Position numbers and translations under genes: made by a program. From NCBI GenBank assembly GCA_963977015.1, contig CAXBMO010000001.1:288001-352000 (forward strand): DNA of 64,000 nucleotides, given 5' to 3'. The notes under the pieces were generated by a model. It worked only from the letters and a program-made list of their open reading frames with translations. It did no database searches and was not told the DNA's origin. Origin of the DNA: an uncultured bacterium (GTDB taxonomy: Bacteria > Verrucomicrobiota > Verrucomicrobiia > Verrucomicrobiales > DEV007). Shown piece after piece: positions 1-64,000 of the stretch (its first letter is position 1; every line of letters starts with the position of its first letter).

Positions 1-2
1 AT

Positions 3-764
3 CTCGAAAATCGCGCCCGTGAATTGGAGCGCACCAACACGGAACTCCAGCAATTTGCCTATGTCGCTTCGCATGATTTGCAGGAGCCGCTGCGTTCGAT
101 CACCAGTTTCATTCAGATTCTCAATCGCCGATACGGCGAGGAATTCGGGACCGAGGCACAGGAATACATGGGATTTGTCGTCGACGGTGCCAAGCGGATG
201 CAGACGCTGATCAATGAGTTGCTCGACTACTCCCGCGCCGGGAAAGGCGATCGTGAATTTCGTTCGGTGGACCTGAATCAAATCGTGGAAAAGGTCCGCG
301 CGAATTTGCATGCCACGGTTGAAGAGACTGGCGCCGTGATTGAATCACAAGAGTTGCCCACGTTGGGAGCGGATGACCGTCAGATGATTCAACTCTTTCA
401 GAATCTGATCGATAACGGCATCAAGTTTCGGGGAACCGAGCCACCCAAAGTCACGATCGAATGTCAGGACCGGGTCACCCACTGGGAATTCACGATCACC
501 GACAACGGCATTGGGATCGAAGGAAAATACAAGGACCGGATTTTCGTCATCTTTCAGCGCCTTCACATTCGCGACAACTATGACGGGAATGGAATTGGTC
601 TCGCGATCTGCAAAAAAATCGTCGAGCGCCATGGCGGATTCATCTCTCTGGATACTGAATACACGGGAGGAAGTCGCTTCGTCCTGGGGATTGCCAAAAA
701 CCTCGTCGCGGAACAACTCGTATCAGGAACCACCAACGCGTTGGGTGGAACCGCCGTCGTTTAG
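3..764 (+). CDS. Sensor histidine kinase, C-terminal part (HisKA + HATPase, phytochrome-like kinase subfamily); 5' end lies outside the window
   Basis: H-box 'FAYVASHDLQEPLR', N-box 'QLFQNLIDNGIKF', G boxes 'DNGIGI' and 'GNGIGLAICKKIVERHGG'. The frame is open back to the window edge. Confidence 0.93.
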   Translation, partial: LENRARELERTNTELQQFAYVASHDLQEPLRSITSFIQILNRRYGEEFGTEAQEYMGFVVDGAKRMQTLINELLDYSRAGKGDREFRSVDLNQIVEKVRANLHATVEETGAVIESQELPTLGADDRQMIQLFQNLIDNGIKFRGTEPPKVTIECQDRVTHWEFTITDNGIGIEGKYKDRIFVIFQRLHIRDNYDGNGIGLAICKKIVERHGGFISLDTEYTGGSRFVLGIAKNLVAEQLVSGTTNALGGTAVV

Positions 765-2708
765 AAGATCGGCGTGACGTCGGGCGACTCGGAATTTTAC
801 GGCAACGGATTCCGCTTCGTTGAGGATCATCGTTCCCGCTGGATCCTCGCTCTCGGCGCAAGCTTTTGCGAACTCCAGGCGAACGCACTGATCTGGCGCG
901 ATCCGTTTTCGCAACTCAACCGCAAGCCGCCCCATGGTGTATCGCGGATTGATTTCCACGATCGGTTTGAGCGCGAGGGCCTCCTTCCGATCTCGATAAA
1001 CCAGGGCATCAACGCCGATGGGGCCCAGGTAGCCGATGGCTTCCAGCTTTGATTCCAGAAAATCGCGCAGTTCGCGACCATAAAGCGGAAAGGCGAATTG
1101 ACCGAGGAAACGCGCCAATTCTGGCGGCAAAGCCTGGCACGGCTTTGGTCCGCATTGCGCGGCGAGAAACTGGCCCCGCAGATTGTTCTCCAAACGCACG
1201 AAATCGAGCTTCTTCAGCCCCTCGCGCGTCATCTCATACTGCACCGAAAAATCGAAAACGCGCTTGAGGCGGGGCTCAACGATCACACAGCCTTGATGTT
1301 CGATGATCTTCTCGGCCCAACGTCGTGTCGGTTCGCCTTGCCAAACGTGATTGCGCTGGCCCGATGCTCCGAACGGAGCCTTGAGCAACAGCTCGCCGGT
1401 TTTGGGGGCTTCGATCGAATCGGCATCGTCAACGATCTCGCCAATTTGCGCCGGATCGACAAAGGGAAGGGGATGCTGGCGCGCAAAATCCATCGACCAA
1501 GCCACATCGTTTGCCTTCGAATACAGGGTTCGCGTTTTCTCGTTCCAGCATTCCGCGATTCGGCGGGCGTTTTTCGGCAAATTGGGCTCCAGCTCGGCAA
1601 GCAATTCCGCACTTTGCGGGCACCAAGCCCACGGTCGCAACTCAGCAAGTTTCCGTTCCGTCAGCGTCCCGATCGCGTCCCGTTCCACAAATTCCGGTAG
1701 GGTGAATCCGTAACCTTGCAGCCGTTCGCGATGCTCCAGACTCGGCACGCGATTCATGAGGACCACGTCTTCGTGACTCGCGACGAAAGCCGCCAGGATT
1801 TCCAAATCCGCCGCCAGGTTCTCGACCGTCTTTCTCGGATGATACTCCAGCCTGGTCATTGCGTTCTCCGGATCCGGGCAAAACCAGAAAATGCGTGGCG
1901 TCCGCCCTTTCGAGCGCTGAAACAACTGCAATCGCCTCACGAAATCGGCATCGAGGCCCACTTCGAAGCGGCCATCGGTGTTGAATTCGACAGGGCTGTT
2001 TGCCTTGGCGCGACTCGGGCTGAGGGGGAAGTCGAGTTGACGTTCGAAGGCTTCCCAATCTGATTCGTCCTCCTGTTTCCAGTGCCGAAACCACTTCAGC
2101 CCGTAACTCACGTGGCTGATCTCATCGCGGTAAATCTTCTCGAGGATTCGGGCGCTCTTGAGGTCGCCGGAATCGCGGAACACCTTGGCGTAATTGCGCG
2201 AGTAATCCAGATTCGCCTGCTCAAAGGTCAGGCTCAACCGCGACACGTAATCCATCGGCGTCTCCATCGGCGCGACGGCGTTCCAGAAGAAGCCGTTCAC
2301 CGGGTAGTCGCCAAACTCGACTCCGCATTCGGCCATCCGCCGAAGGTACCACGTCGTATGATGCTGTTCTTCCCGCAACGTCTCGTAGACGCCCTCGCGA
2401 AATTCCCTGGGTGCATCTGGAAATTTCAGCAGCACCAGCGCCATCAGTTCCGTTGCCAACAGTTCATGATTGGCGAAAAAGTGGAGCAGAATTCCTCGCT
2501 GGGCTTCGTCTTCCAACGTGTGAAGCCCCGGTAACGGGGGAGGGGAGTCTTTGCGATCAAATCGCAGCGCCTCAGGTCGCTCCGGATGTTCGGGAAGCTT
2601 GATTGCCGGACCGGGCGCCTCGTCGGAAATTGCCGTGCCCGGTCGTGCCAACTTCGCTTCGAGCGAGTCAGCAAACAGGATCGATTCGGCGAATTCGCGC
2701 AATTCCAT
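723..2708 (-). CDS. DUF455-family ferritin-like (diiron) domain fused to a C-terminal ATP-grasp-like domain
   Basis: N-terminal half has 'HFFANHELLATE', 'EEQHH', 'FEQANLD' and 'RDEISHV' (ExxH carboxylate ligands). C-terminal half has 'LLKAPFGASGQ', 'VIVEP', 'GPIGVDALVY' and 'IVEINPRYTMG' (ATP-grasp-type signatures). Confidence 0.8.
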   Translation of the reverse strand: MELREFAESILFADSLEAKLARPGTAISDEAPGPAIKLPEHPERPEALRFDRKDSPPPLPGLHTLEDEAQRGILLHFFANHELLATELMALVLLKFPDAPREFREGVYETLREEQHHTTWYLRRMAECGVEFGDYPVNGFFWNAVAPMETPMDYVSRLSLTFEQANLDYSRNYAKVFRDSGDLKSARILEKIYRDEISHVSYGLKWFRHWKQEDESDWEAFERQLDFPLSPSRAKANSPVEFNTDGRFEVGLDADFVRRLQLFQRSKGRTPRIFWFCPDPENAMTRLEYHPRKTVENLAADLEILAAFVASHEDVVLMNRVPSLEHRERLQGYGFTLPEFVERDAIGTLTERKLAELRPWAWCPQSAELLAELEPNLPKNARRIAECWNEKTRTLYSKANDVAWSMDFARQHPLPFVDPAQIGEIVDDADSIEAPKTGELLLKAPFGASGQRNHVWQGEPTRRWAEKIIEHQGCVIVEPRLKRVFDFSVQYEMTREGLKKLDFVRLENNLRGQFLAAQCGPKPCQALPPELARFLGQFAFPLYGRELRDFLESKLEAIGYLGPIGVDALVYRDRKEALALKPIVEINPRYTMGRLAVELRKRIAPDQCVRLEFAKACAESEDPAGTMILNEAESVAVKFRVARRHADLLNDGGSTQRVGGS

Positions 2709-2835
2709 TCTTGGAACAAACTGCGAAACGCTGAAATCGAAACCTGAAGAACCGAATAATTCGCCCGTGGTCAGTTTGCCTCGAATCTCCTTGTCAAAGC
2801 GAGAATCAAAGTCAGCCTAGATCGGTTCCCTCACC

Positions 2836-4068
2836 ATGTCAGAAGCTGCGTCCTCAGACCGTCCCGATTTCAAAGGACTTTTCATTATGCTCATTGCGAT
2901 TGCCGTTGGCGTCGCTGCTCAATTTGCGGGATTCTCGCTGGTTGCGATGTTTTGTGCCGCGGCGGTTATCTCCATCGTGCTCTGGCAGGTTTGCGACCCA
3001 TTTGCGGAAGCAGCGCAGTGGATTGGCAAGCGCTATCACATTCCGGGTTCGGTGCGAGGAGCGACGCTCGATGCCGTGGCGAGTTCGATGCCGGAACTGT
3101 TCGCCGGGATCTTCTTTGTGGTGGTTGCCCTTCAAGGCGTGGATCCGGAGGCGATGAAGTCCGGCCATCATGGTGCCGGTGCGGAAGGGTATGGATCGGC
3201 GATCGCGACGACGGCGGGCAGCGCGATTTACAACATGATTCTGATTCCGGCCTGCGTGGCGCTGGTGGTTGCCGTAAAACGTCCCAAGAATCCCATCGTT
3301 ACGGTGGAAAAGGAGGTGCTCCATCGGGACGGTATCTGGTTCATGGTCTGTGAGTTGGTGCTGTTGGTGTTTCTGTGGCAGCCGGTCATGTATTGGTGGA
3401 TGGGCGTCGTGTTCCTGGGGCTGTACGTGATCTACCTGGTTTGGCTCTGGCGTGATGCCGGGCGATTTAGGGCGGAAAAGAAGGAATCCAGCGAGGTTGA
3501 GGATTGGTCGGATTTACCGGAGAAGGCGAGCATCCTCTTTAACTTCGGGCACGTGCCGCTGAACCGAATTACGGTGTGGCTTGTGATTGGAACTTCGACG
3601 GTTCTGGCGGCAGCTGCGTGCTATTTTCTGGTCGAGGTGACTGTGGAGACGGCTGTGCTCCTGAAGATCCCGACCTTTTTTGTTGCCGTGATTCTCGCGG
3701 CCGCGGTTTCCAGCGTTCCTGACACGTTTCTGTCCATTGGAGCGGCGTCTCGCGGCGATGATTCGGGAGCGGTGTCGAACGCCTTTGGCTCCAACATTTT
3801 CGACATCTGCATCTGCATGTCGATCCCCCTGTTCGTCTATTCGTGGATCGATGGATGGAAGCCGGTTTCGATGCTTGGCGCCGACGGGGAGCCAATCCCG
3901 GGGATTCTCGGGCTACGGATTTTGCTCTGGGTGCTGACCTTCCTGACCCTCGTCATTATGTGGCACAAACGTTCCCTCAGCCGAGGCAAGGCGATCGTGT
4001 TGATCGGCCTCTATCTCCTGTTTGTGGCGTATGCCGTGCTGGGTTCGCTTGGGGTGATCAACGTTTAG
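2836..4068 (+). CDS. Na+/Ca2+ (CaCA family) cation antiporter
   Basis: Many TM helices and two alpha-repeats: 'GATLDAVASSMPEL...GSAIYN' and 'AAAVSSVPDT...NAFGSNIFDI'. Confidence 0.88.
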   Translation: MSEAASSDRPDFKGLFIMLIAIAVGVAAQFAGFSLVAMFCAAAVISIVLWQVCDPFAEAAQWIGKRYHIPGSVRGATLDAVASSMPELFAGIFFVVVALQGVDPEAMKSGHHGAGAEGYGSAIATTAGSAIYNMILIPACVALVVAVKRPKNPIVTVEKEVLHRDGIWFMVCELVLLVFLWQPVMYWWMGVVFLGLYVIYLVWLWRDAGRFRAEKKESSEVEDWSDLPEKASILFNFGHVPLNRITVWLVIGTSTVLAAAACYFLVEVTVETAVLLKIPTFFVAVILAAAVSSVPDTFLSIGAASRGDDSGAVSNAFGSNIFDICICMSIPLFVYSWIDGWKPVSMLGADGEPIPGILGLRILLWVLTFLTLVIMWHKRSLSRGKAIVLIGLYLLFVAYAVLGSLGVINV

Positions 4069-4177
4069 GCTCCCTTCACTTTTTGATAAACAGAAGCTTG
4101 ACGATCGGTCGCGTTTCATCGTTGAATTGGCCTCCCTCCCAAGACCAAGAACCCAAGATCCCCTCTTTGGATTCCTG

Positions 4178-4810
4178 ATGAACCTTCAACACATTCTCCT
4201 CTCCGGAGTTCTGGCGCTGCTGTTGTGTAGCTGCTCGACCCGTTCCGATCTCACCGCGTTTCCAATCAAGGAACCGCAGGAAGGGATGGAAAAACATTGC
4301 TACGTCATCAAGACGACGGCTTACACCCACGAGGAAGCTGACAGCAAACCTTACGGAACCAAGACGGCGTTGGGAACCACGTTGAAGCACGAGGGGGAAG
4401 TCCGTAGTGCCGCGGCAGATTGGAGCCGATATCCGGTTGGAACCAAATTCAAGATTGTGGGACAATCGCAGATTTACGAGGTGGACGATTATGGGAGCGC
4501 CTTGGTGGGGACGGACACGATCGATATCTACCAACCGACAATGGCGGATATGCGTCGATGGGGCGCCCCGTTCGTGGGAATCGAGGTTCTGGAGTGGGGA
4601 TCCTTCCTCAAGAGCGCCGAAATTCTGGAAGGCCGGATCAACAAGGCGGAACACTGCCGGGAGATGTTTGAGCAAATCCAGGAGAAAGTGGAACTGTTGC
4701 CAGTCGAAATGCACGACGGTTTCCCTGCTTCGGAAGAGCAGAAAGATCTGGAGGAGCGCCAGCGGATTTCCCAGAGCCGGGTTCCGATCCTTGAATCCGA
4801 CAAGGTATGA
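4178..4810 (+). CDS. 3D-domain lipoprotein (MltA-like lytic transglycosylase fold)
   Basis: Lipobox-like 'LLLCSC'; 3D-domain motifs 'TTAYT', 'AAADWSRYPVGTK' and 'VDDYGSALVGTDTIDIY'. ATG at 4178 preferred over the upstream TTG. Confidence 0.8.
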   Translation: MNLQHILLSGVLALLLCSCSTRSDLTAFPIKEPQEGMEKHCYVIKTTAYTHEEADSKPYGTKTALGTTLKHEGEVRSAAADWSRYPVGTKFKIVGQSQIYEVDDYGSALVGTDTIDIYQPTMADMRRWGAPFVGIEVLEWGSFLKSAEILEGRINKAEHCREMFEQIQEKVELLPVEMHDGFPASEEQKDLEERQRISQSRVPILESDKV

Positions 4811-4848
4811 TTTCTTGACGATCGCCCAATCTGCATGGGAGGTGGGGC

Positions 4849-5499
4849 GTGACCAAAACGGAACGCGCCGCTTATATCGGAACTCGCTTGGAGGAGCTTT
4901 ATCCTGAGACTCCGATCCCCTTGGATCATCGCGATCCCTACACTCTGCTCATCGCCGTTTTGCTTTCAGCACAGTGCACGGATGAGCGGGTCAACAAGAT
5001 CACTCCGTTGCTTTGGGTGGCTGCCGATTCGCCGACTGCGATGCAAAAACTGAGTGTTGAGCAGATCGAAGACATCGTTCGCCCATGCGGACTGGCTCCG
5101 CGCAAGGCCAAGGCCATTTTTGATCTTTCCGGCCTTCTCCTCGATTTGCACGGCGGCGAAGTTCCCGCGGATATGGATGCTCTGGAAGCGCTTCCCGGGG
5201 TTGGGCACAAAACGGCGTCGGTCGTCATGGCCCAGGCGTTCGGGGTTCCGGCGTTTCCGGTGGATACCCACATCCATCGACTTGCTCAGCGCTGGAAATT
5301 GACCAACGGCAGGAACGTGGAGCAGACGGAACGTGATTTGAAGCGCTTGTTCCCGCGAGAACGATGGAACAAACTTCACCTGCAGATCATTTTCTATGGC
5401 CGTGAGCATTGCTCGGCCCGGGGATGCGATGGAACCGTCTGCGAGATTTGCCGCCACTGTTTTCCCGAGCGAAAGCGCCCAGTCAAGACGCTGAAATAG
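4849..5499 (+). CDS. nth: Endonuclease III
   Basis: 'LIAVLLSAQCTD', HhH motif 'LPGVGHKTA', 'PVDTHIHR', and a C-terminal Cys cluster for [4Fe-4S]. Confidence 0.95.
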   Translation: MTKTERAAYIGTRLEELYPETPIPLDHRDPYTLLIAVLLSAQCTDERVNKITPLLWVAADSPTAMQKLSVEQIEDIVRPCGLAPRKAKAIFDLSGLLLDLHGGEVPADMDALEALPGVGHKTASVVMAQAFGVPAFPVDTHIHRLAQRWKLTNGRNVEQTERDLKRLFPRERWNKLHLQIIFYGREHCSARGCDGTVCEICRHCFPERKRPVKTLK

Positions 5500-5537
5500 G
5501 CAGACAATTGGAAGGCTTTTCCTAACACTGGCCCGAC

Positions 5538-5557
5538 TTTGTGAAAAATTTCACAAA
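5538..5557. promoter_or_regulatory. Palindromic operator TTTGTGAA-AAAT-TTCACAAA upstream of the atp operon (matches the Rex consensus; also contains the CRP-type TGTGA-N6-TCACA)
   Basis: Perfect 8-bp inverted arms in the nth-atpB intergenic region, just upstream of a candidate TTGCTT-N16-TATCAA promoter (5564-5591). Confidence 0.7.
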
Positions 5558-5642
5558 ATCCCGTTGCTTGTTTTTGGCGGCGGGGTATCAAGTCTCCAAA
5601 CCTGTTCAAACCCACGTTCCGACCACGAATCTTTCCTGTTAG

Positions 5643-6488
5643 ATGCCCACTTTAGCATCCATGGACCTTGCGCCCCTAGTTGCCCTGTCAGTTGAAGCTG
5701 AGAAACTCCCGTTTGGAGAGTGGCTCACCAACTCTATTTTTGTGGCGGCGCTCGTCACTGGGATTGTTTGGTTCTTCGCCAGCAAGGCGACGAAGAACAT
5801 GCAGATGGTGCCCCATGCTGCTCAAAACGCCTTTGAGTTGGTGGTAGAGTTTCTGTATGGCCAGGTTGAGGGGATCGTCGGACACAAGGTTGCCCCGAGG
5901 GCCTTTCCGTTGCTTGCAACGCTCTTTATCTTCATCCTGATTGCCAACTGGTTCGGTCTGATGCCCGGGGTTGGCACAATCGGGTGGGGGCATGGCACAG
6001 CTCCGCTCACCTTGGAGCATGTTGATACACCGCTTCTTCGTCCCGCGACCGCCGATCTGAATATGACCTTGGGCATGGCTGCCTGTTTCATGTTGGTTTG
6101 GGCCTATTTGACCGTCCGTGAGATCGGCGTGATGGGCTTCATTAAGCACACGTTCGCTCCAAAGGGGGGGCTTAAGGGTGCCATGTATTATGGGTTGCTG
6201 CCCATCTTCATTTTCGTCGGGCTGATCGAAATCATTTCAATCGCGTTTCGTCCGGTTTCTCTTTCGCTCCGACTTTTCGGTAACCTCTATGCCGGTGAGA
6301 CGCTGCTTCATACCATGAGCGGTCTTGGTGACAAGTTGCCACCGTTCGCGGCTTTCCTTTGCAGTGTCGCGTTTCCGCTTCCGTTCTACTTTCTTGAGCT
6401 TCTTGTCGGTTTGTTGCAGGCGATGGTCTTTACCTTGCTTTGCGCTGTCTATATCCAGCTTTCAACCAGTCACGACGAGGATCATTAA
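5643..6488 (+). CDS. atpB: F0F1 ATP synthase subunit a
   Basis: 'RPATADLN' and 'SLSLRLFGN' (conserved Arg), 'LLQAMVFTLL'; first gene of the operon. Confidence 0.96.
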   Translation: MPTLASMDLAPLVALSVEAEKLPFGEWLTNSIFVAALVTGIVWFFASKATKNMQMVPHAAQNAFELVVEFLYGQVEGIVGHKVAPRAFPLLATLFIFILIANWFGLMPGVGTIGWGHGTAPLTLEHVDTPLLRPATADLNMTLGMAACFMLVWAYLTVREIGVMGFIKHTFAPKGGLKGAMYYGLLPIFIFVGLIEIISIAFRPVSLSLRLFGNLYAGETLLHTMSGLGDKLPPFAAFLCSVAFPLPFYFLELLVGLLQAMVFTLLCAVYIQLSTSHDEDH

Positions 6489-6574
6489 CGATTAAAGATT
6501 TCCCGTCGTGACCATGCAAAGACAGTGGGCGGCGGTAAAAAGACAACACAACCTACACAAAAGGAAATAAGACA

Positions 6575-6829
6575 ATGTTCATGGACGTATTACCTATGGT
6601 AGCTGCAGAAGCAGCGGCAGCCGGTGGCGGAATCAGTGGTAGCTTCACTCTCGGTATTGCCGGTGGTGCAGCAGCTATTGGAGTTGGAATGGTGGGAGCA
6701 AAGGCGGCGGAAGCGGTCGGACGCAACCCCACTGCTTTCGGTAGTATCCTGACCATCGGGATTATCGGAATGGCACTTGCTGAGGCTATCGCGATTTACG
6801 CGCTGATTCTTGCATTCCAAGGCCGCTAA
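6575..6829 (+). CDS. atpE: F0F1 ATP synthase subunit c
   Basis: Hydrophobic hairpin with the 'GRNP' loop and 'ALAEAIAIY' (ion-binding Glu). Confidence 0.96.
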   Translation: MFMDVLPMVAAEAAAAGGGISGSFTLGIAGGAAAIGVGMVGAKAAEAVGRNPTAFGSILTIGIIGMALAEAIAIYALILAFQGR

Positions 6830-6840
6830 AAAATGATTCT

Positions 6841-6869
6841 TGCGGCGGGGAGTTCATCTCCCCGTCGCA
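6841..6869 (+). promoter_or_regulatory. Intra-operonic stem-loop after atpE (mRNA stability or partial termination)
   Basis: TGCGGCGGGGAG-TTCAT-CTCCCCGTCGCA, a 12-bp stem with one G-U pair, followed by a pyrimidine/T-rich tract. Confidence 0.55.
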
Positions 6870-6901
6870 CCTTTCTTACTTTTTGACTCTATCCTTCGAA
6901 A

Positions 6902-7411
6902 ATGGAAACTTTCACTGAAATCGCTCAACAGTTTGGTCTGAACTGGGCCAAGTTCTTTGCGCAAATTATCATTTTCGGAGTCGTTTTCACGGTTTTGCGG
7001 GCAAAGGCGTTTGGCCCGATTATGGGAATGTTGGAGCAACGTCGGCAACGAATTGCTGACGGCGAGGCGGCTCTGGCGAAGATCAAGGAGGATCAGGAGC
7101 AGGCTGAGGCGAAGGCTCAGGCCAAGATTGATGAGGCAAATGTTGAAGCCGATCGCTTGATTGAAGAAGCTCGGGAAAGTGGAGATGCGCTTCGCGAGAA
7201 GAAGACCCAGGAGGCGACGCTGGAAGCCGGTAACATCATCGCCAAGGCGAAAGAGGCTTCCCAACTTGAGCGCGAACAGGCGCTGTCCATGCTGAAAAAG
7301 GATTTCGGACGTTTGGTGGTCGATACCACCTCTAAAGTAACCGGGAAAGTCCTCAATAAGGACGACCAAGACAAGATTAACCAGGAAACGGCTGGTCAGA
7401 TCGCCTTGTAA
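6902..7411 (+). CDS. atpF: F0F1 ATP synthase subunit b
   Basis: N-terminal TM, then 'PIMGMLEQRRQRI' and an Ala/Glu/Lys-rich coiled coil; operon position. Confidence 0.95.
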   Translation: METFTEIAQQFGLNWAKFFAQIIIFGVVFTVLRAKAFGPIMGMLEQRRQRIADGEAALAKIKEDQEQAEAKAQAKIDEANVEADRLIEEARESGDALREKKTQEATLEAGNIIAKAKEASQLEREQALSMLKKDFGRLVVDTTSKVTGKVLNKDDQDKINQETAGQIAL

Positions 7412-7434
7412 TTTTTGTCCGTTTTTTCTGAATC

Positions 7435-7830
7435 ATGAAAGTTAGCAAGATCGCTCTCAGAACCGCCCGGCAATTGCTCAATGCAACAGTCGTCAATGGC
7501 GCGATCGATAGCGAGCGTGCCAAGGCTTTCGTGAAAAAGGTTGGCGAGAAAAAGCCCCGTGGCTATCTCCAGGTCTTGACTGCCTATGAGAACCTCGTTC
7601 GCCTCGAACTCGATAAACGTCACGCGACGGTCGAAAGTGCTTCCGAACTCGGGGCCGATCTCCAGTCGAGCGTGATGGCGGATCTCCGAAAAAAATACGG
7701 CAAAGATCTGACCTTTGATTTTCAAACCAATCCCGACCTGCTGGGCGGGATGCGAGTGAAAGTAGGAAGCGACGTTTGGGACGGTAGCGTTCGCGCTCGC
7801 CTTCAACAACTCGAAGACACATTTAGTTAA
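7435..7830 (+). CDS. atpH: F0F1 ATP synthase subunit delta (short form)
   Basis: C-terminal OSCP motif 'NPDLLGGMRVKVGSDVWDGSVRARL'; operon position. Confidence 0.92.
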   Translation: MKVSKIALRTARQLLNATVVNGAIDSERAKAFVKKVGEKKPRGYLQVLTAYENLVRLELDKRHATVESASELGADLQSSVMADLRKKYGKDLTFDFQTNPDLLGGMRVKVGSDVWDGSVRARLQQLEDTFS

Positions 7831-7842
7831 ACCAACGTAGAA

Positions 7843-9375
7843 ATGAGTAATCTCCTCCAGGAACTGGAATCTGAAATCGCGGGTCTGAAGACCTCGGTTA
7901 CCAAGTCAAATGTGGGCGTCGTCCGCGAGATTGGTGATGGTGTCGCCAAGGTCGAAGGTCTGAGCGACGTGATGCTGAACGAGATGATTGAGTTTCCCGG
8001 TGGACTCTACGGGTTGGCGCTCAACCTCGAGGAAACTGAGGTTGGCTGTATTCTTCTCGGTGACGGACTGGATGTGAAAGAGGGAGACGAAGTCAAGACG
8101 ACTGGTCGCCTTCTGTCCGTTCCTGTCGGAAAGCAGCTTCTCGGTCGCGTCGTTGATGCCCTGGGTCAGCCTCTTGATGGAAAAGGTGATATTTCAGGCG
8201 AGACAACGTATCCTGTTGAGAAAATCGCTCCTGGTATTCTGCCCCGTCAGTCGGTGAGCGTTCCTTTGCAGACCGGAATTCTTCCAATCGATGCCATGGT
8301 TCCAATCGGGCGTGGCCAGCGGGAATTGATCATTGGTGACCGCTCCACCGGCAAGACCACGATCGCAATTGATACGATTATTGCCCAGGCGAATCAGAAC
8401 AAAGCCGCCGAAAAAGGGGAGCTGAAGGGGCACAAGCCAGTCTACTGTATCTATGTGGTGATCGGTCAGAAGCGAGCCAACGTCGCACGAACGATCGCAA
8501 CCTTGGAAGAGGCTGGCGCGATGGACTACACCATCGTGGTTTCCGCTACCGCTTCAGATCCGGCTACCAATCAGTATCTCGCTCCCTACGCAGGGTGCGC
8601 CATGGGTGAGTGGTTCATGGATCAGGGATTGGATGCCTTGATCGTTTATGATGATCTTTCCAAGCACGCAGTTGCCTATCGTCAGGTTTCCCTGGTTCTT
8701 CGCCGCCCATCCGGTCGTGAAGCGTATCCTGGTGACGTTTTCTACCTGCATAGCCGTCTCTTGGAGCGTTCTGCCCGATTGAGCGAGGCTAACGGAGGAG
8801 GTTCGTTGACGGCGTTGCCGATCATTGAAACCCAGGCTGGTGACGTTTCGGCCTACATTCCAACGAACGTGATTTCGATTACGGACGGACAGATTTTCCT
8901 GGAAACCGACCTGTTCTATCAGGGCATCCGGCCCGCCATCTCAGTTGGTCTCTCCGTGAGCCGGGTTGGTTCGGCCGCACAGACCAAAGCGGTGAAGAAA
9001 GTTTCTGGAACGACCAAGTTGGACTTGGCGCAGTTTCGTGAATTGCAGGCATTCGCCCAGTTTGGTTCCGACCTTGACGAGGCGACCAAGGCGACCATTG
9101 AACGTGGTCAGCGGATTGTGGAGATGTTCAAGCAGGGACAATACAAGCCGTTCCCAATGGAGCTCGAAGTCGTTCTCCTCTGGTCGATGCAAAATGGCGG
9201 CTTTGATGATGTTGAAGTCGACCGCGTGAAAGAATGCCAGATTGCGTTTGAAGAGTATCTCACCAGCCGCAAGACCGAATTGCTTGCACTGATCCGAGAA
9301 GAGAAGGCGATTACTGACGATGGCAGCAAAGGCCTCAAAGAAGCGATCTCCGACTTCAAGAAGACTTGGAAGTAA
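7843..9375 (+). CDS. atpA: F0F1 ATP synthase subunit alpha
   Basis: '[17 protein letters not shown]' and '[23 protein letters not shown]'. Confidence 0.98.
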
Positions 9376-9418
9376 CTCTTTCTCCTCGATAGCCTCACCG
9401 CTCACCCCGAACTAAAAA

Positions 9419-11772
<2,354 letters not shown>

Positions 11773-11795
11773 TTTAGCTCCAAACCAACTGGCCA

Positions 11796-12203
11796 ATGCC
11801 CATTCACCTCGAAATTGTTACTCCTGAAGGCAAAAACTTCTCTGACGAAGTGGAGATTGTCGTGGCTCCGGGAGTCGAGGGTGAACTTGGAGTTCTCGCA
11901 AGTCACGCCCCGCTCGTTACCACGCTTTTACCGGGTGAGCTTCGTTATACCTACAAAGGCGAAGAACACTTTTTGGCGGTCGGTTCCGGAATTCTGGAAG
12001 TCACCGCAAAGAGCGTTGCCGTGCTGACGGACCTGGCGATTCGGGACGAAGAGATTGACGAGGCCGCCGTTGAAGCTGCTCTGGAGAGTGCCAAATTGGC
12101 TCTCGAAGAGAAGCAGGACGTCGAAGAACTGGCTGCTGTGCAGTTGGCGATTCAGAAGTCAATGGCTCAGCTTCATGTGAAGCGCCGTCGCAAGCACGTG
12201 TAA
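11796..12203 (+). CDS. atpC: F0F1 ATP synthase subunit epsilon
   Basis: 'LEIVTPE' and 'GELGVLASHAPL'; last gene of the operon. Confidence 0.96.
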   Translation: MPIHLEIVTPEGKNFSDEVEIVVAPGVEGELGVLASHAPLVTTLLPGELRYTYKGEEHFLAVGSGILEVTAKSVAVLTDLAIRDEEIDEAAVEAALESAKLALEEKQDVEELAAVQLAIQKSMAQLHVKRRRKHV

Positions 12204-12218
12204 TTCTGGATCTAATTT

Positions 12219-13553
12219 TCAGTAGAGCAGGTAAGGCTTCCGTTCTTCACGGAAGTGATCGTTGAACGGCTTCCAACCTTGGATGATTTCCTGGGGCGTC
12301 GCTCCTTCGGTCATCTGGCTTTTCAGGTCCGTGGAGCCATAGACCTTGTAGAAGGTTTTCCACGGATTTGCGTCCGCTGAGGCAAAGAGTTTTTCGACGG
12401 GCAATCCCAATTCGTGAATGAGAAGCACGTTCAAGGCCGGAAGGTCTGTGTTCGTCGAAGGGGTGATCTTGATTTTTGCGCCGCTGAACTCGGGCAATTT
12501 GGGATTGGTGTAGGTCTGAAAGGAGACTCCCGGGGTGTTGGCGCGTTGCAGGGCCTTCACGAACCGCGTCGCGTCAATGTTTCGCCCGCCCGCATACTCA
12601 AACGGGCCGGTCGTTCCAATTCCGATGTCGCCAATTTTGAGTTCTCCAAAAATCCCGGTCGCAACATAGTAGAAGGGAGAGCGGGAATTGGGAATGTTCG
12701 GGGACGAAGCGATCCAGCGAAGTCCGGTTTGATCCCAGACCATCGAGCGCTTCCAACCCAGCATGGGGACGACACGGAGGTCGCATTTCGCGCCGATCCA
12801 ACCCTTTTCGTTGGTCATCCTGGCGAGTTCCCCCGCCGTCATACCGTGAACGTAGGAAATGGGGATTTGGCCGACAAACGAGCGCCATTTCTCTTCCATG
12901 GGAGGACCTTGAACCCGGTGCCCGCCCAAGGGATTGGGGCGGTCGAGAACGACGAACGTTTTCCCCAACTCGCCGCAAGCTTCCATCGCAAGAACCATCG
13001 TGCTGATGTACGTGTAAGACCGGGCTCCAATGTCTTGAAGGTCAAAAATCAGGACATCGATATTGGCGAGTTGCTGTGCGGTGGGTTTCCGCGTGGGGCC
13101 GTAGAGGGAATGGGCGGTCAGCCCGGTGATGGGATCGGTTCGGGTGGCAATGTGTTCGCCAGCTTTCTCAGTTCCCTCAAGTCCATGTTCAGGGGTGAAC
13201 AGCGCGACGAGATTCACCTTGGGCGAGCGATGAAGAATGAGTCGCGTTTTCTGAGCTGCTCGATTGACGCTGGTCTGGTTGGTGATCAAGCCGACCCGCT
13301 TCCCCTCCAGTTCGGGAAAATCCATTTCCTCAAGCATATCGATGCCAAGCTTGACCGGACCTTTGTAATTCTTTGGGTAAGCCTTCCTGGCTTCGGGTGG
13401 GGCATTGGTCGCCTCATCGGAGCAGCTTCCCAGAAACAGGGATGCGGAGAACAACCCGGCCAGAATCACGGAGGAAACCTGACGAAATCCCCAAAACTCT
13501 TTGATGCGTTGCCAACGAAGCAAGGTTTTTAAGCGGTCTGATAAACGTTCCAT
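12219..13553 (-). CDS. DUF1343 / NamZ-family exo-beta-N-acetylmuramidase, probably a lipoprotein (true start may be downstream)
   Basis: 'GKRVGLITNQT', 'LFTPEHG', 'FDLQDIGARSYTY', 'VLDRPNPLGG', 'HGMTAGELA' and 'SPNIP'; lipobox-like 'FLGSC'. Confidence 0.88.
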   Translation of the reverse strand: MERLSDRLKTLLRWQRIKEFWGFRQVSSVILAGLFSASLFLGSCSDEATNAPPEARKAYPKNYKGPVKLGIDMLEEMDFPELEGKRVGLITNQTSVNRAAQKTRLILHRSPKVNLVALFTPEHGLEGTEKAGEHIATRTDPITGLTAHSLYGPTRKPTAQQLANIDVLIFDLQDIGARSYTYISTMVLAMEACGELGKTFVVLDRPNPLGGHRVQGPPMEEKWRSFVGQIPISYVHGMTAGELARMTNEKGWIGAKCDLRVVPMLGWKRSMVWDQTGLRWIASSPNIPNSRSPFYYVATGIFGELKIGDIGIGTTGPFEYAGGRNIDATRFVKALQRANTPGVSFQTYTNPKLPEFSGAKIKITPSTNTDLPALNVLLIHELGLPVEKLFASADANPWKTFYKVYGSTDLKSQMTEGATPQEIIQGWKPFNDHFREERKPYLLY

Positions 13554-13597
13554 GTTGCGAGGGGGAGGAATAGGGGGAAGGTCAGAATGCAGAATCT

Positions 13598-14704
13598 ATG
13601 GACGAAAAAAATCTAGGCCAGTTTCTCCTGACAGGTGTTCCTGAACCGGAGTTGGACAGCGAAACCGCCGCGCGCTTCAAGCGCATTCAGCCCGGAGGAT
13701 TTATCTTGTTTGGGCGGAATATCAAGTCACCTGAACAGTTGCGCAAGTTGATCGACGATCTTCGTGACCTCAGTGACATTGAGCCAATCATCACCATTGA
13801 TCAGGAGGGCGGACGAGTTTCGCGGTTAAGGCTGATTGGTCAGGAACCTCCAAATGCCCAGAGTCTCCGCGAGAAGGGGGATCATGCGTTGATTCGAAAG
13901 CATGGCGAGCTCACTGGGAAGATTCTCCGGCTCTTTGGTTTCAACCTCGATCTTTGCCCGGTTCTCGATATTTCGTTTGAAGGTGATACCGACAACTCGC
14001 TGTTGGGCCGCACCTGGGGGCTTACTCCCAAAGAAACGATTGGAAACGCGAGTCTGTTCAATCTTGCGATGCGCAAGCAGGGGGTCTTGAGCTGTGGAAA
14101 ACACTTTCCGGGGTATTCCGCTGCCGAGGTTGATCCGCACCATGAATTGCCCGTCATCAACAAGACCATGGAGGAAATGGAAGCCCATGAACTCCTGCCG
14201 TTTCGCGCGCTTCTCAAAGACGTGGACAGCCTGATGGTGGCGCATTCACACTATCCCTGTTTCGACGCGGATCGTCCGCGGTGGCCGGCGTCACTTTCGC
14301 ACAATGTGATCCAGAAATTTCTGCGTGACCAACTGGGCTACGACAAGTTGGTGATGACCGATGATTTGGATATGGGGGCGATACTCAATGAAGTGAGTTT
14401 TGAGGACACGATTCGCTACTGCATGGAAGCGGGCAACGATCTGGCAATGATCTGCCATCGTATCGACATGGTCGAAGAAGCGCGGACCCATCTTGCGAAG
14501 CTACCGCATCCGTTGCTCGACGATGCGCTGCTCCGAATTGAAGCGACCAAGAAGAATCTGGTGAAACCGGACAAATGGTCGATCGAACGCTTTGAAGAGA
14601 TCAATGCTGAGATTTGGGATTTGCGCGTGGCGACGCTCGGCGAAGAACACGCCAAGATCTTGAGTGTGGAAGATGGGAAACGTTCTCCCGTCGAAGACTT
14701 CTAA
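13598..14704 (+). CDS. nagZ: GH3 beta-N-acetylhexosaminidase (NagZ-like)
   Basis: 'GGFILFGRN', 'DQEGGRVSR', 'KHFPGY...DPH' and 'TDDLDMGA'. Confidence 0.85.
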   Translation: MDEKNLGQFLLTGVPEPELDSETAARFKRIQPGGFILFGRNIKSPEQLRKLIDDLRDLSDIEPIITIDQEGGRVSRLRLIGQEPPNAQSLREKGDHALIRKHGELTGKILRLFGFNLDLCPVLDISFEGDTDNSLLGRTWGLTPKETIGNASLFNLAMRKQGVLSCGKHFPGYSAAEVDPHHELPVINKTMEEMEAHELLPFRALLKDVDSLMVAHSHYPCFDADRPRWPASLSHNVIQKFLRDQLGYDKLVMTDDLDMGAILNEVSFEDTIRYCMEAGNDLAMICHRIDMVEEARTHLAKLPHPLLDDALLRIEATKKNLVKPDKWSIERFEEINAEIWDLRVATLGEEHAKILSVEDGKRSPVEDF

Positions 14705-14945
14705 ACCGATCTCGCGACCGCGCTCCGTTGGTGGCCACGCGAGGGCATCAATATCAAGCCGGTGATGGGTGGGGTATTTTGCAGATGAAGCAGGATTCCA
14801 GCCTCGCCAAAACCAGCCCCGATTTTCCAGCGCAGCTTACCTGCGGTTTTTTCGTGCTTCCTTCGCAATACCTTGCTCTCTGGCACGGAAAGCGCTATGA
14901 ATCCTACCCTTCCGCGCGCGTCCAACATTCCGCCCTCCGTCGCCC

Positions 14946-15887
14946 ATGATAGAAGTCCAGGATCTCACCAAAATTTACAACGGCAAAGTCGCCGTTGACC
15001 AGATTTCGTTCGAAGTCGGAAAAGGTGAGATTGTGGGATTTCTGGGACCAAATGGTGCGGGTAAATCGACCACCATGCGGATTCTGACGGGATTTCTCTC
15101 TGCCACCGGAGGAAGTGCTTCGGTCGCGGGGTTTGACGTCTATCGGGAGTCTTTGGAGGCTCGAAGGCGGATTGGTTACATGCCGGAATCGGTCCCACTT
15201 TACGCGGATATGCGGGTGAAGGAATACCTGCACTTTCGAGCCCATTTGAAGGGAATGCGGGGGCACGCGATGCGGCGCCGGATCGGGGACGTCATGGACC
15301 TGTGCGGTCTGGTTGACGTTCGCCGGAAACTGATTGGCGCCTTGTCCAAAGGTTACCGGCAGCGAGTTGGATTGGCCGATGCGCTTTCCAACAAGCCGGA
15401 CCTCCTGATTCTGGATGAACCGACCAATGGATTGGATCCGAACCAGATTCGTCAGGTGCGTGGACTCATCAAGAATCTTGGCGAGAACCATACCATTTTG
15501 CTATCAACGCACATCTTGTCCGAAGTCGAGATGACTTGTGGCCGCGTCATCATCATTGATGGCGGAAAGATCAAGGCATCGGATTCGCCGGAAAATCTCG
15601 TTCATCGAATTGAGTCATCGGGAACCATTACTGTTGAGATGAAGGGACCTTCCAATCATCTCCAGAAGCGGCTGCGTGGTATCGAAGGCGTGAAGAACGT
15701 GACTGCCGTTTCGAAAGAAGATGACTGGATGACATTGGAACTACGCCTCAATGGCCGAAATGAAATTCGCGATCAGATTTATGAGTTATCCGTGGCCGAG
15801 AAGTGGCCGATTCGGCAATTGAGCAAGCGTTCGGCAAGTTTGGAAGATGTCTTTGTCGATTTAACCTCTACCACAAAGAGAGGCTGA
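14946..15887 (+). CDS. ABC transporter ATP-binding protein (GldA-like, ABC-2)
   Basis: 'GPNGAGKST', 'LSKGYRQRVGLA' and 'LILDEPT'. Confidence 0.92.
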   Translation: MIEVQDLTKIYNGKVAVDQISFEVGKGEIVGFLGPNGAGKSTTMRILTGFLSATGGSASVAGFDVYRESLEARRRIGYMPESVPLYADMRVKEYLHFRAHLKGMRGHAMRRRIGDVMDLCGLVDVRRKLIGALSKGYRQRVGLADALSNKPDLLILDEPTNGLDPNQIRQVRGLIKNLGENHTILLSTHILSEVEMTCGRVIIIDGGKIKASDSPENLVHRIESSGTITVEMKGPSNHLQKRLRGIEGVKNVTAVSKEDDWMTLELRLNGRNEIRDQIYELSVAEKWPIRQLSKRSASLEDVFVDLTSTTKRG

Positions 15888-15898
15888 TTTTCGGAGAC

Positions 15899-16657
15899 AT
15901 GATGCAGAATTTTCGAACGCTACTTCTCAAGGAACTCCGGAGCTTTTTTGTTTCGCCGTTAGCCTATGTCGTGCTGGCTCTGGTGATGGTCTTGAACGGC
16001 GTATCCTTCCTCTTCAGCGTTGAGCGAATGGAAGGCAAGGTCAGTCAGATGAGCCTTCTCCATCTGACCTTTGATTCATTGTGGTTCTGGATGGTTTTTG
16101 TTCTTCTCTTTCCCCTGATTACGATGCGCCTTTTCGCGGAAGAACGGAAGCTGGGGACTCTCGAAACCCTGATGACAGCACCGGTTCAATCCTGGACGGT
16201 GATTCTCGCCAAGTACACGGCGACGCTGATCTTTTACGTGATTCTTTGGACGCCCAGTGCTCTGAATCTGCTGCTGTTTGAATCCATCAGCGGATCGGCG
16301 GCCGCCTTTACCGCAGGTTCGTTCTGGGGAACCTACACCATGTTGTTCATGGTCGGCGGTTTCAATATTGCCCTTGGGATCTTTGCTTCGGCGTTGACGG
16401 CAAATCAGCTGATTGCAGGCGTGTTGGCATTCGCCTTCGTTACCCTCCATTTCTTCATTGGATTTGTGCAGGGTTTCGCTGGGAACATGCCGGCTGAAGT
16501 GCTGGACCGCGTGACTTATTTTTCGACGGTTGAACACCTGCGTTACTTTTCCAACGGATTGATCGATACGCGCCCGCTGATCTATTATGTGACCGGATCC
16601 GCCCTGTTCCTTACGTTCACCTATTATGTATTGGAATACCGTCGGTGGCGCCCCTGA
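15899..16657 (+). CDS. ABC-2 permease (GldF-like)
   Basis: 'KELRSFFVSPLAYV' and 'PLITMRLFAEERKLGTLETLMTAP'; about 6 TM; GGAGA RBS before the ATG at 15899. Confidence 0.88.
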   Translation: MMQNFRTLLLKELRSFFVSPLAYVVLALVMVLNGVSFLFSVERMEGKVSQMSLLHLTFDSLWFWMVFVLLFPLITMRLFAEERKLGTLETLMTAPVQSWTVILAKYTATLIFYVILWTPSALNLLLFESISGSAAAFTAGSFWGTYTMLFMVGGFNIALGIFASALTANQLIAGVLAFAFVTLHFFIGFVQGFAGNMPAEVLDRVTYFSTVEHLRYFSNGLIDTRPLIYYVTGSALFLTFTYYVLEYRRWRP

Positions 16658-16660
16658 ACC

Positions 16661-18139
16661 ATGAGCCAAGATTCAGAACATAGCCAGAAACGGCAGCAAT
16701 CGATCGATCGAAGACGGGTTATTCTCCACGTTGGTTTGCAGATTTTTGCACTCATGACGATTTTCGTGCTCGTCAACTACATGAGTTGCCGGCACTACTC
16801 GCGGTGGGATTTGACGCAAAACAGTCGGTTCACCTTGTCACCGACAACCGAAACGTTCCTGAAGAGCCTCTCGTCGGATATTGATCTGACCGTGGCGTTC
16901 ATGGCGGGGTCTCCCGTTTACGACGATCTCAAGACGCTCGTGGATCAATATAAACAGAGCAGTCGAAAAAAGATCGATGTGGAATGGATCGATCCTGCGC
17001 GGGCTCCTGATCGTGCGACGGATTTGCAGGCAAAGTATGGGTTAAACCTTTCGCGAAATGCGGTCATTGTTGCGCAGGGTGATCGGGTAAAGGTGATTCC
17101 GGAATCCCGAATGGTGATCCGCGATGGATCGGGCCTGGTCGATAAGTTTGCGGGCGAATTCGCGATCACAGCCGCGTTGATCGAGGTCGTCGAAGGTAAA
17201 CGGCGCCAAATCTATATTCCGACCGGATATCAGCGCGCCGAGTATCTCCAGGAAGTGATGCAGGAACTGCAGGTGCTTGCCGCCCGCCAGAATGCACAGG
17301 TCCAATTTTTGGAGTTGAGCGGCGGCGGAAAAATTCCTGAGGACGCGGATGCGTTGATTTTGGCGGCACCCCAGTTTGATCCACCGAGCGCTGAGATGAA
17401 GGAAATTCTGGATTATTGGAAGGGGGCCAGAGGTGCGTTGTTTGTGGCGTTGGATCCGGACGCCGATACGCCGCTTCTCCAATCCTTCGTCCGCATGCAT
17501 GGGGTTGTTCCCCGCGACGACCGGGTGGTGTTTGCGTCCCAGGTTCCCGGGCAGGCGCTCCAGAAGCTTTACTCCGTGCCGACGACGTTGCGAGTCGGGT
17601 CGCCGATTTCCTCCGAACGGGGATTGGGAGGCCTGACCATGACCTTGGGCGGGCGAAGTCAATCGTTGGAGCTTCATGAAAATGAGGACTTTGTTAAGGA
17701 CGAGAATATCCACTTGTCGCCGGTGTTGGTGGCTGATCCTCGGTTCTGGGGCGAGACCGACTATGAAGCGGAGGATATTCAGCGAGATCGTGATCTGGAC
17801 ACGCACGCGCCGATATTTTTGGCGGCAACCGTTGAACGTGGTGCGGTGGATGATCCCAATTTGAGGGTGGAAACCCAGCGGATGGTCATTGTCAGTAACC
17901 CAACGATTTTGTCCGGCGGACTGCAGCGCCAGAAAGTACAGTCCGACTTTGTGATGGCGAGCCTCAATTGGTTGCTTGATCGAACGGAGTTGATTGGCGT
18001 GAGCGCGAAGGAGCCAACCCGTTACGCGATCCAACTCACACGTTCCCAGTCAACTTGGTTGCAGCGTTGCGTGCTCTGGATATTTCCGAGCTTGGTTGGA
18101 GCGGTAGGCGTCATCGTCTGGTTCCAGCGCCGTTCTTAA
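16661..18139 (+). CDS. GldG-like ABC auxiliary component (GIFT-type periplasmic domain, two TM anchors)
   Basis: N-terminal TM, then 'RWDLTQNSRFTLSPTT'; 'NWLL' near the end and a C-terminal TM ending 'WFQRRS'. Confidence 0.85.
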   Translation: MSQDSEHSQKRQQSIDRRRVILHVGLQIFALMTIFVLVNYMSCRHYSRWDLTQNSRFTLSPTTETFLKSLSSDIDLTVAFMAGSPVYDDLKTLVDQYKQSSRKKIDVEWIDPARAPDRATDLQAKYGLNLSRNAVIVAQGDRVKVIPESRMVIRDGSGLVDKFAGEFAITAALIEVVEGKRRQIYIPTGYQRAEYLQEVMQELQVLAARQNAQVQFLELSGGGKIPEDADALILAAPQFDPPSAEMKEILDYWKGARGALFVALDPDADTPLLQSFVRMHGVVPRDDRVVFASQVPGQALQKLYSVPTTLRVGSPISSERGLGGLTMTLGGRSQSLELHENEDFVKDENIHLSPVLVADPRFWGETDYEAEDIQRDRDLDTHAPIFLAATVERGAVDDPNLRVETQRMVIVSNPTILSGGLQRQKVQSDFVMASLNWLLDRTELIGVSAKEPTRYAIQLTRSQSTWLQRCVLWIFPSLVGAVGVIVWFQRRS

Positions 18140-18148
18140 TGCAGATCC

Positions 18149-20104
18149 ATGATAAAATCTTCGACTACGATTACGCTTGTTTCGATAGCCGCCGTGCTAG
18201 CGATCTTCGTACTCGGCTTTGAGCGGAGAATCGAATCCTCCCGGCAGGCGAAGGTTTCGTCACGAATTTTGGCGACGGTTCCCGTCGAGGAACTCAAGCG
18301 CATCAAGGTGACGAACCAAATGGGAGAGATTTCCATCGATCGCAAGGACGGCGGATGGAAGTTGATGAAGCCGATTGGTGATTACGCCGATCCTGGGTTG
18401 GTTGCCAAGCTGGCTGATAAACTGGCGCACCTCACCATTCGGGAGACGATCGACCGAGATGAAATCGGTGGAGATAAGATCCGCCTCAGCCGATTTGGAT
18501 TGTCCAAGTCAGCTTTCATTGAGGTGAAAATGGAGTTCGAGGGAAAACGCGAACCCGTAACCTTTCATTTTGGAGCGAACGGGCCTCTGCTTGGGACGAT
18601 TTACGCAAAGATACCAGATTCCTCCAATCGAAAGGATGTCTACGTTGTCGATGGTGACTTTCGATCATGGATTACCGATCCTGGAGACGCGCTTCGCGAT
18701 CGAAGATTGTTTCGGGAAGATCCCGGAAAGATTGAAGCTTATGTTCTGACGACAGAGAAAGGGGAAATGGCCTTGAAAAGAGAACCCGATGCGCCGCGTT
18801 GGTATGTGGAGCGGCCCATCAAGGCAAGAGCCAATGATGATATAGCGTACTCGATTCTCAATGAGCTTTCGCAACTGCAGGTTGATGAGTTTTTGGACGA
18901 ACAAGTGGGCTCGGCCTCCGGTGTCGGAAGTGGAGGGGATCCGGATACCGCCGTGTTCAAACTGAAACCTCAGGGCGGAAAGCCGTTCACCGTAAGATTG
19001 CGCGAACTGGGGAGCGAAGGGGAGCAGCGAACGATGCTGGCAGAGGTGGATGGACGGGATGCCGTATTTCGGATCAACAATAATCTGGTGTCGCGGTTGC
19101 CGAAGAACACCAGCCAGATTCGCTATCCTTACCTCGCCGATCTCGATCCCACAACCCTTGCCCGGATTCAGATTGAGAGCCCATTGGATTCGGTCGATAT
19201 CCGTCGCCTGAAAGATGGCGGGAAAGAGTGGCATTTGATCAAGGGCGGAGTGAGTCAGCGAGCCAACCAAGACAAAATTGAGCAACTTCTGACGGCGCTG
19301 AACACAGAGACCATTGTCGAATACCGGTCGGATACGGTTCCAAATTTGGAGGAATATGGTTTGGACCGTCCCTTTCTGCAGATTGCGTTCACATCCTCAA
19401 CGGTCGATGGGGATGCGTTGGATCGTTACCGTAATGAACTGGCCAAAGCTGAGCAGACTGGGAAGTCGAAGGAAGAGATTGAAAGACCCAAGGTGGAAAT
19501 CAAAACGCGGACCATCCGGTTCGGGAGGAAAGGCGACATTCTATTGAACGCAAAGTTTGATGACGAACCGTACGTTTACGCAATCGATCCCGCCTTTCTC
19601 TCGATTTATGTGCCGACCCATCCCATCGCCTGGCGCGGCCTGGAATTGTTGGGGTTCGAACTGCTTTCGCTGCAAGCCATTGAAATGGCAGAGGCCGGCA
19701 ATCCTGAGTTGAAGCTCTTTTTTAATTACATGCACGGGAAATGGTCAGGACTCCTCGGCGACCAGAGAGTTGACGACCTTATTGATCGGCGGCTGGCGGA
19801 AAGGTTGGCGATTCATTTGAGCCAGCTCAAAGGGCGTCAGTGGTTGAGCGGGAGTCGGCAGGACGCGTATCGGGCGCTCCGAAACCCCTCGTTGCAGCTT
19901 CGTATCAAGCTTCAGAAACCGAGCATCGGAACGCAGAAGCCGAATCCGGTGGGGGTTGCATCACTCGCGTTTGCTCCCGCCACCATTTCGGGAGATCGCG
20001 TCACGAACTATTTTGGACAGTTTGAGGGGTATCCCGATGTCTTTGTGCTTTCCGGGGAGGACTATGACAAGATCGTGGTACCCGTATTCAAACGGTCAGA
20101 GTGA
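18149..20104 (+). CDS. DUF4340-domain membrane-anchored periplasmic protein
   Basis: N-terminal TM; repeated 'W...P....A' units, 'LRDRRLF' and 'YGLDRP'; usual fourth gene of GldAFG-like operons. Confidence 0.72.
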   Translation: MIKSSTTITLVSIAAVLAIFVLGFERRIESSRQAKVSSRILATVPVEELKRIKVTNQMGEISIDRKDGGWKLMKPIGDYADPGLVAKLADKLAHLTIRETIDRDEIGGDKIRLSRFGLSKSAFIEVKMEFEGKREPVTFHFGANGPLLGTIYAKIPDSSNRKDVYVVDGDFRSWITDPGDALRDRRLFREDPGKIEAYVLTTEKGEMALKREPDAPRWYVERPIKARANDDIAYSILNELSQLQVDEFLDEQVGSASGVGSGGDPDTAVFKLKPQGGKPFTVRLRELGSEGEQRTMLAEVDGRDAVFRINNNLVSRLPKNTSQIRYPYLADLDPTTLARIQIESPLDSVDIRRLKDGGKEWHLIKGGVSQRANQDKIEQLLTALNTETIVEYRSDTVPNLEEYGLDRPFLQIAFTSSTVDGDALDRYRNELAKAEQTGKSKEEIERPKVEIKTRTIRFGRKGDILLNAKFDDEPYVYAIDPAFLSIYVPTHPIAWRGLELLGFELLSLQAIEMAEAGNPELKLFFNYMHGKWSGLLGDQRVDDLIDRRLAERLAIHLSQLKGRQWLSGSRQDAYRALRNPSLQLRIKLQKPSIGTQKPNPVGVASLAFAPATISGDRVTNYFGQFEGYPDVFVLSGEDYDKIVVPVFKRSE

Positions 20105-22294
20105 GGCGGGCATTGGTTGGAGAAGGCGGATTTCATCCTGGCCTTCGGTGATTTCGAGACGCATCCCCGCTTTCAGGTTTTCAAACCTTTGGGTAAGGCC
20201 AGTTGCAGGCCAGAAGACTTCGAGGACGTCAATTTGCTGCGCCTTTCCAATTCCGATATGCTGGCGGAATGGATTTCCGCCAAAGCTTCCTCCGCTGTTT
20301 ACAAAACGGTAAATGGATCTGGAGTTGCCTTCTTCCGTGATGACGGCGTGGAGCCGACTTCCAATGGCATTCCGATTGGAAGTCTGACCAACGAGTTTGA
20401 TCTCAACCCATTGATTTTCGAATCCCGGGTTCTCGAAAATTACATCGCGATAGGCATCCACGGGATAGGCGCCACCAAGCTGTTCAAAGACGTCTTGATC
20501 GCCATCACCATCCAAATCCGCAAAGGAGACCGCGTGCCCCTTTTGCAGGTGCCCGAGCCCGGAAGCCATCGTGACATCTTCGAACCGTTTCCCTTCCCAA
20601 TTCCGATAAAGGAGGTTGGGAAGGATGACCGTCAGCTTGGGTTCTCCGGTTCCGATATAGAAATCGAGAAAGCCGTCGTTATCCAAATCTCCAAAGTTTG
20701 CCCCCATGCCAAGGATGGGAACTTCGGGGCCGGTTTCTCGTGTAACGTTCTTAAAGCGGGCACTCCCGTTGCCTTGGTAAACTGCTGACAATTCCGAGTC
20801 TGTTTCTTTCCCTAACGCAATTCGCGCAGCGTCTTCCACGGTTCCGGAAAAGGACGAGATGAAGATATCCAGATGGCCATCGTTGTTGAAGTCCCAGGTC
20901 CACAGCGGAAAACTGGAAATGGGTTCCTCGATCCCTGCTTGCTTTGAGATATCTGTGAACGTTCCATTTCCGAGATTGCGGTAGAGCTGGTTCTTCTGTT
21001 TCAGGTTGGAGATGATGAGGTCTGGCCAGGTATCGCCATCGACATCGCCCCAGACGACTCCCTTGGTCATCCCACCATTGAGAACTCCGGCGCTCCTTGC
21101 GACATCCTGGAACTGACCGTTTCCATCGTTCCTGAAGAGCTGATCTGGAGCTCGGACATTGGGGGTTGATTCGTTTCCAATATAGAGATCGAGGTCGCCG
21201 TCCTTATCGTAGTCGGCCCAGGCTGCCGTTTGAGTGGGGTAGTGGGCTCCACCCATTCCGCTGCTGAAGGTGACATCCCGAAACACTCCATTTCCGTCAT
21301 TCTGGAGCAGAGAGTTGGGGTGCTGGCCAAGCGCATCCCACCAAGCCCCGCGAAGCACAAAGAGGTCGTAGTCACCGTCGTTGTCGTAATCCGCGTGAAT
21401 CAGATTCAAGCCTCCGAGGATTCCAGTTAGTCCAGCCTCGCGTTCAACGAATTTTCCGGGACCCCGGTTCTCGAAAAAGCGAAGGGGCTCGGAAAGCTCA
21501 AAACTGGAGGTAATGATATCGAAATCATCATCGCCATCAAAATCGTCGATCACGACACCGCCGGCGAGATTGTCGTTATTGATTCCCCATTTTCTGGAGA
21601 CGTTGGCGAACCGGGGAAACGGTGTTGTCGGTTGAAATTGATCAGCAGGAAAGCGGAGATGTTTGGGGACTCCGTGAGGAAAGGTTCCCAACGTCATGTG
21701 GGCCAGGTTCAAGAACCATTGGCTGCGGAGCCGAAAGTCCGGATCATCACCGCGGAGTTGGATCGACTCTTCCAGGAACCGACTGGCCTGCTCAGATCCC
21801 CGGCGTTGGGTATGAATGGCTTCGCCCGCGAGCGGTAGAATGCAGCTTTCCGGTGCATTCCGCGCACAACAGTTTTCGGTTTCTCCCAACCGAAGATTGG
21901 CCATCCCAAGATGATAAGCGATCAACCCTTTCAGGCGGTCGTTGCCGGGCGTTTGATCGAGAAAGGCCTTGATCTCCGTGAACTGATCAATGCCTTCGTG
22001 AATCTTCCCGTGATTCAAGAAGGCGAGCCCAAGAGCGAATGCAGCATTCACATAGGCCTGAGGCAGCTTCTCTTGGTCGATATTGCTGAGATGCGATTCA
22101 AGTTGCTCAATCCGGGCCGTCCCAAAGAAGGGGTTGCTTTGCGAGGACGTATCCCGAATTGCTGCCAGAATGGCTTCCATTTTTTCATGGGAATCCAGCG
22201 CTTCCTGACCCGCCGCGTTGACGGCAACAACCAGGCAGATGATGGAATTGAGTAGGCGAGGGGAAGAGAACATGGAAGCGATGGCGAGGCGCAT
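20096..22294 (-). CDS. Secreted FG-GAP repeat / ASPIC-UnbV (CRTAC1-family) protein
   Basis: Multiple 'DxDxDGDxD' repeats; C-terminal 'SNRNAIGSR', 'GGSFG...HIGIG' and 'VFWP'. Confidence 0.9.
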   Translation of the reverse strand: MRLAIASMFSSPRLLNSIICLVVAVNAAGQEALDSHEKMEAILAAIRDTSSQSNPFFGTARIEQLESHLSNIDQEKLPQAYVNAAFALGLAFLNHGKIHEGIDQFTEIKAFLDQTPGNDRLKGLIAYHLGMANLRLGETENCCARNAPESCILPLAGEAIHTQRRGSEQASRFLEESIQLRGDDPDFRLRSQWFLNLAHMTLGTFPHGVPKHLRFPADQFQPTTPFPRFANVSRKWGINNDNLAGGVVIDDFDGDDDFDIITSSFELSEPLRFFENRGPGKFVEREAGLTGILGGLNLIHADYDNDGDYDLFVLRGAWWDALGQHPNSLLQNDGNGVFRDVTFSSGMGGAHYPTQTAAWADYDKDGDLDLYIGNESTPNVRAPDQLFRNDGNGQFQDVARSAGVLNGGMTKGVVWGDVDGDTWPDLIISNLKQKNQLYRNLGNGTFTDISKQAGIEEPISSFPLWTWDFNNDGHLDIFISSFSGTVEDAARIALGKETDSELSAVYQGNGSARFKNVTRETGPEVPILGMGANFGDLDNDGFLDFYIGTGEPKLTVILPNLLYRNWEGKRFEDVTMASGLGHLQKGHAVSFADLDGDGDQDVFEQLGGAYPVDAYRDVIFENPGFENQWVEIKLVGQTSNRNAIGSRLHAVITEEGNSRSIYRFVNSGGSFGGNPFRQHIGIGKAQQIDVLEVFWPATGLTQRFENLKAGMRLEITEGQDEIRLLQPMPASL

Positions 22295-22327
22295 GAATTC
22301 ACGCCACAGGATCAGGCGAAGGTGAAT

Positions 22328-23416
22328 TCAGCGATTCGGATCAATTTCGGCAAACACCCCGCCTCCCAGAAGGGTTTCGCCTTCGTAGAGGGCGCAAATC
22401 TGTCCGGGCGTCAGGGCTCGTTGGGGAGAGTGCCATTGAATGAGCGCGCGATCTTCGCCTTTGGGCTCGAAACGGATGGGCGAGGCGGCGCAACGATAGC
22501 GAGGCGCTGCGGAGATTTCTTCCGGCTCGGAGATGACCCGGTTGGTGAAGCTCAACTCGGTGATGAGCGAAGAATGCGCGAAGAGCTTGGGCGTCTCCAC
22601 CTCGTCAAATCCCACAACCAGCTCCTTGGTTGCGCCCCGTTTTTCGACCACCACGTAAGCCTTGCCATGCATGTTGGACGGGACCCCGTGCCCCTTGCGT
22701 TGGCCGAGTGTGAAGAGGTGCAATCCCCGATGCTCGCCAACTTTGCGGCCATCCACGGTGACAATGTCTCCGGGATCATCGGGAACATAATGCCGGAGGA
22801 AATCACTCATCTTGACCTCGCCGATGAAGCAGATTCCCTGGCTGTCCTTCTTGGTCGCGGTGGGGAGTTCAAAACGCTCTGCCAATGCTCGAACCTCGGG
22901 TTTTGGAATGTCGCCGATGGGAAAGAGTGCGTGGCGAATCTGCTCCTGTTGCAGAAGGGCGAGGAAGTAGGTTTGGTCCTTGTTGGGATCAACCCCGCGC
23001 AGAACGTCAAACGTGCCATCCTCCTGTTTCCGGATGCGGGCGTAATGGCCCGTCGCGACCGATTCAAATCCTTCGGCGAGCGCGTAATCGAGGAAAACGC
23101 CGAACTTCATTTCGCGATTGCACATCACATCCGGGTTTGGCGTGACACCATCCTGGTAACCCCGCAGCAAATAGGCCACGACCCGGTCCTTGTAGTCGCG
23201 CATCAGGTTGACCACGCGGAATTCGATTCCCAACTTGTCGCAAACCGCGCGAGCGTCCGTGATGTCTTGTTCCCAGGGACAGTGACCCGCGATGTTCTCC
23301 TCGTTGATCCAGTTCTTCATGTAAGCGCCGACCACTTCGTGCCCCTGCTCGACGAGCAACGCGGCTGCAACGCTGCTATCGACTCCACCTGACATGGCTG
23401 CGAGAATTTTGGACAT
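22328..23416 (-). CDS. mnmA: tRNA 2-thiouridine(34) synthase
   Basis: '[10 protein letters not shown]', '[14 protein letters not shown]', 'ATGHYA', 'KDQTYFL', 'DSQGICF' and 'TPGQ'. Start set at MSKIL. Confidence 0.96.
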
Positions 23417-23489
23417 GGCCCATTTTAGACGGAATTGCGTGGCTTGCAAAATCCGGCTCTCTGGGATTTGGTAGCGATTTTCCGAACCC

Positions 23490-24581
23490 ATGACTGGAGC
23501 CGACCAAATCGCCGAGCATTTTGAATCCAATTTTGGGGAACGCGGCGAAGTCGGGGCTTCCGTTTCGATCTGGCGAGACGGTGAGGAAGTCGTCAGTCTC
23601 CATGGCGGGTTTGCGGATCGCGCCAAAACGATGGCTTGGACGGCGGAAACGTTGGTGCCGGTTTGGTCGATCACGAAGGGATTTGCGGCCGCGAGCGTCC
23701 TGAGCGCGTTGGAGGACGCCGGGCTGGATCTTCATTCCCCCGTTGCGAAAATCTGGCCGGAACTGGGAACGCTGAGCTTTGGGCAGATTCTGTCTCATCA
23801 GGCGGGATTGGCGGCGTTGGATGATCCGCCCGACCTTGCCGATTATGGAGCGGTCATTCGTGCGCTCGAGGTTCAAGCCCGGGATCCGAATTGGAAACCG
23901 GGAGCGAGGCATGGATATCATCCCCGGACGTTTGGTTACCTCACGGATGAGATCGTGAGACGTTTGTCGGGCGCGCCCAGCCTGGGGGCATTTTGGCGGG
24001 AGCGCATTGCCGAGCCGCTGAACCTGGATGTCTGGATTGGTCTGCCGGAATCCGAGGATGAGCGGGTGGCCGAATTGATTCCCGCCAAGATGAGGGCTGG
24101 TGACCCGGTTTCAGATTTTTATCGTGAGTATGGGAAGCCGGGCTCGTACGTCCGGCGTGCGTTCGAGTCGCCGAAAGGCGTTCGCAGCCCGAGCGATTTC
24201 AATCGTCCCGAAACGCGGCGGCTCAGCATTCCCTCCTTCACCGGGATCGCGTCAGCGCGCGGAATTGCGCGTTTTTACGCGGCGATGACGAGCGGAGAGC
24301 ATTTCTCGGAAACCGTCAGGAACTGGGCCGAAACAACGTTGGTCAGCGGACCGGACGCGACATTGATGTCCGAAACGGCGTTTTCAGCCGGATTCATGAA
24401 GACGCCGAGTCTCCTGCCTTCAAGCCGTTCTTTCGGCCATCCGGGCGCGGGCGGCAGCCATGCCTTTGCGTTTCCGGAACAGAAAATCGGCTTTGCCTAC
24501 GTCATGAATCAGATGGAATTGAGCGTGGTGCCGACTCAAAAAGCTCTCGGCTTTCTCGAACCTCTGCATACCCTTGCCTAA
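23490..24581 (+). CDS. Serine hydrolase (class C beta-lactamase / family VIII esterase)
   Basis: SxxK 'WSITK', 'LSHQAGL', 'HGYH' and 'FGHPGAGGS'. Confidence 0.88.
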
Positions 24582-24582
24582 C

Positions 24583-25002
24583 ATGCCAGCCTACGCCGAA
24601 ACAATCTCTGTCCGAACCCACGGGAAGAAGACCTACGAGATCACCGACGAAATCACGAAAATCGTTCGCGAAAGCGGGATCAAAACCGGCACCGCGACCA
24701 TCTTTGTCCAGCACACCAGCTGCTCCCTGTGCATCATGGAAAACGCGGATCCTTCCGCCCGCACCGATTTGCATAACTACTTTGATCATCTGGTTCCCGA
24801 GGACGAACCCTACTTCATCCACACTTACGAAGGCGCTGACGACATGCCATCCCATATTCGGATGGTGCTGACCGGATGTTCAGAGGTGATTCCGGTGATC
24901 GATGGCCGAATGACCTTGGGAACCTGGCAGGGCCTGTTTCTCTTCGAGCACCGGGTTGCGAGCCACACCCGCCGAATTTCGGTCAGTGTGGTTGGAGAGT
25001 AG
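24583..25002 (+). CDS. YjbQ / UPF0047 family protein
   Basis: 'FVQHTSCSL..ENADP', 'DDMPSHI' and 'LGTWQGLFLFEH'. Confidence 0.92.
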   Translation: MPAYAETISVRTHGKKTYEITDEITKIVRESGIKTGTATIFVQHTSCSLCIMENADPSARTDLHNYFDHLVPEDEPYFIHTYEGADDMPSHIRMVLTGCSEVIPVIDGRMTLGTWQGLFLFEHRVASHTRRISVSVVGE

Positions 25003-25043
25003 AAGAACCGCCGTTCGCGGGCACGGCCGGGTAGAGAACCAGC

Positions 25044-26066
25044 TTAATTATCATCGCGGGGGCGCGGCGGAGGTCCGTCACGTCCTGGCCCACCACCAGG
25101 CGGCGGAAATCGCCCTTGTCCCGGTCCTCCACGCGGTGGCCGCATTCCGCCGGGCCCTGGTCCCCGGCCGGGACCGCCGCGTTCTTCTCCGCGCAGGTTT
25201 TCCGGCGTTCCCTTTAATTGTCTCGGTATCACCGGCCAATCTTTGGTGAGGAAATACGCATAGGTTCCCTCCGGAAAATCCGGTGTGATCGTCTGCCGGC
25301 CATTGCATTCATCCAGATCTCCCAGCCCGTCGACATACTCGTAGTCCTGGACAAAGGCCCCGTCATATTTTCCATCCGGCTCCCGACCGCCTGGACGGTC
25401 GCCCGCTTTCAGCCGGTAACTCGACTTCAACTCCACCACCTGCGAACCTTCGTCCTCCGTGTCTTCATATCCGTAGAGAGCGTAAATCGGGAATCCATCT
25501 GCAGCCCACCCAACAATCGGCGAATGCTTGCCTGCGGTTACCTTCAAATCTTCCAAAAGCAGCGTGGGCAACCCGTGATAGTGGTATTTCCCCGTTGGTT
25601 GAACATGAGCATGGTTTTCATCCAACCCGAGCGGCACGGCTCCACCCAACGCTTCGTAGGTCCAGCCCGAACCGGGGTTCCCCTGCCAGAATTCCGCCGC
25701 TCCCGGATCGAACAGGACTCCGTTCACGGCAATCCCCGTCGGGCCGAGGTCCATCGCAGTCGTGCGACCGCTCTCCACCGGATTCGCCTGCAATCGAAAA
25801 TCCTGATCCTGCTCCGAAATGGAGTGCGGATTTCCCGCATTTGGAAACCGTCCCACCTTGTGATCGGGAATGGCGTTCGACCGGATTTCGCGGAACATAC
25901 CACGGACTTGGATGTCGCAGGCGTTGTTGCCGGGAGGAGTCCTCGACGCCGCTTCCAAATCGAGCGGCCGAGCTTCCGTTGCGCTATGACGTCGAAACTG
26001 CCCTTGGGCAAAAGCAATCGTCACTCCGCAGAGAAAAAGGAGAAAAGATGAATGTCCTGGGTTCAT
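25044..26066 (-). CDS. Secreted YHYH-domain protein with Gly/Pro/Arg-rich tail
   Basis: 'HVQPTGKYHYHG', 'GWAADGFPIY' and 'GDLDECNG'. Start set at MNPGHSS, which is followed by a signal-like segment. Confidence 0.85.
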   Translation of the reverse strand: MNPGHSSFLLFLCGVTIAFAQGQFRRHSATEARPLDLEAASRTPPGNNACDIQVRGMFREIRSNAIPDHKVGRFPNAGNPHSISEQDQDFRLQANPVESGRTTAMDLGPTGIAVNGVLFDPGAAEFWQGNPGSGWTYEALGGAVPLGLDENHAHVQPTGKYHYHGLPTLLLEDLKVTAGKHSPIVGWAADGFPIYALYGYEDTEDEGSQVVELKSSYRLKAGDRPGGREPDGKYDGAFVQDYEYVDGLGDLDECNGRQTITPDFPEGTYAYFLTKDWPVIPRQLKGTPENLRGEERGGPGRGPGPGGMRPPRGGPGQGRFPPPGGGPGRDGPPPRPRDDN

Positions 26067-26143
26067 GGGAAGCCAACGTAAAACACCCTGACAACAACGC
26101 AAACCTCCTCGCGGAGTGGTGAGGGATTTCCGATTGGCTTCGG

Positions 26144-26953
26144 TTACCACCGGACCTTCCGGCGAACCACATCGTCGGGCGGGAGAACGTCCCAATCGTC
26201 TTCTTCGATCACCACGACTCTCGGTTGCCCGGTCGCGCGCGGCCCTCTGAAAGGCTCGGAAAACTGCGGGTCGAACTGGCTTTGCCAAAGCGCGCTTCGG
26301 CGCTCGGCTCCCGCTGCCAGAAAGATAAAGGCGGCGAGCACAATCCAAAGCAGGTTGAAGGTGAACAGGCCGAGAACACCAAAGGCGATCGCGAGACCTT
26401 GTCCGATTCTGGCCGCGATGTTCGTCGCCCAACGGTGATCGCGATACATCGTCAAAACGGCTCGCAAGACTCGTCCGCCGTCCATCGGAAACGCCGGAAT
26501 CATGTTGAAGACCACCAAGATGATGTTGGCGGAAAGCAGGGTGAAGACAAATTCGCGAACTGAGGCGGGCGCCGCGGCGGCGGCCAAATCCGGAAGTCCG
26601 AGAAGAAGCACGACGGGCACCAGCAACAGGGCAATGACCACGTTTACCGCGGGTCCTGCGAGGGCGATGACCAATTCCTGGGCCGGGTCACGCGGCATAC
26701 GCTCCAGTTTCGCGACGCCGCCGATCGGGTAAAGGGTGATGTCTTTCGTTCCGATTCCGAAATAGCGGGCCGCCAGGCTGTGGCCGAGTTCATGAAGCAC
26801 AACGCATCCAAACAGCGCCGCGATCAGCAAAATCGAAAAAACCGCCCCGACGATCCCATTCTGGAAAAGGCTCGAAAGACCGATCCAGGCCAACAAAAGG
26901 CCAAACGTCCAGTGGACAAAAACTCCAATACCAAAGGGGTTACCAAGTTTCAT
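26144..26953 (-). CDS. Site-2 protease (M50 intramembrane zinc metalloprotease)
   Basis: 'HELGH', 'AGPAVN' and '[13 protein letters not shown]'. Confidence 0.93.
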
Positions 26954-27144
26954 GATGGTTATTAGTCTGCAAAAAGCGTACCACCTTGCGACAAATCGGC
27001 GCCCCGATAAAGTGGACCCAATCGAGGCAAATGTTCCCGTTTGCGCCATTTTGACTCAGTCAAATTGACCGAATACTTCTTCGTTGCATTCCGAGGCATC
27101 GATTCCGATAGTTGGCTGATGAAGTTGAACAGGCTCATGCGAAC

Positions 27145-27711
27145 ATGGCGAAGGACGGGGAACTGAAGATTCGGATCAGGCAAGCCTGTGAAGATGATAT
27201 CGAGGACTTGTTGGCGCTTGCTGCGTTTGCCGACCGCGATGATGGCGGAGACCGGGAGGAACAAATCTCCCGGGACACACTCCGGCAGTCCCTGTTCATG
27301 CCGGGCTCACTGTGCCGCGCGTTGGTGGCCGATGCCTCCGGACCGATCGTCGGCGTGGCTCACTATCACCGCTTTCAACCCGCAGTGGTTCGCAATCCGA
27401 CGCTGGCTCTGGATGATTTGTATGTGATTGAGCAATATCGGCGCTTGGGCATCGGTTGGAAATTGCTCGAAGAACTGAGCCGGCGCGCAATTGAGATGGA
27501 TTGCGAGCAAATCGACTTCACGGTGCAGCGCGGAAACCGGAAAGCCGTACGATTTTACAAGCGTTTGGGAGCCAAAGTGTATAACGACACTCACTATTGC
27601 CGTCTCGATCGCAAGGTCGTCAAAACGCTTGCCAGTTCCGGCAAAGAAGGCTTGGCGAAGGAGGAGGAACCCAAACCCAAACGGAAATTTGGCCGGAAAG
27701 CGAAGAAATAG
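27145..27711 (+). CDS. GNAT-family N-acetyltransferase
   Basis: 'LDDLYVIEQYRRLGIG' (AcCoA motif A) and 'NRKAVRFYKRLG'. Confidence 0.88.
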   Translation: MAKDGELKIRIRQACEDDIEDLLALAAFADRDDGGDREEQISRDTLRQSLFMPGSLCRALVADASGPIVGVAHYHRFQPAVVRNPTLALDDLYVIEQYRRLGIGWKLLEELSRRAIEMDCEQIDFTVQRGNRKAVRFYKRLGAKVYNDTHYCRLDRKVVKTLASSGKEGLAKEEEPKPKRKFGRKAKK

Positions 27712-27768
27712 TTGCAAGGCAGGACTGGAGGGGTAATCTCTCGGCCCTTCACGAACCAAATTTTTCTC

Positions 27769-27924
27769 ATGTCTCAGCATCCAAGTCTCAAAGGCGCAGC
27801 CGGTAGCGGAAAGAAACGCAGTGTATTGAAGCGTTTTGAGCGCGTGAAATTGCTGAAAGAGCGTGGCGAATGGAAAGAGGGCCAAAGCCCGATCGGTTTG
27901 CCAAAAACCAAGCACATTGACTGA
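27769..27924 (+). CDS. PVC-superphylum 'small basic protein' (TIGR04137-like, nucleic-acid binding)
   Basis: 51 aa 'MSQHPSLK...KRSVLKRFERVKLL...W.EG.SPIGLPKTK', the characteristic pattern of this family. Confidence 0.88.
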   Translation: MSQHPSLKGAAGSGKKRSVLKRFERVKLLKERGEWKEGQSPIGLPKTKHID

Positions 27925-27961
27925 TTTTCAGTCTTTCTGCTGTTAGCTTTAAGGTTTCATA

Positions 27962-28696
27962 TTGAGCGACGGCGTCCGCATCAACAAGTTCTTGGCCTCA
28001 TGCGGATTGGGCTCTCGTCGCGGTTGCGAAGAGATCGTCTCTCATGGCCGAGTCACCGTGAACGGCAAAGTCGTGACCGATCTCGCGACGCGGATTCTGC
28101 CGGATGACGCGATCAAGGTGGATGGAAAGCGGGTTTGGTCGGGCGAAGAAACCACCATTCTGCTCTACAAGCCGAAAGGACACATCTGCACCAAGGAAGA
28201 TACCCACGACCGCACCACGATTTACGATCTGCTGCCGGGGCGTTTTCAGCGGTTGAACTACGTCGGACGGCTCGACAAGGAGAGTGAAGGCCTCCTTCTC
28301 CTGACGTCCTCGGGCGAAGTCTCCCAAACGTTGACTCATCCGAAACACAAGATCGAGAAGGAGTATGAGGTGGTGATCGACCGTCCGCTTGAGAAAGATC
28401 ATGCGGAAAAAATGGTCGAAGGCATCCACACTGCGGAAGGGATTGCGACGGCCGAGCGCGTTGAAGTGTTGGGCCAACGCCGGGTTTCGGTGGTTCTGAA
28501 ACAGGGGCTGAAGCGACAAATCCGCCTGATGTTCGGAAAATTCGATTACAAGGTGAAGAAGCTGGTCCGTGTTCGAATTGGAGAACTGATTGCTCCGACG
28601 ATGAAGGCTGGCGATTGGGTTGAACTCGATGAAGAGGGAATCGAGTTGGCGATGACGAACCCGCCCAAGCCCAAAAAGCCGAAAGACGCGGTCTGA
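27962..28696 (+). CDS. rRNA pseudouridine synthase (RsuA/RluB family, S4 domain)
   Basis: 'RINKFLA..G..SRR' and the catalytic 'VGRLDKESEGLLLLT'. Confidence 0.92.
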   Translation: MSDGVRINKFLASCGLGSRRGCEEIVSHGRVTVNGKVVTDLATRILPDDAIKVDGKRVWSGEETTILLYKPKGHICTKEDTHDRTTIYDLLPGRFQRLNYVGRLDKESEGLLLLTSSGEVSQTLTHPKHKIEKEYEVVIDRPLEKDHAEKMVEGIHTAEGIATAERVEVLGQRRVSVVLKQGLKRQIRLMFGKFDYKVKKLVRVRIGELIAPTMKAGDWVELDEEGIELAMTNPPKPKKPKDAV

Positions 28697-28732
28697 TTTG
28701 CAAGCTCCTGGAATCACGAACATGATTCGGGA

Positions 28733-29797
28733 GTGACGTTCGCTTATCCCCTGGTTTTTCTGGCGTTGATTCCTGCGGCCCTGCTGTTGGCCTGGAACTG
28801 GATGAGCCGTCGTCGCGACGCCATCACGTTTTCATCGACTCACGCGGTCGCTTTGGTTCCCAAATCCCGCCGCCAGAAGTTCGGTTGGCTTCCGAACGCG
28901 GCCCGGGCCTTGGCGGTGCTTCTGGTGATCATCGCATTGGCGCGTCCGCAAACCGAAAAATACGAGTCGTCGTTGGAGAGGGAAGGGGTTGCGATCGAGC
29001 TCCTGGTCGATATTTCCAGCAGTATGGACATGCGGATGAAGCAGCAGGGCGGGCGCGATTCCTCGCGGCTTAACGTGGCCAAACGGGTCATTTTCGACTT
29101 CATCGAGGGAAATTCCGACGATCTGGCGGGACGAGCCGATGACTTGATCGGGATGATCACGTTTGCGCGCTATGCCGACACGATCTGTCCGCTGACGCTC
29201 AGCCACGAAGCCTTGGTTTATCTGACGGAAGGGATCACGATCAACGATCGACCCAACGAGGATGGAACGGCTTACGGCGACGCCACGGCGCTGGCTGCGG
29301 CCCGGCTGGCAAGGCTGGAGGAACGTTTGCAAAAGGGCGACAAATTCGCTCCGGCAAAGGAACCGATCGCGAGCAAGATCATCGTCTTGCTGACGGATGG
29401 AGAGAACAATTGTGGAACGATGCTCCCGCTCCAGGCTGCGGCGTTGGCGAAGGAGTGGGGAATCAAGATCTACACCATCAGCCTGACGGATCCGCCCAAG
29501 TCGCAGTTCGTGAAGGTTGATGACGAAGAGACGATTGAGGCCGCGAGAGTTCGAAGCGCGGCGGAACGGGGATTGGAGAAGATGGCGGAAATGACTGGTG
29601 GAATTTTCCGAACGGCTTACGATTACGACACGCTTCAAGCCGTCTATGAGGAAATTGACAACCTGGAGCGCAGCAAAATGCGTTCGACGATGAAGACGGT
29701 TCCGCAGGAGCGGTTTCAGTTTTTCGCCCTGGCCGCCTTGCTCATGATCGGCACGGAATTGGGGCTGGCGGCGACTTGGCTGCGGCAGATCCCCTAA
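28733..29797 (+). CDS. BatA-like vWA-domain membrane protein
   Basis: 'ALARPQ', MIDAS 'DISSSM', 'GTAYGD' and 'LLTDGENN'; C-terminal TM. Confidence 0.88.
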   Translation: MTFAYPLVFLALIPAALLLAWNWMSRRRDAITFSSTHAVALVPKSRRQKFGWLPNAARALAVLLVIIALARPQTEKYESSLEREGVAIELLVDISSSMDMRMKQQGGRDSSRLNVAKRVIFDFIEGNSDDLAGRADDLIGMITFARYADTICPLTLSHEALVYLTEGITINDRPNEDGTAYGDATALAAARLARLEERLQKGDKFAPAKEPIASKIIVLLTDGENNCGTMLPLQAAALAKEWGIKIYTISLTDPPKSQFVKVDDEETIEAARVRSAAERGLEKMAEMTGGIFRTAYDYDTLQAVYEEIDNLERSKMRSTMKTVPQERFQFFALAALLMIGTELGLAATWLRQIP

Positions 29798-30543
29798 CTG
29801 CGTTCATCGGATTCCCAACCACGGCTCGCGGCGCGCTCCGTGCTGATGTTGATTTGGTCAATCCAGTGCTGGAGAAAGAACTTCTTCTCGGTGGGTAGCA
29901 ATTGCTCCTCCGCTCCAATCAGGGGGCGAAGTGAGGTCGACATCTGGAACGTGACCAGCGCAAAAATCGTGATCCAGACGAAGTAGTGTCCGCGAGGTTG
30001 CCCGCCCAGAATTTTGCGGGCTTTGAAGAGAAGTCCGGCGACAAAAAGCAGGGCCACCGACCAAAACGTGATCAACAATCCGCCGAGGAAGATCGCCGAA
30101 TCGGTGGATTGCGAGAAAATCCAGACGACCGGCGCAAAACTGACGAGAAGCAGACTGGCCAGGGCGATCGAGGCGGCCATGACTCCGATTGTGGTTCCAA
30201 TCCGGATGTCGAGCCCATTCAGACAGCTGAAGATGTAAAGGCTGGGCAGGCAGATCAACCCACTGAACAGCAGCCCAGCCGTGATCTTGGCCGGCGCGGC
30301 CCAGAGTTGTTGCATCCCGAATTCCCGATCGATCGCGAAGAGTCCGACGACAAATCCGAAGAGGGCGAGGCAAAACAGGCTGGAGAAGGTTAGCTTGGCG
30401 GCAATGTTGATCGGTTTTCCCCGTTGCAGGTAAGCGAGGAGATCGACGGGTTTTTTGAGAAGCTTTTCGAGCGACTCCCCAAGGCCGAGAGCTCCCAGGG
30501 CGGGAAGCTCGGGAGGAACTGGTTGGTTTTCAGGATTTGTCAT
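29794..30543 (-). CDS. Uncharacterised multi-pass membrane protein (about 5 TM)
   Basis: Five hydrophobic segments and 'QMSTSLRPLIG...K.FF'; resembles the upstream neighbour. Confidence 0.7.
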   Translation of the reverse strand: MTNPENQPVPPELPALGALGLGESLEKLLKKPVDLLAYLQRGKPINIAAKLTFSSLFCLALFGFVVGLFAIDREFGMQQLWAAPAKITAGLLFSGLICLPSLYIFSCLNGLDIRIGTTIGVMAASIALASLLLVSFAPVVWIFSQSTDSAIFLGGLLITFWSVALLFVAGLLFKARKILGGQPRGHYFVWITIFALVTFQMSTSLRPLIGAEEQLLPTEKKFFLQHWIDQINISTERAASRGWESDERS

Positions 30544-31231
30544 TTGATGTGTAGGTGTGTGGATAGAGTCCGAGCGTTTGGCTCAGTGAGGTGAAGATGG
30601 ATTCGTAAAAGGTCTTGTCGCGCCAGTCGGAGCGCAGGAACTCAACGCCGGTGTAGGGGCTCCCAAAGAAGGGGCGCAGATTCCAGGAAAGCTGGGCCCC
30701 GACAAAGAGATTGCCGGCCAGCCAGATGACCAGCGTTTGGCGGGCTGTCGTCAGGTTCCCGATCCTGGATTGAAGAATGCGGTAGAGTTTGTGATTGGCG
30801 AGGAGGCCCGCGTAGGCGATCACGCCGGTGTGGATGTGAACCTGCGAGCGATAGGATTCGAACTTCAGTTCGTCGGTCCAACCGGGCATCTCGAATGCGA
30901 GGAGGAAGGCGATGGGACTGAGCGAACCCAGAAGCAGCGAAAAAATCAGAAAGCTGGTTAGCTGACTCTTGAACGAGTCCGCAAAGCTCAGGCCCGAGCC
31001 AATCAGTTGCCCCAGAATGCCGTTCATCAGTCCCGTGCCGCAGAGTGTCGCCAGAATGAGGAGCGGGAACTTTACCCCGACATAGAGCCCCATGTGTGGA
31101 GCGCGCCACGAACCGATTGCGAAGCCGTAGAGTCCGCATCCGAGCAAAATTCCGCTGATGCAGAGCCAGACCGGCACTTCCGTGTCGGGATCGCCGCGCA
31201 GGACGGCGGAAATGATCGATGGACGTTGCAT
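30530..31231 (-). CDS. Uncharacterised multi-pass membrane protein (paralog-like of the downstream gene)
   Basis: Hydrophobic segments, 'VKFPLL' and 'GAQLSWNLRPFFGSP....FLR....TFYE'. Start set at MQRPS, 4 nt after the exosortase stop. Confidence 0.68.
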   Translation of the reverse strand: MQRPSIISAVLRGDPDTEVPVWLCISGILLGCGLYGFAIGSWRAPHMGLYVGVKFPLLILATLCGTGLMNGILGQLIGSGLSFADSFKSQLTSFLIFSLLLGSLSPIAFLLAFEMPGWTDELKFESYRSQVHIHTGVIAYAGLLANHKLYRILQSRIGNLTTARQTLVIWLAGNLFVGAQLSWNLRPFFGSPYTGVEFLRSDWRDKTFYESIFTSLSQTLGLYPHTYTSNDKS

Positions 31232-31235
31232 GGGC

Positions 31236-32510
31236 TTAGGATGTGGGTTGGATCGCCGTGACCGCCCACCAGGGACCGGAGGTTCTTCGCAGCGTCGCCG
31301 CCCAGAACCAGGCTGAGACCTCGCTCCAGATTTGGTCCGGCGAAGAAATGGCTTCGTCGACCCGAAAGCGGAGGTCGCCGGATTGGGCGATGAAGGTTCC
31401 GGGTTTCTCGGACTCAATGTCCCAACCCGCTGCGCGAAGGCATTCGGCGCTGGAATGCAGTTTGCGGGTCGGCCGCGATACCCAGCGGTAGATGACCTTG
31501 TTGGGGCCTGCCGAAAAGACTGCGACCCGGCCGGGGAATTGGCCCGCAAACGTGGACTCCTGTTCCGTCAACGGCATGGGCTCCAAATAGTGTCCGTTCC
31601 ACGTTTTGGGCCATCCAGGGAAGTCGGCGAGGCATGGCACGGTCGTTGATTGCGGGTTCAACATGGGAACCAAGGCGACTCCGAGGAACGCGATCGCGGC
31701 GAAATTTTGGTAGGGAAGCGCCGGGATAGCGCGTGCTTCCGCCGGCATGACGCTCATCGGCATCTTCTCCACCAACCTCATCAGGCACCACACGAGGATG
31801 GCAAATACCAGCAGCCCGATGCCGCTGTGGGTCCAACCAGGAAGTTGGACCATCTCCGATTCCTTGACAAAGAGAAGCGTCGCTCGAAGGGCGTTTCCCA
31901 CAACGATGAGTAGGAACCCGGCGCTGCCGCAAAGCAGGGTCGGTTTCCACGGGAAACGCTTCGCGGCGCAGAGCGACAGAGTGATCAGCATCCCAACCCA
32001 GAGCATCTGGATTCCGCTGCAGGGAGCGTCGACTCCAATGGTGGTTCCTTTCCAAAGCAGATTGGTTGCTTCGCGCTCGATCCCCAGTCCAAAGAGATTG
32101 AGCGTTGCCTGGGAAACTACGGCGGTAACGATTCGAAGTGGGTAACCCAGGTAGAACTGCAGACTCGCGATGATGGGCAGCGAAAGCGCGAAGATTCCCC
32201 AAATCGGCAGGTGGCGAAGCAGCGTCCCGGCCATGGTCGCAATGATGAGGAGGGCGAGGACAGCCCGAATCAGAGGCGGCATGTTCCCGTAGCCAAAGGT
32301 GTAAACGAGAAGCAGCGCAGATGCGGAGACCGCACCGAGAAACGTGAACCGCAGTTCATTTCTCACCTTCCAAAGAAACGCGCCACCAACCAACAGGGCC
32401 ACCAACCCCCACGGTTCGTCGGAACCATCCGTTACCCGGAGGGCATACCATCGCCAGACCGGCCAAAAGGCGAGGAGGACGATGAGTGGGAGCAGGCGGC
32501 TGAGTTTCAT
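31236..32510 (-). CDS. Exosortase/archaeosortase-family protein with a fused C-terminal soluble domain
   Basis: Catalytic-type 'VDAPCSG', 'GNALRA' and 'WTHSGIG' (Cys/Arg/His) within a multi-TM core; C-terminal 'HSSAECLRAAGW' resembles the EpsI-type motif. Confidence 0.88.
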   Translation of the reverse strand: MKLSRLLPLIVLLAFWPVWRWYALRVTDGSDEPWGLVALLVGGAFLWKVRNELRFTFLGAVSASALLLVYTFGYGNMPPLIRAVLALLIIATMAGTLLRHLPIWGIFALSLPIIASLQFYLGYPLRIVTAVVSQATLNLFGLGIEREATNLLWKGTTIGVDAPCSGIQMLWVGMLITLSLCAAKRFPWKPTLLCGSAGFLLIVVGNALRATLLFVKESEMVQLPGWTHSGIGLLVFAILVWCLMRLVEKMPMSVMPAEARAIPALPYQNFAAIAFLGVALVPMLNPQSTTVPCLADFPGWPKTWNGHYLEPMPLTEQESTFAGQFPGRVAVFSAGPNKVIYRWVSRPTRKLHSSAECLRAAGWDIESEKPGTFIAQSGDLRFRVDEAISSPDQIWSEVSAWFWAATLRRTSGPWWAVTAIQPTS

Positions 32511-32531
32511 GGTGAATCTCGGTTTGCTGGA

Positions 32532-34589
32532 TTAGATCCGGGAATGAAGGAGCTCCGCGAGCAGGCGGCGTTGATTCCAAGCCAGGAACCCGATGCCGAT
32601 GGCGAGCAGGAGGTAGAACTCGGGCTCTGGAACCGCTCCACCACCAACCGCTTGGGCGGCAACCCCCTGGGGCAGCGGTGCTGGTTGATTGACCTTGGTT
32701 TGTTGCTGATTTTCCGCGCCCTCGCGGACGACGTCATCGACGGCGACAAACGAGGTGAATTCCGTCAGCAGGTTGTAGGTGAGACCCAGATTCGTGATCT
32801 GCAGTTTGGTCTCGGATTCAAGATCGGGATTCGTCACCCCGCGATGCTGCCGGTCTGCCCAACGGTAGTCAGCGATGGTCGCGATCCGGTCGCGGGCCCA
32901 AAGGTAGGGAAGGGCCGGGTTTTCCAGGTTTTCGACGCTGGCCGCGATCGAGAGATTGCGGCGTTGTGCGCCGGAGATTCCGCTGAGCTTGATGTCACCG
33001 ACCGGTTCTCCACGCCATTTTCCGAATACCGTGATTGGCCGGTCGGCGAGGACGTCGGGAACGCTCTTCGGCTCGACATCATAAACGTCCAACTTGCCAA
33101 AATCGATCTCAACATCGGTCAGAACCGGAGAGGAAATGTAGTTTCGCAGTTGATCTGCTTTCTGGGCGGCTTCCTCGGGCTTGGTCACGATGAAGGGTTC
33201 GCCTCGCCCCGCCCTGGCGAGTCCTTCAATGAGGTAACGGTTCACACTCGAGCCGATTCCAAAAGCAAACAAGTTGGCTTGGCCGAGGTTTTGCCGAACG
33301 ACGTCCATGGCTTCCCGGTCGAAGCTGACATAACCATCGGTGACGACGACGATGGATCGGGACGTCCCGCCATCGCTCGGAAGTTTCAGAGAGGTTTGCA
33401 GCGCCGAAACCATTTCGGTGCCACCGCCCGCGGAAGCGGATTCGAGCCAGCGCGTTGCGCGACTCACGTTCGCCGTGGTCGCGGGAATCGACCGCTGTTC
33501 GAATACATGTGAACTGCCCGCAAAGAGCACGATGTTGAACGTGTCGCGCTTTTCGAGATCGCCGATGAGATCGCGCATCAGCGTTTTGGCCGTGTTCAAC
33601 GGAAAGCCGGTCATCGAGCCCGAGACATCGACGACAAAAACGTATTCCCGCGCGGGGACCTGCTGGGGCTTGATACGCTGGGGTGGTTGAACCGTCAGGA
33701 GGAAGAAGTTCTCACCCAAACGCTCATCGCGATGCAAGAGAAGGCCGGAGGCAACTTCTTCTCCCGCGAGGCGATAGCGCAGAATATAGTCCCGGTTTCC
33801 TGGATTGGGTTCGTAGTGATCGAGAGCAACGGTCGCTTGATCCGGGCCTTGGTAGTCGATTTTGACCGGATGAGTGCCGCAAGCGAGATTCCCGATGGGC
33901 ATGCCCGCCTGAATGCTGACGTTGATATCGAAGGTGGATGGATTCTCGGCTCCTTCTGCGAGAAAGGGATTGGCAACCCAGGCGTCAGCAGCCGCTTTTG
34001 GCGAGTCTGCCGGTGTGTTGGAGTAGCGCGGGCCGACAACGGTGGGAAAGACGAACTCGTAGACCTGGCTGGTCGGAATCAGATGCTCCGTGTAACGCAA
34101 TGTGACTTCGACCCGGTCGCCCGGCATCATCGTCGCCACATTCATTTGGAACACGTTGGGGCGATGCTGTTGGAGGAGCGAAGCGGATTTGTTCTGCGCC
34201 TTGGCTTGATCGAAGATCTCCTGGGCTTTTTTGCGTTCCTCGATTTTCGCTTCAATCTTGCGATCGCCGATTTTCATCGTCATTCCGTGAACGGCAGCCC
34301 GGGTTGAACCGGGGAACACGTATTGGGCTTCCAGAATGTTCGTGCCGGTGTTGTGATAGGTTTGGCGAATCTCAACGTTCGCGATGACCCCGGAAATCTG
34401 AACGTCGACATCGGTCGATTTCAGCGGAAGCAGGTCCTGCCCCGTGATTTCGGGATCGTCCTGATTCAAAACGACGAAGAACGGGCTGAGCGTCTGGTCC
34501 GTCGGTGGCTGGGGGAAAGCCGTGGGAACTGCGAAAGCGCTGGCGCTGATCGCGATTGCGAGGCTGGTGAAGAGGAAGTGTTTTTTCAT
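32532..34589 (-). CDS. Secreted VIT + vWA domain protein with C-terminal PEP-CTERM sorting signal
   Basis: Signal peptide; VIT 'QTYHN...EAQYVFP...A.LLQQ.RPNVF'; MIDAS 'DVSGSM' and 'VTDG'; tail 'VPEPEFYLLLAIGIGFLAWNQRR'. Confidence 0.9.
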   Translation of the reverse strand: MKKHFLFTSLAIAISASAFAVPTAFPQPPTDQTLSPFFVVLNQDDPEITGQDLLPLKSTDVDVQISGVIANVEIRQTYHNTGTNILEAQYVFPGSTRAAVHGMTMKIGDRKIEAKIEERKKAQEIFDQAKAQNKSASLLQQHRPNVFQMNVATMMPGDRVEVTLRYTEHLIPTSQVYEFVFPTVVGPRYSNTPADSPKAAADAWVANPFLAEGAENPSTFDINVSIQAGMPIGNLACGTHPVKIDYQGPDQATVALDHYEPNPGNRDYILRYRLAGEEVASGLLLHRDERLGENFFLLTVQPPQRIKPQQVPAREYVFVVDVSGSMTGFPLNTAKTLMRDLIGDLEKRDTFNIVLFAGSSHVFEQRSIPATTANVSRATRWLESASAGGGTEMVSALQTSLKLPSDGGTSRSIVVVTDGYVSFDREAMDVVRQNLGQANLFAFGIGSSVNRYLIEGLARAGRGEPFIVTKPEEAAQKADQLRNYISSPVLTDVEIDFGKLDVYDVEPKSVPDVLADRPITVFGKWRGEPVGDIKLSGISGAQRRNLSIAASVENLENPALPYLWARDRIATIADYRWADRQHRGVTNPDLESETKLQITNLGLTYNLLTEFTSFVAVDDVVREGAENQQQTKVNQPAPLPQGVAAQAVGGGAVPEPEFYLLLAIGIGFLAWNQRRLLAELLHSRI

Positions 34590-34739
34590 AATCGGTCGCA
34601 TTTCTCTGGCGAAGTTGAGTCAGAGGATGCAGAGCGGATTTGAAGCGAGTAGGAAACGGGCACGAAGAGTTGGTGAAGTTTCTGTGAAGCAGGTGGATTT
34701 CCGCATTGAAACCCGCCGTTTCCTCCCAATGCTAGGGCA

Positions 34740-36380
34740 GTGCGAAGCTCAACCCTCATTCTTGTCTTGATCGCTGCCATTATGGCGAGTTGTCGAGTGG
34801 ATCGTGCCGACCAAGCCGCTGAGGACAATATTTTAGTGCTGGGGAACGGCGCAGAGCCCAAAGCCCTCGATCCGGGGCAGGTTCAGAGTGTGGGGGACAG
34901 CAACATCATGTTGGCGCTGTTCGAGGGATTGGTGAACTACCACATCAGCGACGACAACCTCCATCAGCCCGGCGTCGCCCAAGCTTGGGAGGCGAATGAG
35001 GATTTCACGGTGTGGAAGTTCTACCTGCGCGGGGGCGACCACGAGAACCAGCCCAAGCTGGCCCCTTCCAAGTGGTCCAATGGAGAGCTCGTCACGGCAG
35101 GCGACTTTGTTTTTGCTTACAAGCGCACCCTGTCGCCCAAGTACGCATCACCTTATGCGTCGATGCTCTATTTCCTGGAGAACGCGCAAGACTTCAATGA
35201 AGGAACGATCACCGACTTTTCGGAAGTGGGGGTGAAGGCCATTGACGACTTCACCTTGGAATGCCGGCTTCATTCGCCGACGGCCTATTTCCCGGGAGTC
35301 GTAAAGCATCAAACCTGGTATCCGGTCCATCCGGGGACGATTGAGAAGTTTGGCGACTTTGATGATAAGTATACGGCGTGGCAGCGACCGGGAAACCATG
35401 TCGGGAACGGTCCCTTTCAACTCAAGTCCTGGCGCATCAATGACAAGGTTGTGGTGGAGCGGAATCCTCATTACTGGGGCGCCGCAGACGTAAAGCTCGA
35501 CGAAGTCTGGTTCATTCCTGCGGATACCTATACCGAAGAGCGGATGTTTCGAGATGGCTCGATTCATATGACCTATGTTCTTCCTCCGACCTTGATCGAC
35601 TATTATAAGAAGAACTATCCGGAGCTTTTACGGGTTGAGCCGTACTCGGGTTCCTATTTTTACCGGTGTAATATTAAGGAGCCGCCACTTGATGATCCCA
35701 AGGTAAGAAGAGCCTTGGCAATGGCGATCGATCGGGAGAAGATCGTCAAGTTTGTGACCCGCGGCGGTCAAATGCCGGCATCAGCCTTCACTCCGCCGAT
35801 TGGAGGCGTTTATGATCCTCCGGACTCCATTCGGTTTGATCCCGTCGAAGCTCGCAAACTGTTGGCAGAATCCAAATACGGAACCAACCTCCCGAAGTTT
35901 GAATTGTTGATCAATACTTCGGAGCAGCATCGAAAGATTGCGGAGGCGATTCAGGACATGTGGCGCACGAACCTGCAACTCGATCCGGATGTCATCTCGA
36001 TCAACAATCAGGAATGGAAGGTTTTTCAGGTAACGACCTTTGAGAAGAAGTATGAAATGGCCCGGGCTGGATGGATTGCCGACTACGTCGATCCAACCAC
36101 CTTTCTGGACATGTGGAGAAGGGGAGACAGCAACAACAATACCAACTGGGGGAGCGATCAATATGATGGCCTGTTGAAAAAGGCTGCGTTGGAACAAGAC
36201 CCGGAGCAACGCCTCAAAATCCTTTATCAAGCTGAAGAAGTGTTGATGGAGGATTTACCGATCATTCCGATTTACTGGTATACGCGTGTTTATGCGATTC
36301 ATCCCCGGGTGAAAAACTGGCATCCGCTCGTTCTGGATAAACACGATTATAAACAAATCTACTTTGGCCCACCCAACTGA
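34740..36380 (+). CDS. oppA: Oligopeptide ABC transporter substrate-binding lipoprotein
   Basis: Lipobox 'MASC', 'EPKALDP', 'WSNGELVTAGDFV', 'GNGPF' and 'GWIADY.DP'. Confidence 0.9.
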   Translation: MRSSTLILVLIAAIMASCRVDRADQAAEDNILVLGNGAEPKALDPGQVQSVGDSNIMLALFEGLVNYHISDDNLHQPGVAQAWEANEDFTVWKFYLRGGDHENQPKLAPSKWSNGELVTAGDFVFAYKRTLSPKYASPYASMLYFLENAQDFNEGTITDFSEVGVKAIDDFTLECRLHSPTAYFPGVVKHQTWYPVHPGTIEKFGDFDDKYTAWQRPGNHVGNGPFQLKSWRINDKVVVERNPHYWGAADVKLDEVWFIPADTYTEERMFRDGSIHMTYVLPPTLIDYYKKNYPELLRVEPYSGSYFYRCNIKEPPLDDPKVRRALAMAIDREKIVKFVTRGGQMPASAFTPPIGGVYDPPDSIRFDPVEARKLLAESKYGTNLPKFELLINTSEQHRKIAEAIQDMWRTNLQLDPDVISINNQEWKVFQVTTFEKKYEMARAGWIADYVDPTTFLDMWRRGDSNNNTNWGSDQYDGLLKKAALEQDPEQRLKILYQAEEVLMEDLPIIPIYWYTRVYAIHPRVKNWHPLVLDKHDYKQIYFGPPN

Positions 36381-36383
36381 TCC

Positions 36384-37322
36384 ATGGCCCGCTTTCTTAT
36401 CAATCGACTGATCCAGGCCATCATCGTCCTGCTTTGTATTGTAACGGTGACGTTCTTTTTGATTCGTGCGGTTCCGGGCAGTCCGTTTCAGGAGGAGCGC
36501 GCGATTCCCGCACATCTGGTCGCGGAAATGGAAGCCAAGTTTGGTCTGGACCAACCCTGGCCGGTGCAACTCTTCAAGTATTATGGAAGATGTCTCACCT
36601 TCTTCCATGAAGTGGACTCCATGAGCAATTCCGGCTTCACGATCAGGGAGTTGATCGCGTCGTCGTTTCCCATTTCCTTTCGAATCGCGATGGGAGGATT
36701 GTTGATCGCGCTTGTGATTGGCCTTCCGCTCGGAGTGATGGCCGCCGCGAGGAAGAATACCTGGATGGATTACAGCTTCATGTCGTTGGCTCTGGTTGGC
36801 ATTTGCCTTCCGACTTTGGTCATTGGTCCTGTTTTATCGCAGTGGATCGGGATTCAGCTCGGCTGGTTCGACGCGGCAGGCTGGTGGGGGCCGGGAAGCT
36901 GGATTTTGCCGGCAATCACGCTCGGCATGTTCTACGCCGGTTATTTTGCGCGACTGACTCGTGGCGGAATGCTGGATGTGCTGAATCAGGACTTTGTGCG
37001 GACGGCCCGGGCGAAGGGATTGCCGGAATGGCGAATTCTCGTGGTTCACACGTTAAAAGGCGGTCTGCTTCCATCGGTCACCTTCATGGGCCCCGCGATT
37101 GCCGGATTGATTGGAGGATCGTTCGTTGTTGAGAAAATTTTTGCGGTGCCCGGACAAGGAATCCTGTTTTTGAACGCAATCGTGAACCGCGATCATTTCC
37201 TGATCATGGGCTGCGTCCTGGTGTATGGAATCCTCATTCTGGTCATGAACCTGGTGGTCGACCTGGCGCAGGTGGCGATGAACCCCCGGTTGCGGGGAGA
37301 AACCCAGACAACTTCCGAATAA
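36384..37322 (+). CDS. oppB: Oligopeptide ABC transporter permease
   Basis: 'PGSPF' and the EAA loop 'QDFVRTARAKGL'. Confidence 0.9.
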   Translation: MARFLINRLIQAIIVLLCIVTVTFFLIRAVPGSPFQEERAIPAHLVAEMEAKFGLDQPWPVQLFKYYGRCLTFFHEVDSMSNSGFTIRELIASSFPISFRIAMGGLLIALVIGLPLGVMAAARKNTWMDYSFMSLALVGICLPTLVIGPVLSQWIGIQLGWFDAAGWWGPGSWILPAITLGMFYAGYFARLTRGGMLDVLNQDFVRTARAKGLPEWRILVVHTLKGGLLPSVTFMGPAIAGLIGGSFVVEKIFAVPGQGILFLNAIVNRDHFLIMGCVLVYGILILVMNLVVDLAQVAMNPRLRGETQTTSE

Positions 37323-37328
37323 TCCGTC

Positions 37329-38288
37329 ATGGCTGATTCCGATATCGCTCCACCACCTCATGAACTGGAAAAAGGCTCGTCGCTGGGCCGGGACGCCTGG
37401 ATTCGACTGTCGAAGAACCGGCTCGCGATGATTTGCCTGTTTCTCTTTGTCGGAATCACGATCTTCTGTTTCTCAGAGCTGATTACCCGTCCGTTGGGAT
37501 GGTCGAATAATCCGGATGCGAACGAGCTGACACTTCGCTCGAAACCGCCCTCGCTCATGCCGCAATTGGCTGCGCCGGAAGATTTGGATGATCCGAATCA
37601 AGCGATCGAGGGAACCTATTGGTTTGGCTCGGATTCGCTTGGCCGCGATATCTTTGCCCGGATTCGTGCCGGCGGCCAGATTTCGCTCGCGGTGGGGTTC
37701 ATGGCGACCCTTGTTTCGATGACGATCGGAGTGATCTACGGCACCATCTCCGGTTACATCGGTGGACGGACCGATGCGTTGATGATGCGCATTGTCGATA
37801 TTGGATATGCGCTTCCCTTTACCCTGATCGTGATTCTCCTCGGGTTGGTCTTCGGTCGGGCGATTTGGCTGATCTTCCTCGCGATCGGAGCCGTCGAATG
37901 GCTCACCATGGCGCGGATCGTTCGGGGCCAGGTTCTGTCGCTGAAGAAACAGGAGTTCGTCGAAGCCGCGATCAGTCTTGGTTACGGGCATTGGCGGATC
38001 ATGCTGCGCCACCTGATTCCCAACGTGATTGGGCCGGTGATTGTTTACACGACCCTGACCGTTCCGGCCGTGATGCGTTTGGAAGCCGTTCTCAGTTTCC
38101 TCGGGCTGGGGGTTCAGCCGCCACGCAGTTCATGGGGAACGTTGATCAAGGAGGGAGCAGACCAAATGCAGAGTGAGCCCTGGCTGCTGTTTTTCCCCGC
38201 GCTCTTTTTCAGCGCGACGTTGTTTTGCCTGAACTTCCTGGGAGATGGTCTTCGCGACGCGCTCGATCCCAAATCCTCCAAGGACTGA
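37329..38288 (+). CDS. oppC: Oligopeptide ABC transporter permease
   Basis: 'GSDSLGRDIFAR', 'EFVEAA' and 'GDGLRDALDPK'. Confidence 0.92.
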   Translation: MADSDIAPPPHELEKGSSLGRDAWIRLSKNRLAMICLFLFVGITIFCFSELITRPLGWSNNPDANELTLRSKPPSLMPQLAAPEDLDDPNQAIEGTYWFGSDSLGRDIFARIRAGGQISLAVGFMATLVSMTIGVIYGTISGYIGGRTDALMMRIVDIGYALPFTLIVILLGLVFGRAIWLIFLAIGAVEWLTMARIVRGQVLSLKKQEFVEAAISLGYGHWRIMLRHLIPNVIGPVIVYTTLTVPAVMRLEAVLSFLGLGVQPPRSSWGTLIKEGADQMQSEPWLLFFPALFFSATLFCLNFLGDGLRDALDPKSSKD

Positions 38289-38366
38289 GAAAGTCCCGCA
38301 CTCCGACAAACCGTCAGGAGGCCGACGTCGCCAACAAGTCCGACCGTTCGCGATATCCCGGCTGGC

Positions 38367-38840
38367 TCAAAGCAACGGCCAAACCTCTTTCAAATCCGGA
38401 TCTTCCTTGGCCGTTTTCTTCAAATTCGAATCCATTTTGATCGCCTTGCGAAGCAAGGATTCTGCTTCCTCAATCTGACTGAGCTGCGCGCGATAGCAGC
38501 TCAGGTTGTAGAAGTAAGTCGCTTCGTTTTCGAGCGCTTTGGGGCCATTTAACAACAGGTCAAGTGCATCCTGGGTTTTGCCCATTTCATGGAGGCAGAA
38601 GGCTGTGTGGATATAGCCGCCGGGCTGCTTGGGGGCGCGTTTGCACATGTTTTGCGCAATCTCCAGTGCTTCGTCCCAGCGCGATTCCTTGATCAGCAGC
38701 ATCGCCTCCATATTCATCGCGGGAATCGCGTTTCTTCCGCGCGAGCTGATGGAAAGCAGCTCTTCCCACGAGTCCTCGATCATCCCCAAATCGTGATAGC
38801 CTTCGGCCGATTTAAGGGCCTTCTCCTCCTTATCGGTCAT
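38367..38840 (-). CDS. Small TPR-repeat protein
   Basis: Helical repeats and 'YFYNLSCYRAQL...A...L.KAI.MD......A..DPDL', a TPR end-of-group pattern. Confidence 0.8.
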   Translation of the reverse strand: MTDKEEKALKSAEGYHDLGMIEDSWEELLSISSRGRNAIPAMNMEAMLLIKESRWDEALEIAQNMCKRAPKQPGGYIHTAFCLHEMGKTQDALDLLLNGPKALENEATYFYNLSCYRAQLSQIEEAESLLRKAIKMDSNLKKTAKEDPDLKEVWPLL

Positions 38841-38845
38841 GGAAT

Positions 38846-39736
38846 TCAGGCGTCGACCGTTTCAAGTTCCGAATCTGGTTGAATCTCTTTGATCTCGCCC
38901 TTGGCCTTCAACTCGTCCAACAACGCATTGATCTTGGCTTCACGAGACTCTGTCGCAAACCGTTCGGTGAGTTCAGCCTTCACGTCGTCGAACGGAATCG
39001 GCTTGGGCTCTTTCCGGTCGATGAGTTTGAAAATGTGGTAGCCAAAATGTGTCGCTACAACCGGGCTGATCTCCCCGAGATTCATCGAAAAGGTGATGAT
39101 CTCCACTTCCTGCATCAACCCGCCGCGTTTGTAGAAGCCAAGGTCCATGTGATGATCCTCGCGGCAGAGCTCTTTCGCCTTCGTTTCGAAATCCGCGCCA
39201 TCGAGCAATTCCTGACGAACCTGGCGTAGCTTGGCGTAAAGTTCGTTGGCTTCTTCCGGGCCATGGGGTTCGAGGTAAATGTGCCAGCTTTGCACTTCCT
39301 CGTCCGTCATGAATTCATCCTGATGATCCTTGTAGAACTGGCGCAAATTGGCGTCGGTTGGCTCCGGTTCTTCGCCAACGTGGTCCGCCAGGATTTTGTC
39401 GACACTGAGCGTGGTTGCCACCTTCGCCCGAATCTCGTCGGTCTGATCCGGGTTCATGTTGATGTTGGCAAAGAACTGTTCTTCTCCACCATGCTGCTCT
39501 TTCAACTGCTCGATGGTTTCGTCAATTTCGGCCTCCGACGGCTTGCCAAAACGCTTGATCGATTCCTGATGCAGCAAGGTGCGGCTGACGACATTATCGA
39601 CCGCGAGGCTCCGAAATTCCTCGTCCCGATCGCAGCAAACGACTTCTCCAAGTCGCTCGTGATGTTCTTTGATCGCGTCAAACTCCTCTTCGAGAGTCAT
39701 CTCGTCGATCTCTTCGCCATTGATAATGAAGGCCAT
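38846..39736 (-). CDS. Parvulin (PpiC)-type peptidyl-prolyl isomerase with SurA-like N-domain, no signal peptide
   Basis: 'INGEEI', 'HIYL', 'DLGF', 'GEISPVVATHFGYHIFK' and 'FDDVK'. Confidence 0.85.
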   Translation of the reverse strand: MAFIINGEEIDEMTLEEEFDAIKEHHERLGEVVCCDRDEEFRSLAVDNVVSRTLLHQESIKRFGKPSEAEIDETIEQLKEQHGGEEQFFANINMNPDQTDEIRAKVATTLSVDKILADHVGEEPEPTDANLRQFYKDHQDEFMTDEEVQSWHIYLEPHGPEEANELYAKLRQVRQELLDGADFETKAKELCREDHHMDLGFYKRGGLMQEVEIITFSMNLGEISPVVATHFGYHIFKLIDRKEPKPIPFDDVKAELTERFATESREAKINALLDELKAKGEIKEIQPDSELETVDA

Positions 39737-39804
39737 CTTTGACAATGGAGTCGCACAAGACCGTGTCAAGATTTTGGAGCCTGCCGAAACCTGAAACTGA
39801 AAAC

Positions 39805-39832
39805 TTGACAGGGAGAGCGGAATTCAGATAAT
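39805..39832 (+). promoter_or_regulatory. Sigma70-like promoter of the 77-aa gene
   Basis: TTGACA-N16-GATAAT, ending 9 nt before the ATG at 39842. Confidence 0.6.
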
Positions 39833-39841
39833 CGCGCCAAC

Positions 39842-40075
39842 ATGAAACACCTGATTGCAACACTTTCTATCGCCATTGCCCTGACCTTTGGCCCCTCTTC
39901 GATCCTTGCTGGCGAGGTCGAAAAAGAGCCCCTCAATCTGGAGGAAATCACGGAATTGGCGGTTGAAGAGCAAGTGGATCAGGCGCAGCTCACCGACACC
40001 GAAGGTGGTATGGTCGGCGGTGCTGGATTGCTCATCGTTGGAGCCATCATCCTTGCGATCGCGGTCGCGAACTAG
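39842..40075 (+). CDS. Small secreted/membrane peptide (signal peptide, acidic spacer, GG, hydrophobic tail)
   Basis: Clean 77-aa ORF in an intergenic gap with its own promoter; signal 'MKHLIATLSIAIALTFGPSSILA'. Confidence 0.72.
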   Translation: MKHLIATLSIAIALTFGPSSILAGEVEKEPLNLEEITELAVEEQVDQAQLTDTEGGMVGGAGLLIVGAIILAIAVAN

Positions 40076-40089
40076 ACTCGCGACTTCGC

Positions 40090-41379
40090 TCAGCTTCCCT
40101 GCTCTTCACGCAATCGGATTGCGGCGGAATTTCCGTGCGCATCCAGGCCTTCAATCTCTGAGAAGGCCTGGATAATCGGGGCGGTTTTTGCCAGCGATTC
40201 CCTGCTGAGACGAACGATGCTGGTCCGCCGTTGAAACTGGTCAACGGTGAGTCCGGGGAAGCATTTGCCGGCTCCTCCGGTCGGGAGCTCATGGCTTGGC
40301 CCCACCGCGAAGTCGCCAGCCGCGACCGGCGAGTAGTTGCCAAGGAAAATCGCGCCTGCGGTTCGAACTTTGGGAATCAGCGTTTCGTCATCTTCTGCGA
40401 TGAGGGAAAGGTGCTCGGGAGCAAATTCGTTGGTCAGTTCGATCCCTTGGTCGATGGAATCGACTTTGACCAGCGTGCAACTCTTCTCCAGAACCTGACG
40501 AAGCGGGCCCTGGCGGGTAAGCTTTTCCGCCTGGGAATCGACTTCCCGTTGCACGGCGTCAAGCAGGTCCTGGGAGTCGGAAACCAGCACGGCAACCGAG
40601 TCGCCGCCATGTTCTGCCTGCGCCAGCAAATCGGAGGCAATCCACGCCGGGTTCCCAGTTTGGTCAGCTAAAACCAGGATCTCGCTCGGTCCGGGGAGGA
40701 GGTCGATCGCGACCGCGCCGAAAGCCTGGCGTTTGGCTTCCATCACGTAGGCGTTGCCGGGGCCAAAGATCTTGTGAACGGGATCAATCGTCTTCGTGCC
40801 CGTGGCCATCGCGGCGATGGCCTGGGCTCCACCGAGTTTGTAGACTTCAGTCGCTCCGGCGGCTCGCAACGCATAGAGCATGGCCGGATTGATGCTGCCA
40901 TCGGGTTGTGGCGGTGTGCAGACCACGATCTCCGGGCAGCCCGCCGCTTTCGCGATGCTGACGGTCATGTTCACGGTTGAAACGAGCGGAGCGGTTCCGC
41001 CGGGAACGTAGATTCCGACGCGTTCGAAGGGCTGGAAAATCTCACCAATCTCAACGCCTTGCGCGTTCTTGCCTTCCCAATCCCGTCGCATGCTTTTTTC
41101 CGCGAACGCGATGACGTTTTCGCGGCTCAGGCGAATGGCCTCCTCGGTTTCGGGATCCAGGCTCGACTCTGCGGCGGTGAACTCGGCCTCCGTAACCCGC
41201 AGGTTCTCCGCCGAAGCGAAGCGAACGCGATCAAACTTCTCCTCAAACTCAATCAGAGCGTCGTCTCCGCGCTCCCGAATTGCCTGAAGCACTTCGCGCA
41301 CCGTCTTCGCAACATGATCCAGTGGCTCATAGCGCCGGGCGAGCGCGATTCGGGCTTCCTCAAAATTCAGAACTTTCAT
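40090..41379 (-). CDS. hisD: Histidinol dehydrogenase
   Basis: 'VGIYVPGG', 'GGAQAIAA', 'GPGNAYV', 'GPSE', 'SDLLAQAEH', 'APEHL' and 'GPSHELPT'. Confidence 0.96.
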   Translation of the reverse strand: MKVLNFEEARIALARRYEPLDHVAKTVREVLQAIRERGDDALIEFEEKFDRVRFASAENLRVTEAEFTAAESSLDPETEEAIRLSRENVIAFAEKSMRRDWEGKNAQGVEIGEIFQPFERVGIYVPGGTAPLVSTVNMTVSIAKAAGCPEIVVCTPPQPDGSINPAMLYALRAAGATEVYKLGGAQAIAAMATGTKTIDPVHKIFGPGNAYVMEAKRQAFGAVAIDLLPGPSEILVLADQTGNPAWIASDLLAQAEHGGDSVAVLVSDSQDLLDAVQREVDSQAEKLTRQGPLRQVLEKSCTLVKVDSIDQGIELTNEFAPEHLSLIAEDDETLIPKVRTAGAIFLGNYSPVAAGDFAVGPSHELPTGGAGKCFPGLTVDQFQRRTSIVRLSRESLAKTAPIIQAFSEIEGLDAHGNSAAIRLREEQGS

Positions 41380-41382
41380 CTT

Positions 41383-41814
41383 CTAATCTTCAAACAGCGT
41401 TTCCAGCGATTTCAGGCCCTCGGCCTCCAGTTCGGAACGGGGAATGAAACGCAGGGACGCGGAATTAATACAGTAACGCAGGCCGCTCGGTTGCGGTCCA
41501 TCCGGAAAAACGTGACCCAAATGGGCATCACCGGTTTTGGATCGAACTTCCGTGCGAACCATCCCGTGGCTTTCGTCGGTCACTTCGACCACTTCATCGG
41601 AATCGACCGTGGTCCAGAAACTCGGCCAACCGGTCCCGGAATCGAACTTGTGAGTCGAAGCAAAGAGCGGTTTTCCGCTAATCACATCCACGTAAACGCC
41701 TTCCTCTTTGTTGTCCCAGTAGGCATTGTTAAACGGTGGCTCCGTGCCGCATTCGCACGCCACACGATACTGCTCGGGCGTCAATTTGGCGCGGAGTTCT
41801 TCTCGATCACTCAT
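41383..41814 (-). CDS. msrB: Methionine-R-sulfoxide reductase
   Basis: 'GTEPPF', '[11 protein letters not shown]', '[10 protein letters not shown]' and 'RYCINSASL'. Confidence 0.96.
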
Positions 41815-41870
41815 GGCGGTATCCTTTCGCCGATCGGGAGATTCCGCCACCGCTTTTTCCGCCGCAATCT

Positions 41871-42401
41871 TCAGCCCCGGGCAAAGTCGCGGTGAATCAC
41901 CGTTCCGCTGGCCGCCATCACATAAATCCGTCCGACCACCTGGTTATCCGAAGAAAGCAAGGTCGCAAGCCAGGTGGGTTCGGGATCATTCCCCCGCCAG
42001 CGCAGTTGGTAATTGACCTTGGCAAATCCGACTCCAGCCTCGATCGCCTGATCATCAGCAATCTGGTAAACGTCGGTCGAATTCAGTTTCATCGAGGTGA
42101 GAAAGACCGGAGTTTGTGGCAAATCCTCGCCTTCCTGACGTGGAATGCTTTTTGGCCCGGTCACCGTATCGTTCTGGATCACGTATTCGCGGAGCACGCC
42201 CTCATTGGCCGGATCCAGCGCAAGGATTTGCCAGCGGTTCGGCTGGTCGGCTCCATGAAAGCCAACTATCGCGACCACTTGGCTGATCGTTTCCTGGCCG
42301 GTATTGCGTTCGAGAATTTGGAGTGCTTCCCGAGCGTTGGTTTCCGCAAAAAGGGAAGGCGTTGAACAGGTTAGAAGAAGAATGGAGCAGAGCAACTTCA
42401 T
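41871..42401 (-). CDS. Hypothetical secreted protein
   Basis: Signal-like N-terminus; ORF fills the intergenic space; C-terminal '[11 protein letters not shown]' is weakly PepSY-like. Confidence 0.65.
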
Positions 42402-42457
42402 GGGAATACGTTAGATTAGTATTCCAAGATTTCTAACATATTTGAACTAATTTCGAC

Positions 42458-43006
42458 TCACTTCAATTTGCGCAGAACAATGGGCGAGCGGGTTGCAACT
42501 CCATCCGGGTTTTGGGTCAGGAACCTCAGAAGCGCGGCATTGTCAGACTTGAGTTCAATGACGGTCGAGTATTTCGATTTCTCGATCACTCCTTCCAATT
42601 CGCCATCGTTCACCGCCTTGCCGAATCGATCCACGTCAGCGGGCCACGCAATCAAATTGCCAGAGTCGTCGGTTTTGAACTCCGCCAGATAATATTTCTC
42701 CATCATCTCCCCATCTTCTTCAAAGCGGACCGATAAGTAGGTTCGATCGTCAAATTCGACGGCGGCGAGTTCGCCCCGCTCCAATTTGAACTTCTCTTCC
42801 TCGCGCTCGATGAAAGCGATTTCACCCTGACCTTTTTCCGTGAACGCCACATGAATCGCGCCTTCCTCGACCAGCCACACGCCCTCGAGCTCTTCGCGAA
42901 GTTCTGGTTCGGTCGTTGAAACCAGCGGTTCAGGGATGAGCACAGAGCTGCAGCTGGAAAGCAGTGCCATCAGTCCAAACGGAAGAAGTAGGAGGGAGTT
43001 TTTCAT
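42458..43006 (-). CDS. Hypothetical lipoprotein
   Basis: Lipobox 'LLSSC' followed by 'PL.......LEGVW'. Confidence 0.7.
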   Translation of the reverse strand: MKNSLLLLPFGLMALLSSCSSVLIPEPLVSTTEPELREELEGVWLVEEGAIHVAFTEKGQGEIAFIEREEEKFKLERGELAAVEFDDRTYLSVRFEEDGEMMEKYYLAEFKTDDSGNLIAWPADVDRFGKAVNDGELEGVIEKSKYSTVIELKSDNAALLRFLTQNPDGVATRSPIVLRKLK

Positions 43007-43115
43007 CACTTAGCGTCCGTCTGGAGTTTCGTCAGGCAAATTAAAATGAGGGTTTCCCTCGAAAAGTCCGTTGAGATCGTTGAGTCCGCACCCCAAGCTT
43101 TTCCAAAATCCCCTC

Positions 43116-44441
43116 ATGAAAACCCTCTTCTTCCTCTTCCTTTCCGTCGCGGCGCTCCAAGCCGAACTTCTAAAACCCAACATCGTCCTGATCTTTGTCG
43201 ATGATCTTGGGTATGGCGATCTTGGGTGTTACGGGAACGAGATGATCAAAACGCCGCATATCGATCGGCTGGCGGCGGAAGGGCAGCGCTGGACGAGTTT
43301 CTACGCCTCGGGATCGACCTGCGTGCCGAGCCGGACCGGGCTGATGAGCGGACGTCACCCGGGCATGTTGGGCTCGGAAAAACTCTCCAAGGATCCGAAA
43401 AGTCTGATGCCGGCGATGTTGAAGCGCGTCGGATACGAGACCGCGATTCTCGGGAAGTGGCATCTCGCTGGCTACCCGGAAGATTTTACGAAGAGCCCGA
43501 TGCACCCGCTCGAGTGCGGGTTCGACGCTCATTTTGGAACGCCGGGAAGCAATGACGTTCCGCCGCCTCCCGGGAAGAGGCAGACCCGCGACGTCTTTGA
43601 CACCTGCGACAAATTTTCCTTCCCGGTTCCGCTGATTCGGGGGCGTGAGGTGGTCGAGTTTCCGGTGAATCAGGAACTGCTCACCAAACGCTATACCGAA
43701 GAAGCTGTGAAATGGATTGGTGAAAAGAAGGACGAACGGTTTTTCCTCTACCTGGCCCACAACATGCCCCACGCACCGGTGTTCGCGGCACCGGAGTTTC
43801 AGGGAAAGAGCGAGGGCGGGCGCTACGGCGATGTGATCGAGGAAATCGACTGGTCGGTCGGCCAGGTCATGGATGCGTTGAAAACGGCAGGGATTGAGAA
43901 GGAAACGCTGGTGATCTTCACGAGTGACAATGGGCCCTGGTCCATGTTTGGCCCGCATGGAGGAACCGCCAAACCCTTGCGTGGTGAAAAGGGAACCTCG
44001 TGGGAAGGCGGATTTCGCGTGCCGGGAATCTTTCGGTGGCCGGGAACGATTGCTCCGGGCGAGGTGAAGGGGATGGCAGCCAATCTGGATTTGTATGCAA
44101 CGTTCGCGACCCTGGTCGGAGGCGATGAGCCGAGAGAGAAGCCCGGATACCTGTCTCAGGATCTCACCGGCACCTTGTTGAGAGGGGAGGCGAGTCCGCG
44201 GACGCAGTGGTATTACGGAAGAGCCTTTCGTTCTGGCAATTTCAAGATTCACACGGCGTCCAAGGAGCGATCCTCGGATCCGGATACGCGAAAGCGGGAA
44301 CCTGTGACGAAGCACGATCCTCCACTGCTGTTCGATCTCGAAGCGGATTTGAGCGAAACCACCAACCTCGCGGCGCAACGCCCCGAAGTCGTGGCGCGAT
44401 TGGTCAAAGAAATGAATGCGTTTCGGAGCCAGGTTCGTTAA
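43116..44441 (+). CDS. Formylglycine-dependent sulfatase (S1, arylsulfatase-like), secreted
   Basis: 'PNIVLIFVDDLGYGD', 'CVPSRTGLMSG', 'GKWHL', 'FTSDNG' and 'LFDLEADLSE'. Confidence 0.95.
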   Translation: MKTLFFLFLSVAALQAELLKPNIVLIFVDDLGYGDLGCYGNEMIKTPHIDRLAAEGQRWTSFYASGSTCVPSRTGLMSGRHPGMLGSEKLSKDPKSLMPAMLKRVGYETAILGKWHLAGYPEDFTKSPMHPLECGFDAHFGTPGSNDVPPPPGKRQTRDVFDTCDKFSFPVPLIRGREVVEFPVNQELLTKRYTEEAVKWIGEKKDERFFLYLAHNMPHAPVFAAPEFQGKSEGGRYGDVIEEIDWSVGQVMDALKTAGIEKETLVIFTSDNGPWSMFGPHGGTAKPLRGEKGTSWEGGFRVPGIFRWPGTIAPGEVKGMAANLDLYATFATLVGGDEPREKPGYLSQDLTGTLLRGEASPRTQWYYGRAFRSGNFKIHTASKERSSDPDTRKREPVTKHDPPLLFDLEADLSETTNLAAQRPEVVARLVKEMNAFRSQVR

Positions 44442-46792
44442 TGCACGAACAGAAATCGCTGGGTGTTGAGCAGCGCCCACACCAGCCCGTCATAGGCGTC
44501 ATCTCCGTATTGCGCGATCTCCGCCATCATGAGTTCCATCTCAGATTCCGTGGGCTCGCGGGTGAGCATGGCTTGAAACAGGATTCGGGCCTTTTCCTCA
44601 GAGGACTCCGCCGCATGGAGTCGGCGACCGAACACCGCGAATTGGTTCGTCAGCGCCTCAATCATCGGCCCATTCAGGAGGTTCAGCGCTTGTGGGACGG
44701 ACGCGTGATCGCTGGCGTTCTCGATCACGTCGCGATCGGACTGACCGAAGTCGCGCAAAAAGTGGCCGCGCGGTGCTGGCGCTTCCAATTCGGAGGCGCG
44801 CGCCATTTTGGAGACCATTCTCTTAAAGTTGCCCAATTCCGTGCGCTGCTCCTGTTGCCATTTGCGTTGTTCCTCTTTGCTCAGGCCTTCCGGAACGGCG
44901 GGTATGTCAATTTGGGGAAGTGACGTAAAGACGGTTGGTTCGGCTTTGCCGCCACCCATCATCGAGCTGGATTCCATCGAGGTCATTTGCACTTCGGTGA
45001 GGCCCATCATCGATCCGAGCAACTCGCCACCTTTTCGGGCGTTGTGCAGATCGACGTAGCCGATTTCCTTGAGGGCATCCTGGACGGCGCGATTGATCGC
45101 TTTGAGCTCCAGCTTGATCTCCTCGTACCGTGTTTCATCGCCACGTTTTTTCGCGTCGGCCATCTCGATACTAAGCTGAGCTGTTTCCTCGGATCGCTGC
45201 CGGTTGACGAGTGGGGCGAGCTGTTTCAGCATCGCCATGTATTCGTCGAAATCCCGCCCTTCCAGGCTCGTCCACATGAGGCGTTCCCGCTCGATTGAGC
45301 CGAGCTGGTTTTTGAGCAAGGGCTTGTATTGCTCGGAATGAGGGATGCAGAGTGCCACGAAGGAATCCCAGATTTGTTCGGCGCTCATTCGGCGCAAAAC
45401 CGGGCCAGCGAAGTGATAGGGCTGCCCGAGCAGGATTTCCTCATCATCGGCGGCCCGCTGCCAGGCGTTCGTATTGAACAAAACCTTGAGATAAGCGCGC
45501 ATGTCGTATTTCAGATCGACCATCAGCTCCTCCAGATACGCCATCAGTTCCGGGTTCGCCGATTGAGAGTAGTCGGTCAGGTCATCGACCGGTTCGATGA
45601 TCGCCGCGCCAAAAACCATTTTCCAAAGCCGGTTGGCGATGACGCGAGAGAACCGGGGATTCTCGGGAGAAGTCATCCACTCGGCATAAGCTTCGATTGG
45701 GGAGCCGTCGTAATTCGCGAGGTCAATTTCGCCCCCGAACATGGTGGAGGCCGGAACCGCATCGTGCGGCTTGGCGTCGTTGTATTGATAGTCGTGCGGC
45801 AACTGCAGCTCCTCCTCCTTTTCCACGGTGGAATAGTTCAACAGCGGTTTGTAGAGATGGACGGATGCCCAGAAGCTGCCTTCCTGCAGTTTCTTGGCTT
45901 CTTCCGCCGCGGCCCAACCTTTCTTGACCAACTCCCGGAATTCGTCATTGGACATCTGGCGCTTCTTCGTGCCCAGCCACGGATCGGTGCTGCTCTTCGA
46001 TTTACTTTCGATGTGTTGCTCCAGCCGTTCCAGGCTGGGCATGGGAAAACCGTCGCCTTTGCCGACTGCGTCCAGATAAACCTGGCGTGTTTGCGCCTTC
46101 ATCATGCGGTCCGCCGTGACCCGGTTTTGCGCATAGGTGTGAATATCGCGCGCATTGATGTTGTGGCTGAACGCCGCCATCTGGTAGTAATCCATCTGCG
46201 TCCACTTATCGAAGGGATGGTTGTGGCACTGCGCGCATTCCAGGCGGGTTCCCAGAAAGATGCGAACCGTGTTCGACATGTTATCCAGCGGCATGCCGCG
46301 ATCCCGGTGATAATAGCCGGTCGCGCCGTTCTCCCAGGTTTTGCCGCGTGCTGAAACCAGCTCATAAACGAACTGATCGTAGGGCATATTTTCGCTCAGA
46401 GACTTTTTCAGCCAGAGTTGGTAATTGTAGACGGCGTTCTTCCCGGGGCCATCTTCGGTGACCCGCAAAATATCCGCCCAGAAATTGTAAAAATGGCTCG
46501 AAAAGGCGTCGCTGTTCAGCAAGTCCTCGATGAGACGTTCCCGCTTGTTCGGATATTTGGCGCTGTGAAAGGCTTCGGCCTCTTCGATGGTCGGAATGCG
46601 ACCCGCAATGCTCAGATAGATGCGGCGGAGGAAGGTGGGATCGTCGATCGCCGCATTGGGCTCCATCCCGATCTTTTTCAGGTTGGCCTCGATCAAGGCG
46701 TCAATGCGTTGTTCCGGAGTCAAGGTTTTGGCTTGGGCCAGAACCAACGAGGTTGCGAAGAGCAGCAATGAAAGACGGAGAATTCGAGTCAT
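44438..46792 (-). CDS. DUF1549/DUF1553 (PSD1-type) secreted protein, copy 1 of a tandem pair
   Basis: 'FLRRIYLSIAGRIPT', 'FLGTRLECAQCHNHPFDKWTQ', 'ENPRF...IANRLW', 'RRMSAEQIWDS', 'SVPQALNLLNG' and 'WALLNT..F.F'. Confidence 0.9.
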   Translation of the reverse strand: MTRILRLSLLLFATSLVLAQAKTLTPEQRIDALIEANLKKIGMEPNAAIDDPTFLRRIYLSIAGRIPTIEEAEAFHSAKYPNKRERLIEDLLNSDAFSSHFYNFWADILRVTEDGPGKNAVYNYQLWLKKSLSENMPYDQFVYELVSARGKTWENGATGYYHRDRGMPLDNMSNTVRIFLGTRLECAQCHNHPFDKWTQMDYYQMAAFSHNINARDIHTYAQNRVTADRMMKAQTRQVYLDAVGKGDGFPMPSLERLEQHIESKSKSSTDPWLGTKKRQMSNDEFRELVKKGWAAAEEAKKLQEGSFWASVHLYKPLLNYSTVEKEEELQLPHDYQYNDAKPHDAVPASTMFGGEIDLANYDGSPIEAYAEWMTSPENPRFSRVIANRLWKMVFGAAIIEPVDDLTDYSQSANPELMAYLEELMVDLKYDMRAYLKVLFNTNAWQRAADDEEILLGQPYHFAGPVLRRMSAEQIWDSFVALCIPHSEQYKPLLKNQLGSIERERLMWTSLEGRDFDEYMAMLKQLAPLVNRQRSEETAQLSIEMADAKKRGDETRYEEIKLELKAINRAVQDALKEIGYVDLHNARKGGELLGSMMGLTEVQMTSMESSSMMGGGKAEPTVFTSLPQIDIPAVPEGLSKEEQRKWQQEQRTELGNFKRMVSKMARASELEAPAPRGHFLRDFGQSDRDVIENASDHASVPQALNLLNGPMIEALTNQFAVFGRRLHAAESSEEKARILFQAMLTREPTESEMELMMAEIAQYGDDAYDGLVWALLNTQRFLFVH

Positions 46793-46953
46793 ATTGGATA
46801 GCTTGCGGGTGTCACGCGTCGAAACGATTTGGCGACTTTCACCAAAATTCCAACGCAAAATAGCCTCATGGATTTTGCGGGGTATCCCCAGTGTTTAGCG
46901 AAGAACTCACTTCGGTTTTTCGGTCATAAACGAATCTTTGCGCGGTTCTCAAC

Positions 46954-49305
46954 CTACTGCACGAACAGAAATCGCTGCGTGTTTAACAAGGCCCAGACCA
47001 AGCCGTCGTAGGCTTCTTCGCCGTATGCCTCAAGCTCAGCGCGAATGAGCTCCAATTCCTCCTCATTCGGTTGGCGCGTCAGCATGGCCTGGAAAATCAG
47101 CCGCGCTCTTTCCTCAGAAGACTCTGCCGCATGGAGTCGGCGACCGAACACCGCGAATGGGTTCGTCAGCGCCTCAATCATCGGCCCATTCAGAAGGTTC
47201 AAGGCTTGCGGGACGGAGGCGTGATCGCTGGCGTTCTCGATCACGTCGCGATCGGACTGCCCGAAATCGCGCAAAAAGTGGCCGCGCGGTGCCGGCGCTT
47301 CCAATTCGGAGGCGCGCGCCATTTTGGAGACCATTCTCTTAAAGTTGCCCAACTCCGTGCGCTGCTCCTTTTGCCATTTGCGTTGTTCCTCTTTGCTCAG
47401 GTCTTCCGGAACGGCGGGTATGTCAATTTGAGGAAGTGAGGTGAACACGGTTGGTTCGGCCTTGTCGCCACCCATCATCGAGCTGGCGTCCATTGAGGTC
47501 ATTTGCACTTCGGTGAGGCCCATCATCGATCCGAGCAACTCGCCTCCTTTTCGGGCGTTGTGCAGATCGACGTAGCCAATTTCCTTGAGGGCATCCTGGA
47601 CGGCGCGGTCGATCGCTTTGAGCTCCTGCTTGATCTCTTCATACCGCTTTTCATCTCCACGTTTCTTGGCGTCGGCCATGTCGATACTGAGCTGAGCTGT
47701 TTCCTCGGATCGCTGCCGATTGACGAGTGGGGCGAGCTGTTTCAGCATCTCCACGTATTCGTCAAAATCCCGCCCTTCCAGGCTCGTCCACATGAGGCGT
47801 TCCCGCTCGATTGAGCCGAGCTGGTTTTTGAGCAAGGGCTTGTATTGCTCGGAATGAGGGATGCAGAGTGCCACGAAGGAATCCCAGATTTGTTCGGCGC
47901 TCATTCGGCGCAAAACCGGGCCAGCGAAGTGATAGGGCTGCCCGAGCAGGATTTCCTCATCATCGGCGGCCCGCTGCCAGGCGTTCGTATTGAACAAAAC
48001 CTTGAGATAAGCGCGCATGTCGTATTTCAGCTCGACCATCAGCTGTTCCAGATACGCCATCAGTTCCGGGTTCGCTGACTGAGAGTAGTCGGTCAGATCG
48101 TCAACCGGTTCGATGATCGCCGCGCCAAAAACCATCTTCCAAAGCCGGTTGGCGATGACGCGGGAAAACCGGGGGTTTTCCGATGAAGTCATCCACTCGG
48201 CGTAAGCCTCGATTGGTGAACCGTCGTAATTCGCGAGGTCAATTTCGCCCCCGAACATGGTGGCCGGCAAAACCGCATCGAGGGGCTTGGCGTCGTTGTA
48301 TTGATAGTCGTGCGGTAGCTGCAATTCCTCTTCGTTTTCCACGGTCGCATAGCGGAGCAGCGGCTTGTAGAGATGGACGGAGGCCCAGTAAGAGCCTTGA
48401 GACAAATCCTCAGCCTCTTTTGCGGCAGCCCAGCCCCGTTTCACGGTGGCGCGAAACTCGTCCACGGTCATGGTTCCCTTTTCGGAGCCAATCCAGGGAT
48501 CGCGTGGATTCTTCGAATGCTTCTCAATGTGCAGTTCGAGCCTCTCCAGGCTGGGCCGGGGAAACCCATCGCCCAATCCGACTCCATCGAGATAAGCCTG
48601 GCGGGATTTCTCTTTCAACATGCGGTTCGCCGTGATCCGGTTTTGCGCATAGGTGTAAATATCGCGTGCACTGATGTTGTGGCTGAACGCCGCCATTTGG
48701 TAGTAATCCATCTGGGTCCACTTATCGAAGGGATGGTTGTGGCACTGCGCGCATTCCAGGCGGGTTCCCAGAAAGATGCGAACCGTGTTCGACATGTTAT
48801 CCAGCGGCATACCGCGATCCCGGTGATAATAGCCCGTCGCGCCATTCTCCCAGGTTTTGCCACGCGCCGAAACCAGCTCATAAACGAACTGATCGTAGGG
48901 CATATTCTCGCTCAGAGACTTTTTCAGCCAGAGTTGGTAATTGTAGACAGCGTTCTTCCCGGGGCCATCTTCAGTGACCCGCAAAATATCCGCCCAGAAA
49001 TTGTAAAAATGGCTCGCAAAGGCGTCGCTGTTCAGCAAGTCCTCGATGAGACGCTCCCGTTTGTTCGGATATTTGGCGCTGTGAAAGGCTTCGGCTTCTT
49101 CAATGGTCGGAATGCGGCCGGCGATGCTCAAATAGGTTCGGCGCAAAAATGTCGCATCATCAATCGGGGCGTTCGGCTCCAGCTTTTGCTGCTTCAAGTT
49201 TGCCGCGATCAGGGAATCAATCCGTTGTTCGGGAGTTTGCTCGGATTGGGCGGCGATCAAGCCGGCGAAGCACAACGTGACGGTGAGTAGGGTTTTAGCG
49301 ATCAT
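46954..49305 (-). CDS. DUF1549/DUF1553 (PSD1-type) secreted protein, copy 2 of a tandem pair
   Basis: Same motifs as copy 1; different signal peptide (MIAKTLLTVT...). Confidence 0.9.
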   Translation of the reverse strand: MIAKTLLTVTLCFAGLIAAQSEQTPEQRIDSLIAANLKQQKLEPNAPIDDATFLRRTYLSIAGRIPTIEEAEAFHSAKYPNKRERLIEDLLNSDAFASHFYNFWADILRVTEDGPGKNAVYNYQLWLKKSLSENMPYDQFVYELVSARGKTWENGATGYYHRDRGMPLDNMSNTVRIFLGTRLECAQCHNHPFDKWTQMDYYQMAAFSHNISARDIYTYAQNRITANRMLKEKSRQAYLDGVGLGDGFPRPSLERLELHIEKHSKNPRDPWIGSEKGTMTVDEFRATVKRGWAAAKEAEDLSQGSYWASVHLYKPLLRYATVENEEELQLPHDYQYNDAKPLDAVLPATMFGGEIDLANYDGSPIEAYAEWMTSSENPRFSRVIANRLWKMVFGAAIIEPVDDLTDYSQSANPELMAYLEQLMVELKYDMRAYLKVLFNTNAWQRAADDEEILLGQPYHFAGPVLRRMSAEQIWDSFVALCIPHSEQYKPLLKNQLGSIERERLMWTSLEGRDFDEYVEMLKQLAPLVNRQRSEETAQLSIDMADAKKRGDEKRYEEIKQELKAIDRAVQDALKEIGYVDLHNARKGGELLGSMMGLTEVQMTSMDASSMMGGDKAEPTVFTSLPQIDIPAVPEDLSKEEQRKWQKEQRTELGNFKRMVSKMARASELEAPAPRGHFLRDFGQSDRDVIENASDHASVPQALNLLNGPMIEALTNPFAVFGRRLHAAESSEERARLIFQAMLTRQPNEEELELIRAELEAYGEEAYDGLVWALLNTQRFLFVQ

Positions 49306-49376
49306 CAGAAAATCAGATGGAACACGTGAGTGTGGGGGATCGGTTTTCAGAAAGAATTGGTTAGGATGCCTGCCGG

Positions 49377-50750
49377 TCAACTCAAGATCGGGCGGATGAT
49401 TTTTCCAAAGACATCCGTCAGCCTGAAATCGCGTCCATTGTGAGGAAAAGTCAACTCTTCATGATCAAATCCAAGGAGATGAAGAATCGTGGCATGCAGG
49501 TCGTGAACATGGACTTTTTTCTCTTCCGCGCGGTAGCCGAATTCGTCGGTTGAACCATAGGCCATGCCGGTCCGGATTCCGCCTCCGGCCAACCACATGG
49601 TGAAGCCAAACGGATTGTGGTCACGCCCATCACTGCCCTGCTGGGTTGGTAACCGTCCAAACTCTCCACCCCAGACAACGAGCGTTCGTTCGAGCAGCCC
49701 GCGTTGCTTCAAATCCGTCAATAACGCGGCGATGGGCTGATCGGTCTGGGCACACTGCCGGGTGTGGTTCTCCTTCAACTTTGAGTGCGCATCCCAAGCC
49801 GTCGGTCCGCGATTGCCGCCGCTGTATACCTGGACGAATCGAACGCCGCGCTCCACCATGCGCCGGGCCAGGAGACAGTTCCGGCCAAAATAACGGGTCG
49901 TTTCCTGATCGAGTCCATAGGCGCTTTGCGTCGCTTCGCTCTCCCTGCTGAGATCGGTCACCTCCGGGGCGTGAACCTGCATCCGATACGCCAGTTCATA
50001 CGATTCAATGCGCGCTTCCAGTGCGGTTTGCGCCGGATTTTGCACTGCGTAGTCGCGGTTCCACCGGTTCAGCAGATCGAGCCGGGCGCGTTGATCGTTC
50101 ATCGTCACCCCCTTGGCCAAACCCAGATTCGCGATCGGCGGACCGGAAGATCGAAACGGGATTCCCTGAAACTGAGCCGGCATGAAACCGTTCGACCAAT
50201 TCATCGCGCCATTCACTGGCGCGCCTTCTTTGTCGAGCAGCACCACATAGCCTGGCAAATTCCGATTCGCGCTTCCCAGGCCATACGTGATCCATGATCC
50301 CAGGGAAGGATGCCCCGGAAGGACGAAGCCCGAATTCATCTGGCTCAATGCCGGACCGTGATTGTTCGAGTCCGCATGCATCGAGCGAATCACGCAAAGA
50401 TCATCCACGTGCTTCGCCACATTCGGATACAGCTCGGAAACCGGCAGTCCCGACTCGCCATGACGGCTGAATTCCCAGGGACTCGGCATCGCCGTCGGCT
50501 TGGTCTGTCCCATGAAAAAGCCATCGCCTTTCCGGTAGGCCGGAATCGCCTTGCCCGCCCACGTCTCCAACGCCGGTTTCGGATCAAACGTATCCACTTG
50601 GCTCGGCCCGCCATACATGAAGAGAAAGATGACCGAGTCGATCTTGGACGCGAAGTGCGGCTTCCCTTCATGGGCCAACAACGAGTTCGCCGCCAAAGCG
50701 CCAAATCCGGCACCAGTGGATTTCAGGAAATGTCTGCGATGAAAGGGCAT
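49377..50750 (-). CDS. DUF1501 family protein (Tat-like RR signal)
   Basis: 'RRHFLK', 'FMYGGPSQVDTFDPKP', 'LLARRMVERGVRFV', 'WDAH', 'GEFGRLP' and 'GRDH'. Confidence 0.92.
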   Translation of the reverse strand: MPFHRRHFLKSTGAGFGALAANSLLAHEGKPHFASKIDSVIFLFMYGGPSQVDTFDPKPALETWAGKAIPAYRKGDGFFMGQTKPTAMPSPWEFSRHGESGLPVSELYPNVAKHVDDLCVIRSMHADSNNHGPALSQMNSGFVLPGHPSLGSWITYGLGSANRNLPGYVVLLDKEGAPVNGAMNWSNGFMPAQFQGIPFRSSGPPIANLGLAKGVTMNDQRARLDLLNRWNRDYAVQNPAQTALEARIESYELAYRMQVHAPEVTDLSRESEATQSAYGLDQETTRYFGRNCLLARRMVERGVRFVQVYSGGNRGPTAWDAHSKLKENHTRQCAQTDQPIAALLTDLKQRGLLERTLVVWGGEFGRLPTQQGSDGRDHNPFGFTMWLAGGGIRTGMAYGSTDEFGYRAEEKKVHVHDLHATILHLLGFDHEELTFPHNGRDFRLTDVFGKIIRPILS

Positions 50751-50871
50751 AGCGATAGGGGCGTTCAATCAGTTTCAGCAGCCGTCACACGGGTTTCAAC
50801 CGGTTTTCCATGCACAATTGTAAGAGAACAAGCTGGATGCTCATCGGACTCATGCCTAGAATCCCATCATC

Positions 50872-51015
50872 GTGGGAGACGTGAAGAGTTTCATCAGCTA
50901 TCGGCGGGACGACGCCATTGTCGTGGGCAATGTGGACCGCATCTACGAGCAACTCAGCACCCGGTTCGGTGGGGATAGCGTGGGCGTCGCCACGATTTCC
51001 CGGACCAGCACATTC
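50872..51015 (+). pseudogene. Truncated TIR-domain gene (N-terminal fragment only)
   Basis: 'KSFISYRRDD......DRIYEQLSTRFGGDSV' matches the start of bacterial TIR domains; similarity stops just before the repeat at 51016. Confidence 0.7.
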
Positions 51016-51061
51016 GGTCTCCACCGGGGCTTGTCCCCGTGGAACCCCGATCAACAACAGA
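51016..51061 (+). repeat. Left inverted repeat with REP-like hairpin CCAC(C)GGGG-CTTGT-CCCCGTGG
   Basis: GGTCTCCACCGGGGCTTGTCCCCGTGGAACCCCGATCAACAACAGA versus the reverse complement of 51971-52016: 6 mismatches. Confidence 0.88.
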
Positions 51062-51113
51062 ACCTTCCCCCCAATAAAAAGGACGCCACCTTCGGGCTTG
51101 CCCCGAAGGTGCG

Positions 51114-51938
51114 ATGACCCGACCTGAGCCTATGGCCAACCGCGAACCCATCTACACCGCGGAAAACTGTCGCTTTTCCCATCCGCTCAATTGGAGTCTG
51201 AGTGTATTTTGGCGGGAATCCTGTAATGACGACCATTGGTTACCCGATCTCGTAGAAGCCACCGAACCCGATGGCCTCCGGATCAAATCCCACCGGTTTA
51301 CGGAAACCGGGGCCAGCCAGTTTTGGGTTTCGTCCTCGCCCGAGGTCGCGCCAGTCACGATCGTTCAAAGGGTCAAAGGCAGACTCCAGCACCTGGTTCG
51401 GTCCGATCGTCCCAAGGCCCTCAAACGCAATTTCTCGCTGCATGGTTTCGGGAAGGTCAGCCGCGAGGTGGTTCAGAACTACGTCTCCGATCAACTCGGC
51501 CACCATCAAATGGCCGACCCGGGAGTCCAGAAGCGATTGCAAACCTATCAGATCTCTCATCCTGAGATCGACCTCGCTCAACCCCAACGAACCTCTCACG
51601 GATTGTTCTCGTATTCGCTGCACTTGGTGTTGGTGCACTAGGGGCGTACCAACACTATCAACGATGATGTTCTGAGGAAAGTGAGCCGGATGATCGAGCA
51701 GTCGTCCCAGGCCAAAGGATACTTGCTCGCTGAAGCGGGAATCCTTCCCGACCACGTTCATATCCTGGCTGGTTGTCCCTTCGCGCAATCGCCTCTGGAG
51801 GTGGCGCTGGGGTTTCTGAACAACCTTGCGTTCGCGCATGGGATGAAACCCGTCTTTCAGTTTGGCGGGTTTCTGGGAACGGTCGGCGAATACACGTTCA
51901 ACGCGGTTCAGGAAGGCGTCAGCGCTCAACCGGGGTGA
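51114..51938 (+). pseudogene. Tandem two-domain Y1 (HUH) transposase-like gene with one in-frame TAG at 51639-51641
   Basis: ORFs 51114-51641 and 51681-51938 share a frame and read HLVLVH*GRTNTINDDVLRKVSR across the gap; motifs 'VQRVKG', 'NYVSDQ' and 'PDHVHIL'. Confidence 0.8.
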
Positions 51939-51970
51939 ACCCGGTTGGGGCGAGAGATCTGGGGATCGGG

Positions 51971-52016
51971 TCTGTTGTTGATCTTGGTTCCACGGGGGCG
52001 AGCCCCTGTGGTGACC
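51971..52016 (-). repeat. Right inverted repeat with REP-like hairpin
   Basis: Reverse complement reads GGTCACCACAGGGGCTCGCCCCCGTGGAACCAAGATCAACAACAGA. Confidence 0.88.
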
Positions 52017-52258
52017 AGTTCGAAGACGGGACTAACAAAACCCCGCTTTGAATCGCGCTTTGGCATTTTCTCCGCGTGGGCGTGATCTCACCCACGTCCG
52101 GCAAATGAGCAAGTTTGGAGAATCTCGCCACCGAAAAGGAGTGCATGAAACGGATGGATGGGCGAAACGGGGCTTAAAGCTCCGAAACGCAAAGCCCGGG
52201 CGATCACGCCTGGGCAACGTCAGGCCGCTCTTGTTTTGGGGGCCGCAAGCGTGAATCG

Positions 52259-54106
52259 TCAATCCACATAGACAAACTGGCTGGAGTTGAACAGAACCAC
52301 GGCGAGATCGGCGAGGGCGAGCTTCCGGGCGTCCTTTTGGGATTGACGTGATGCCAGGCGTTCGGCAACGAAGGCTTCCGCTCCGGCGAGTTGATCCGCA
52401 GAAACCGGCTGCGCCCAAACCCGCTCCATCATGGAACGAACGGCATTCCCGGGATCCTCGGCCATGGCGCGAAGTGCGAGATAGCGCGCCTGCTTGTTGA
52501 CGAATTCGTCGTTGAGCAGGGCGAGGGCCTGGGTTGGCGTGGTGCTGGAGAAGCGGACCGCGCAACTGAGCGTGGCGTCGGGCGCGTCGAAGAGCGTGAG
52601 CATGGGCATCGGCAACTGGCGCTTGAGATAGACGTAGACGCTGCGGCGCCAGTGTTGCGGCGATTCCTGTTCGATTTTGGGCCAACCGTTCCGTTTGCTT
52701 TGATCGAGGATTTCAGGCGGAACGCGGGGCTTGATGCCCGGACCGCCCATTTTCAGATTCAAGTTTCCGCTCGCGGCGAGGATGCCATCTCGGATGACTT
52801 CAGCCTGGAGGCGATGCGGTGGGTAGCGCCACAATTTCCGGTTCTCCGGATCGGTCCGGGCGGCGGATTCTCGAAACACGGAGTCCTGCTGATAAGTTCG
52901 GGATAGGACAATCCGTTTGTGAAGCGGCTTGAGGCGGCCGCCGTTGTCGCGCAGTTCGCAGGCCAGCCAATCCAGCAGTTCCGGATGCGTCGGACGCGAG
53001 CCGCTCTCGCCGAGATTACTGGGCGTATCGACCAGGCCGTGTCCAAAGTGATATTGCCAAACCCGGTTTGCCATGACTCGCCAGGTCAGTGGGTTTTCGG
53101 GCGATGCAATCCAATCCGCGAGCGCCGTGCGGCTTCCTCCGGCAAACTCAGCCGCAAAATGGCTGAGCACTTCGGGCACGCCGGGTGCCACGATTTCCCC
53201 CGGGGTTTGGGGATTGCCGCGGAGGAGGACTCGCGTTACCTCCGGTTTTTCAGATCCATTCGTGAGTGCGCGAATGTGAGGCTCTTTCGACAGTTTGTTT
53301 TTTGCCCGGGGGCGGGGCGGGATCAGCGTCGGTGTGCTGAGCTGTTGATTCTTGAACGGCACGTAGGCGGGAACCGTGGGGGCAAAAACCGCAAGCATTT
53401 GGTAGTAGTCGGTCGCGGTGAAGGGCTCGGTTTTATGGTCGTGACATCGCGCGCATTGAATCGTCTGACCGAGAAAAACCTGGGACGTTGTCGCGAGGAT
53501 GTCGTCCAGTTGATCGAGCTTGTAGAGTTCCAGTTCGTTCGATGCGATGTTCTCCTCGTTGGAGGGACCATTTCGGCAAAAGCCGGTCGCGATCCAGGCC
53601 TCCGGGTTTGTCGGGGCGATCTCGTCGCCGGCCAGTTGCTCGCGAAGAAACTGCCCATACGGTTTGTCGGCGTTGAAGCTGGCGATGACATAATCGCGAT
53701 ACCGCCAGGCATGGGGCCGGTCGCTGTCCTCGTGCAGGCCGTTGGAATCCGCGTAGCGCGCGAGGTCCAGCCAATGCCGTCCCCAGCGTTCGCCATATTG
53801 CGGGCGCGAGAGCAAGTCATCGACGATCGCCTCAAACCGTTCCGGTGACGGGTCCTCGGCAAATTCCGTTGATTCCTCGGGAGTGGGAGGCAGCCCGGTC
53901 AAGTCGAGAAAGATCCGGCGAAGAAGTCGATGAGGTTGGGCTGGTGGCGAAGGTTCCAGGTTTGCCGCGCGCAATTCCTGCTCAATGAACTGATCCACGC
54001 TTTCGCCGTCAGGACGGTTCAAAGGCTCGAAAGCCCAGTGTCCTTCCTCGCCAAAACTGAAGGCGACTGAACCTAGGTACAGACAAAGAAAGTGGTGGGG
54101 TTTCAC
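52259..54106 (-). CDS. DUF1549/DUF1553 (PSD1) domain protein
   Basis: 'HWAF', 'YGERWGRHWLDLARYADS', 'CARCHDHK', 'NPLTWRVMANRVWQYHFG', 'PTHPELLDWLA' and 'RRSVY'. GTG start at 54106 is tentative. Confidence 0.9.
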   Translation of the reverse strand: MKPHHFLCLYLGSVAFSFGEEGHWAFEPLNRPDGESVDQFIEQELRAANLEPSPPAQPHRLLRRIFLDLTGLPPTPEESTEFAEDPSPERFEAIVDDLLSRPQYGERWGRHWLDLARYADSNGLHEDSDRPHAWRYRDYVIASFNADKPYGQFLREQLAGDEIAPTNPEAWIATGFCRNGPSNEENIASNELELYKLDQLDDILATTSQVFLGQTIQCARCHDHKTEPFTATDYYQMLAVFAPTVPAYVPFKNQQLSTPTLIPPRPRAKNKLSKEPHIRALTNGSEKPEVTRVLLRGNPQTPGEIVAPGVPEVLSHFAAEFAGGSRTALADWIASPENPLTWRVMANRVWQYHFGHGLVDTPSNLGESGSRPTHPELLDWLACELRDNGGRLKPLHKRIVLSRTYQQDSVFRESAARTDPENRKLWRYPPHRLQAEVIRDGILAASGNLNLKMGGPGIKPRVPPEILDQSKRNGWPKIEQESPQHWRRSVYVYLKRQLPMPMLTLFDAPDATLSCAVRFSSTTPTQALALLNDEFVNKQARYLALRAMAEDPGNAVRSMMERVWAQPVSADQLAGAEAFVAERLASRQSQKDARKLALADLAVVLFNSSQFVYVD

Positions 54107-54447
54107 AATCGGGAAAGGAGTCGCGGAACCCGACGGCAAGCAAGGATAAAATTGAATGACAGACCACGTCGCGCGAGCGCGCAACGATCGGAGATTGGCC
54201 CAAAACGCAGGCTGGTGCGGTGACCGGCGTTAGCTGGACAAGTAATTGAACTCGGTGAAAATCAGGGGATTGGTGGTGCCGGAGACGAAGCGGGATAAGG
54301 AAAAGTCGCAGAAATGACAAGCCTCTTCGAGAAAGCTGCCGCCAAATCGGGACGCTCAAAAATGTCAGCGGCAACAGAGGGCAAATTGATGCGATTTTGC
54401 TTCATTAGTAATTGTGGTTTTTATAAGATGAGGGACTGTTAAGGACA

Positions 54448-54846
54448 TTGAACCCGGGAAATTCCATTTCGAAGAAGGTGCGGAAGCGAGGCATGAGTCT
54501 CGTCGAGATGCTGATTGTGGTTTCGATCATTGGAATCATCAATGCGATCGTCATTGTTCCCTACACGAAGGTTACCAAGGAACGCACGGACCGGGCGCGG
54601 GATCGGGTGAATGCACAGCAGATTGTTTCCATGGCGCAATCCGCCAGCGCTGCGGGATTGACCGTTGTGGTTGAAGGTGATCTCGACTCGACTCTGGATT
54701 TGATTGTGACAGGGGGAACCTCTTCCGAAGGTGTTTTTGCCGGGACGACCTTTTCACTCGAAGGGATGGACGAAAGCTCCGTGGAGAGAGCCAAGAGCTA
54801 TATTGTCTTGGATGGAGGCGCGTTGGTCTACGATCCAAAGTATTGA
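54448..54846 (+). CDS. Type IV pilin/pseudopilin-like protein (prepilin N-methylation signal)
   Basis: Basic leader followed by 'G|MSLVEMLIVVSIIGII' with Glu at +5. Confidence 0.85.
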   Translation: MNPGNSISKKVRKRGMSLVEMLIVVSIIGIINAIVIVPYTKVTKERTDRARDRVNAQQIVSMAQSASAAGLTVVVEGDLDSTLDLIVTGGTSSEGVFAGTTFSLEGMDESSVERAKSYIVLDGGALVYDPKY

Positions 54847-54967
54847 AACTTGGGGGCTCGTTTCCCCAAATGGAGAAGGAATCCGGCCACATTCCCATTT
54901 GCATTCATTCTCGGAAGTCCTAGTAGCTGGGCGACGTCGCAACCGCTTTTCCCTGCTCCTCTGCTGA

Positions 54968-56275
54968 ATGAACCGCAATATTCCGCTCTTTATCGCGTTT
55001 CGCCTGCTCTTCAACGCGCGATTCTACTATCCCATTTTTGCGGTGATCCAGCTCGATTACGGGCTGAGTATGGCACAGTTTGCGATTCTCAATGCCGTTT
55101 GGGCGGTGTCGATCGTCCTTCTTGAAGTTCCCTCGGGTGCCTTGGCGGATCGCCTGGGACGCAAGAAAATGGTGGTGGGGGCAGCTGGCCTCATGGTTCT
55201 GGAGATGGCGGTGATTGCGTTTGTCCCGCTCGGCAACAACATGATCGTATTCTGGGCGTGGGTGATTAACCGGATTCTCTCCGGAGCGGCTGAAGCTTCT
55301 GCGAGTGGCGCGGATGAGGCGCTGGCCTATGATTCGATTCCGAAGGAGGAGCAAACGAGGCTTTGGCCCAGGGTGTTGGCCCGCTTGATGACTCTCTCGT
55401 CGGTCGCGTTTGTGATCGCGATGCTGGTCGGTTCCGCCGTTTACGATGCGAACCTGGTGAACCGGGCTCTCGATTGGCTTGGGTTCGAATCGCAGCTGGA
55501 GAAGGAGGTCGTCATGCGATTTCCGGTTTACCTGACGTTGGTGACGGGAATCTGCGCCTTGTTCGTGAGTTTGGCGATGAAGGAGCCGGCTGCGGAGGAG
55601 GCGAATGAAGAAAAGAGCCACTCGATGTGGGGCGATATCTTGGCCGCCGGGAAATGGATTCTCGGGACGCCCATCGTGCTGCTACTGATCCTCACGGCCT
55701 TGGTCCACGACAGCGTGGCTCGCCTCTTTCTCGTTTCTGCTTCGGAATATTATCGATTGATCGAGATTCCGGTCGCGTGGTTTGGCGTGATTGGGGCCGG
55801 TTTTGCCGCGTTGGGGATGTTCACGCCGAAGATCGCGCAATGGCTGGCGGTCAATCGGCCCATCCATCGCAATTTTCTCACGGTTTCCCTGGCAACGATG
55901 CTCGGTTTGATCGGGGTTTCGCTTGCGGTCCCGTATTGGGGCGTCGCCATGGTCGCGTTTTTCGGGATCGGGTTTGGGCTCCTCAATTTCTTCATGTCGC
56001 ACTACCTCAACGCGGAGGTCGATTCCAAACGGCGAGCCACAGTGTTGAGTTTCAAGGGGCTGGCGCTGAATTTGGGATTCGGCGGCCTGAGCATGCTTTA
56101 CGGTGGGATTCTGCGATTTTTGCGTTCGAAGGAAGGTGCGGGAGCCGAAGCCGACACGGCGTTTCGCGAGAGCCTGTTCTGGCTGCCCGGGATTTTTCTG
56201 GTGCTGTTTGTCGCGCTGGCCCTGGTTGTCTGGAGCAAACGTGGCCAGATAAACGTTGCGACCGGGACGCCCTGA
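54968..56275 (+). CDS. MFS transporter
   Basis: Motif A 'EVPSGALADRLGRK'; about 12 TM; 'RATVLS'. Confidence 0.92.
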   Translation: MNRNIPLFIAFRLLFNARFYYPIFAVIQLDYGLSMAQFAILNAVWAVSIVLLEVPSGALADRLGRKKMVVGAAGLMVLEMAVIAFVPLGNNMIVFWAWVINRILSGAAEASASGADEALAYDSIPKEEQTRLWPRVLARLMTLSSVAFVIAMLVGSAVYDANLVNRALDWLGFESQLEKEVVMRFPVYLTLVTGICALFVSLAMKEPAAEEANEEKSHSMWGDILAAGKWILGTPIVLLLILTALVHDSVARLFLVSASEYYRLIEIPVAWFGVIGAGFAALGMFTPKIAQWLAVNRPIHRNFLTVSLATMLGLIGVSLAVPYWGVAMVAFFGIGFGLLNFFMSHYLNAEVDSKRRATVLSFKGLALNLGFGGLSMLYGGILRFLRSKEGAGAEADTAFRESLFWLPGIFLVLFVALALVVWSKRGQINVATGTP

Positions 56276-57652
56276 CTAAAACTCCGCGTGCCGCGGCGTC
56301 CGTGGAAACGGAATGACGTCGCGAATGTTTTCAACGCCGGTCACGAACATGAGCATCCGCTCGAATCCGAGGCCGAAACCGGCATGGGGAACGGTTCCAT
56401 AGCGCCGGAGATCCAGATACCACCAGTAATCGTCCGGATTTAAGCCGTGATCCTTCATGTTTTGCTCCAGCACATCGTGCCGTTCTTCCCGCTGACTACC
56501 GCCGATGATTTCACCGATGTGAGGAACGAGCAGGTCCATCGCGGTTACAGTTTCGCGGTCACCCCCTTCGTCATTGCTGCGCATGTAGAAAGGTTTGATG
56601 GCTTTCGGGTAGTTGAAGAGCGTCACCGGGCTCTTGAAATGTTCTTCGCTCAAAAAGTGTTCGTGTTCACTTTGCAAATTGATGCCCCATTCCACCGGGA
56701 ACTCGAATTTCTGTCCCGATTTGATGAGGATGTCGACCGCGTCGGTATAGCTCAGGCGCTCGAACGTTTTTTCCTGGAGTTGTTGCAGGCGGGGAAGCAG
56801 GCCTTTGTCGACAAAGTTCCCGAAAAACTCGAGGTCTTCCCCGCAGTTCTCGAGAATGTCGTTCACGAGGAATTTGATCATTTCCTCGGCCAAATCCATA
56901 TCGCCTTCGAGGTCGCAAAACGCCATTTCCGGCTCGATCATCCAGAATTCAGCGGCGTGGCGGCTCGTGTTGGAGTTTTCCGCGCGAAAGGTCGGGCCAA
57001 AGGTGTAGATGTTGCTGAGCGCGCAGGCATAGGTTTCCCCCTCAAGCTGGCCGCTCACCGTCAGGTAGGTCGGCTTGCCGAAGAAATCGAGTTCCCCCGC
57101 GTTTTTGGCGGCCATTCCCTTGGCATCGAGCGTGGTGACGCGGAACATTTCGCCCGCGCCTTCGCAATCGCTCGAGGTGATGATGGGGGTGTGAACGTAG
57201 ACGAAATGGCGTTCCTGAAAGAATTGATGGACCGCATAGGCGAGGCGGCTTCGAACGCGGAAGACCGCACCGAGGAGGTTCGTTCGCGGACGCAAATGGG
57301 CGATCTCGCGAAGGAACTCGCGGGAATGGCGCTTTTTCTGGAGCGGGTAGGTTTCGTCTGCGTTTCCGAGAATCTCGACCCGGGACGCCTGGATTTCCCA
57401 CGTTTGGCCTTTGCCCTGACTCTTCACCATTTTCCCTTCGATCGAGACCGACGCGCCGGTCTGAACATGAGCAATCTCGGACTCGTAGTTCGGCAGATCG
57501 GCATCGGCAATGATTTGCAGACCGGTGAGGCATGAACCGTCGTTGATCTCCAAAAACGAGAACGTTTTCGAATCACGGCGAGTGCGAACCCAGCCGTGAA
57601 TCGTGACCGATTCTTCCGGTTTTTCGGCGGCGAGAAGTGCTTTGATTCTCAT
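56276..57652 (-). CDS. asnS: Asparagine--tRNA ligase
   Basis: 'GWVRTRR', 'YLTVSGQL', '[21 protein letters not shown]' and '[11 protein letters not shown]'. Confidence 0.97.
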
Positions 57653-57814
57653 GATGCTAGGTTGGATCAGGTTTGGTCCTGACACAATGCCCAAAATATC
57701 CGGCGATGTGTTAGAATTGGTGGTCGAAACTTAGGAAAGGCAAGATTTCGAAAAATTCGAAGCAGATGGCATTGCACCTTTGCAGCATCCAGATATTCTG
57801 CAGGTTCAAATCTC

Positions 57815-60529
57815 ATGCCTCAACTCGTGTTCCGATACGACGATGGCGGGGAAGACGTGTTCGCCCTGAATGCTGATCAAATCGGCATTGGACGCGATCC
57901 GGACAACCCCATCGTCATCAACAACGATTTCGTCTCAACCCACCATGCCCGGTTGAAACGGGAGGAAGATGGTGCCTACAGCCTGTTCGACCTGGGGTCG
58001 AACAATGGAACCTTCGTAAACGACCGCGCCATCAGCAGCGTGAAGCTGAACGATGGGGACGTGATTCGTTTTGGGGCGTGTGAGGTTTCCTATGTCGAAG
58101 ACGACTCAGAGCAAGAGGCGGTTCAGGAAAAGCTGAAAACCACGCAGCGGATTACACTGGAGGCTTTGGCCCAGCAAAGTGCAGGGTATTGGAGCGCCAC
58201 GGTTGAGAACAAACGCAAGGAACTCGATTCCCTGGAACGGCGGATTCTTGAATTGGAGCAGGAGCGGGACGAGGCGCGAGCTGAGGCCACGCGCAATCAG
58301 GGCGAGGATTCAGCTCGCAAAGGCAAGGAACTCAGTGCGGAGATCTCCCGGTTGGAGGAAAAGCGGGAGGAGGTTCAGGACACGTTGCTGAAGAAAAGCG
58401 AGCGACTCGAAGAATTGGTCGAAACGGAGATTCCGTCCGCGAAAGAAGAGTTGGAGGGCGTGCGTCGCGATATTGTCGCCGCGGCGAGCGAACTTCGGGA
58501 TCTGCAAACCCGGATCAACGAAGCGAAGGCGCAGATCGAGAATGTCGCCCAGTTGGAAGATCAGACCCGGAAGCTGCAGAGCAAAGTCGATAGCCTCTAT
58601 CGCGAACATGACGCGAAGAAAGTCGCGCTGGGCTCAACCTCCGACGATTTGGTGCGCAACGAAACCAAGTTGGAGGAGATGCGACGCGAACTGGAGGAGA
58701 TCAAGGTCGCGGAAAAGGCATCAGTCGATCTTCGCGAAGAGGCGGACAGAGATCACCGGCAATTGGTGGAGCAGAATACGGAATTGCGAGCCGCCATTAA
58801 GGACAACGAGGCGCAGTTGGCGCAGTTGGCGGAGCAAGCCAGAATCGCGCAGGAGAAACAGAATGAGCTCGAGGCGAAAAACGATCAGATCACGGGACAG
58901 ATTTCGCGTGCGGAAGACAAGCTTTTAGCGGTCGAAGCCAAACTGGAAGGGAGCTTCGAAGGTTGGGATGAGTTTGAGAAGAGCCAGCTTCATCAAATCG
59001 TTGAGCGCAAGAATCAGATTTCAGAAGAGTGTACCACGACGGAGAAGAAACTCGTCAGCGCGAAGAACGAGTTGGACGACGTGAGAAGCAGGATCCGCAT
59101 GGAGGCTGAGGAAGCGGAGGAGGCGCTCGAAGATTTGCGGATCAACCATTACGAGCCAACTCAGGAACTTCACGAAGAGTTGACCTTGCGCAACGAGGAC
59201 CTCGCAAATGAGATTGCTCATCGCGAACGGCATCTGGATGAGCTGCGCTATTCCATTCAGGAGAGCGAGGAAACCGAGCGCATCGTGACGCACACTCTGA
59301 CTTCAAAAGGAGAAGCGTTGGCCCGATTGGAGCAGCGAGTTGGTGAGGAAGTCGAGAAGATCGAAAAAGCGGTCTCAAGTCGGCATCGGCCGGTTGATAC
59401 CAACAATCCGCCGCGGAAACTGGAATTATCCCGCCGGGTTCTCGGGATCGGACCGCCATCTGTCAATGGCACTGACGTGAACGGCCATCACCGGGTTCAT
59501 TTGACCGTTTTTGATCCCCATAGCCCCGTGGCGCCGATCGACTTTTCGGAAACTGGCTTCACCAGTATCGACCAAACCCCGCTTCCCGTCGGATTCGAGG
59601 GATTGGCGGCGGCCACAGGAGGGGCATTGATGACTTCACTCGCCCAAACTGTGCAGTTGGGAAGACCGGTCCTTTTCGTTCCGGGCGAAAGCCTGGAGAT
59701 GAATACTTCCACCATGAAAAAACTCCGTTCAGCGATGCCGCATCAGGTGATTCTGCTGGGGTGGAAGCCGGAGACGTTCAGCAGCATGACGAAAACGCTG
59801 GATGAGGACGCGCATTTCCAGGACCTCACCGCATTGATGTCTCTTTCCGATGGGAGCCTGACGACCGATTCCTATATGAGCGTCTTTTTTGAATCGTTGA
59901 TTCAGGGGAATCGGTTTCTGCATTTGCCTCCGGCACTTCCTTGGAATCCGCGTTCCCAATTGCGTTTTGAGGAGCGGATGGGAATCTACATCGACGCTGC
60001 GGAGTTTCGTCCCGAGAACTTGGAGCACCAGGCGCTTGTCACGGAATTAAAGGAGATCGTGCAGGCTTCCCGGCAAATGCTCACCGTTCAGGAATTGCCG
60101 GAGCACTCCATGAAAACCCTGATGGATTTGCTCGAATTGGGAAGTGACTGGATCACGGTCGTTCCTGAGCCAACCTACAAGGATCGTCTTTCAATTCTCG
60201 GGCAGCACCTCGCGATCGTTACCTTTGAAGTGCTCGACTTTCATTCGACCACGCTCCGTGACGCATTGCTGGCGCAAACCCTCCTGATTGCCCGGGAGAC
60301 AACTGCGCTCCAGACCTTCTTCCCGGAGATTGTTTCTGGAGGTGCGAGTGACCATGCCCTGCCGGCGCCCAGCCAGATTGTGCCGCTGTTTGAGCAGGCC
60401 GACAAATTCAACTTGGTCATGAATCAGGCGGAGCGAAAGCTACTCGACGAGTATTCCTATCAGGCAGCAGCGCGGAAGTTGGACCAATTTGTGGCTGACT
60501 TGGAACGCCAGACCGCCAAGAGCATTTAA
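57815..60529 (+). CDS. FHA domain + long coiled coil + uncharacterised C-terminal alpha/beta domain
   Basis: FHA 'IGR......VS.HHA....DLGSNNGTFVN'; about 400 aa of Glu/Lys/Leu-rich heptads; globular C-terminus. Confidence 0.85.
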   Translation: MPQLVFRYDDGGEDVFALNADQIGIGRDPDNPIVINNDFVSTHHARLKREEDGAYSLFDLGSNNGTFVNDRAISSVKLNDGDVIRFGACEVSYVEDDSEQEAVQEKLKTTQRITLEALAQQSAGYWSATVENKRKELDSLERRILELEQERDEARAEATRNQGEDSARKGKELSAEISRLEEKREEVQDTLLKKSERLEELVETEIPSAKEELEGVRRDIVAAASELRDLQTRINEAKAQIENVAQLEDQTRKLQSKVDSLYREHDAKKVALGSTSDDLVRNETKLEEMRRELEEIKVAEKASVDLREEADRDHRQLVEQNTELRAAIKDNEAQLAQLAEQARIAQEKQNELEAKNDQITGQISRAEDKLLAVEAKLEGSFEGWDEFEKSQLHQIVERKNQISEECTTTEKKLVSAKNELDDVRSRIRMEAEEAEEALEDLRINHYEPTQELHEELTLRNEDLANEIAHRERHLDELRYSIQESEETERIVTHTLTSKGEALARLEQRVGEEVEKIEKAVSSRHRPVDTNNPPRKLELSRRVLGIGPPSVNGTDVNGHHRVHLTVFDPHSPVAPIDFSETGFTSIDQTPLPVGFEGLAAATGGALMTSLAQTVQLGRPVLFVPGESLEMNTSTMKKLRSAMPHQVILLGWKPETFSSMTKTLDEDAHFQDLTALMSLSDGSLTTDSYMSVFFESLIQGNRFLHLPPALPWNPRSQLRFEERMGIYIDAAEFRPENLEHQALVTELKEIVQASRQMLTVQELPEHSMKTLMDLLELGSDWITVVPEPTYKDRLSILGQHLAIVTFEVLDFHSTTLRDALLAQTLLIARETTALQTFFPEIVSGGASDHALPAPSQIVPLFEQADKFNLVMNQAERKLLDEYSYQAAARKLDQFVADLERQTAKSI

Positions 60530-60628
60530 AGGGGAGGGGAGCCAGGGAACTCTTCCTCCGGCGGAGCCGCGCTCGTCCTGATCCCCGGTCAAGTTCATTG
60601 GCTACGGGTTTTCTTGAACTGCTCGAGA

Positions 60629-61150
60629 CTAGTCGAGCCCCAGTTTTCGAAGCTTGGGGGGAATGAGGGCGTTGCAGTATGGCTGATTGGGGTTCAACCG
60701 GAAAAAATCCTGGTGATATTCCTCTGCTGGCCAAAACTGCGAAGCTGGAGAGATTTCCGTCACAATAGGATTCTCAAATTGACCTGAGGCAGCTTCTTTC
60801 GCCTTCTGGGCAACATCGCGCTGGGATTCAGAATGGTAAAAGATCGCCGACCGGTATTGGGAGCCGACGTCGTTCCCCTGGCGATTGAGAGTCGTTGGAT
60901 CATGTAGCTGCCAAAACCACTCGAGGAGCTTCGCAAAAGAGATGGTCGCGGGATCAAAGGTAACTTGCACGACTTCTGCGTGACCCGTTTGGCCGGTGCA
61001 GACAGCCTTGTAGGTTGGATTGGTGATGGCGCCACCCATGTAGCCACTGGTGACGTCGGAAACGCCTTCGAGTCGCTCAAAGATGGCTTCAACACACCAA
61101 AAGCAACCGGCGCCCAAGGTCGCGATCTCAGTAGGAGAATCTTCGTTCAT
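60629..61150 (-). CDS. msrA: Methionine-S-sulfoxide reductase
   Basis: 'GCFWC', 'TGHAEVVQ', 'HDPTTLNRQGNDVG.QYRS' and 'AEEYHQ'. Confidence 0.96.
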   Translation of the reverse strand: MNEDSPTEIATLGAGCFWCVEAIFERLEGVSDVTSGYMGGAITNPTYKAVCTGQTGHAEVVQVTFDPATISFAKLLEWFWQLHDPTTLNRQGNDVGSQYRSAIFYHSESQRDVAQKAKEAASGQFENPIVTEISPASQFWPAEEYHQDFFRLNPNQPYCNALIPPKLRKLGLD

Positions 61151-61349
61151 TCATCCAAGGAAGCCTTGGAATGAAAGTGTTCGCAACCATTTGAGCTGAT
61201 AAAATGTCTTATCTACTTGATTTTTTATAAATACTATTTAAACCGTTCTGAGTAGTTGATTTTAGCTGTTTGAAAAATAACAGAAAGTTAATTGACTTAA
61301 ATAGGATAAGAATGCCATTCTTTTCAAGACATAACGACCCAATAGCCAG

Positions 61350-61559
61350 ATGGCCCGCGCGAAAAATCTGGTCGAGGCAGTGCAGATCACAGTTTCGACC
61401 ACTCCACAGATCCGTGATTTCCTTGAGGAACTCACCGGAACTGGCCTTTACGGAAAAAATGTCGCCGAGACGGCGAACATTTTACTTGGAGAAAGGATTC
61501 GCGATTTGAGGAAATCTGGTGAACTAGGTCGTGACCCTAACACTGAAACAAATACCTAG
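61350..61559 (+). CDS. Small putative ribbon-helix-helix DNA-binding protein
   Basis: Beta-strand-like 'VQITVS', helix 'PQIRDFLEEL', turn 'TGLYG', helix 'VAETANILL'; preceded by an AT-rich promoter-like region. Confidence 0.6.
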   Translation: MARAKNLVEAVQITVSTTPQIRDFLEELTGTGLYGKNVAETANILLGERIRDLRKSGELGRDPNTETNT

Positions 61560-61617
61560 GAGCGTGTGCGCAGATTTAACTATCTAAAGAAGAACCACTT
61601 ACGCCACACACACACCA

Positions 61618-61815
61618 ATGAACCTCAACGATTCCAACCCAGAAGCCCAGGACCTCATCAATGCGGTCGACCGTGAACTCACGGAACCGATTGCCAGTGA
61701 AGAGGAACTTCGTGACTTGGCCGAGGATATTGTCCGTTATTGCCCTAGCTTGACTCACCTCTTGCTGGCATTGGGCTCAAAGAACAAGGCCAATCCGTTA
61801 CACGGGATGAACTAA
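61618..61815 (+). CDS. Small acidic hypothetical protein (65 aa)
   Basis: ATG-started ORF that follows the RHH-like gene and precedes hairpins and a terminator. Confidence 0.5.
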   Translation: MNLNDSNPEAQDLINAVDRELTEPIASEEELRDLAEDIVRYCPSLTHLLLALGSKNKANPLHGMN

Positions 61816-61926
61816 GTTGAACGCACGACAGTCTCCGAGAGACTCGTCAGTGCCAATTGTTTGAAAGGTTTGGGGGGCTAGAGCCCCCTGGATTTTTCCC
61901 CTAAGCCTGAATGATATCAGGCTGTC

Positions 61927-61963
61927 AAAAAAGCCGATCGCTCCAAGAGCAATCGGCTTTTTT
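61927..61963. terminator. Bidirectional intrinsic terminator
   Basis: AAAAAAGCCGATCGCTC-CAA-GAGCAATCGGCTTTTTT between convergent genes. Confidence 0.85.
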
Positions 61964-62000
61964 GTGTTTAGGTTTTCGGTTGGTAATAAGGCACCCAGTT

Positions 62001-63437
62001 TTAGCCCAAGCTTGACGCCAATTCTTTAATGGGCTTCCCGAATGGCAGGATCTGCATCGGAAGGCCGTCCAAGTTCTTCAAATAGTGATTGTAATCGATT
62101 CCGAGGTGTTGATAGACCGTCGCCCAGAGGTCGTTTGGGGTCATTACTCGTTCGATGGGGTGTTCCCCTTTTGCGTTTGTCGCACCGATCACCTGACCCA
62201 TGGGAGCGCCGCCACCGGAGACGAGAACCGACATCGCTTTTGGCCAGTGATCCCGTCCTGGCTGAACAACCCCTGATTTATTGCCGCGCTGAGCGTTGAT
62301 CTTCGGGGTATGGCCAAAGTCGCTTCCCACCACGATCATGACTTTTTTGTCCAAGCCACGATCGTAGACGTCCTCGATCAGGGCCGTGAGAGCCTGGTCA
62401 TAGCTCGGCATCCTCCATTTGCAGTCCTCAAAGATGTGGCAATTCACGGCGTGGGAATCCCAATTGTAAGCGCAATTTTTGGGGATCTTGGCATGGGGCC
62501 GCTCCCAAACGACGGTGACAAACCGGCTTCCAGCTTCGACCAACCGCCGCGCCATGAGACCTCGTTGACCGTAAGGGTGGTTCCCGTAGCGTTCCCGAGT
62601 CCGGTCAGATTCCTGACTCAGGTCGAATGCATCGCGAACCGCGTCGCTCATCAGCATCTCCATGGCTTGGTGATTGAACGAATCCATGGCGTCCATCGCC
62701 CCGCTTTTGTCGAGATCGCGACGGAATTTGTCCATCCCTTGCAGCATGGCGAGTCGATCGTCGATTCGGTCGGCCATCTCTTCCTTCACGCCAATGCTTT
62801 GGACCTTGAAATCCGGCAGACTTGGATCGCCACCGACCATGAAAGGCGTGTTGGCCGCGCCAAGGTAGGCTGGTCCCATCGCAAAGGTGTCGATTCCGGT
62901 TCTGCCAGAGTCCGCCGCCGCAACACAAGTCGGAAGGCCGTGTGGGGTTGAGCCCCCCAACATTTTTTTCACCACGCTGGAAACTGCCGGGGCGTCATTG
63001 ACCGTTCCGGTCGGTGTTTTGGGGCGGCGCCCGGTCATCATTCGCTTATGTGCTCCTCCGTGGTCGGAGAATTCGTGATGGATCGAGCGAATGATGGAAA
63101 ACTTGTCGGCAATTTTGGCATGTCTTGGCAGAAGCTCGCAAACTTCGATGCCCGGGACATTGGTTCGAATCGGCCGAAACTCGCCGCGATATTCCATCGG
63201 GGCGTCCGGTTTCATGTCATAGGTCTCCATGTGGGGCATGCCGCCGGGAAGCCACACGAAGATCACGGAGGTGTCGTCTTTCGAATTCGCGGACGTGCCC
63301 TGGGAGGCCGCGCTTGCCTGGAACCGCAGAAAATCGCTGAGTCCGAGCCCGGCCATGCTCAATCCGCCAACTTCCAGAAAGCTGCGGCGCCGAATGGGGC
63401 CGGAACAAGAGGATTTGGCTTCGGATTTGTTGCTCAT
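62001..63437 (-). CDS. DUF1501 family protein (Tat-like RR signal)
   Basis: 'RRSFL', 'WLPGGMPHMETYDMKP', 'ARRLVEAGSRFV', 'WDSH' and 'GRDHWP'. Confidence 0.92.
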   Translation of the reverse strand: MSNKSEAKSSCSGPIRRRSFLEVGGLSMAGLGLSDFLRFQASAASQGTSANSKDDTSVIFVWLPGGMPHMETYDMKPDAPMEYRGEFRPIRTNVPGIEVCELLPRHAKIADKFSIIRSIHHEFSDHGGAHKRMMTGRRPKTPTGTVNDAPAVSSVVKKMLGGSTPHGLPTCVAAADSGRTGIDTFAMGPAYLGAANTPFMVGGDPSLPDFKVQSIGVKEEMADRIDDRLAMLQGMDKFRRDLDKSGAMDAMDSFNHQAMEMLMSDAVRDAFDLSQESDRTRERYGNHPYGQRGLMARRLVEAGSRFVTVVWERPHAKIPKNCAYNWDSHAVNCHIFEDCKWRMPSYDQALTALIEDVYDRGLDKKVMIVVGSDFGHTPKINAQRGNKSGVVQPGRDHWPKAMSVLVSGGGAPMGQVIGATNAKGEHPIERVMTPNDLWATVYQHLGIDYNHYLKNLDGLPMQILPFGKPIKELASSLG

Positions 63438-63569
63438 AACATGGTGTGTCGATCTCCAACACGCGTAGGGAGAAGTGGATTTGTCACTTTCATCGGAAAG
63501 TGTTGAGGGATTGAGTTTTTGAAGATTCTACGGGGAGCCTTCGGCGGTGATATTTCGGTCGCATGCTTC

Positions 63570-63597
63570 TTGACAAGAGGCTTGAACGCTCTAGTTT
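63570..63597 (+). promoter_or_regulatory. Sigma70-like promoter of rpsT
   Basis: TTGACA-N16-TAGTTT. Confidence 0.6.
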
Positions 63598-63624
63598 CCC
63601 GACCCACCAAAATCGAAGCATCTT

Positions 63625-63888
63625 ATGCCGAATATTAAGTCAGCCGAAAAACGCGTCCGCCAGACCAAGGCACGCACCTTGCGTAACCGCTCCGTCAAAA
63701 CGCGTGTGAAGACCTTCCGCAAAAAGGTTCAGAACGCGGTTGAAGAGGGCACCAAGGACGAAGCAGAAGCTCAACTGAAGTTGTTCTTTCAGTCCGTAGA
63801 CAAGGCTGCCAAGCAAAACGTGATTCACAAGAACGCAGCGGCCCGCTACAAGAGCGCGATGAGCAAGCTGGTTGGCGCGAAAAGCTAA
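63625..63888 (+). CDS. rpsT: 30S ribosomal protein S20
   Basis: 'MPNIKSAEKRVRQ...RN' and 'DKAAK..VIHKNAAARYKS'. Confidence 0.97.
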   Translation: MPNIKSAEKRVRQTKARTLRNRSVKTRVKTFRKKVQNAVEEGTKDEAEAQLKLFFQSVDKAAKQNVIHKNAAARYKSAMSKLVGAKS

Positions 63889-63939
63889 ACCGGCAGCGAA
63901 GGTTTTCTCGATCGAGAGTTTTCCTTTCAATCAATTTTC

Positions 63940-63968
63940 AAAAGGCTCAGCAAACGCTGAGCCTTTTT
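63940..63968. terminator. Intrinsic terminator after rpsT (bidirectional form)
   Basis: AAAAGGCTCAGC-AAAC-GCTGAGCCTTTTT. Confidence 0.85.
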
Positions 63969-64000
63969 ATTGTGGCCAAGAGTAGTTTGAGTGAACCCGT

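Follow-up and report, generated by a model that had tools for sequence, protein, structure and literature searches.

The transposition of IS200/IS605 elements is explained by two equal active sites, with the tyrosine helices swapping between subunits. These elements typically have no terminal inverted repeats, and IS608 has distinct left and right ends that are read on one strand. In the available text of Messing 2012 (PMC3479197), the IS608 dimer interface is described as a swapped alpha-D helix together with last-strand to first-strand bonding, and the same text holds that in RAYT/TnpA-REP one active site can cleave and rejoin. The accessible part of He et al. 2013 (PMC3597680) reports that an IS608 TnpA heterodimer of H64A and Y127F cleaved DNA with no detectable strand transfer, since for rejoining the helix has to move over to a cis site that is functional. 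Class 3 TnpA-Y1 is called "intermediate between IS and REPtron" in the sections available of Quentin 2018 (PMC6006769), where "unexpectedly long proteins" were dropped ahead of classification.

The locus compared here with these systems lies in the window, i.e., the whole stretch of 64,000 nt that was analysed, which belongs to a genome of 6.9 Mb in 51 contigs (95% complete). We consider it likely that the genome carries two copies of a ~1.1-kb mobile element encoding a fused Y1 pseudo-dimer with a single composite trans site, that the locus is one of them, and that the window copy is most likely inactive. The element has inverted double-hairpin ends and the transposase as its only gene, whose product belongs to a large family of proteins of ~265 residues in which two Y1 HUH domains of IS200/IS605 type are joined head to tail. 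The features of the locus, in window coordinates, are as follows.

50899..52027, strand not assigned: repeated unit, 90% identity with the second copy block C8:157229-158364 (blastn of 50851-52150 vs the genome)
50872..51117, +: 81-codon ORF whose 3' part runs through the left-end hairpins
51016..51071, +: left outer inverted-repeat arm, 56 nt, 82% complementary to 51961-52016; hairpin foot 51014-51050
51084..51113, +: left inner hairpin, ending immediately before ATG 51114
51114..51638, +: reading frame part 1, 175 codons (domain 1, linker, domain 2 first strand)
51114..51557, +: domain 1, residues 1-148, Y1 fold without HUH (S68-Q69-F70)
51480-51494, +: domain 1 Tyr helix Y123-V-S-D-Q127, then HH
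51532..51769, +: stretch of 238 nt identical in both genome copies, including the TAG; likely gene-conversion tract
51639..51641, +: in-frame TAG (codon 176), within the loop that follows the domain 2 first strand
51642..51938, +: reading frame part 2, same frame, TGA at 51936-51938
51558..51935, +: domain 2, residues 149-274, Y1 fold, D213-H214-V-H216 at 51750-51761, without Y-x3-Q helix
51888-51893, +: conserved E259-Y260 of domain 2
51927..51947, +: right inner hairpin, its loop containing the stop codon
51961..52016, +: right outer inverted-repeat arm; hairpin 51985-52017

A preliminary description of this DNA had read about 274 codons through one TAG as two TnpA-like halves, and this held: positions 51114-51938 (+) make up one reading frame with 274 codons and a final TGA, interrupted by only one in-frame TAG (51639-51641, codon 176), and all strings quoted in that description are present. 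Half 1 contains GASQF, with S68-Q69-F70 at 51315-51323, and IVQRVKG...VSREVVQNYVSDQ, in which Y123 falls at 51480-51482 and Q127 at 51492-51494. YSLHLVLVH stands directly before the TAG, and ILPDHVHIL (D213-H216 at 51750-51761) and FQFGGFLGTVGEY are found in half 2. The start codon is uncertain, ATG 51132 (M7) fitting the N-termini of homologues about as well as ATG 51114. The flanking genes, both on the minus strand, are a DUF1501 gene (49377-50768) and a PSCyt2/PSD1 gene (52259-54184).

When the two halves were compared with the Pfam profile Y1_Tnp (PF01797, gathering cutoff 23 bits), as the preliminary description had proposed, half 2 read through the TAG was recognised at 32.7 bits (E 9.4e-8, profile 3-67), whereas half 1 matched weakly and below the cutoff (14.3 bits, E 0.047, profile 56-121). 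P0003, a homologue of 266 aa that is intact and shares 72% identity with the window protein, scored 43.2 bits. Among the NCBIfam models the best for the family was transpos_IS200 (NF033573, an equivalog model with a cutoff of 55), though the scores of the window protein (48.5 bits) and P0003 (48.4 bits), each over two stretches, fell below that cutoff; a 35%-identical paralogue (L006) reached 67 bits. REP_Tyr_transpos (NF047646) gave 13.7-16.7 bits against a cutoff of 80, so that the family protein misses the membership cutoffs of both models.

That half 1 is itself of the Y1 fold, as had been suggested earlier, was supported by profile and structure comparisons. A half-1 profile built from 80 sequences matched the IS200 TnpA 2f4f_A with an E-value of 8.5e-6 and 2ec2_A with 2.2e-5, and in the alignment with 2f4f_A "s-q-f" lies under H-I-H and "YvasQ" under YIEEQ. 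Domain 1 folded alone had a pLDDT of 87.1, and in its Foldseek search, which gave 28 matches at E<=1e-3, the listed ranks 1-26 were all IS608, ISDra2 or IS200 transposases (TM 0.5-0.67, E<1e-3). The AlphaFold model of P0003, computed from a 119-row alignment, is one compact body (pLDDT 94.0, pTM 0.90) in which the order beta-alpha-beta-beta-alpha-beta-alpha occurs twice. Its residues ~147-263 matched IS200, ISDra2 and IS608 transposases in the 15 top rows (Z 8.0-10.1), the row after those 15 having a Z of 7.2. The fit to RAYT of E. coli (4er8), which is a one-domain monomer, is weak (Z 5.1, and 13.7 bits with the RAYT-type profile at its cutoff of 80). BMC-T and designed-cage proteins, the top rows of the whole-model Foldseek search (TM 0.22-0.31, rmsd ~17), were rejected as tandem-ferredoxin look-alikes. 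Both halves are IS200/IS605 TnpA (Y1 HUH) domains, sharing the fold of the IS608, ISDra2 and IS200 transposases (PDB 2vju, 2xma, 2f4f, 2ec2). A comparison of the half-1 and half-2 profiles with hhalign was in register and not significant (E 0.23), so the duplication of the domain is old.

The partial Pfam matches cover profile 56-121 first and 3-67 second, which is also what would be seen if a rearrangement had joined the C-terminal half of one tnpA to the N-terminal half of another. This order is the single point in favour of such an artefact; in the folded models residues 1-70 and 230-260 make up the halves absent from the Pfam matches, so that each domain is complete, and the full-length layout is kept in hundreds of proteins down to ~30% identity. 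With these results the artefact is already refuted, and we hold its probability to be practically nil.

The distribution of the catalytic motifs was counted in 119 close members and in a wider set of 262 members. The counts below are in P0003 numbering, to which +8 is added for the window protein after residue ~50.

Domain-1 HUH site, S60 / Q61 / F62: 112/119/112 of 119 close members; 190/227/213 of 262 wider members
Y115: 117/119; 256/262
Q119: 119/119; 258/262
H122 / H123: 110/114 of 119; 198/224 of 262
D205 / H206 / H208: 118/118/119 of 119; 249/260/257 of 262
E251 / Y252: 116/119 of 119; 219/244 of 262

In domain 1, SQF takes the place of HUH and Y-x3-Q is kept, while domain 2 keeps DHVH and is without the Y-x3-Q helix. 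The preliminary description had proposed exactly this reciprocal loss, namely a half 1 with GASQF at the HUH site plus a Tyr helix and a half 2 with HUH and no YxxxQ helix, and had asked whether homologues keep both motifs in each half. They do not: HUH was found at the domain-1 site in none of the 262 proteins (a single His at position 60 occurs in 2), and Y-x3/4-Q in none of the 202 domain-2 C-terminal tails of the wider set, and no motif sets intermediate between the two states were found among the 262. An HUH motif and a Tyr helix in the same ~130-150-aa domain, by which IS200/IS605 TnpA is recognised, thus do not occur together across the family, which nevertheless has the HUH, the Y-x3-Q and the conserved first-strand His in common with TnpA. 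From a domain 1 without His-x-His and a domain 2 without a Tyr helix follows a single composite "trans" site, in which the nucleophilic Tyr and the metal-ligand Gln would come from the mobile helix of domain 1 and the two His from domain 2. The family would accordingly differ from TnpA, a homodimer with two sites, in having one chain and one composite site.

The conservation of Y252 (119/119 in the close members, with E251 in 116/119) after the last strand of domain 2, corresponding to E259-Y260 in the window, raised the question whether it is a second nucleophile, which would make the family two-tyrosine enzymes. Covariation sets the Y252 segment on the domain-1 pseudo-site, which keeps Q61 invariant in the close members, as such an enzyme might. 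However, no pair of His that could bind a metal is present at that facing site, and in the wider set position 252 is Y in 244 and F in 8 of 262 proteins, three of the F (L075, L083, L086) coming from loci without an internal stop. Since F replaces Y252 in these eight proteins, a packing role fits better than catalysis, and we think a second nucleophile very improbable.

How the two domains of the single composite site pack was approached by mean-field DCA (262 sequences, Meff 215, top 266 pairs counted). The top intradomain pairs were the expected strand pairings (e.g., 210-249, 23-64, 27-60 and 25-95). Between the domains, the domain-1 Tyr helix (112-123) had 9 of 432 possible pairs with the domain-2 sheet in the top 266 (3.4 expected, p 0.007) and 0 of 408 with its own sheet; these nine include 116-210, 121-204 and 122-203, which flank the HUH at 206-208. 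In the same way, the domain-2 C-terminal segment (251-258) had 6 of 272 pairs with the domain-1 sheet (2.1 expected, p 0.02) and 0 of 278 with its own, and the pairs 102-158 (rank 8) and 15-244 (rank 7) connect the domains in both directions, last strand with first strands. The enrichment is modest, about 3-fold, and the pairs flank the invariant catalytic residues without including them. As indirect evidence, this covariation indicates a swapped-helix, sheet-to-sheet packing as in the obligate IS608 TnpA dimer, and suggests that Y115 and Q119 are placed in trans, over the domain-2 HUH.

The layout resembles the heterodimer described in the accessible part of He et al. 2013 (PMC3597680), in which the Tyr helix of an HUH-less subunit likewise met the HUH of a Tyr-less subunit; that one was made in the laboratory from two chains, whereas the family is natural and has a single chain. 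A layout that was built in the laboratory to test the two-site model, with one trans site and the other site dead, has been fixed in hundreds of lineages. Because that heterodimer cleaved DNA without strand transfer, a single-site protein may be unable to transpose alone, and the natural family would have to work differently or need partners. The cis site of the family being SQF, joining would either use the trans site again, with a 3'-OH arriving there, or depend on the pairing of pseudo-dimers. The former is proposed for monomeric TnpA-REP and shown for relaxases according to the text available of Messing 2012 (PMC3479197). As for the latter, a complex prediction with two copies of the intact homologue scored 0.00, which is uninformative on pseudo-dimer pairing.

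In its mode of action the family protein would be closest to the single-site RAYT, while being built on an IS200-type dimer scaffold. It would nick and rejoin single-stranded DNA at units made of a hairpin and a ~20-nt tail, which have the same form at the two ends of the element and lie on opposite strands there, and it would do so as a single-site enzyme like monomeric RAYT and the relaxases, in contrast to the two-site helix swap of IS608. RAYT/TnpA-REP (E. coli, 4er8) is, in the passages available of Messing 2012 (PMC3479197), likewise a single-site Y1 HUH enzyme with inverted hairpin flanks. If active, the family would offer a natural system for single-site Y1 strand transfer and for the growth of hairpin arrays, and a single-chain, single-site, hairpin-recognising HUH enzyme could serve as a compact ssDNA-tagging tool.

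The ends of the element were then considered. Each end has two hairpins, with ssDNA folding z-scores of -4.7 (left) and -2.9 (right), and at either end 0 of 200 shuffles were as stable. Subterminal hairpins at both ends are a trait of IS200/IS605; distinct ends without terminal inverted repeats are not seen here, the 56-nt arms being 82% complementary, and in contrast to IS608 the family has one unit at both ends, in inverted orientation and so on opposite strands. Such symmetric inverted repeats do not bear out the asymmetric, "one-ended" action that the preliminary description had expected, and nothing else that we saw points to it. The block common to copy 2 (50899-52027) includes 117 nt beyond the outer arm on the left. 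Elsewhere in the window genome there are six derivatives of ~300 bp that keep both ends, are without the gene and are mutually 82-90% identical.

Similar flanks recur across the family. In 52 of 59 loci an inverted repeat between the upstream and downstream flanks (350 nt) scored above the best shuffle, and tandem arrays of 64-86-nt units were found in 26 of 59. A complete Schlesneria genome holds 30 units (up to 2 mismatches; 0 for a control pattern), mostly gathered in a few arrays, some next to the gene and several apart from it. In the window genome the hairpin core matched 7 times with at most 5 mismatches, and blastn gave roughly a dozen matches, numbers that ruled out the idea of a high-copy REP there. 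Gene copies are few as well: two in the window genome, and in five other genomes 2-4 matches apiece, some of them degraded. The flanks of 80 loci, taken up to 3 kb per side, showed no recurring neighbour gene (the largest cluster comprised 5 of 80) and no conserved partner such as tnpB; the lack of a tnpB in these flanks and the NCBIfam score of 48.5, below the cutoff of 55, set the family apart from IS200/IS605.

Inverted copies of one hairpin unit in 52 of 59 flanks and tandem arrays in 26 of 59 are reminiscent of the REPtron, whose layout of inverted, often arrayed hairpin units is given in Di Nocera 2013 and in the available sections of Quentin 2018 (PMC6006769). The family gene could then be RAYT-like and domesticated by the host for the upkeep of REP-like hairpin arrays, and not encode an autonomous IS transposase, its fused architecture being unchanged. 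The low gene count (2-4 matches per genome, some degraded), the few arrays of the 30 Schlesneria units, several away from the gene, and the name RayT given to many members by JGI would agree with this. Against it, the inverted REP-like hairpin flanks are not accompanied by high-copy dispersed hairpins: the family repeats number in the tens, not hundreds, whereas RAYT repeats are high-copy. The profile scores also favour transpos_IS200 (48.5 bits, cutoff 55) over REP_Tyr_transpos (13.7 bits, cutoff 80), the family is patchy (2 of 40 relatives), and one genome holds two 92%-identical copies, decayed copies and six gene-less derivatives. We therefore regard a host role of this kind as unlikely and prefer the mobile element.

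The inverted ends and the tandem unit arrays would be explained by single-site nick-and-join on either strand. We tentatively suggest that the family might be a separate HUH element class, defined by a fused pseudo-dimer with a trans-only site that moves or amplifies 65-85-nt hairpin units by single-site nick-and-join on either strand without helix swap; this is a possibility that we rate well below the mobile-element reading itself. Among described groups, class 3 TnpA-Y1 is similar in occurring in Planctomycetes and Acidobacteria and in being flanked by several atypical hairpins, as far as the available text of Quentin 2018 (PMC6006769) describes it. By the same text, class 3 proteins have ~178 aa and one domain with NHVH and Y-x4-Q, whereas the family has ~265 aa with DHVH and Y-x3-Q--HH split between two domains, and the Y---Q--HH of the family is the signature given there for subclass 1.2.

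To see how far the fused layout extends, relatives were collected from several sources. A word-indexed protein search gave at least 284 relatives at E<=1e-3 among 663 candidates; among the 120 matches listed, nearly all were of 242-338 aa with 84-99% query coverage, three being short (169, 181 and 210 aa). An exhaustive search of representatives clustered at 50% identity gave 588 clusters at E<=1e-3, 352 at 1e-10 and 98 at 1e-30, and in species-representative genomes 352 stretches encode a relative. Of these 352, 80 loci were kept: 68 are labelled as Planctomycetota groups, 6 as Verrucomicrobiota, including the three nearest, 2 as Acidobacteriota, 2 as Chitinophaga, 1 as Nitrospinia and 1 as Sumerlaeota. 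Neighbours in the ESM Atlas are clusters of ~270 aa named "Transposase IS200 like", mostly from Planctomycetota. Among 40 relatives of the window genome the gene was found in 2, both of the same genus. The fused two-domain layout is a widespread family trait.

The names under which these proteins are stored are "REP element-mobilizing transposase RayT" (JGI, many), "transposase", "putative transposase" and "hypothetical protein". The RayT and transposase labels arise because Pfam reports only half of one domain, and routine domain annotation hides cases of the fused layout such as these. Our literature search, whose coverage lay largely outside subscription journals, turned up no paper on a Y1 transposase with tandem domains or a single chain. 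The preliminary description had suggested a possibly undescribed class of element. Databases already contain the proteins themselves, under automatically assigned RayT/transposase names, so the novelty lies in how the architecture is read and not in the sequences.

The variant is real and widespread, and the window most likely holds a dead copy of it. A second copy lies in the same genome at C8:157321-158127, with a protein 92% identical and the same TAG. The ORFs of the two copies differ at 62 positions over 825 nt (7.5% divergence), none of them within 51532-51769; at this divergence a clean stretch of 238 nt is unlikely by chance, and this identical block with the TAG looks like a recent gene-conversion tract. 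Two genomes of the same genus encode full-length homologues (72-77% identity) without a stop, the TAG position in same-genus relatives being TCG, CGG or CAA, and the corresponding family column holds R in 67 and Q in 22 of 119 proteins. Of 80 loci from other species, 77 have no internal stop and the remaining three (L024, L076, L077) have stops at different positions; none of the 80 has a stop at the TAG column, which argues against a conserved or programmed stop. Five more apparent "stops" at positions 258-261 are natural gene ends.

Whether the gene might nevertheless be alive, with the TAG read through or tolerated in both copies, was weighed against these data. The frame is open on either side of the TAG in both copies, and between them dN/dS is 0.18 overall and 0.15 in domain 1 (dS 0.41), values expected of a working gene; because dN/dS is 0.18, most of the divergence of the two copies built up under selection. 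The same value of 0.18 fits a TAG spread recently by gene conversion, and it would also fit a still-working gene. A live gene is hard to reconcile, however, with the recent conversion pattern (a 238-nt difference-free block around the TAG vs 62 differences per 825 nt), with the ordinary sense codons of relatives at this position, with 0 of 80 loci having a stop there, and with a split that would sever domain 2 after its first strand. In addition, ARAGORN found 60 tRNAs in the window genome (95% complete) and among them no suppressor or Pyl tRNA. We give a functional gene a low probability. Because the TAG lies in a conversion-like block, relatives are open and no suppressor tRNA was found, both genome copies are most likely pseudogenes, and the window copy is very probably inactive. 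Of the earlier picture of the window copy, the one frame through the TAG stands, while the TAG itself is a nonsense codon that relatives lack.

Overlapping the left end of the element is the 81-codon ORF at 50872..51117, which gave no match in Pfam. Its first ~35 residues resemble what we take to be the N-terminus of a TIR-type protein (FISYRRDD...). The fragment is also present upstream of copy 2 and upstream of a remnant in another genome (G002, locus L009).

In the alignment of 119 close family members (A3), residues Q61, D47, K80 and R82 of domain 1 (numbered as in the intact homologue P0003) are invariant, and E251-Y252 of domain 2 are nearly invariant in the same 119 sequences. Judged by this residue conservation, the "dead" half-site of domain 1 is not decayed, and the invariant domain 1 residues together with the near-invariant E251-Y252 suggest that it serves a second, conserved role, possibly in binding DNA. 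Antisense to the transposase frame runs a 229-codon ORF (window 51240-51929, minus strand), which was put down to high G+C content.

The window element occupies a 1.5-kb gap between two genes:

49377-50768, minus strand, DUF1501 gene (534.6 bits)
52259-54184, minus strand, PSCyt2/PSD1 (DUF1549/DUF1553) gene

Since DUF1501 and PSCyt2/PSD1 genes are usually neighbours, the insertion may separate such a gene pair.

A fragment whose sequence in the window reads FISYRRDD..VVGNVDRIYEQLS, and which presumably represents the N-terminus of a TIR-type protein, adjoins the left end of the element at three places, namely both copies in the genome holding the window (G000) and one remnant in a same-genus genome:

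window 50872-51117, plus strand, TIR-like N-terminal fragment just upstream of the left end
G000 contig C8, TIR-like N-terminal fragment upstream of the second copy
L009, 1026-1124, remnant of the TIR-like N-terminal fragment in the same-genus genome

Pfam gave zero matches to the fragment, and the rest of the TIR-like gene was not found beyond the right end of the element. This placement has two possible explanations: the subfamily has picked up about 117 nt of flanking DNA and takes it along, or its insertions recur at a single site within a family of paralogous genes.

Six MITE-like elements of about 300 bp were located in G000, all outside the window:

C1, 557266-557565, MITE-like element
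C8, 29142-29452, MITE-like element
C10, 5911-6223, MITE-like element
C4, 397670-397981, MITE-like element
C6, 339912-340214, MITE-like element
C36, 46391-46649, MITE-like element

Identity is 82-90% among the six and about 75% between them and the two ends of the window element. At each end, every one of them still has its outer and its inner hairpin, and the gene's last codons also remain, but the ORF is gone.

Tandem arrays of hairpin units lie next to the gene at L075 (chromosome of Schlesneria sp. T3-172, about 5349174-5350837) and at further family loci. At L075, one side carries 10 units with a 72-nt period and the other side 3 inverted units, and additional separate arrays of 7-8 units each occur in Schlesneria, distant from any gene copy. 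In the same-genus locus L003 (2568-2682, plus strand, and 2358-2387, minus strand), an extra left-end-like unit lies as a direct repeat on the downstream side of the right end and takes in the gene's first codons.
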